Translations under genes and position numbers: made by a program | In this document: positions 1 to 32,000 of the stretch, piece after piece | How the letters are laid out: each line of letters opens with the position of its first letter | Numbering within the stretch: the stretch's first letter is position 1 | Notes under the pieces: generated by a model | Databases searched by the model: none | Seen by the model: only the letters and a program-made list of their open reading frames with translations | Told to the model about the DNA's origin: nothing | Origin: Fibrobacter succinogenes subsp. succinogenes S85 | Lineage (GTDB): Bacteria > Fibrobacterota > Fibrobacteria > Fibrobacterales > Fibrobacteraceae | Assembly: GCF_000146505.1 (NCBI RefSeq) | Contig: NC_017448.1 | Location: 210,001 to 242,000 of the forward strand | DNA length: 32,000 bases | Direction: 5' to 3'

Positions 1-1030
1 CCTTCGGAATGTCCACGCCAATTTGCACGTAGAGACTTCCACGGTCACCCTGTTTCTTGAGAGGCCACAAGCCCTGATCGCGCAGACGGAGAACGCTGCC
101 AGCCTGAGTGCCAGCGGCGATCTTGATCTGGATTTCATCACCGCTGATGGTCGGGATGCGCTGCGTACCGCCAAGAACCAGCTTGTGGACTGGAACCTTG
201 ACTTCGCAATGCAAGTCGTCGCCTTCACGGCTGAAGAAATCGTCCGGTTTTTCGGCAATCACGACGAGCAAGTCGCCGCAAGCGCCACCGCGCGGACCGC
301 AGTTGCCTTCGCCACGGAGGTTCAGGTACTGGCCTTCGCTTACGCCCGCCGGAATCTTGATGGAAATCTCTTCGGTTTCCTGTACGCGGCCCTCGCCGTG
401 GCAATGTGAGCACGGATTAGCGATTACTTCGCCCATGCCACTGCAAGTGGGGCAGACGCTTTCGGAAACCATCTGGAAAAATCCGCCGGACACACGACGT
501 ACACGACCCGTGCCATGGCAGGTATCGCAAGTTTTGACGTTCGTACCGCCCTTGCCGTTACATTCCGTACACGGCGTATAGCGTTTTAAGCGAACCTTCT
601 TGGTGCAGCCTTCGAAAATTTCCTTGTAGCTAAGAGCCACTTTAATCTGCAAGTCATTACCACGCGGAGGACCTGCCTTGCGAGAACTTCTGCGGCCACC
701 GCCACCGAAACCAAAGCCACCACCAAAGATATCGCCAAACTGGCTGAAGATATCGTTGATGTCGAATCCGGCACCACCGAATCCACCACCGCCAAAACCG
801 CCACCAGGAGCATTAAAACCAAACTGGTCGTAGTTCTTGCGCTTTTCAGGATTAGAGAGTACGTCGTAAGCTTCGGCAGCTTCCTTGAACTTTTCTTCAG
901 CTTCCTTGTCGCCCGGGTTCTTGTCCGGATGGTACTTGATAGCAAGCTTCTTATAAGCGTGCTTGATTTCATCAGCACTTGCGTCCTTGCCGACGCCCAA
1001 AACTTCGTAATAATCTCGTTTTTCAGCCAT
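1..1030 (-). CDS. dnaJ: Molecular chaperone DnaJ (3' end runs off the window start)
   Basis: Reverse-complement translation from the ATG at 1030..1028 gives [23 protein letters not shown] (J domain). A Gly/Phe-rich linker follows, then CxxCxGxG zinc-finger repeats (e.g. [13 protein letters not shown]) and a C-terminal ...[28 protein letters not shown]. It is absent from the ORF track because no stop codon lies inside the window. Confidence 0.95.
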
Positions 1031-1081
1031 TTTGCCCTCCGGGCAAACTCATCATATAAAAAAATCAAAAATCGTTATTTT

Positions 1082-1119
1082 ACAACAAAAGGATTGCCCC
1101 CTTTTGAGAGGCGAATCCT
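1082..1119 (-). terminator. Intercistronic hairpin plus U-tract between dnaK and dnaJ (partial terminator/attenuator)
   Basis: Minus-strand RNA reads AGGATTCGCC-tctcaaaa-GGGGGCAATCCT followed by TTTTGTTGT. The stem is 9 bp with one bulge. It starts about 23 nt after the dnaK stop. Confidence 0.5.
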
Positions 1120-1141
1120 ATTTGTTTTTTGAAGGTTGAAA

Positions 1142-3103
<1,962 letters not shown>

Positions 3104-3118
3104 TTACGCCGATACATT

Positions 3119-3135
3119 AGCAAAAGCCGTGCCAA
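3119..3135 (-). promoter_or_regulatory. Sigma-54 (RpoN) type -24/-12 promoter upstream of dnaK
   Basis: The minus strand reads TTGGCACGGCTTTTGCT. This matches YTGGCACGrNNNTTGCW at all specified positions with canonical GG..GC spacing. It lies 76-92 nt upstream of the dnaK ATG. Confidence 0.6.
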
Positions 3136-3444
3136 CCCCGAAAAGCGCCCTTTTTGTTTCGTTCTGAAACAAGTTTAAGGCGAAAATAGGGCAAAAAAGG
3201 GGCTGTTTCAAAAAAGAACGCCCTACAGCGTCATCCAGACGACTGCTGGGAGGAAGGATCCAGTGATGTCTTGAATAGGGGAGGGGGAAGAATCCCCCTG
3301 ATTGCAGCCCCGGCAATGTCTAAGCAATCAGGCTCCCCTTGCCTAGCACGTCATTGCGAGGAACGTAGTGACGATGCAATCCATAGCCAAGTCTTCCGTC
3401 ACCCCCTCGCCTAAGGGGACACCCCTTAAAAACCCCGAATTGTC

Positions 3445-4041
3445 ATGCCCGAAGAAATTTCCAATCAACTGTTACTTTTTGACATTGTCAAAATTTATAT
3501 TATAAATATGGGAATTAAAATCAATATAAATATCGATAATGACATTGAATGCGATATAGAAAGCGTTGTTAAAGATGATTGCAAAATGCCCTCATCCAAG
3601 CGCAATATTGTTATTCTTTGTGTTTTAATTCCATTCTTTCTTTTCATGGCTGGTGTATCATCCCCTTTTTGGACGGATAATTACATTGTTTATGCATTGT
3701 GTTTGTTGCCATTCTATACGTATATGGTCGTAATTTCAACTTTTGTAAATCCTGAATGGTGTCTAGATTATGTATCAGAAAAGAAATCCTATGCAGCACA
3801 ATCGTGTTTTGTAGGGATGTCCATTCCAACCGCAATATCTATACTTGGTGGATTTTTCGGTTTTACCGATTATGACGCTTTGTATCATGGAACTTGTGTG
3901 ATACTCGCATTTAATATTCCGGCATCTATTGTTTTCACTTTTTTATTTGGTTATGAATGTTCACGTTTATACGAAGTAAAAAAAGTGCAAAAAAAGATTT
4001 TTTCTATATGTAGTATCAGAACACACCGCGATAAATCTTGA
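3445..4041 (+). CDS. Hypothetical multi-pass membrane protein (AT-rich, start codon uncertain)
   Basis: 198 aa ORF with about 4 hydrophobic segments (IVILCVLIPFFLFMAGV, YALCLLPFYTYMVVISTF, GMSIPTAISILGGFFGF, CVILAFNIPASIVFTFLFG). I recognise no family. Composition is much more AT-rich than the neighbours. Alternative in-frame ATGs lie downstream. Confidence 0.45.
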   Translation: MPEEISNQLLLFDIVKIYIINMGIKININIDNDIECDIESVVKDDCKMPSSKRNIVILCVLIPFFLFMAGVSSPFWTDNYIVYALCLLPFYTYMVVISTFVNPEWCLDYVSEKKSYAAQSCFVGMSIPTAISILGGFFGFTDYDALYHGTCVILAFNIPASIVFTFLFGYECSRLYEVKKVQKKIFSICSIRTHRDKS

Positions 4042-4066
4042 CATATCATAATTATGATATTATATT
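4038..4066 (+). promoter_or_regulatory. Sigma-70-like promoter with embedded perfect 18-bp palindrome (probable antitoxin operator) for the phd-parE operon
   Basis: TTGACA (4038-4043), a 17-nt spacer, then TATATT (4061-4066). The spacer is essentially the perfect palindrome ATATCATAATTATGATAT (4043-4060). An AAAGGGGG RBS follows, then the TTG start at 4088. Confidence 0.55.
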
Positions 4067-4087
4067 ATCATAATAAAGGGGGCTTCC

Positions 4088-4345
4088 TTGCCGAATATCC
4101 GACCGATTTCAGACTTGCGCAACAATTTTACGAGCGTCGCAGAAACCGTACACAAGTATGACGAACCCATGTATCTGACCAAGAATGGCGTGGGCGACAT
4201 GGTTGTGATGTCCATCGAGTGCTACGAAAAGCAGATGGCACAGTTGGAACTCTATTCGAAACTTGCCGAGGCCATTTCCGAAGTGGAGCGCGGTGCGGAA
4301 TGCGCCGATGCTGAAAAATTCCTGAAGGACCTGATGAATGGCTAA
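4088..4345 (+). CDS. Type II antitoxin, Phd/YefM family
   Basis: 85 aa with a TTG start. The sequence IRPISDLRNNFTSVAETVHKYDEPMYLTKNGVGDMVVMSIECYE is typical of Phd/YefM. It overlaps the downstream toxin gene by 8 nt. Confidence 0.85.
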   Translation: MPNIRPISDLRNNFTSVAETVHKYDEPMYLTKNGVGDMVVMSIECYEKQMAQLELYSKLAEAISEVERGAECADAEKFLKDLMNG

Positions 4346-4655
4346 AAAATACGAAGTCGTCATCACGCCTTCGGCACAAAGGGACCTGACAGAGATTAAG
4401 ATTTATTTTACGAACATTCTAAAAACAGCTTCAAATTCCGTCTTTGAAAAATTCCTTGAGCAGGTCAGGCTGTTGAAAGTGCATCCGTTCACCTATCCCA
4501 TCCATCAGGATTCGCTGCTGAAACTCGTCAGCTACAGGGTCATTCCTATCAACAACTATCTGATGTTCTATGTGGTCAGGGGCGATACGGTCCAAATCCA
4601 TCGCGTACTCTACGCCAAGCGAAATTATACTCAACTATTGGGCATAGGCGAATAA
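4338..4655 (+). CDS. Type II toxin, ParE/RelE family
   Basis: 105 aa. The pattern YEVVITPSAQRDLTEIKIYF...YRVIPINNYLMFYVVRGDTVQIHRVLYAKRN matches the ParE/RelE fold. It is translationally coupled to the antitoxin. Confidence 0.85.
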   Translation: MAKKYEVVITPSAQRDLTEIKIYFTNILKTASNSVFEKFLEQVRLLKVHPFTYPIHQDSLLKLVSYRVIPINNYLMFYVVRGDTVQIHRVLYAKRNYTQLLGIGE

Positions 4656-4888
4656 TGCTTCACGTGATTGACGCGAAATATATTGGCGATTATAAAATAT
4701 CCATCGAATTCAACGACGGATACCGTTTTGTCGCTGATTTCAAAAGCGTCATCAAGTCGGATCATCGCCCCATCGTGCAGCAACTTGCAGATATCAAATT
4801 TTTTAAAGATTTTACGCTGCAAGTGCACACGATTACATGGCCGAACGGCGTCGATTTCGCCCCGGAATTCATCAAGAGTCTTCAGTAA
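4655..4888 (+). CDS. DUF2442 domain protein
   Basis: 77 aa. The pattern VIDAKYIGDYKISIEFNDGYRFVADF...ITWPNGVDFAPEFI is typical of DUF2442. Its ATG overlaps the parE stop (TAATG). Confidence 0.8.
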   Translation: MLHVIDAKYIGDYKISIEFNDGYRFVADFKSVIKSDHRPIVQQLADIKFFKDFTLQVHTITWPNGVDFAPEFIKSLQ

Positions 4889-4971
4889 GCTGAACCCTGT
4901 TTGATGCGCCATTCGGGGTCTTAGGGGCAGAGCCCTTAGGAGAGAGGGTGGGGAGCAACGAAGTGCGAGCC

Positions 4972-4995
4972 AGGGGGAGGCATCCCCCTTTAATT
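4972..4995 (+). terminator. Hairpin AGGGGGA-ggca-TCCCCCT followed by TTTAATT (weak terminator after the DUF2442 gene)
   Basis: A 7-bp GC-rich stem at 4972-4989, then a short T-rich run. It lies 84 nt after the stop codon. The hairpin belongs to a recurring G5/C5 hairpin type (see findings). Confidence 0.35.
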
Positions 4996-5090
4996 GTCAA
5001 ACATCTTCGTAATGTCCTTTGCACGAAAGGATGTCGATGAGCAATTAATCGTTCTCCATTGACTCTAATTCGCTGAGCTCATTATTTAGG

Positions 5091-5119
5091 TTGCATATCG
5101 GTGTGTTTTTATATATATT
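5091..5119 (+). promoter_or_regulatory. Sigma-70-like promoter for the dinJ-like/PIN operon
   Basis: TTGCAT (5091-5096), a 17-nt spacer, then TATATT (5114-5119). An AAAGAGG RBS follows, then the ATG at 5141. Confidence 0.45.
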
Positions 5120-5140
5120 TTATGAAAAGAGGTTACTTTT

Positions 5141-5473
5141 ATGTCGCAAACCACCTTTAGCATCAGAATGGATGACAACCTGAAAAAAGACTTTGATAAG
5201 CTTTGTGAAGAGTTTGGCATGTCGATGACCACGGCGATAAATGTCTTTGCTCGTGCCGTTGTGCGCGAGAAGAGGATTCCCTTCGAGGTTTCGTCCACAA
5301 AGGCTCCCGCTTATGCTGCTGACAGGCGCGTTTTCTACAATGCAAGTCCAGTTGCGAGCCGTATGTCAATGGTAATGCGCCAGCTTTCTGCCGAGGCAGA
5401 AAGAGCTGGGGCCGCCGATATGACTCTAGACGAAATCAATGCCGAAATTGATGCTGCCAGGAGCGGCCGATGA
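5141..5473 (+). CDS. Type II antitoxin, RelB/DinJ-like ribbon-helix-helix
   Basis: 110 aa. The N-terminus FSIRMDDNLKKDFDKLCEEFGMSMTTAINVFARAVVREKRIPFEV is a DinJ/RelB signature. The C-terminal tail is ...MTLDEINAEIDAARSGR. An ATGA overlap couples it to the next gene. Confidence 0.8.
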   Translation: MSQTTFSIRMDDNLKKDFDKLCEEFGMSMTTAINVFARAVVREKRIPFEVSSTKAPAYAADRRVFYNASPVASRMSMVMRQLSAEAERAGAADMTLDEINAEIDAARSGR

Positions 5474-5880
5474 AGTTTTATGCGGTCATTGACACAAATG
5501 TCATTGTTTCCGCTTTGCTGAAATGGAACTCTGTTCCTGGAGTCGTATTGCAGGCAGTTTTCAATGGATTTGTTGTTCCTGTATACAATGATGAAATTCT
5601 GAATGAGTATCGCAATGTTTTGAATAGGCCGAAATTCGGTTTTTCTTCAGAGTTGATTTCAGAAACCATATCCCAGATAGAATCCTTGGGTGTTATGGAA
5701 AATGCTTTGGAAACTGTTGCAGAAGCCATGCCCGATCCCAAGGACATTGTCTTTTATTCCATTGCGCTTTCTCATGGCAAAACCGCCGAAACGCATCTTG
5801 TAACGGGGAACGTCAAGCATTTTCCTGCAAATCCGATTGTCGTCACGCCGCGACAGATGTTGGACATTCTGTGCATGTAG
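5470..5880 (+). CDS. PIN-domain toxin (putative ribonuclease, TIGR00305-like)
   Basis: 136 aa. It starts MKFYAVIDTNVIVSALL (first acidic PIN residue) and contains ...YNDEILNEYRNVLNRPKF and ...DPKDIVFYSIAL...LVTGNVKHF. Confidence 0.85.
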   Translation: MKFYAVIDTNVIVSALLKWNSVPGVVLQAVFNGFVVPVYNDEILNEYRNVLNRPKFGFSSELISETISQIESLGVMENALETVAEAMPDPKDIVFYSIALSHGKTAETHLVTGNVKHFPANPIVVTPRQMLDILCM

Positions 5881-5916
5881 TTAATTCGCCACAGAAATTG
5901 CATTAAACTTTGACGC

Positions 5917-5950
5917 TAAAAATCCCCGGCCTCGTGAGTGAGGTCGGGGA
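5917..5950 (-). terminator. Rho-independent terminator downstream of the GH43 gene (the hairpin is also positioned to stop the convergent PIN operon)
   Basis: CCCCGGCCTC-gtgagt-GAGGTCGGGG forms a 10-bp stem with one G.U pair (5924-5949). On the minus strand it is followed by ATTTTTA. Confidence 0.55.
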
Positions 5951-5974
5951 CTTTAAATGTGGGGGAGGTAGGGC

Positions 5975-8068
5975 TTATTCCCCGACTTGCAATTTCAGGG
6001 GCTTTCCAGCAGGATTCCGGACGACGTAGACTCCGCGCCCAAAGCCGGCCGTCTTGAGTCCGTTCTTGATTTCTATCAACGAAGCCCCTGCGTTCAGGCG
6101 GACTTTGCCAAGCATGTTGCCCATCAAGTCAAAGACTTTGTATTCGCCGGCGATTTTAGCGAATGCTCCTGCGGCGATTTTCGGCTTTATGCTCGTGGTT
6201 CCTTTGCGTTTGTCCATAATATCGCCTTCAACTTTACCGAAGGCAATCCAGTCGAGGTTTACGTAATCGCTTGTTATTAGGACTTTGAGCACGTGTTCGC
6301 CTTTGGTGAGTTCCTTGGTTGTTTTGCCTTTGTACGTAGCGTATGTATCGAAGTCATCGGTTCCAGAAAGCGAGAGTGTATCGGTGATGGGTTCATTGTC
6401 CATGAAGAATCGTACGCTTGCGCTTTCCATGCCTGTTGCGTAAGAAAGTTCGAAGGGGAGGGTTCCGCTAGTTTCGACGTTCACGGTGTATTCCAGCCAT
6501 TCACCCTTCTGCGTGTAGCCCACGGCAAATCCGTCGCCGTTCTTCACGATATCCACGCGGTCTTCGCGATATTCCTTGCCTTGGTTTTCGGTGTCCATGT
6601 CATAGTAGGCCTTGCCGGCACCGCCCACGTCATAGTTTTCGAAGTCAATGAAGTTTGCGGGGCCTTCAACGCTTGCACCTACGGCTGGTACATCACACTT
6701 GGCTTCTGCATCTTTGAGTTTTTCCTTGCAGAACGGGCTTTGCGGAATAGCGGTCTTGCTATCCTCGAATTCCCAGTAGTCCGCTTCGAAGTCGCCTGCG
6801 AACACGAAGAACACGTCGTGCTTGCCAACGGCACCTGTGAGCGGAACTGTTACGAGGCCGTCTGCGGAGAATTCCGCCTTGCCAACAATTTCGCCGTTCA
6901 CCTTATCCAGACGGACGGTGATGCTCGACGCCTTCTTGACGTTCAGAACGGATGCTGAGAAGCTTTCTGCGCCTGCATCGCCGAATTCCACGCCACTAAT
7001 CTTGGTGTATTTTCCTTCGGAAAGATTGGTGATGACCGTATTGCCGGCGGTACCGCTCTTACGGACCCTCACGTCTTCGCCCCAGGACATGGTTTCCGCT
7101 TCCACGCGCTTGTACGGGTCGAAATCTTCCAGCTGGGCCACGCCATTGTCCGGCCAATAATCAATTTTTTGAATAGTGCCGTCAGCGTTGTACTTCATTT
7201 CGGAAAGGCCGACAGAACGACGCTCCTTGTGTTGGAATTTCTGGCCCATCTTCTCGGACTTGTAACGCCAAAGTTCGTAATTTAGGCCGAAAACGTAGGA
7301 TTTCCCCTTGAAATCGATGATACCCGGGTGGTTTCCGTTACTGCGCGAAGAATGCGGCATAATGTCGCCCTTGTAGGTCCAGGGGCCAGTAATCTTGTCG
7401 CTCATGGCATACCCGATACCTTCCGCACAGCAGGTCGATGCGAAAGTCATGTAGTAATTGTTGCCATGCTTGTAAACCCAGGGGCCTTCCTGGTAATCCT
7501 TGATTTTGGGGTAGGTGACGATGGAGCCCTGAGTACTAATCATGTCCTTGTTCAACTTGATCATGTACAATTCGGGGTTGCCCCAGTACATGTAGGCCTG
7601 TCCGTCGTCGTCAATCCAGACGGTAGGGTCGATATCGTTCCAGTGCTCGCGCTGCCAGACCAGCGCCTTGTTCAAAGGTTCCTTGAAAGGGCCATAAGGG
7701 CTGTCCGCCACCAAGACGGAAATGCCATTGCCGTGAATGGGGACGTACATGAACCACTTGCCGTCGCGCTCGATGACCTGTTCCGCCCAGGCCCCGTTAG
7801 TCTTTGAGCTCCACTTGATGTCTCCCAGGCTTGCCACGGCACCGTGACTGGTCCAGTTGACCATATCCGTGGATGTGTGCAACAGCCAGTCGTACATCAT
7901 GAACCCGTCGGCATTGTCCTCGTCGTGGGTCGTGTACAGGTAAACCGTATCCCCATGGACATAGGGCGCCGGGTCCGCCGTATAGTTCGTCGTGATTACA
8001 ATTTTCTGAGCGAAACCCGTACAAGCCAAGGCCAATACGGAAGAAACGATTAGGTTTTTACCAAACAT
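5975..8068 (-). CDS. Secreted GH43 glycoside hydrolase (arabinofuranosidase/xylosidase type) with two CBM6-like modules and a C-terminal sorting tail
   Basis: Signal peptide MFGKNLIVSSVLALACTGFAQ. GH43 hallmarks: ADPAPYVHGDTVYLYTTHD, WAEQVIERDGKWFMYV, IDPTVWIDDDGQAYMYWG, QEGPWVYKHGNNYYMTFA. Two CBM6-like repeats (RVEAE...YWEF and IDFENYD...NLDWIAF). The preferred start is the second ATG (8068), which has GGAG 6 nt upstream. The ORF-track start is 8080. Confidence 0.9.
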   Translation of the reverse strand: MFGKNLIVSSVLALACTGFAQKIVITTNYTADPAPYVHGDTVYLYTTHDEDNADGFMMYDWLLHTSTDMVNWTSHGAVASLGDIKWSSKTNGAWAEQVIERDGKWFMYVPIHGNGISVLVADSPYGPFKEPLNKALVWQREHWNDIDPTVWIDDDGQAYMYWGNPELYMIKLNKDMISTQGSIVTYPKIKDYQEGPWVYKHGNNYYMTFASTCCAEGIGYAMSDKITGPWTYKGDIMPHSSRSNGNHPGIIDFKGKSYVFGLNYELWRYKSEKMGQKFQHKERRSVGLSEMKYNADGTIQKIDYWPDNGVAQLEDFDPYKRVEAETMSWGEDVRVRKSGTAGNTVITNLSEGKYTKISGVEFGDAGAESFSASVLNVKKASSITVRLDKVNGEIVGKAEFSADGLVTVPLTGAVGKHDVFFVFAGDFEADYWEFEDSKTAIPQSPFCKEKLKDAEAKCDVPAVGASVEGPANFIDFENYDVGGAGKAYYDMDTENQGKEYREDRVDIVKNGDGFAVGYTQKGEWLEYTVNVETSGTLPFELSYATGMESASVRFFMDNEPITDTLSLSGTDDFDTYATYKGKTTKELTKGEHVLKVLITSDYVNLDWIAFGKVEGDIMDKRKGTTSIKPKIAAGAFAKIAGEYKVFDLMGNMLGKVRLNAGASLIEIKNGLKTAGFGRGVYVVRNPAGKPLKLQVGE

Positions 8069-8180
8069 CTTGATCTCCATTCCTTGTTAATTCCTACACC
8101 CAATAACAAAGATATATCTGAAAATGTTTGCGGTTAATCGCTTGCGTAAATCTCTATTGTCATTTTATCAAAAGGGGGGA

Positions 8181-8215
8181 GATAAGAAAAGCCCGCTCAC
8201 GGGGGAGTGGCGGGC
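8181..8215 (-). terminator. Rho-independent terminator of grpE
   Basis: The minus strand reads GCCCGCCAC-tccccc-GTGAGCGGGC followed by TTTTCTTATC. It starts 23 nt after the grpE stop. Confidence 0.6.
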
Positions 8216-8237
8216 ATAAAGGCGGGGGATATGGGGG

Positions 8238-8939
8238 TTATTTCCCGGAGGAAACGATAACCTTTGCGGTCTTCAAGATTTTGTTCTTGAGCTTGTAACC
8301 CTTCTGGAATACGGTGACAACATGACCTTCCGGGATAGTTTCGGAGGGCTGCTGCATCAGAGCTTCGTGGAGGTTCGGGTCGAATTCCTTGCCGGTCGGG
8401 TCAATCTGTTCAAGTCCTGCGTCCGTGAGAACCTTGGCGAACTGGTTGTAAATCATCTGCATGCCTTTTTCGAAGGCTTCGAGATCCTTGGCCTTGTTTT
8501 CGCTGGCGAAAGCACGTTCGAAATTGTCCTGGACTTCAGAGAGCTTTTCGAGGAGCTTGCCGTTCGCGGTTTCGATGAGTTCAAGCTGTTCCTTGGCATT
8601 ACGGCGGCGGAAGTTTTCGAATTCGGCCATCAGACGCACAAAACGGTCGTTAGCATCAGCGAGCTGCTGTTTCAAAATTTCTTCGGCGGAAGGTGCTGCG
8701 GGCTGTTCGGCGGCTTTTTCTTCAGCTTTTTTGCCTTCAGCGTCAGCGGTCTTGTCGGCGGCTTCTTCGTTTGAAACACTCTCGTCTTTCGTCTCTTGTC
8801 TTTCGTCTTTTTGGGCTTCAGCTTCGAGATTCATTGCATCCTGGGCGGCTTTCAACACATCCTGTTCAAATTTCGCCTGTTCCGAAGAAGAATTACTTTC
8901 GTCTTTCGTCTCTCGTCTTTCGTCTAAGTTTTCAGCCAT
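8238..8939 (-). CDS. grpE: Nucleotide exchange factor GrpE
   Basis: 233 aa. It contains RLMAEFENFRRRNAKE and C-terminal FDPNLHEALMQ...VVTVFQKGYKL. The acidic, low-complexity N-terminal tail carries a duplicated DER(R/Q)ETKDES unit. Confidence 0.95.
   Translation of the reverse strand: MAENLDERRETKDESNSSSEQAKFEQDVLKAAQDAMNLEAEAQKDERQETKDESVSNEEAADKTADAEGKKAEEKAAEQPAAPSAEEILKQQLADANDRFVRLMAEFENFRRRNAKEQLELIETANGKLLEKLSEVQDNFERAFASENKAKDLEAFEKGMQMIYNQFAKVLTDAGLEQIDPTGKEFDPNLHEALMQQPSETIPEGHVVTVFQKGYKLKNKILKTAKVIVSSGK
8782..8924. repeat. Intragenic 26-nt direct repeat pair in the grpE 5' region
   Basis: TCGTCTTTCGTCTCT(T/C)GTCTTTCGTC occurs at 8782-8807 and 8899-8924 with 25/26 identity. It encodes the duplicated DER(R/Q)ETKDE peptide. 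Confidence 0.8.
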
Positions 8940-9005
8940 GATATATCAATATTCCTTTAAAAATTGTCCGTTCGGACATCTGTTTTACAATTTCAACACA
9001 AAGAT

Positions 9006-9022
9006 AGCAAATACCATGCCAA
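9006..9022 (-). promoter_or_regulatory. Sigma-54 (RpoN) type -24/-12 promoter upstream of grpE
   Basis: The minus strand reads TTGGCATGGTATTTGCT, i.e. TGGCAT-N5-TTGC with canonical spacing. It lies 67-83 nt upstream of the grpE ATG and is nearly identical in frame to the dnaK element. Confidence 0.55.
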
Positions 9023-9299
9023 CAAAAAACGTCAAAAATCGTTTTAATGTGAAACAAACAAGACTCCCCTTTCTAAATTAGTGTTGCCGATAATGCGGAT
9101 TATGTAAACTAAACTATTGCGATAATTATCGGTCTTTTGACGTTTTTCTTTGTTGAATCGCTTTTGTGTTGGGTACACAAGTCTTATTACTGGTATGCGC
9201 ATTAACGCCTTCGTAAAAACTTATTTTGTTGATGAATATACAAAAAATTGTATTTTTATAACAACATTTGTCTCTCCAGACAACGCAAGAAGGAATTTT

Positions 9300-10289
9300 A
9301 TGATTAAAAAGATTTTGCCGATTTCTGCGGTAGCAGCCCTAGCCCTTACAGCTTGCTTTTCTGATGAAGCATCTCCGGTTGCGCCAACCAACCCAAATTC
9401 GGTAACGTCTCAGGAATTCAGTTCGTCTTCTGCGGTTGTCAGCTCTTCATTTGCTGATATTGTTTTGTCTAGCTCGGACAATGGCTCGCTTCATTCGTTC
9501 ACGCAAAACGAATGCACCGTGAAAAAACAGTCGGACAATGTTGTCGTTATGGATTATACCATTGCAAATTCTGAAAGAACAACGATGAAAATGACTCTTG
9601 TCGGTGCAGACGTTGAAATGGACCTGACGACCACTTATGATATTTCTGTGCCTGATGCTGAAATTGCACAAATGTGCGAAGAAAGCAAGGTTGGCTCTGA
9701 GACAATGAATGCGAGTGTCGTTTGCGAAGGTCGCTCCATTTCTGTGAAGTACAAGGATTCGGCGAATGGTCACACTGTAGAAGACGTTATTGAGTCAGCA
9801 AACGAGCTTTGTATGTTGATGGATAAGTATAAAACACCCTCATCAAGCTCAACCGTACTCTCCTCCAGTTCCATCACTCCCCTATCAAGTTCATCATTTG
9901 AAATTCCTGTAAGCACCAAACAAAAGCCAAACGATGCGACGTGCAAAATTGAAGTCGATACAGAAAATGACTTTGCCATTACCATAGTGAAGCCGGACTC
10001 CATAATCCTCCATATTTCGGCAAGCCATCATAATGATATTTTAAATATTACCGAAATGATGCAATTTGATGAAAGTGTTCCACAATCTGTAATTACAGAA
10101 CTTTGTGAAGAAGCCTATAAGGAAGAAAGGGAAGACCCAACTGGTGCTATCATCACCTGTAACGATAGAGACTTTACAGAAACTGTAACGGTAGAGACGG
10201 ATATGAATGCCCTCCCCGTCTTTACCGCAACTTTAGTGACCATATGCGACCAAATTGAGGAAACAGGAATATACATAGAGGACTTGTAA
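9300..10289 (+). CDS. Lipoprotein of unknown function with two tandem 4-Cys domains
   Basis: The preferred start is the ATG at 9300, preceded by AAGAAGGA. The product begins MIKKILPISAVAALALTAC (lipobox LTAC). Ser-rich linkers are present. Two about 105-aa repeats share identical C-to-DxSVP-to-CEE spacing. The 5' extension in the ORF track (9150) lacks signal-peptide logic. Confidence 0.7.
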   Translation: MIKKILPISAVAALALTACFSDEASPVAPTNPNSVTSQEFSSSSAVVSSSFADIVLSSSDNGSLHSFTQNECTVKKQSDNVVVMDYTIANSERTTMKMTLVGADVEMDLTTTYDISVPDAEIAQMCEESKVGSETMNASVVCEGRSISVKYKDSANGHTVEDVIESANELCMLMDKYKTPSSSSTVLSSSSITPLSSSSFEIPVSTKQKPNDATCKIEVDTENDFAITIVKPDSIILHISASHHNDILNITEMMQFDESVPQSVITELCEEAYKEEREDPTGAIITCNDRDFTETVTVETDMNALPVFTATLVTICDQIEETGIYIEDL

Positions 10290-10320
10290 TAATCGGCGCT
10301 TTTTTACTAAATTTGGCGCC

Positions 10321-10944
10321 ATGATTAATTTTATCAAGTCTATTTACTCCGGTTTGTGCATTGGGCTCGGCGGAACGGTTTATCTTTCTTGCGATAATAA
10401 GATTCTCGGTTCGTTCTTGTTCGGGCTCGGCCTTTTTACGATTTTAAATTTCGGGTTTAATCTTTTTACGGGTAAAGTTGGTTACTTTGTCAATAACAAG
10501 ATTAATTATTGGGGGTTTTTAGGAATTGTCTGGCTCGGTAATTTTATCGGGACTTTCGTTTTTGCAAAGTTGATCGCTGCGACCCGCTATGGCGCGGCAC
10601 TTCAAGCTAAAGCTAACGCACTTTGCGTGATCAAGAACGGTGATGGATTTGCTAGTTTGCTCGTACTCGGGATTTTCTGCGGGATGCTCATGTTCATCGC
10701 GGCAGACGGCTACAAGACCGTAGAAAACCAGGTCGGGAAAGTGCTTATCGTGTTCCTCCCGGTGATGGTCTTTATCTTGAGTGGTTTCGAGCACTGCATT
10801 GCTGACATGTTCTATTTTTCGCTGGCGGGCGATTTTTCAATGACAATGCTCAAGGCACTTGTTGCAATTACGATCGGCAATTCCATTGGCGGTGGGCTCA
10901 TCCCGCTCATGCAAAAGTTGAACGCCAAGTCCGCGAAAGCATAA
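10321..10944 (+). CDS. Formate/nitrite transporter (FNT) family channel protein, short form
   Basis: 207 aa polytopic membrane protein. It has the FNT signature SGFEHCIADMFY and the central LGIFCGMLMFIA segment. Confidence 0.7.
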   Translation: MINFIKSIYSGLCIGLGGTVYLSCDNKILGSFLFGLGLFTILNFGFNLFTGKVGYFVNNKINYWGFLGIVWLGNFIGTFVFAKLIAATRYGAALQAKANALCVIKNGDGFASLLVLGIFCGMLMFIAADGYKTVENQVGKVLIVFLPVMVFILSGFEHCIADMFYFSLAGDFSMTMLKALVAITIGNSIGGGLIPLMQKLNAKSAKA

Positions 10945-10964
10945 GAAAAAATTCTTCCTACAGA

Positions 10965-10998
10965 AAAAGCGCAGTCCACGAGGAATTGCGCTTTTTTC
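10965..10998. terminator. Bidirectional rho-independent terminator between the FNT gene and the GH5 gene
   Basis: AAAAGCGCA-gtccacgaggaat-TGCGCTTTT is flanked by A-runs and T-runs on both sides. A second hairpin, ATTCCGG-N8-CCGGAAT, lies at 11010-11031. Confidence 0.6.
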
Positions 10999-11043
10999 GT
11001 AAATAGGCGATTCCGGTATGGAGGCCGGAATGACAAATAACAT

Positions 11044-12681
11044 TTATCCGAGGTCTTTGATGACCATGATACCGCTGCGTTCAATCTTCGGATACTGACG
11101 CATGCCTTCCCCACCCTTGCCCTTGTCAAGGATTTCGAGGAGCTTGCCATCTGTGGAGTACAGGTGCAGTTCCCACGGGCCATTCGGAGCATTGAAGTAA
11201 CCGGAGTTCTTTTGCACGTTGCGCTGGAACGTTCTGTTCAAGCGGTCGGCAACGCTGCGGGCGTGAACGAGCGAAACGTCTGCGAGATTCCAGGAAATCG
11301 GCACGCCGCCCATGTCGAAAATGAGCACGGCATCGACGTCGGTTTCTTCCTTCATCGTGAATTTCCAGCTGAAGTTCTGCCAGCTCGTGCTCAAGTCGAG
11401 AATACGGCCGTTTGCATACGGCGTATAGCTTTCGCAGTCCTTCTTGATGTTCACGTTGAGCGTACGCGGCTTGTCAGCCTTGGCGCGCATGCTAAAAATG
11501 TACGTCACGCCCTTGTGGAGCGCAAAGTGCTGCTTGAACTGGAGATTCCAGGAATCCTTGCCGCCCTTCTTGATGTCGAAATGCACAACGCCATCCTTGA
11601 CGGTCACATCGCCCTTTCCACCCCAGAAGTCAGTCGTCCAGCCAGAAAGCGGATCTTCGGCATTGAATTCACCGTTTTCAATGATATTCGCACCAGTTCC
11701 CTGAGAGCCGGTTGTGAAATCCTTATTCTGGATAAAGTTTGGAATCACGCTCGTATTCTGGATGCCGAGAGGACTATCGACAGCGACTTCCTTGCCCCAG
11801 CCAATAAGCGTGTTGTAGGAGCCGTGAACCGTCATATCCATTTCTGGACTGTCGAAGTTACCCGGACCCCAGCTCCATGCGAGCCAGCCGATGTTCAAGC
11901 GTTCGCATTCCGACATGATAAACTTGTACGGGATTTCACGGACGCCGCCAGCAGCCACCGGAGCAAATTCGCCAACAATCAGCGGAATCTTACGCTTGAG
12001 GGATTCTTCGAGCGTACCCTTGATGCGGTCCTTGACGGTTTCGTAGCCTGTTGCCACCGGATTGTGGCGTTCGGTCGGCCACCACATGTGAATAGAGAAA
12101 ATCAAGTTGTGTTCGGAGTCTGCCTGCAAAAGCTTCGGGCCCACGTTCAACAAATTCTTTTCGTTCTGGCCCCATTCGTCAGCGTCGATCATGATCGGCA
12201 CACGCACGCCAGAGGCGCGGAGCTTTGTAACGATGATGTTGTAGGCATTGAAAAATTCATCGGCGCTCTGGGCCTTGTCGCCCGGTTCGTTACCGATGTT
12301 CAAAATCAAATATTCCTGATGATTGTAAATCATCTGGAGCGTTTCTTCGCGAAGCCAAAATTCAAGGGCGTCGCTCAGGCGGTCCCAGTTACCGGTCGTG
12401 TCATGAATTTCCGGGATAGGAATCATGCCGTTGGCAATACAAAGCGAAATAATGTTGTCGAGGTCGCTGATGCGGCCTCGAGTATTCCAAACAATTCTTA
12501 CACAGTTTGCGCCAGTCTTTGCAATTTCGGGAATGGTCTTGCCTTCACGATCCGTCCAAATAAACATGTGGTTTACACCACGAAGAACAACCTTTTCGTT
12601 GTCCTTGCTATACAGAAAAGAATCTTGAACGAAAAAGCCCGGTTTCACAGATGAGCCGTTCATGTCTTTAATTTTCTCCAT
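11044..12681 (-). CDS. GH5 glycoside hydrolase, endo-beta-1,4-mannanase-like (GH5_8-like), with a CBM4/9/22-type module
   Basis: It contains VVLRGVNHMFIWT...AKTGANCVRIVW...IPEIHDTTG...LILNIGNEP (acid/base Glu) and PLIVGEFAP (nucleophile Glu). The CBM-like segment is IIENGEFN...WNLQF...FSMRAKAD. The ORF-track start (12711) is TTG. ATG candidates are 12681 (MEKIKD) and 12663 (MNGSS). No signal peptide is visible. Confidence 0.85.
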   Translation of the reverse strand: MEKIKDMNGSSVKPGFFVQDSFLYSKDNEKVVLRGVNHMFIWTDREGKTIPEIAKTGANCVRIVWNTRGRISDLDNIISLCIANGMIPIPEIHDTTGNWDRLSDALEFWLREETLQMIYNHQEYLILNIGNEPGDKAQSADEFFNAYNIIVTKLRASGVRVPIMIDADEWGQNEKNLLNVGPKLLQADSEHNLIFSIHMWWPTERHNPVATGYETVKDRIKGTLEESLKRKIPLIVGEFAPVAAGGVREIPYKFIMSECERLNIGWLAWSWGPGNFDSPEMDMTVHGSYNTLIGWGKEVAVDSPLGIQNTSVIPNFIQNKDFTTGSQGTGANIIENGEFNAEDPLSGWTTDFWGGKGDVTVKDGVVHFDIKKGGKDSWNLQFKQHFALHKGVTYIFSMRAKADKPRTLNVNIKKDCESYTPYANGRILDLSTSWQNFSWKFTMKEETDVDAVLIFDMGGVPISWNLADVSLVHARSVADRLNRTFQRNVQKNSGYFNAPNGPWELHLYSTDGKLLEILDKGKGGEGMRQYPKIERSGIMVIKDLG

Positions 12682-12814
12682 AAGGTCAATTAATCCATTA
12701 TAAATATACAACTAAATGTTTTTTTAGAGCCAAAATTTTTTCGCATATATAAAAAATTCAGCGCTCAACCATGGACTTTTCAAGCAAAATATGTGCCACA
12801 AGGCGTAAGCTCGG

Positions 12815-13675
12815 CTATTTGAGCCTTATGGATGCTGACGCGTTTGATTTGGCGACTTCAGATGGAAGTTGTGGCGGCACTACATTTCCGATGTTTTTCG
12901 CCGAGTAGTTCGATAACGAACGTTCAGGAAGATGTTTCCAGTAGCGTACAGGCAAGCAACGTCGAAGAAGGCGCGGGTTGAGCCGCTCCTTGATCGCCAT
13001 CGTGTCGTAGTAAGACTTCCACATGCGTGTGAATTCATCTGGAGGGGCGTGCGCTGAAATGTAATTCGGGTCGGGAACCGTTACAAAATGTGTTCGGTAA
13101 TTCTCGTAATAGACGCCAAAGCCTCGCTTGACATCGATAATCGCCCATGTGCCGTTGGGGAAACGGCACCGGAAATGCCCGACAATCATTTCGAGAATGT
13201 CGTACTTCGGTTCGATTTCGGCGATATACATGCCATCGGGTGCTTTGTTGAAACGCACCATTCCATACATGTTGTCCATTTCGCGACGCACGGAACGCGC
13301 AATGGTAATGAGCGGAATCATTTCGAGACTTGACGGATTGCGACCGTAATTCGGGTCTAGCCCCGCAAAAAGCTTGCGCAGGTACGCAAGAATGTTCATC
13401 TCAATGTTCGCGTCTTCGGAACGGAAACACGTTTCGAGCAAATTCAAGACGTCTTTACTTGCCGCATTGGTAATGGCTCGCTTGAGGCGGTTGGCTGAGT
13501 CTTCGGAGGTTTCGACATGGAAGGGCAGCGCGAAAAGGTCGGTTGCCGCTTCACGTTCCGCTTCGTACGTGCGTTCGGCGACAAAGCAAGAAACATTGAG
13601 ATGTTGGCGGTAAATCTCGAAAACGGCACTCAAGAAGCCGTCGAAAGTAGAATCGTAATGAATCGCGAGAGACAT
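12815..13675 (-). CDS. TIGR03915-family (DUF4130) putative DNA metabolism/repair protein
   Basis: 286 aa. It starts YDSTFDGFLSAVFEIY and contains ...MYGMVRFNKAPDGMYIAEIEPKYDILEMIVGHF..RFP...WAIIDVKRG and ...WKSYYDTMAIKERLNPRLLRRCLPVRYWKHLPE. This is the characteristic partner of the TIGR03916 radical SAM protein, encoded 41 nt upstream. Confidence 0.85.
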   Translation of the reverse strand: MSLAIHYDSTFDGFLSAVFEIYRQHLNVSCFVAERTYEAEREAATDLFALPFHVETSEDSANRLKRAITNAASKDVLNLLETCFRSEDANIEMNILAYLRKLFAGLDPNYGRNPSSLEMIPLITIARSVRREMDNMYGMVRFNKAPDGMYIAEIEPKYDILEMIVGHFRCRFPNGTWAIIDVKRGFGVYYENYRTHFVTVPDPNYISAHAPPDEFTRMWKSYYDTMAIKERLNPRLLRRCLPVRYWKHLPERSLSNYSAKNIGNVVPPQLPSEVAKSNASASIRLK

Positions 13676-13716
13676 GATTTAGTAGGAAGTAGACAGTAGG
13701 AAGTAGACGGTTGAAC

Positions 13717-15000
13717 TTAGGAGTTGGCTGAAAGTTGTGCGGCTTTTGGCTGTGGCAGTGCGGCGGGCATGGTGTCAAATAGATCGAGTTGATCGTTCTT
13801 GGGTTTGCCTGCTATGAGCAAGGGACGAATCATCTCGGGATAAAGTTTGTGTAGTTCTCGCGGCACGTCGCTATCGTAGATGAAGTATTTCGCGCGCTTA
13901 AGCACCACCCCCATCTTCTTTAAATGCTCGAGCCTGATTTTAGAATAACGCCTTCCACTGACAATGAGCTGTGCTGACCTCACGCCAATGCCGGGCACGC
14001 GCAAAATCATCTCATAATCGGCAGTTTGCAAATCGACCGGGAAGCATTCCGGATGGCGAAGCGCCCACATCACTTTCGGATCTAAATCCGGGTCTAGGAA
14101 TGGATTCTTCTCGTCAAGAATCTCGTTGTACTCGAACTTGTAAAAGCGCATGAGCCAGTCGGCCTGATAAAGCCGGTGTTCGCGTAAAAGCGGTGGCTTG
14201 GTTGTAATTACTGGCAAGCGTTTGTCCGCATTTATGGGTACATACCCCGAAAAATAAACACGCTTCATTTGCTGTTGCTTGTAAAAGCCTGCCGAAAGCG
14301 TCAAAATTTGGAAGTCGGTCTCCCCCGACGCTCCGACAATCATCTGTGTGCTCTGCCCTGCCGGCAAGAACTTCGGAGAATATTTGGACTTGTCCGTTTT
14401 GTATTCAAGCTTGCGTTCCGCCAAGAAATTCATCGGGCGGTAAATGGATGCAAAATTCTTTTCGGGAGCAAGGTATTGCAACTGCTTGTCCGAAGGGATT
14501 TCGATATTCACGCTGCTGCGGTCGGCATAAAGCCCTGCCTCGAACAAAAGCCTAGAACTTGCGCCAGGAATCGCCTTTAAATGGATGTAACCGCCAAAAT
14601 GGTGTACCAAACGCAATTCCTTAGCCACTTTAATTAACAGTTCCATCGTGTAATCAGGCGTGCCAATCACTGCAGAGCTCAAGAAAAGCCCTTCAATGTA
14701 ATTACGGCGGTAAAATTCCAACGTAAGGTTGATGAGTTCTTTGGGCGTAAAAGTCGCTCGCGGGATGTCGTTACTGCGTCGGTTCACGCAATAGGCGCAA
14801 TCGTACTTGCAGGCGTTACTGAACAGCACTTTTAAAAGCGAAATGCAGCGTCCATCGGCGCTCCACGTATGGCAAATGCCTGAGCTATGCCCGCACCCCA
14901 TCCCGCCTTTCGGCGAATTGCGCTTGGAACCGCTCGACGAGCACGAAACATCGTACTTGGCGGCATCGCCTAGAATGTTCAGTTTATCGCGTAAATCCAT
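13717..15000 (-). CDS. Putative DNA modification/repair radical SAM protein (TIGR03916 family)
   Basis: 427 aa. The N-terminus is LNILGDAAKYDVSC and the radical SAM cluster motif is CKYDCAYC (CX3CX2C). It also contains YIEGLFLSSAV and HLKAIPGAS, and a C-terminal helix-hairpin-helix-like ILRVPGIGVRSAQLIV. Confidence 0.9.
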   Translation of the reverse strand: MDLRDKLNILGDAAKYDVSCSSSGSKRNSPKGGMGCGHSSGICHTWSADGRCISLLKVLFSNACKYDCAYCVNRRSNDIPRATFTPKELINLTLEFYRRNYIEGLFLSSAVIGTPDYTMELLIKVAKELRLVHHFGGYIHLKAIPGASSRLLFEAGLYADRSSVNIEIPSDKQLQYLAPEKNFASIYRPMNFLAERKLEYKTDKSKYSPKFLPAGQSTQMIVGASGETDFQILTLSAGFYKQQQMKRVYFSGYVPINADKRLPVITTKPPLLREHRLYQADWLMRFYKFEYNEILDEKNPFLDPDLDPKVMWALRHPECFPVDLQTADYEMILRVPGIGVRSAQLIVSGRRYSKIRLEHLKKMGVVLKRAKYFIYDSDVPRELHKLYPEMIRPLLIAGKPKNDQLDLFDTMPAALPQPKAAQLSANS

Positions 15001-15224
15001 TTTTGCCCATCGTTTTTAACGACACACTTGTTTACTTGCCTTTTTGTTCACTAAATATAATATTTACTGCACAAAAAAGCAAACTATTTCTAAAATTTTG
15101 AAAAAAAATGGTTGTTGATTTTAGTTTTGCTAGCCTTTTCGTGTCAGTTTTTACAATTAGTGAAAACACTTGATTTTCTAAACAAAGTGTCTAAAACAGC
15201 GTAAAAATTTTTCTGAAATATGGA

Positions 15225-15253
15225 TTGTCATTAACCCATCTTTTTACTATAAT
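15225..15253 (+). promoter_or_regulatory. Sigma-70-like promoter for the carAB leader
   Basis: TTGTCA (15225-15230), a 17-nt spacer, then TATAAT (15248-15253). The predicted transcription start near 15260 gives a leader of about 188 nt. Confidence 0.45.
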
Positions 15254-15384
15254 TGCCCCCGATGAAAAGAATGGAACTTGTTGACTTCGAGCTCGCCTTC
15301 AAGCAAGCAGCCTCGACCCACAAAAAGGTCGGTTGGGTTTCAGTTTTTGACAAGACTATTCATTTTTTTAAGAGTTTTATTTTT

Positions 15385-15419
15385 AAGGCAAAGGCATTTA
15401 GCTTTTGCCTTTCTTTTTA
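15385..15419 (+). terminator. Terminator-like hairpin plus U-tract inside the carA leader (candidate attenuator)
   Basis: AAGGCAAAGGC-attta-GCTTTTGCCTT forms an 11-bp stem with one G.U pair, followed by TCTTTTTAC. It ends 29 nt before the carA ATG and is preceded by long U-runs (15358-15388). Confidence 0.45.
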
Positions 15420-15447
15420 CCCCAACAACTGTGACGTAAGGTAAATC

Positions 15448-16578
15448 ATGAACGAAAAATTTCAATGGAAAGCAAAGCGCGAGCGTAAGGCTTTTATAGC
15501 CTTGGCTGACGGAGCCGTATTCCACGGTTACGCCTTTGGCGAAAAGAAAGATACCGTTGGCGAAGCCGTGTTTAACACCGGTATGGCTGGTTACAAGCAG
15601 ATTTTGACCGACCCGTCTTACGCTGGTCAGTTCGTGGTTTTCACCACGGCCGAAGTTGGCGCTTACGCTACGAACTTTGAAAAGTCCGAATCCCGCCAGG
15701 TTTTCTTGAACGGAATTGTCGTGAACTCCCTCGACTGGGTTTCCAAGGAACTGAACGAAGAATCGCTTCATGATTACATGCTCGCCCAGAAGAAGGCAGG
15801 CATTGCAGGCGTTGATACTCGCGCCCTCACGCTCCACCTCCGCACGCACGGCGCCCAGAAGGCTTACCTCCACGTCGAAGACACGGAAATGACCGAAGCC
15901 GAAGCTATCGCAAAGGCAAAGGCTTGGGAAGGCCTCGACGGTCAGGATTATGCGAGCAAGGTGAGCGACCCGAACGGCTACGAATTCAATAACGAAGGCA
16001 AGTACCACATCGTCGCTCTCGATTTCGGTATCAAGACGAACATCTTGAGAAACCTCGCCGCACAGGACATGCGCATCACGGTTATGCCGATTGGCACGAG
16101 CTACGAAAAGATCATGGAACAGAAGCCGGATGGCGTGTTCCTCTCCAACGGCCCTGCCGACCCGAACAGCCTCCCGCAGGTTTACAACATGGTCAAGCAG
16201 CTCCTCGGCAAGATCCCTCTCATGGGTATCTGCCTTGGTAACCAGCTTTTGGGCCTTGCTCTCGGTGCTAAGGTTTCCAAGCTCAAGTTCGGCCACCACG
16301 GCTGCAACCATCCGGTCAAGAACCTCTTGACGGGCGCTGTCGAAATCACGTCACAGAACCACAACTACGCCATTGACGAAAAGTCTCTCCCCGCCGATGT
16401 CGAAGTCACGCACATCAACCTGAACGACAACACGGTCGAAGGCATCCGCCACAAAAAGTTCCCGGCATTCAGCGTGCAGTACCATCCGGAATCTGCCCCG
16501 GGTCCGAACGATTCCATGTACTTATTCAAAGAATTTAAGAAGATGATTGAAGATTTCAAGGGAGGCAAGAATGCCTAA
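15448..16578 (+). CDS. carA: Carbamoyl-phosphate synthase small (glutaminase) subunit
   Basis: 376 aa. It contains GICLGNQLL (catalytic Cys), HHGCNHPV and [11 protein letters not shown], with typical CarA length. Confidence 0.97.
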
Positions 16579-19500
16579 GCGTACCGACATCAAGAAGATT
16601 ATGCTCATCGGTTCTGGCCCGATTGTGATTGGCCAGGGCTGCGAATTCGACTACTCCGGCGTGCAGGCTTGCAAGGTGCTTCGTCGTGAAGGTTACGAAG
16701 TGGTGCTCGTGAACTCCAACCCGGCAACCATCATGACCGACCCGGAAATGGCTGACCGCACTTACATCGAACCGCTGAGCGTCGATATTCTCCACGAAAT
16801 CATCCGTCGCGAACGCCCCGATGCATTGCTCCCGACTCTCGGTGGCCAGACCGCCTTGAACCTCGCCATGGAACTCAACGAACGCGGCATTCTCGACCGC
16901 TACCAGGTGGAACTCATCGGTGCTAAAGCCGAATCCATCCAGCGCGCCGAAGACCGTCACTTGTTCAAGGAAGCCATGCTCAAGATCGGGCTTGACCTCC
17001 CCCGTTCCGGTTCCGCACACTCCATGAGCGAAGCAACCGCTATCGCCCACACCATCGGAAGCTGGCCGTTGATCATCCGTCCGGGCTTTACGCTTGGTGG
17101 TACTGGAGGCGGTATCGCCCACAACGAAGAAGAATTCGAAACCATCGTGAACCGCGGTCTTGACGCCTCGCTCAACAACGAAGTGCTTATTGAAGAATCG
17201 CTCCTCGGCTGGAAAGAATTCGAAATGGAAGTCATGCGCGATAAGAAGGGCAATGCCGTTATCGTCTGCTCCATTGAAAACCTCGACCCGATGGGTGTTC
17301 ACACCGGTGACTCCATCACGGTTGCTCCGATCCAGAGCCTTGATGACCGCGCCTACCAGGCCATGCGTGATGACTCCTTGAAGGTCATGGAAGCAATCGG
17401 CGTGGAAACCGGTGGATCTAACGTGCAGTGGGCTATCGAACCGAAGACCGGCCGTCGCATCATCATCGAAATGAACCCGCGTGTGTCCCGTTCTTCCGCT
17501 CTTGCATCCAAGGCAACGGGCTTCCCCATCGCAAAGATTGCAGCACTTCTCGCCGTGGGTTATACGCTCGACGAACTCCGCAACGACATCACGCAATCGA
17601 CCCCGAGCTGCTTCGAACCGGCTCTTGACTATGTTGTTGTAAAGGTCCCGCGCTTTACATTCGAAAAGTTCCCGAAGGCAGATTCCACGCTCGGCACCCA
17701 GATGAAGTCTGTGGGCGAAGCCATGGCCATCGGTACGAACTTCAAACAGGCTATGCAGAAGGCCCTCCGCTCTCTCGAAACGGGATTCGGCGGATTCGGT
17801 GCCTGCGCCAAGTGCGAAAAGTTCAAGGAATACGACGACGAAACGCTCGCCAAGGAAGTCGCACGCCCGAGTGCAGAACGCATCTTCGTAGTCTACGAAG
17901 CATTCCGCCGCGGCTGGGACATCGAAAAGCTTTACGATGTGACCAGAATCGACCGCTACTTCCTCCGTCACCTCGAAGAACTCGCCTGCTTCGAAGACGA
18001 AATCACGGCTGCAGGTTCTCTCGAAAACCTCGCCAAGGATAAGGCTCTCTTCCGCCAGGCTAAGGAATTCGGCTTCAGCGATATCCAGATCGGTTACCTC
18101 TTCCACAAGACTCCCGAAGAAGTCATGGCAGTGCGTAAGCAGATCGGTCTCGTCCCGAGCTACTACTCCGTCGATACTTGCGCCGGCGAATTCGAAGCTA
18201 TCACTCCTTATTACTATAGCTGCTACGCCGACAATACCGAACCGGTCCGCGAAATTCCGGGTCACCAAAGCAAGAAGCGCATCATGGTGCTCGGCGGTGG
18301 TCCGAACAGAATCGGTCAGGGCATTGAATTTGACTACTGCTGCTGCCACGCTGCATTTACGCTCCGCAAGCACGGCTTTGAAGTCATCATGGTGAACTCT
18401 AACCCCGAAACGGTTTCTACCGACTACGATACTTCGGACAAGCTCTACTTTGAACCGCTTACGCTCGAAGACGTGATGGGCATTTACGAACGCGAAAAGT
18501 GCGCGGGCGTGATTGTTCAGTTCGGTGGTCAGACTCCGCTGAACCTTGCTATGCGTCTCAAGAAGGCTGGTGCAAATGTCATCGGTACAAGCCCCGAAGA
18601 CATCGACCTCGCCGAAGACCGCGACTTCTTCAAGCAGCTCGTCACCAAGATTGGTATCAAGCAGGCCGAAAGCGGCATTGCACACAATGTCGAAGAAGCC
18701 CTCGCCATTGTCGATAAGATCGGTTACCCGGTTCTCGTGCGCCCGAGCTTCGTTCTCGGTGGCCGCGGCATGGTGATTGTCTACAAGGAAAAGTACCTCC
18801 GCAAGTTCGTGGAAGAAGCTGCCGCCATTGGCGAAGGCAAGCCGATCCTCATCGACCGCTTCCTCGAAGACGCAACCGAACTCGATGTGGACTGCATCAG
18901 CGATGGCAAGCACACCGTTATCGGCGCCATCATGGAACACGTGGAACCCGCAGGTATCCACTCCGGAGACTCCGCTAGCGTCATCCCGCCGATGACCCTC
19001 TCCAAGGAAATTCAGGACAAGGTCCGTGAATTCGCCAAGGAATTTGCAAAGGAACTCCACGTCGTGGGTCTCATGAACATGCAGCTCGCCGTCAAGGATG
19101 GCGAACTCTACATGATCGAAGTGAACCCGCGTGCATCCCGTACGGTGCCGTTCGTTTCCAAGTCCATCGGCGTGCCGCTCGCAAGCTATGCAACACGCTG
19201 CATGACCGGCGAATCTCTCGAACAAATCGGCTTTACCGAAGAAGTCCGCGTGCCTTACGTGAGCGTTAAGGAAGCTGTCTTCCCGTTCGTCAAGTTCCCG
19301 GGCGTCGACATCACGCTTTCTCCGGAAATGAAGTCCACTGGTGAAGTCATGAGCCTCGATCGCGACCGCGGTCTTGCCTACCTCAAGAGCCAGCTAGCAT
19401 CCGGCAACAAGGTCCCGAGCCAGGGCAACATTTTCGTCTCGCTCAAGGACGAAGACAAGCAGAAGGCAGTACCGCTCATTCGCCAGCTCGTGAACCTCGG

Positions 19501-19834
19501 TTACGAACTGTACGCCACCCGCGGCACCTCCACGATGCTCTACAACGAAGGCATCAAGACTCGCGCCGTATTCCGTATCTCCCGTGGTCGCCCGAACCTG
19601 CTCGACCTTATCCACGATAAGGAAGTGCAGTGGATCGTGAACACCACCGAAACTGGCGCAGAAGCCATGGTCGACGAAATCCAAATGCGCTCCAAGGCTG
19701 TGGTCTCTGGCATTCCTATCACGACGACCATCGCCGCCCTCACCTCTACCGTGGAAGGCCTCATGGACAAGCACGACTTCGGAAGATTCGAAGTGTGCAG
19801 TCTCCAGGAATACCATAGACACGTGAAGAAGTAA
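16571..19834 (+). CDS. carB: Carbamoyl-phosphate synthase large subunit
   Basis: The ATG at 16571 follows GGAGG and overlaps the carA stop by 8 nt. The product starts [30 protein letters not shown]. The ATP-grasp halves are duplicated (second copy [22 protein letters not shown]) and a C-terminal MGS-like domain is present. The ORF-track start (16547) is an upstream in-frame extension. Confidence 0.97.
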
Positions 19835-19893
19835 GGCGGATGAAAGAGGGGAAAGTCTTCCCCTCGCTTCAGCCCCGTCCCACCCTTAGTGTC

Positions 19894-19923
19894 AAGCCCG
19901 CGCAAGCGGGCTTCTCCTTTTTA
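19894..19923 (+). terminator. Rho-independent terminator of carAB
   Basis: AAGCCCGC-gcaa-GCGGGCTT (19894-19913) is followed by CTCCTTTTTAT. An additional hairpin, GAGGGGAA-agtc-TTCCCCTC, lies at 19846-19865. Confidence 0.65.
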
Positions 19924-20032
19924 TACCCCACCCAAGCCGGGTCTTCCGCTACCCCTTCTAGCGGGCTTCAGACGCCAGCCCGCAACGCCTAGCTTACGCA
20001 TTTCACCTAATCATTCTTTCATGATAATGAAA

Positions 20033-20797
20033 TCAAAATTCAAACAAAATCCTATCAACTTTTATATAAGTTTCACTTTTATTAGTATTATAAAATGTTG
20101 GATGATATTTTCCCAAAATTGATGTCAAAACTCTCTTTTTTTCGTCATCCATACGCAATCCAAAATACACTTCCTTGAGATCTCCTGGAATTGGATGAAT
20201 GCCATTTCCTCCCCGAAATGAAAGCCTACATTCATGCTCATATTGCCAATCCGATGCTTTGTAACGAATTATCGCTTCGGGCATTTCTTCTTCAATTTCA
20301 TCGAAACCAAATGAAGTCCCTGTTGGATATTCATCTTTATTTGCGTATATCATCTCATGAAGCCAAAAGTCGAGTATATAATAAGCTTTTCCTCTGAATG
20401 TTGTAAAAGGTTCTTCAAAATCAACATTGCGACATAAAGGATTGTTAAATTCAAATCCCAAACAAAAGCCATTAAATTTATCAGCATAATGAGCCCACAT
20501 CAATGTATTGTCCCAATGTGGAGAAAGGCAAACAAAGCCCATTTTATGAACATCCGCTTTAAACTCATCTACAGTAGAATCCCAACTAATGCCATATTGT
20601 TTTTCTATTGCAGTTGGCTTCATTCTAAAATTACAGTCAAAAGGATCATTAAAGTCTTTTGGAGAGGAAAAATACAAACCACCACAAATTAAGGGCCCCA
20701 ACGTATTTGAATTATACGAAAAGAACCGGTAAAGCATTATTTTATCGGTTTCTTTGGCAGAAAGACTTAGCCAGCCTCTTTTATATTCTGGATCCAT
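20033..20797 (-). CDS. DUF2971 domain protein
   Basis: 254 aa. It contains LYFSSPKDFNDPFDC, MWAHYADKFNGFCLGF and SDWQYEHECRL, the signature motifs of DUF2971. The gene is strongly AT-rich. Confidence 0.8.
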   Translation of the reverse strand: MDPEYKRGWLSLSAKETDKIMLYRFFSYNSNTLGPLICGGLYFSSPKDFNDPFDCNFRMKPTAIEKQYGISWDSTVDEFKADVHKMGFVCLSPHWDNTLMWAHYADKFNGFCLGFEFNNPLCRNVDFEEPFTTFRGKAYYILDFWLHEMIYANKDEYPTGTSFGFDEIEEEMPEAIIRYKASDWQYEHECRLSFRGGNGIHPIPGDLKEVYFGLRMDDEKKRVLTSILGKYHPTFYNTNKSETYIKVDRILFEF

Positions 20798-20836
20798 ATT
20801 AACCTATTTTCAAATATTTTGCAAATAGAAAAATCG

Positions 20837-22015
20837 TTAATCCTTTACACATCGAACTGATCGAGCAAAACTAACAAATCCAACCCCATTAGTAGTATTT
20901 ACATATTCAGGACTATAATAAAGTCCTTCAGCACCAAATATTTTGTGATCGCTTACTCCATTAATTGTAGAAGGATTGTGGTAGCTTGAAGACCAAAACT
21001 TTGCGCTTTTACCAACACCAAGAACACCTAATTTTCCTCCATAACCTAAATCAATAAAATTGATCGTGCTTCCAACAAAATCAGCATATCCCGTAGGGAA
21101 AATATCAAAATTAACACTGTTTTTATTTTTTTCATTGTTAAGCCACCATCCTGTAGTTGCGCCTAATATTTGTCCTGCAACATCTTCGCCTCCCACTGTT
21201 GTTACAAGAAGTCGCCATTCTTCTATAGTGGGCAAGTGCCAACCATATGGGCATATTCCTTGAACTGGATATTTAGGCTTACAGATTGTATCATAACTAA
21301 AGTATCCGCAATTTTTTCCTCCAGTTGAAAAAATTGCAGCACTATCCATAGCTGCAGCCCAAGTGTAATAACGTCCATACTTTAAACAGCTGTCGTTATA
21401 GCAATAGCTTAAAGAATCTCTCATGGCAGTTGGAAAGATATAACCTCGATAATTTAAATTTTGAGCCATCCATGTTTGTTTTCCAATAGTGGTAATCTTG
21501 TAAATTTGACCATCTCTTGTGTCTTTCATGCAATTTTCATTTGTGCAAGGTTCTATTTTCCAATCATAACTACAATAATTTGAAGTCGAATTACAGATTT
21601 CGTCTAGATAATGACCTGTATTGCCATAACGTAACAAATCGAAGCAATATAAATTCCCATTAATAAGACTGTCTTTGAAATCAAAACAAGCTTGTAAACA
21701 AACATCAAAAAAAATACTATTATCCCGCCATTCTGAAGCACAGATATAATCATTTTCACAACTATAATATGCATCGCAAGATTTAACGCATTCGGAATTG
21801 TATGGTCGTTTAGAACATGTTTCTAATGGAGACTTAAAACATGTTCCAACGCTATCGCAAATCATTTTAGATACATCACTACTAGAACTAAATAAATCAA
21901 TTGTAGATGATGCTGGCAAATCTATTTTGTTTGTCAAATTCGTATTACTACTGGAATCATCACCGCAACTAGTCAAGAAGATTATCGTGACCAACGCTAT
22001 AATCAACCTTGTCAT
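20837..22015 (-). CDS. Lipoprotein with Cys-rich N-terminal region and C-terminal Fibrobacter succinogenes major paralogous (FISUMP, TIGR02145-like) domain
   Basis: The preferred start is the ATG at 22015, preceded by AAAGGGG. The product begins MTRLIIALVTIIFLTSC (lipobox). The C-terminal domain contains DTRDGQIYKITTIGKQTWMAQNLN, YGRYYTW, CPYGWHLPTIEEW, FWSS and SVRCVKD. The ORF-track start (22102) is an unsupported extension. Confidence 0.85.
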   Translation of the reverse strand: MTRLIIALVTIIFLTSCGDDSSSNTNLTNKIDLPASSTIDLFSSSSDVSKMICDSVGTCFKSPLETCSKRPYNSECVKSCDAYYSCENDYICASEWRDNSIFFDVCLQACFDFKDSLINGNLYCFDLLRYGNTGHYLDEICNSTSNYCSYDWKIEPCTNENCMKDTRDGQIYKITTIGKQTWMAQNLNYRGYIFPTAMRDSLSYCYNDSCLKYGRYYTWAAAMDSAAIFSTGGKNCGYFSYDTICKPKYPVQGICPYGWHLPTIEEWRLLVTTVGGEDVAGQILGATTGWWLNNEKNKNSVNFDIFPTGYADFVGSTINFIDLGYGGKLGVLGVGKSAKFWSSSYHNPSTINGVSDHKIFGAEGLYYSPEYVNTTNGVGFVSFARSVRCVKD

Positions 22016-22164
22016 TTTCGCCCCTTTCTGCCAAAGGCAGTCTGCGAGCTGCAGTCTTGTTCGGTAAGCTGTAGTCGTTTCTGCGGTTCGGCATTTCGGC
22101 AAGCTCAGTGACCTTAATTACCGACCTTCAGTGCCTTTATCAAGCGATTCCACACATTTTCTAG

Positions 22165-22373
22165 AAAACAAAAAAGGCATGGTGTCGCTCGGCTTATGCT
22201 TTGAAGGCTCTGGTAAACCCGCTATCTTAAGCACGACGGCTTACCAGGCAATATGCCTTAGCAAGTCGCGGGCAAACGCCCAACGACCCACACCCGATCG
22301 GTGTGAGCGTTCGTCTTCTTCCCAGATAGCGAGGCTTATGCCTCACAAAAGTTTACCAGACTTTTCAAAGCGG
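22165..22373 (-). ncRNA. Candidate structured non-coding RNA (family not recognised)
   Basis: This is a GC-rich island between AT-rich genes. The closing helix is GCTTTGAA/TTCAAAGC plus TCTGGTAAAC/GTTTACCAGA (18 bp, arms at 22351-22371 and 22198-22218). The GCTATCT/AGATAGC helix is nested inside it. At least four local hairpins are present. A G.U pair versus a C.A mismatch favours the minus strand. A TTGACA-16-TACTCT promoter sits just upstream and a U-run (CCTTTTTTGTTTTC) lies downstream. Stop codons occur in all minus-strand frames. Confidence 0.4.
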
Positions 22374-22532
22374 GAACAAGAGTACTACTCTAATTCAATA
22401 TGTCAATAGAAATATAACTTCTAACAACGGCAAAAGGTCTAAAAAGCCTCCTTAAAACTATTCAAAAAGCCCCATTTCAAGTCAGAACGGTGCCAAAACT
22501 TGCGATTTCGCCCCCAAAAATGTATATCGCCT

Positions 22533-22736
22533 ATGATATGGCATCAAGAAGCGCCTTATGATAACGACAAAAGTATTGATTCTTACAGATTGACAGACCT
22601 AAAAGAGCCGACAGATGAAATGCTTGCCCAAATCATGAGGGAAACTGCCGAAGACGCACGCAAGGCAAATGCAGAAGCTACCAATCGTTTTTTCGATGAA
22701 ATTGAAAAGATGTGCGAGAATGCTCGATCTCTGTAA
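22533..22736 (+). CDS. Small hypothetical protein (67 aa from the first ATG)
   Basis: The ORF reads MIWHQEAPYDNDKSIDSYRLTDLKEPTDEMLAQIMRETAEDARKANAEATNRFFDEIEKMCENARSL. It has no clear RBS and I recognise no family. Confidence 0.3.
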   Translation: MIWHQEAPYDNDKSIDSYRLTDLKEPTDEMLAQIMRETAEDARKANAEATNRFFDEIEKMCENARSL

Positions 22737-22789
22737 TTTACGAGACATCGTCTCAAATATTAGGAAGCTATCCCCTTGCAATACAGCAG

Positions 22790-22940
22790 CAAGCTCTTAG
22801 GGTTCAACGAAAAAAAAATCAAGCCCCTTTCATGGAGCTTCTTGCCGCCATCGAAGAAGGCGAAAAACTCACCCACGACTCGAATGCCCAAACGTATTCG
22901 ACACCGCAGGAACTTTGGGCCGAACAAGGCTTCTATACTA
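22790..22940 (+). pseudogene. Possible remnant of a RelB/DinJ-type antitoxin (C-terminal half only)
   Basis: The frame of ORF 22712..23032 reads ...APFMELLAAIEEGEKLTHDSNAQTYSTPQELWAEQGF. This resembles the conserved C-terminal tail of DinJ-family antitoxins (IPF...ETLAAIEE..K....P....Y.S.eEL...L). The N-terminal RHH is missing and no toxin partner is present. Confidence 0.3.
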
Positions 22941-23072
22941 GAATTTTTTGCATTTTTACGAAAAAAATCTGCCCAAAGCGTCCACTGTCACATTCTGACA
23001 TTGCAGGAATATATATTTGCAGGGAACGCTAAAACACCCGCCTTTTTCGCATGTAGGCGGCCGGAGGTAAAT

Positions 23073-24011
23073 ATGAACAGAAGCGAATTCATCGCCATGG
23101 CAAAGGACGTGCACGAGCATCCTGAGCACCTGGCAGACTACAGAAAAATCTACAAGAACGTTTATCCGTTCAGCGACGGCATCTTCAAGATGCTCATAGC
23201 CAACGAGGCGAAACCCGAACGGACTGTGAAATTCTTGAACGCAATGCTCGGGCTCACGGGAGACAAGGCCATAAAAACATATACCTTGGGGGTCCCAGAG
23301 AATCCTGGTGTGCTTAACGACAAGACCGCCATCTTCGACATCTACGGCACCACACAGGCAGGCGAGCCCGTGCTGATCGAGGTCCAGCAGAATTTCAACA
23401 CTCTGTTCGTTGACAGGCTCATCTACTACACCGCCCGTGTCATCTCGCGAACGGTCAAGAAGGCTCAAGATTACAATCTGCCGCATATCTACGTACTCTC
23501 CATCCTGACCGAAAATCAGTTCCCGAGGGAGCGCGACACCTATCTCCACCACGCCCAACTCGTGCGGAATCGCCATCTGTTCTACAGCAAGCTGGACATC
23601 TACCTTGTTGAACTAGAGAAGTTTTTCGCCATCGAGGACCGCACCCTGCCCGAGAACCGCGAACAGTCCGACAGGGCCGAAATGCTGCGGATTTTTCGCG
23701 ATGTCCTTGAAGACAAGGATATCCCCGAAGAAAAACTGAAACGGCTCCTTGACAAGGACTTTGCGAATGATGTATCTTTTAAGGGGTACACGGATGAAAC
23801 CCTTCTAAATGAGGTTGACGGAATGACGGACATGCTTTACGAAAAACAGGGCTCGTACCTGCAGGGAAAGGATGACGAACGTAATGAAATCGCCATCGCC
23901 ATGCTCGCCGAAGGTGATTCCATCGAGAAAATCGCCCGCGTGACCAAGCTTTCCGAGAATGACGTTCGCAAGTTGCAGGCAGAACAAGTCCGCGAAACGG
24001 CATCAGCATAA
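23073..24011 (+). CDS. Rpn-family recombination-promoting nuclease / PD-(D/E)XK putative transposase (TIGR01784-like)
   Basis: The ATG at 23073 follows GGAGGT. The product contains SDGIFKMLIANE, KTAIFDIYGTTQAGEPVLIEVQ (PD-(D/E)XK core D...E.Q), FVDRLIYYTARVI and YVLSILTENQF. Confidence 0.8.
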   Translation: MNRSEFIAMAKDVHEHPEHLADYRKIYKNVYPFSDGIFKMLIANEAKPERTVKFLNAMLGLTGDKAIKTYTLGVPENPGVLNDKTAIFDIYGTTQAGEPVLIEVQQNFNTLFVDRLIYYTARVISRTVKKAQDYNLPHIYVLSILTENQFPRERDTYLHHAQLVRNRHLFYSKLDIYLVELEKFFAIEDRTLPENREQSDRAEMLRIFRDVLEDKDIPEEKLKRLLDKDFANDVSFKGYTDETLLNEVDGMTDMLYEKQGSYLQGKDDERNEIAIAMLAEGDSIEKIARVTKLSENDVRKLQAEQVRETASA

Positions 24012-24040
24012 TCTTTTCCGAATAAAGCACACCTTAAGAC

Positions 24041-24071
24041 CACAATGCAACAGCAAAGCTCTTGCATTGTG
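24041..24071. terminator. Bidirectional terminator hairpin between the Rpn gene and the GH30 gene
   Basis: CACAATGCAA-N11-TTGCATTGTG is a perfect 10-bp stem followed by AAATTCTTTATTT on the plus strand. Confidence 0.55.
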
Positions 24072-24086
24072 AAATTCTTTATTTGC

Positions 24087-25583
24087 CTATCTCAGCACCA
24101 TTCGTTGCGTTTTGGCGTTCCCGAGTTTGACCATGTACACGCCGCGGCTTAAGCCTGCGCTTGTCATGGCGTTGCGGAGTTCATCGATATGCTCGGCTTG
24201 GAATTCGCCGATAAACGCTCCGATTGGGCTAAATACTTTATATGTGCTTTGGCGTTTTTGCGGTACAGAAAGTCTCCCGAAGGCAATTGATTCTGTTGAA
24301 TCCTTGGGCGGTTCCACCTTGGGCTCCTGCCACAGAATGAATTCGACGGTCGTTGCACTGCGGGCTGGGGCGCTGTAGCTGCATTTTGAGCCATCGACTT
24401 TGACTTCGCTTCCTTCCTTGAGGTTGTTATTGTCGTCGGTGACATAGGGCTTAAAGCTTCCAATCTTTGTGCTTCCGAAGTCAAAGTCCGCCTTGAATTC
24501 CTCATTCTTGGAATTGAGAATGACGACTGCAATTTTCGTCTTGAGGGAGTCGCGGTAGGCGGTGACCTTTACATCTCTTTCGGGTTTCTTGGTGGCGTCG
24601 ATTCTCCTCGCGCCGGGGCGTGCAAAGCGGCTGTAGTTTCCCATGACCCAGAGTCGCTTGGTAGGCTCCACGTTATCGGGGTTGCCTTGTCCTTGCGGCC
24701 AAAGCGCTCCATTACCACAGCTGGGTTCGCTACAGGAATAAATCCACCAGAAATGCCAAGCGTTCATGTTCGAAATAGTAAGGGCGTCGTGAATCATGTT
24801 TGCAACGCGGAGAGCGCTTCCCATGCCAACGTCTTCCTTGTTGCTTCCGAGATCGTAGACTTCGGTTTCCCAAAATTCTTTGCCGGCTTCGTGAATTTCA
24901 GGGTAAGCGGCGGGGTCTCCGCCGTATTCGTGCGTCCCGAAAATGTCCGTGTATTTCAGGGCGGCAGGATTGTTGAAGAAGGCTTTTTTATAATTGGGAA
25001 ATCCGTACCAGTTGATAGCTTCGGTGCCAATGATTTTGATGCCCGTGGTATCAAGGGTGGGACCAAGGTAGTCGCCGACCCAACGTGCCAATTCATCGGG
25101 TTCGTAGTGGTTGTCGCCGGTGCCGTCGGGCTCGTTTTGCGACGAAATTGCGTATAAGTTGACTCCAGCTTTTCGCATGTCTTGCGTAAACTTTAAGATG
25201 GTGTTTGCCCAGTCCTGGGCGTGATTGAAATCCAAATGTTTTTTATCGCCATCGTAATTGACAGTATATTTGGATGTCCACGGAGCAGCCCAAACTTTGA
25301 CGCCGTATTCACTCGCCTTTTTGGCGATACTTGTTTCGGAGGTGGAACCGTCCGGAGCAATACGGATGCGATGCAGGGTAAGCCCCGCGCCACTAGTGGA
25401 GTCCCAAAGGAAGGCGGCGTTCTTGTCGGTGATGGACCCCGCCCATGCTGATGCGGCACCAAAGCCGCTGATGCGCTGGTATTCCTTGCCCATGTCAACG
25501 TTTATCGTTGCAGCACAGGCTAGAGTGCTCAAAAATGCGATAGAACCCGCAAAAAGAGAAAATCCCTTCATTGAATACGTCAT
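24087..25583 (-). CDS. Secreted GH30 glycoside hydrolase (xylanase-like) with C-terminal sorting tail
   Basis: The ATG at 25583 has AGGAGG 5 nt upstream. The signal peptide is MTYSMKGFSLFAGSIAFLSTLACA. GH30-type motifs: ISGFGAASAW, WAAPWT, AISSQNEPD (acid/base Glu region), FGTHEY and FWETEV (nucleophile region). The C-terminal tail is YKVF...GLSRGVYMVKL. Confidence 0.85.
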   Translation of the reverse strand: MTYSMKGFSLFAGSIAFLSTLACAATINVDMGKEYQRISGFGAASAWAGSITDKNAAFLWDSTSGAGLTLHRIRIAPDGSTSETSIAKKASEYGVKVWAAPWTSKYTVNYDGDKKHLDFNHAQDWANTILKFTQDMRKAGVNLYAISSQNEPDGTGDNHYEPDELARWVGDYLGPTLDTTGIKIIGTEAINWYGFPNYKKAFFNNPAALKYTDIFGTHEYGGDPAAYPEIHEAGKEFWETEVYDLGSNKEDVGMGSALRVANMIHDALTISNMNAWHFWWIYSCSEPSCGNGALWPQGQGNPDNVEPTKRLWVMGNYSRFARPGARRIDATKKPERDVKVTAYRDSLKTKIAVVILNSKNEEFKADFDFGSTKIGSFKPYVTDDNNNLKEGSEVKVDGSKCSYSAPARSATTVEFILWQEPKVEPPKDSTESIAFGRLSVPQKRQSTYKVFSPIGAFIGEFQAEHIDELRNAMTSAGLSRGVYMVKLGNAKTQRMVLR

Positions 25584-25702
25584 AAAGCCTCCTTTTTGTC
25601 CCTTACTTTCTTTAAAGTAAGTTGAAAAATTCACTTTATATAAAGCTAAAATCGAATTTGTCTTGATAAAATGACAACAGCTTTATGGCGTTATACCCAA
25701 TT

Positions 25703-28288
25703 TTAGCAATCACAATCTCTAAGCATCACATTGAGCTCAGCATGTTTAGAATTCAATCTGTCGACCAAATCCTGGAATGCTTTGCCGTGAACCGTCTCAT
25801 ATTTGAAAGTGTTGTCGGATCTATTTTCTATTGAAAATGAATACAGATAATAATGGCACATTTCATGCACCATCGTATTGCGGTATTTCCGGTAATCAAA
25901 TTCAAAATGGCGGCTGAATACGATGCTTAAATAGCTAGGAACAAAACAGGCCAAATAACTAGAACTATAGTCCAATTCAAAAGTCAACCGGTCTACGTCT
26001 AGCATGCCTTCAAAATAGAGCTCATTGTAGCGTTCGCAGGTTTTCCGCATAAAATCCGGCGTTATCAAAACCGGATCATGTTCCCGATAGCCAAATTCAT
26101 TTATTTCTTCATTCGTTTCTTTTCCAAGCCACTCGTTTTCTGCAATAAGACTTTTGTCTGTCGGAACGCTCCCTTGTGCGGCACGGATTCGCTCAACTTC
26201 TTTCTTGAAAAGATTCTTGATTTCATCAGGACTGATTTCCAAATCCTGCGTCCCGGACAGAGACTTATCGGCAAACGTATTAAAAACCTGCTTTTTGAAT
26301 TTGAGCAGAGTGTTGATTTTCTCGTCAATCGAATCAAGCATTAAAAGCCTGTACACCAGCACATTTCGGACCTGACCCATTCGGTATGCGCGAGAAATCG
26401 CCTGCATCTCGGCACTCGGCTTCAGCTGCGGTTCGCACAAGATGACCACATTGGCGGCCTGAATGTTCAAACCAAGCCCGCCCGCGTTGATTTGCAACGG
26501 GAGAACTGTCCCGGCAGGGGATTTTTCAAACGCATCGATAATTTCTTGCCTATGGCTCACAGGCACCGCACCCGTAATAGGCTCCATGCAAGAATCATTC
26601 AAATATGCGCAAACTTTCTTGATGGTTTCCAAGAAAAATGAAAAGACGAGAACCTTGCGGTTTTCAAATTTTGCCTGACGAACAATCTCCTTGATTCGCT
26701 TCAGCTTTCCGGACTGTTCAAAATCGTCGACATTAAAAGAAACCCGGCGCATCGTCATGAATTCTTCTTTAACAGCCGCTTCTTCGTATGCAGCCATCTC
26801 AGCATCGCCACCTTCAATCCACGATTCTTCTTCGATGAGCTCCGGCAATTCCTTCAACACATCTTCGCGCTTTCGCCGATAGTAAATCGGCGCAATCATC
26901 TGCATAAATTCTTGGCTAGTACTTTCTTTAGCAAAGCCCATCGCCATTGACGCAATCTTCGGACGGAGAATTTGCAACAAGAAGAGCATTTCTTTCGTGC
27001 GGTTTTCAAGAGCAGTACCCGTCATGAGCAGCAACCGATTTGAGTGTTTGCATATTTTGCGGACACTCACGGTGCGTTGGCTCCCCGGATTCTTGATGTA
27101 ATGCGCTTCATCGACAACAACCATCGAAATGGAATCTTTTTCAGATAATTCCAGCTGTCTCGAAGTTTCATAAGTCGTAACAGCGACTCCCCCATTCTTT
27201 TTCCACGCATCAAAATAAATAAACTTGTCCGGTCCGTGGATTTTTACGGCTGGAATATCACAAAGCTTCTGGATTTCACGAATCCAGTTCACCAAAATGC
27301 TTGCCGGGCAAATAACCATAAAATGGGTTTCACCCAAATTTTTCAATGTCACAAGTGCGGCAATCGCTTCGACCGTTTTACCGAGACCCATTTCGTCCCC
27401 TAGCAAAACTCGTCCCTGATGCAAAATAAACTTCACGCCAAGAACTTGATATTGGCGCAGCTGCGTCTTTAAGCCGTCTAAATTCGTCCGTTCGTCAAGA
27501 ATTTCCTTCGGCAATTCCGACGAAACTATTTCTTCATTGCCCAATGCGTAAGGGCAAATCCTTTCCAAGTCGGTAAAGAAAGGAATTGGCGATTGAGAAA
27601 ACGCCTCCCACGCAAACGACGGATCTGCCGTTATTAGCGTTTGCAATTCAGAGAGCAAAGACGCAGAACGCTGCCAAAAATCGCTCTCATAAAGCTCATT
27701 CAGCGAATTAAACCGGACTTTCGCCTCCTTGTTAAAGAGGAGCGTCGCCACAAACCTGAACGAACTCGTATAGGGGCGCAATGCGTTGATATTTTCAATG
27801 ACACGAGCTTCGTTTTCTTTCAAAAGTTCTTGGCATTTTTGCGCTAACGAAAGCCCATGACGATAAGCGTAAAGAGCCCGGACAAGGTCAGATGATTCCC
27901 GCGTTTTCTCGTCAACATTCAACTTCACATTGACAGATTTTCGAGCATTTTCGTAATGCTCCCCCACATACTCGACAATTTTCTTTGCATCGGCCGCAGG
28001 GACCGCAAATGCGTTGGCAAGAACGCTTTCGGACACGCCCATCAAATGAGAAGCGTTTGTGACCTTTCTTTCGGTCAAACTAAGCAAAGTTTCCGGCTCA
28101 AGATCCAGCCGCCCAAGAAACACCCCCTCAAGCTTTTCCTTGATAAGAGAGTTCAATACCGCATCGGCAGATTCTTTTACAGCGGTTTCCGCTTTAGATG
28201 TAAAATCCGAAAATGACCTCAAATCGGCCAATCGTTTTTCAAATTCACCAATCAAAAAGCGGATATTCTTTAGCGAAAACTTTTGCAT
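25703..28288 (-). CDS. SNF2-family DEAD/H helicase fused to a C-terminal SprT-like zinc metalloprotease domain
   Basis: The first ATG is at 28288 (MQKFSLKN); the track start (28297) is TTG. Helicase motifs: LGDEMGLGKT (I), VVVDEAHYIKN (II), LLMTGTALENR (III) and QAISRAYRMGQ (VI). The C-terminal 200 aa contain YNELYFEGML...MVHEMCHYY...HGKAF (SprT-like HExxH). An about 290-aa N-terminal region has unknown function. Confidence 0.85.
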   Translation of the reverse strand: MQKFSLKNIRFLIGEFEKRLADLRSFSDFTSKAETAVKESADAVLNSLIKEKLEGVFLGRLDLEPETLLSLTERKVTNASHLMGVSESVLANAFAVPAADAKKIVEYVGEHYENARKSVNVKLNVDEKTRESSDLVRALYAYRHGLSLAQKCQELLKENEARVIENINALRPYTSSFRFVATLLFNKEAKVRFNSLNELYESDFWQRSASLLSELQTLITADPSFAWEAFSQSPIPFFTDLERICPYALGNEEIVSSELPKEILDERTNLDGLKTQLRQYQVLGVKFILHQGRVLLGDEMGLGKTVEAIAALVTLKNLGETHFMVICPASILVNWIREIQKLCDIPAVKIHGPDKFIYFDAWKKNGGVAVTTYETSRQLELSEKDSISMVVVDEAHYIKNPGSQRTVSVRKICKHSNRLLLMTGTALENRTKEMLFLLQILRPKIASMAMGFAKESTSQEFMQMIAPIYYRRKREDVLKELPELIEEESWIEGGDAEMAAYEEAAVKEEFMTMRRVSFNVDDFEQSGKLKRIKEIVRQAKFENRKVLVFSFFLETIKKVCAYLNDSCMEPITGAVPVSHRQEIIDAFEKSPAGTVLPLQINAGGLGLNIQAANVVILCEPQLKPSAEMQAISRAYRMGQVRNVLVYRLLMLDSIDEKINTLLKFKKQVFNTFADKSLSGTQDLEISPDEIKNLFKKEVERIRAAQGSVPTDKSLIAENEWLGKETNEEINEFGYREHDPVLITPDFMRKTCERYNELYFEGMLDVDRLTFELDYSSSYLACFVPSYLSIVFSRHFEFDYRKYRNTMVHEMCHYYLYSFSIENRSDNTFKYETVHGKAFQDLVDRLNSKHAELNVMLRDCDC

Positions 28289-28488
28289 GATCCACAAATA
28301 TAACCAAACAAAATGACACTAAGTGTCAAAATGGAATTTTTCGTTTTCTATATAAAACGCTTTGTTGCATATAGAAAATGTTTTGACAATTTTCTCAACA
28401 GAAACAACGATATTTCAAAAATTTACACATCTTTGTTGCGTACTAAAATTATATTTCATGTTATAGGAAACAAGAAGGAGGCCTTAAC

Positions 28489-30063
28489 ATGAAAAAGAAA
28501 TGGTTGGCGGTTATAGCGTTTTCGCTATTGAGTACCGCTTGTAGCGACGACAACATCGGGAATTTTCCGAGTGCAGCGGGTGCCGAAAACCCCACAAGCG
28601 CAGGAATCGAAAGCTCAGGTATAGAAAGCTCCGCCGACAGTCCTGACGCCGAAAGCAGCTCAGCATTCTCCTCGAGTTCTGTAATGTCTTCGAGCGTTGA
28701 AAGCTCTGCAGAAAGTTCTACAGAAAGCTCCGCTGAAAGTAGCTCGGGAACAGAAAGTTCTTCAAGTGCCACGCCCAAAAGCAGCGCAACAAATTTCTTA
28801 GACACTCCCTTCGGTGACTATGAATACGCCATTACAGACAGCTACGAAGGCGGTGCTGGTGGTTTCGGAGGAGGTTTCTCCGATGCAACCACTTCTACCA
28901 AAGGCGGCGGAGCCGGCGGCTTAACAGGCGGTGCCGGTGGCGTTAGCGTAACAGGCGGATCGCCAGGCGGCGCAGGTGGAGTCGGTGGAACGAGCGGCGC
29001 GGGAGGCCTTGGTGGCACAAACAACAGAACATCAGGATTACTCACGGCGGGAGAATGGAACGACCTCGACAATTGGAAATTCTGGAGTGGTCTCCTCAAC
29101 GAAAACAAGTATTACGATAAAACAAGCTACTGGAAATTCTACCCTAAGAATCTCGTAGCCGTACAAGTTGTCGATGGCAATAACACCGCCATTGCAAATG
29201 TCCCCGTGGAACTCCTTAAGGGTGGCACTGTGCTATTCTCCACAAAGACGGATAATGCGGGCTTCGCTTACTGCTGGCAGAGCCTCTTTGCCAATGATGA
29301 TAGTGATATCGTTGAGGCAGACTATTCGCTCAACGTCAATGGAGCAAGCTATACAGAACCGGTCAAGTTTACCTCGCTGGGCGATGAACAAGTCAACGTC
29401 AACGTTGTCGTAAGTGCTGACGCCAAGCTGGCCGCAGCAAAGGCCGACATCGCATTCATCGTGGATGCTACAGGCTCCATGACCGACGAAATCCGCTTCC
29501 TTATTTCTGACCTGAATTACATTATTGACCATGCCAGTTTGGGCAATAACGTCGCTTTGCGCACTGCCGCTTTGTTCTACCGCGATGTCCAAGACGAATA
29601 CATCACCCGATACGATGATTTTTCAGACAACGTTTCTACAACTCAGGAATTTGTCGCCAAACAGAAAGCAGGCGGTGGTGGCGACTATCCCGAAGCTGTT
29701 GACTATGCACTTGAAGCATCCTTGCAAAAGCTTTCCTGGAATGAATCGGCTCGCGCACGTATTGCATTCTTGATTCTTGACGCCCCTGCTCACCATAAGG
29801 ACAACGTCATCGAAAGCCTGCAAAAATCCATTGCGCTCTTTGCCCAGAACGGCATCAAGATTATTCCGGTGGCTGCTAGTGGCGTGGACAAGGACACCGA
29901 ATTTATGCTGAGATTCTTTGAACTTGCAACGGGCGGCACGTACGTCTTCCTCACTAACGATAGCGGCATCGGAAACAAACACATCGAGGCTTCCGTCGGC
30001 GATTACGAAGTGGAAAAACTCGCCGATTTGATGGTCCGCCTCATCAAGAAATATATAGAATAA
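28489..30063 (+). CDS. Lipoprotein with Ser-rich and Gly-rich low-complexity linkers and a C-terminal von Willebrand factor A (vWA) domain
   Basis: GGAGG lies upstream. The product begins MKKKWLAVIAFSLLSTAC (lipobox). It contains (x)ESS repeats and a GGAGG-rich tract. The vWA MIDAS region is DIAFIVDATGSM...GGGDYPEAV...FLILDAPAH...IPVAASG. Confidence 0.8.
   Translation: MKKKWLAVIAFSLLSTACSDDNIGNFPSAAGAENPTSAGIESSGIESSADSPDAESSSAFSSSSVMSSSVESSAESSTESSAESSSGTESSSSATPKSSATNFLDTPFGDYEYAITDSYEGGAGGFGGGFSDATTSTKGGGAGGLTGGAGGVSVTGGSPGGAGGVGGTSGAGGLGGTNNRTSGLLTAGEWNDLDNWKFWSGLLNENKYYDKTSYWKFYPKNLVAVQVVDGNNTAIANVPVELLKGGTVLFSTKTDNAGFAYCWQSLFANDDSDIVEADYSLNVNGASYTEPVKFTSLGDEQVNVNVVVSADAKLAAAKADIAFIVDATGSMTDEIRFLISDLNYIIDHASLGNNVALRTAALFYRDVQDEYITRYDDFSDNVSTTQEFVAKQKAGGGGDYPEAVDYALEASLQKLSWNESARARIAFLILDAPAHHKDNVIESLQKSIALFAQNGIKIIPVAASGVDKDTEFMLRFFELATGGTYVFLTNDSGIGNKHIEASVGDYEVEKLADLMVRLIKKYIE
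28603..28789 (+). repeat. Coding low-complexity repeat (GAAAGCTC-type units encoding xESS)
   Basis: It encodes IESSGIESSADSPDAESSSAFSSSSVMSSSVESSAESSTESSAESSSGTESSSS. The antisense ORF 28461..28805 (ELS repeats) is a by-product of this repeat. Confidence 0.8.
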
Positions 30064-30084
30064 ATCGTAACCAATAACATACTC

Positions 30085-30121
30085 AAAGTGCCGCGGTTTC
30101 TCGTCGCGGCACTTTCTTTTT
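30085..30121 (+). terminator. Rho-independent terminator of the vWA lipoprotein gene
   Basis: AAAGTGCCGCG-gtttctcgt-CGCGGCACTTT is a perfect 11-bp stem followed by CTTTTTT. Confidence 0.75.
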
Positions 30122-30152
30122 ACAATGTCAAATCATTTCTATAGCATCAACT

Positions 30153-32000
30153 TTACTTAATCTCGTCAGAAAATTTTTTGTAGAGATTGTAGAGCAGACC
30201 GAAGAAATAAGCAACACTGAACGAAACATCAGTCGTATCATCATCATTATTCAGATAACACCAAGCTAAAGCATCGCCTTCTTCAAACACAACTTCATCT
30301 TTGGATTTGCTCAGATAGAAGTCAGCAACATACGTTTCAAGCAATACAATTTTTTCTTTCAACTTGATAAATTCTGTACTCTTGCTGGAATCTGTAAATT
30401 TATAACCATAGTCATTCTTTAAATAGCTTCGATACAGATATCTGTAAAGACTATAGAGCGTGTAGTACAGCTCGTATGACATAAATTGGTTATCTTTTCC
30501 TATTCCCATAGTCGCATCGCCAGGAATAAAGAAATCTCCGTCAAGAATCACCTGCGTTTGCACTTTAAGCAGGTTGTAATAACGTTCCCAACGCGGAATA
30601 TCGACATTCGAAAGATGAACAACATCGTCTTCTTTTTTGAATTTATCCGTATATTGTTCAAGAAGATCAATGCAGTCTTCAACTTCTTTCTTCAAATCTA
30701 CTTTTTCATAGCGTTCTTCGTCGGTTTTTGCATTTTTGTCTTTTTCAAAAAGCACTTCGCCATCATGCTTGTCAATAATATCAAAGCACTTGAATCGGTC
30801 GCAGTCTATAGAGACCATAGCTTTCGATATTTGTTTAAGAGCCCCACATGAACCCGTGTACTTACCCGCAGCAACCAATCTCAGATCCTGGAGAGTAACC
30901 ATCGTTGCTGAGCCACTTATGGCTTTAATTTGGTCAGCATTTTCAACCTTATGATAAAGTATTGCTCCATTTTTCACAACGAACAAGAAATACGAGGTTG
31001 TCGCATCTTCAGGCACTTTGAGGTACATATCGCAACTGATTTTGCTTGCAGCCCTTTCGCCATCAAAGAAAATGGATATATAATCCAGCAACGTTTCTGC
31101 AGGCATTTGTGCTGTAGAATCAGACGAAGACCTTTTCGAATGAATTTTACCATTACGGAGTTCATAAGCCGCAGAAAGGTAAGCGTTACGCCAAGTTCCC
31201 GATTCACATTGGTAACCGAGCTGCTGCAAAGCGGAAGCACACAAATCCTTCGCAACAGACTCATTTTCATCGCCAGCAAGGATGATTTGATTTGCCATAT
31301 AAGCGGCAGTCCAGAAATTTCCAGCCGCAATATCGTCGCTAATCATAGACAACATTTTTTCTTTACTGCCAGCCTGCATGTAGCGCATCATTTCTTTCGC
31401 TAACTGTTCCGGCGGAAGTTCCTGAAGATGAATGGGATTTGCATCGTACCATCCAAGATATTTCTGATAAATGGCCTTGGCATTGTGTACAGGTGTACCA
31501 TAGAAAGGCTTAAGGCTCCAGTTTTTCTGAATACCTCTCGGCAGTACAAGCATATCGGCCACTTCGTCCATCTTGTAGCCCATATTCATATAAAGTAGAG
31601 TCTGGTCGTGGATGTACTTGTAAATGGATGCTGTATCAATAATGAATTTGCGGATATCAACATCCAGCACATTACCTTTTTCATCTGTTTTGCTGCGCCA
31701 GTGAGGCCAGTTATGGCTTTGGAAAATAACATCCGTATTGTCTCCATACAAGAGAGCCGTTTGCATCAGATAACTAGCCCAAGCCTTGGCATCACGAATT
31801 TCCGCCCCACGAAGGGTGTAAAGGTTGTGGAGCGTACCGGAGCAGTTTTCGGCAAGCCACAAAGCTCTATATTCCGGGATATAATTATTCATTTCGGCAG
31901 GCGCTTCTGTCCCTGGCGTCAACTGGAATTCTACTTTAATTTTGTCAAGTATCAGTGTTGTATTTTTCGAAATTTCAATTGTCGGCTTCCCCACTGCTGA
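30153..32000 (-). CDS. Alkyl/aryl-sulfatase-like protein (end of MBL fold, dimerisation domain, SCP2-like domain) with an extra about 206-aa C-terminal module; 5' end outside the window
   Basis: The reading frame stays open to the window edge; the track start (31994) is an internal GTG. Family motifs: LHNLYTLRGAEIRDAKAWASYL, VIFQSHNWPHW, LKPFYGTPVHNAKAIYQKYLGWYDANP, and GTWRNAYLSAAYELRNG. The SCP2-like part is LLDYISIFFDGERA... Confidence 0.8.
   Translation of the reverse strand, partial: SAVGKPTIEISKNTTLILDKIKVEFQLTPGTEAPAEMNNYIPEYRALWLAENCSGTLHNLYTLRGAEIRDAKAWASYLMQTALLYGDNTDVIFQSHNWPHWRSKTDEKGNVLDVDIRKFIIDTASIYKYIHDQTLLYMNMGYKMDEVADMLVLPRGIQKNWSLKPFYGTPVHNAKAIYQKYLGWYDANPIHLQELPPEQLAKEMMRYMQAGSKEKMLSMISDDIAAGNFWTAAYMANQIILAGDENESVAKDLCASALQQLGYQCESGTWRNAYLSAAYELRNGKIHSKRSSSDSTAQMPAETLLDYISIFFDGERAASKISCDMYLKVPEDATTSYFLFVVKNGAILYHKVENADQIKAISGSATMVTLQDLRLVAAGKYTGSCGALKQISKAMVSIDCDRFKCFDIIDKHDGEVLFEKDKNAKTDEERYEKVDLKKEVEDCIDLLEQYTDKFKKEDDVVHLSNVDIPRWERYYNLLKVQTQVILDGDFFIPGDATMGIGKDNQFMSYELYYTLYSLYRYLYRSYLKNDYGYKFTDSSKSTEFIKLKEKIVLLETYVADFYLSKSKDEVVFEEGDALAWCYLNNDDDTTDVSFSVAYFFGLLYNLYKKFSDEIK

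Follow-up and report, generated by a model that had tools for sequence, protein, structure and literature searches.

What is encoded by the GC-rich interval that separates a lipoprotein gene from a small divergent ORF in Fibrobacter succinogenes S85, and does it act on its own or on the gene that follows it? In the 32,000-nucleotide stretch of this genome analyzed here (the window, equivalent to ~3.62-3.63 Mb of CP001792.1, reverse strand), a preliminary description had marked positions 22165-22406 as a minus-strand, multi-helix RNA with its own promoter, and had entertained both an independent small RNA and a cis-regulatory leader. The segment indeed stands out in composition, with a GC content of 0.495 as against 0.31-0.39 in the genes downstream of it. 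These were identified by Pfam searches as a Fib_succ_major (TIGR02145-type) lipoprotein gene (20837-22015, minus strand) and a DUF2971 gene (20033-20797, minus strand), which together constitute the cargo of the S85 site (20033..22015). The position of the segment upstream of the lipoprotein gene was correctly recognized; the real ATG, at 22015, lies 183 nt after the proposed closing helix. On the other side of the segment are a divergent ORF of 67 aa (22533-22736, plus strand), a PDDEXK_2 transposase-like gene and a GH30 gene. No second copy of the segment was found within the window.

A search of Rfam 15 across the window recovered nothing at the gathering score, and one of 22000-22600 at E<=10 gave no relevant match, nor was there any match in 15 homologous loci or, at E<=10, in the leader of a further locus (L029). 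The segment is thereby not assignable to 6S, RNase P, SRP, tmRNA, the riboswitch classes, T-box, group II intron domains or Fibro-purF, and ARAGORN likewise detected no tRNA or tmRNA in the window, in keeping with the initial impression that no known RNA family is involved.

Homologues of the segment in Fibrobacter and in gut metagenomes

Homologues were gathered in three steps. Starting from orthologues of the lipoprotein (82-52% identity), we reached metagenome contigs with upstream regions that match the segment at 83-87% identity, compensatory changes being already visible between them. A pattern built from two invariant blocks then returned 13 true copies in Fibrobacter MAGs, along with three further matches attributable to chance. 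In all 17 of 17 sequences that had not been retrieved by means of that stretch, the 24 nt located 5' of the closing helix are invariant, and a 19-nt piece of them, used as a query on metagenomes, detected 65 loci, nearly all with the whole RNA. The resulting set comprises ~75 copies, 55 of them distinct, from Fibrobacter genomes and rumen and gut metagenomes, and the 55 sequences left after removal of duplicates form the alignment A3 on which most of what follows is based. Two short contigs binned outside Fibrobacter also carry copies, near-identical to Fibrobacter ones. Among the viral contigs of IMG/VR there were no exact matches for the leader or for helix P6 (both described below), and the element thus lacks the presence in viral contigs that would mark it as a phage or prophage component.

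The element is multi-copy within genomes. One MAG has three copies (L019, L022 and L025), and these paralogues differ from one another by compensatory changes, that is, they are diverged and not recent copies. The preliminary description had foreseen that the segment might prove to be a MITE with many identical copies; the multiplicity is real, but the copies differ by compensatory changes.

A conserved and covarying fold on the minus strand

The minus-strand RNA spanning 22375-22165 has a predicted folding energy of -86.6 kcal/mol (plus strand, -80.5 kcal/mol) and a z-score of -4.5. When the structure is mapped on A3, 97.8% of 3015 cells are paired, compared with 33-46% when the partners are slid, such that substitutions in the homologues preserve the helices instead of breaking them. 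Compensatory double changes are found at 21 pairs, and the covariation score of 0.291 (0.141 in shuffles) was reached by none of 500 shuffles. Furthermore, a mutual-information scan given no structure as input picks P1, P3, P4, P7 and the closing pair of the hairpin HP. The same kind of signal linking column 54 with tail columns 262 and 266 was set aside as phylogenetic, given that it tracks one lineage and forms no helix. Several G.U pairs are invariant across the 55 homologues, and alternations between A-U and G.U and between G-C and G.U are also seen; as these make sense only on the minus strand, they fix the strand that had originally been proposed. Together, these observations support a genuine structured RNA.

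The same substitutions bear on the possibility that the region instead encodes a protein through its plus-strand ORF (22131-22409), which at 92 codons is uninterrupted. This ORF has no Pfam match, consistent with the absence of protein-like features remarked upon earlier, the substitutions in homologues follow base-pairing and not codon structure, and a conserved reading frame is excluded by indels of 1-20 nt among homologues in P3 and P8; we hence consider the coding alternative to be effectively refuted.

The fold is bounded by P1, whose 5' strand GCUUUGA (22365..22371) pairs with 22204-22198, with all seven of its seven pairs displaying compensatory double changes. Immediately following the 5' strand is HP (22348..22364), a hairpin with the consensus AAAR-UCUGGUAAA-YUUU and, in S85, the stem AAAG/CUUU (22364-22361 with 22351-22348). 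Its closing pair (columns 65-75), which was unexpected beforehand, is paired in 100% of the sequences, occurring as GU in 23, GC in 15, AU in 10 and UA in 7 of them. The loop of HP, UCUGGUAAA (22360-22352), is an invariant stretch of 9 nt complementary to the equally invariant UUUACCAGA (22217-22209), with which it would form P2. What had been described as a single closing helix of 18 bp between 22371-22351 and 22218-22198 thus has genuine arms but needs a different reading: as the HP loop is also the 5' strand of P2, only P1 remains a simple helix, and the rest is either a pseudoknot or a pair of alternative states.

Enclosed by these elements are the nested helices GCTATCT/AGATAGC, GACG/CGTC and GAGGC-ataa-GCCTC and the hairpins CUCACACC-gaucg-GGUGUGGG, GGGC-guuu-GCCC and AGGCA-uau-UGCCU, all of which are present where they had been placed. 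P3 is the hairpin GAGGC-AUAA-GCCUC (22331..22344), with double changes at five of five pairs. P4 and its extension P4b have the 5' strand GCUAUCU plus GGG (22321..22330), which pairs with 22231-22221 and shows double changes at 6 of 10 pairs; P4b itself is an invariant GGG/CUU with G.U pairs. The AAG/CTT pairing that had been suggested here is disfavored by the alignment relative to GGG/CUU, because G114 is replaced by U in half of the sequences. The 5' strand of P5, GACG (22312..22315), pairs with 22238-22235 in 100% of sequences with only G-C/G.U changes, and may alternatively partner with CGUU (22285-22282). P6, the hairpin GCUCACACC-GAUCG-GGUGUGGGU (22286..22308), has nine pairs that are 99.8% paired, seven of which never vary; it is nearly invariant, includes an invariant U.G pair and presents a self-complementary GAUC in its loop. 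P7 (22267..22285), CGU-U-GGGC-GUUU-GCCC-GCG, displays compensatory changes from GGGC/GCCC to GGGU/ACCC and AGGU/ACCU, and P8 (22239..22266) varies in both length and sequence while its closing pairs covary. The 3' strands of P5, P4b/P4, P2 and P1 then follow in succession through the 22198..22238 region in the pairing given by the alignment. Around the P5/P7/P8 junction two topologies fit the data equally well, there being no variation at the four CG dinucleotides concerned that might separate them. As no variation is seen in P2, P6 and most of P7, covariation neither supports nor contradicts these elements. Few of the unpaired nucleotides are conserved. In combination with the invariant helices, this is no less compatible with a putative sensor domain that is recognized by a protein or a second RNA than with one that has a pocket for a small molecule.

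The 5' end and a promoter-like box

We then examined the region 5' of P1, where a promoter of the form TTGACA-16-TACTCT had been proposed, with transcription starting 1-2 nt before the closing helix. Neither proposal withstands comparison with the homologues. The TTGACA hexamer is replaced by ATAACA, GTGACA or TCGACA, the distance from TGACAT to AGAGTAGTACTCT is shorter by 2-4 nt in ~12 homologues, a change in spacing that a -35/-10 pair would not tolerate, and a consensus scan does not call the promoter; the conserved hexamers at a spacing of 16-18 nt typical of a sigma-70 promoter are accordingly not found. The supposed spacer and -10 element are, for their part, invariant, and part of them base-pairs with a downstream segment: the invariant leader GAGUAGUACUCUUGUUC (22374..22390, minus strand), conserved in the 17 sequences not selected on it, serves as the 5' strand of the long-range helix P0 discussed below, and can alternatively form a local hairpin AGAGU-AGU-ACUCU, which is present in the S85 minimum free energy (MFE) fold.

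A different element, the near-consensus -10 box TATATTT (22410..22416, minus strand), is invariant or at least 96% conserved in the 55 distinct upstream regions and stands at a fixed 4-5 nt from TGACAT, with the conserved block beginning ~7 nt upstream of it. It appears to be the only invariant promoter-like element. Upstream of 298 ORFs, boxes of the FCB or Bacteroidetes -7 type (TAnnTTTG) showed no clear enrichment (29 sense versus 18 antisense), for which reason we call TATATTT only a -10-like box. From its position we infer that transcription probably begins near 22400-22405, within the TTGACAT (22400..22406) that had been taken for a -35 and is more likely the start region, and that the invariant 24 nt would be transcribed. 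A start of the form TATATT(T/A)...TTGAATTAGAGTA was also found twice without the RNA, in L011 and at a second site in L080, in both cases preceding lipoprotein genes with short leaders. Starts of Logan contigs at window 22382, 22397 and 22447 were briefly considered as transcript 5' ends and dropped as evidence of transcription start sites; assembly breaks in multi-copy sequence explain them better, and a different repeat likewise contains the other end of these contigs, at 19961.

The conserved unit extends to the start codon

The limits of 22165-22406 originally assigned to the feature are too narrow. Comparison of the homologues supports a unit of ~400 nt from the promoter-like box to the start codon, apparently spanning 22416-22013 of the window on the minus strand, and the S85 leader taken as 22404-22010 (395 nt) folds with a z-score of -6.0. 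Downstream of P1 is a conserved tail, AUAAGCCGAGCGACACCAUGCC, with the consensus AUAAGCCGAGCGACACCAURCC, followed by a U-run (22175-22165); both are nearly invariant, and in the S85 fold they combine with a returning A-rich arm into a long hairpin (22142..22197). Next comes a variable spacer (22070..22141), which in some copies carries small repeat-like inserts; depending on the copy, 65 to 217 nt separate the tail from the start codon. Beyond the spacer every copy has, right before the start codon, a module with the consensus GAAYAAGA-CC-GCUGCUC-GCAGA-CUGCC-UUU-GGCAG-AAAGG-UGCGAG-AG-AUG. In S85 this comprises the pre-RBS module GAACAAGA-CU-GCAGCUC (22046..22062), ~45 nt before the start codon, and an RBS region (22013..22045) with the hairpin CUGCC-UUU-GGCAG (22040-22028), a Shine-Dalgarno-like AAAGGGG (22027-22021) situated between the hairpin and the ATG, and the start codon itself (22015-22013) as the end of the unit. 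The RBS hairpin covaries, with CUGCC/GGCAG replaced by CUGUC/GACAG, CAGCC/GGCUG or CCAUC/GAUGG. An outer stem arises where the 5' flank of this hairpin pairs with the nucleotides that separate the Shine-Dalgarno-like AAAGG from the AUG, in two registers that occur in different lineages, and in predicted ensembles the Shine-Dalgarno region pairs mostly locally. The resemblance of CUGCC/GGCAG to a type I-F CRISPR repeat hairpin was taken as a coincidence, there being no Rfam match and the stem covarying freely.

These observations have a direct bearing on the option of an independent small RNA with its own promoter, ending at the U-run and lying upstream of the lipoprotein gene incidentally. Though the domain alone folds stably and is followed by a conserved U-run, as that option would have it, no hairpin precedes the U-run to make the GC-rich stem of an intrinsic terminator, and a consensus scan of the window found no minus-strand terminator; rather than forming a terminator-like 3' end, the U-run in 49 of the 55 distinct sequences is predicted to pair with the downstream A-rich arm and so supply the 5' side of a hairpin. 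Moreover, conservation reaches the start codon, the 5' leader pairs with the pre-RBS module, and an ORF on the same strand always follows the element at a fixed distance from that module. We consequently regard an independent small RNA as very unlikely. The alternative that had been offered alongside it, a cis-regulatory leader, is favored by the same evidence, as TATATTT and the ATG lie in one conserved block that has no terminator and always has a same-strand ORF behind it.

Two other interpretations of the tail were discarded. The first held that CACCAUGCCUUUUUU, which resembles the 3' end of 16S rRNA and is complementary to AAAGG, acts as an anti-Shine-Dalgarno sequence; it was dropped because the predicted ensembles contain a mean of 0.1 of 10 nt in tail-Shine-Dalgarno pairing. 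In the second the tail would pair back into P6/P7 as a terminator or pseudoknot, a pairing that amounts to only 5+1+3 bp with mismatches and whose variable positions do not covary.

Long-range helices P0 and PT1

Folding of whole leaders revealed that the invariant leader is complementary to the pre-RBS module, with GAGUAGU-AC-UCUUGUUC facing GAAYAAGA-CC-GCUGCUC in the consensus. The resulting helix P0 (22390-22374 with 22062-22046) consists of 15 bp with a 2x2 internal loop and wobble pairs. In 60 distinct sequences, most of which were retrieved with the leader pattern, 95.8% of its cells are paired as against 30-56% with partners slid, and changes on the module side mostly keep the pairing (U.G in 46 and U-A in 12; G.U in 33 and G-C in 27). 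This support is one-sided, as the leader side never varies and two-sided covariation is consequently absent. RNAalifold predicts P0 unguided on 25 full-length leaders, and it also appears in single-sequence MFE folds; in thermodynamic ensembles it forms in only about half of the sequences, is absent from one S85 fold, and in S85 competes with the local leader hairpin. A second long-range helix, PT1, joins UAAGC (22196-22192) with GCUUA (22069-22065) in S85 and, in general, AAGCCG of the tail with a CGGCUU arm placed immediately 5' of the pre-RBS module. It is 74% paired (27-46% slid) and reaches 9-11 bp in lineages with short spacers. The GAGCCG...CGGUUC that PT1 takes in some copies recalls domain V of group II introns, which in light of the absence of an Rfam match was taken as a coincidence. 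According to the comparative analysis, P0, P1 and PT1 meet in a three-way junction with very short linkers, the arms of which are the ~175-nt domain P1-P8, a variable arm with the U-run hairpin, and the closing helix P0, whose 5' side belongs to the invariant first ~30 nt of the presumed transcript.

A helix that brackets the whole structured part raises the possibility that P0, perhaps together with PT1, is a processing stem cut by an enzyme such as RNase III, which would free a stable trans-acting RNA of ~300 nt (functioning, for instance, in protein sequestration, multimeric assembly or pairing in trans) and leave a new mRNA 5' end before the RBS hairpin. The sequence invariance of P2, P6 and P7 is what would be expected if they are read by a partner, and the self-complementary GAUC of the P6 loop and the occurrence of several copies within genomes are also consistent with it. 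However, the 2x2 internal loop and wobble pairs of P0 count against a processing stem, and control in cis is a simpler explanation for the tight and conserved distances that separate P0 from the RBS hairpin and start codon; processing of this kind seems unlikely to us.

Strain-variable cargo behind a constant leader

We next considered the genes that follow the element. In ~73 loci the first ORF behind the leader belongs to at least 20 unrelated families, the largest group being Fib_succ_major lipoproteins, often with DUF2971 as the second gene. The remainder include further lipoproteins and secreted proteins, GIY_YIG_2, FRG and UDG-superfamily proteins, an 8xMP membrane protein, a trypsin-like peptidase, an OmpA-like protein and a zinc-ribbon protein recognized by eye from its MFCQKCG... 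cysteine motifs, in addition to several families for which Pfam gave no match. Among PADLOC candidates, DUF2971 corresponds to PDC-S31 and FRG to PDC-S15. There is no function shared by these cargo proteins that would point to a ligand. The neighboring genes are not conserved and, where checked, are often of mobile or conflict type, with precomputed Pfam labels such as AbiEii (with a faint AbiEi match), Fic and PDDEXK_2.

At single sites the loci are homologous across the upstream flank and the leader as far as the start codon, then lose their homology and regain it after another 1.1-3.1 kb. In the related contigs L066 and L050, homology with S85 covers the RNA side (window 22709 to ~22127-22149) as well as the carB side, with other cargo in between; in L069 it covers the RNA side (window 24579 to ~22124) and is lost beyond that point; L009 is collinear. 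On comparison of these loci, the cargo at single chromosomal sites, that of S85 included, is different between strains. A ~110-nt GC-rich repeat, at window 19888-19997 in S85, bounds the cargo in 10 loci; it is also present elsewhere, in the opposite orientation.

These findings could be accounted for at the level of DNA, by the element being a portable homology block or mobile repeat that allows cargo exchange by recombination, with the RNA fold secondary. Such a role would accommodate the constancy of flanks and leader around differing cargo, the multiplicity of the element, the second repeat that often bounds the 3' side of the cargo and the unusually high identity between copies. Against this, compensatory substitutions keep the helices, including A-U/G.U changes meaningful only in a one-strand RNA, paralogues within one genome are diverged, and the element, absent from viral contigs, is always oriented with the start codon and ends exactly there. 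We deem this account quite unlikely as the main explanation. Recombination among the copies might, in part, be the source of their extreme sequence conservation.

A proposed cis-acting leader with a sensor-like core

Taken together, the data support a real RNA structure under selection on the minus strand, one that is present in multiple copies and reaches from a promoter-like box to the start codon, with no terminator and with a covarying RBS hairpin. That one leader stands before at least 20 unrelated, strain-variable genes suggests a means of control common to them. On balance we therefore propose, as the reading that is somewhat more probable than its negation, that the flagged segment is the sensor-like core of a cis-acting 5' leader of ~400 nt, transcribed with the lipoprotein/DUF2971 operon and controlling its translation or stability. 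Under this proposal, the folded P1-P8 domain would respond to a common cellular signal, be it a small molecule, a protein or another RNA, with the HP loop and P2 acting as a pseudoknot or switch within the ~175-nt domain. The local leader hairpin and the outer RBS stem would compete with P0, and whether P0 is formed or open would set ribosome access, mRNA stability or both for whichever cargo gene follows. Three candidate mutually exclusive pairings can be recognized in this regard, namely the HP stem versus P2, the local leader hairpin versus P0, and P0 versus the outer RBS stem.

A more specific version of this proposal, to which we give a fairly low probability and which we advance only tentatively, is that the ~175-nt domain is an RNA sensor that gates swappable cargo via P0 in a modular system specific to Fibrobacter. 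What it senses could be a metabolite, a protein or another RNA, for instance the end of a tRNA. The cargo in this version would be surface lipoproteins and candidate anti-phage effectors, i.e. DUF2971/PDC-S31, FRG/PDC-S15, GIY-YIG, the trypsin-like peptidase and membrane proteins.

By comparative sequence criteria the element genuinely represents a new class of Fibrobacter 5' leaders, large and structured, with no relative in Rfam. Fibrobacter is a main cellulose degrader of the rumen and, to our knowledge, almost nothing is known of its gene regulation. If the domain is a sensor, it would define a new regulon of surface and conflict-related genes, along with a new RNA fold that binds a ligand or a partner; in the case of processing, the product would be a new abundant structured RNA. 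In either case, the leader marks hypervariable cargo sites in Fibrobacter genomes and provides a concrete, testable handle.

Comparison with known systems

In the literature searched, the only structured RNA reported as Fibrobacter-specific is Fibro-purF (PMC7668255, PMC5737381), and intergenic regions of Fibrobacteres have been screened against rumen metagenomes by Weinberg et al. 2017 (PMC5737381). Our motif was not found in Rfam 15; it may conceivably have surfaced in that screen without publication or deposition. Like Fibro-purF, the element occurs in Fibrobacter and rumen metagenomes and is a candidate cis-regulator with no known ligand. Fibro-purF, in contrast, is rare, small, found only upstream of purF and included in Rfam, and it has no match to the S85 region.

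Among riboswitches, the c-di-GMP-I (GEMM) class is found ahead of many unrelated genes. Like riboswitches of this type, the element has a covarying, multi-helix 5'-UTR domain on the strand of the downstream ORF, occurs in multiple copies, has variable peripheral hairpins and precedes functionally unrelated genes, those for surface proteins included. It differs from the riboswitches of Rfam in that it matches none of them in sequence or structure, is conserved from promoter to start codon, contains whole helices that are invariant and a long-range helix closing the entire UTR, and comes with neither an indicated ligand nor a terminator-type expression platform.

The Correia elements of Neisseria and the BOX elements of pneumococcus are short, MITE-like repeats with terminal inverted repeats, present in many near-identical copies at variable distances from genes. 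With these the Fibrobacter element shares a multi-copy intergenic distribution, probable co-transcription with the downstream gene, stable RNA helices and a possible processing site. Unlike them, it is ~400 nt long, and its copies have diverged by compensatory changes and always span exactly the stretch from promoter to start codon. With respect to MITE or REP sequences more generally, its only end-to-end complementarity is P0, which includes G.U pairs.

In the vmp system of Borrelia, variable surface lipoproteins are produced from expression sites that are flanked on both sides by homology sequences, one upstream and one downstream. As in this system and in integron cassette arrays, a constant 5' expression region precedes interchangeable genes, many of them for lipoproteins, and, as in vmp, there is often a second repeat on the 3' side of the cargo. 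The Fibrobacter copies depart from both in each having a promoter-like box of its own, in being scattered over the chromosome with no silent archive, recombinase or integrase seen beside them, and in that their constant region is a large covarying RNA structure. The element is thus not readily assigned to any of the systems compared; closest to it in behavior are the riboswitch classes that precede many unrelated genes, and in genomic habit its nearest counterparts are transcribed intergenic repeats and expression sites with swappable genes.

Conservation of the leader start independently of the RNA domain

The promoter-like start of the leader, TATATT(T/A)-N-TTGAATTAGAGTA, is also present without the structured RNA at two loci, namely L011 (83-150) and, on the reverse strand, L080 (about 2358-2470 of the reverse complement), where the leader spans only ~60 nt and lipoprotein genes follow it directly. 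Conservation of the first ~25 nt thus does not depend on the RNA domain, and the role of these nucleotides is perhaps that of an operator or a start-site context. The copies bearing the RNA display the perfect palindrome AGAGTA-G-TACTCT. A decayed copy of the leader at L055 (2779-2840) retains an intact promoter-like box, leader and 5' strand of the P1 helix, with complete divergence of the sequence beyond GAAAA, and has therefore lost the RNA domain.

Constant and variable elements of the leader

The loop of the P6 hairpin, GAUCG (22299-22295), is unchanged in 55 of 55 sequences and includes the self-complementary GAUC, through which two copies of the RNA could engage in loop-loop pairing; as DNA, CACACCGATCGGGTGTG from this region is a near-palindrome. 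The variable spacer that separates the U-run hairpin from the conserved pre-RBS module repeatedly carries small inserts that form hairpins, with GUCAUUGCGAGCG…GCGAAGCAAUC found in L018, L046, L048, L070 and L084, and GGUCAUUCUGGAGUGUAGCCGAAGGCGAAACGAUAGAAUCC in L027, L029, L036, L052 and L082. These inserts resemble miniature repeats that have inserted themselves into a leader loop tolerant of such additions.

Genomic surroundings, cargo and its borders

Divergently from the leader lies a 67-aa ORF without a Pfam match (22533-22736, plus strand), called as a gene by the public annotation, followed by a PDDEXK_2 transposase-like gene (22776-24011, plus strand); neither is kept beside the other copies of the RNA. 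Two copies occur on contigs binned outside Fibrobacter, L016 (3.5 kb, Alphaproteobacteria) and L020 (2.8 kb, Bacteroidales), which are nearly identical to the Fibrobacter loci L028 and L025, respectively, and are probably mis-binned Fibrobacter DNA in the respective MAGs.

At several sites the right-hand limit of the variable cargo is a GC-rich repeat of ~110 nt (19888-19997, minus strand; …AGGCGUUGCGGGCUGGCGUCUGAAGCCCGCUAGAAGGGGUAGCGGAAG…GAAGCCCGCUUGCGCGGGCUU) containing two G+C-rich hairpins. This repeat also lies 3' of the cargo in L009, L023, L034, L040, L066, L074, L085, L089 and L094, and is placed upstream and inverted in L044, L087, L088, L093 and L095. Several S85 assemblies break within it, at 19961.

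With respect to known systems, the DUF2971 protein encoded 3' of the lipoprotein (20033-20797, minus strand) matches the PADLOC phage-defence candidate PDC-S31 (E = 6e-40), and the FRG-domain cargo of L058 matches the PADLOC candidate PDC-S15 (E = 5e-27).
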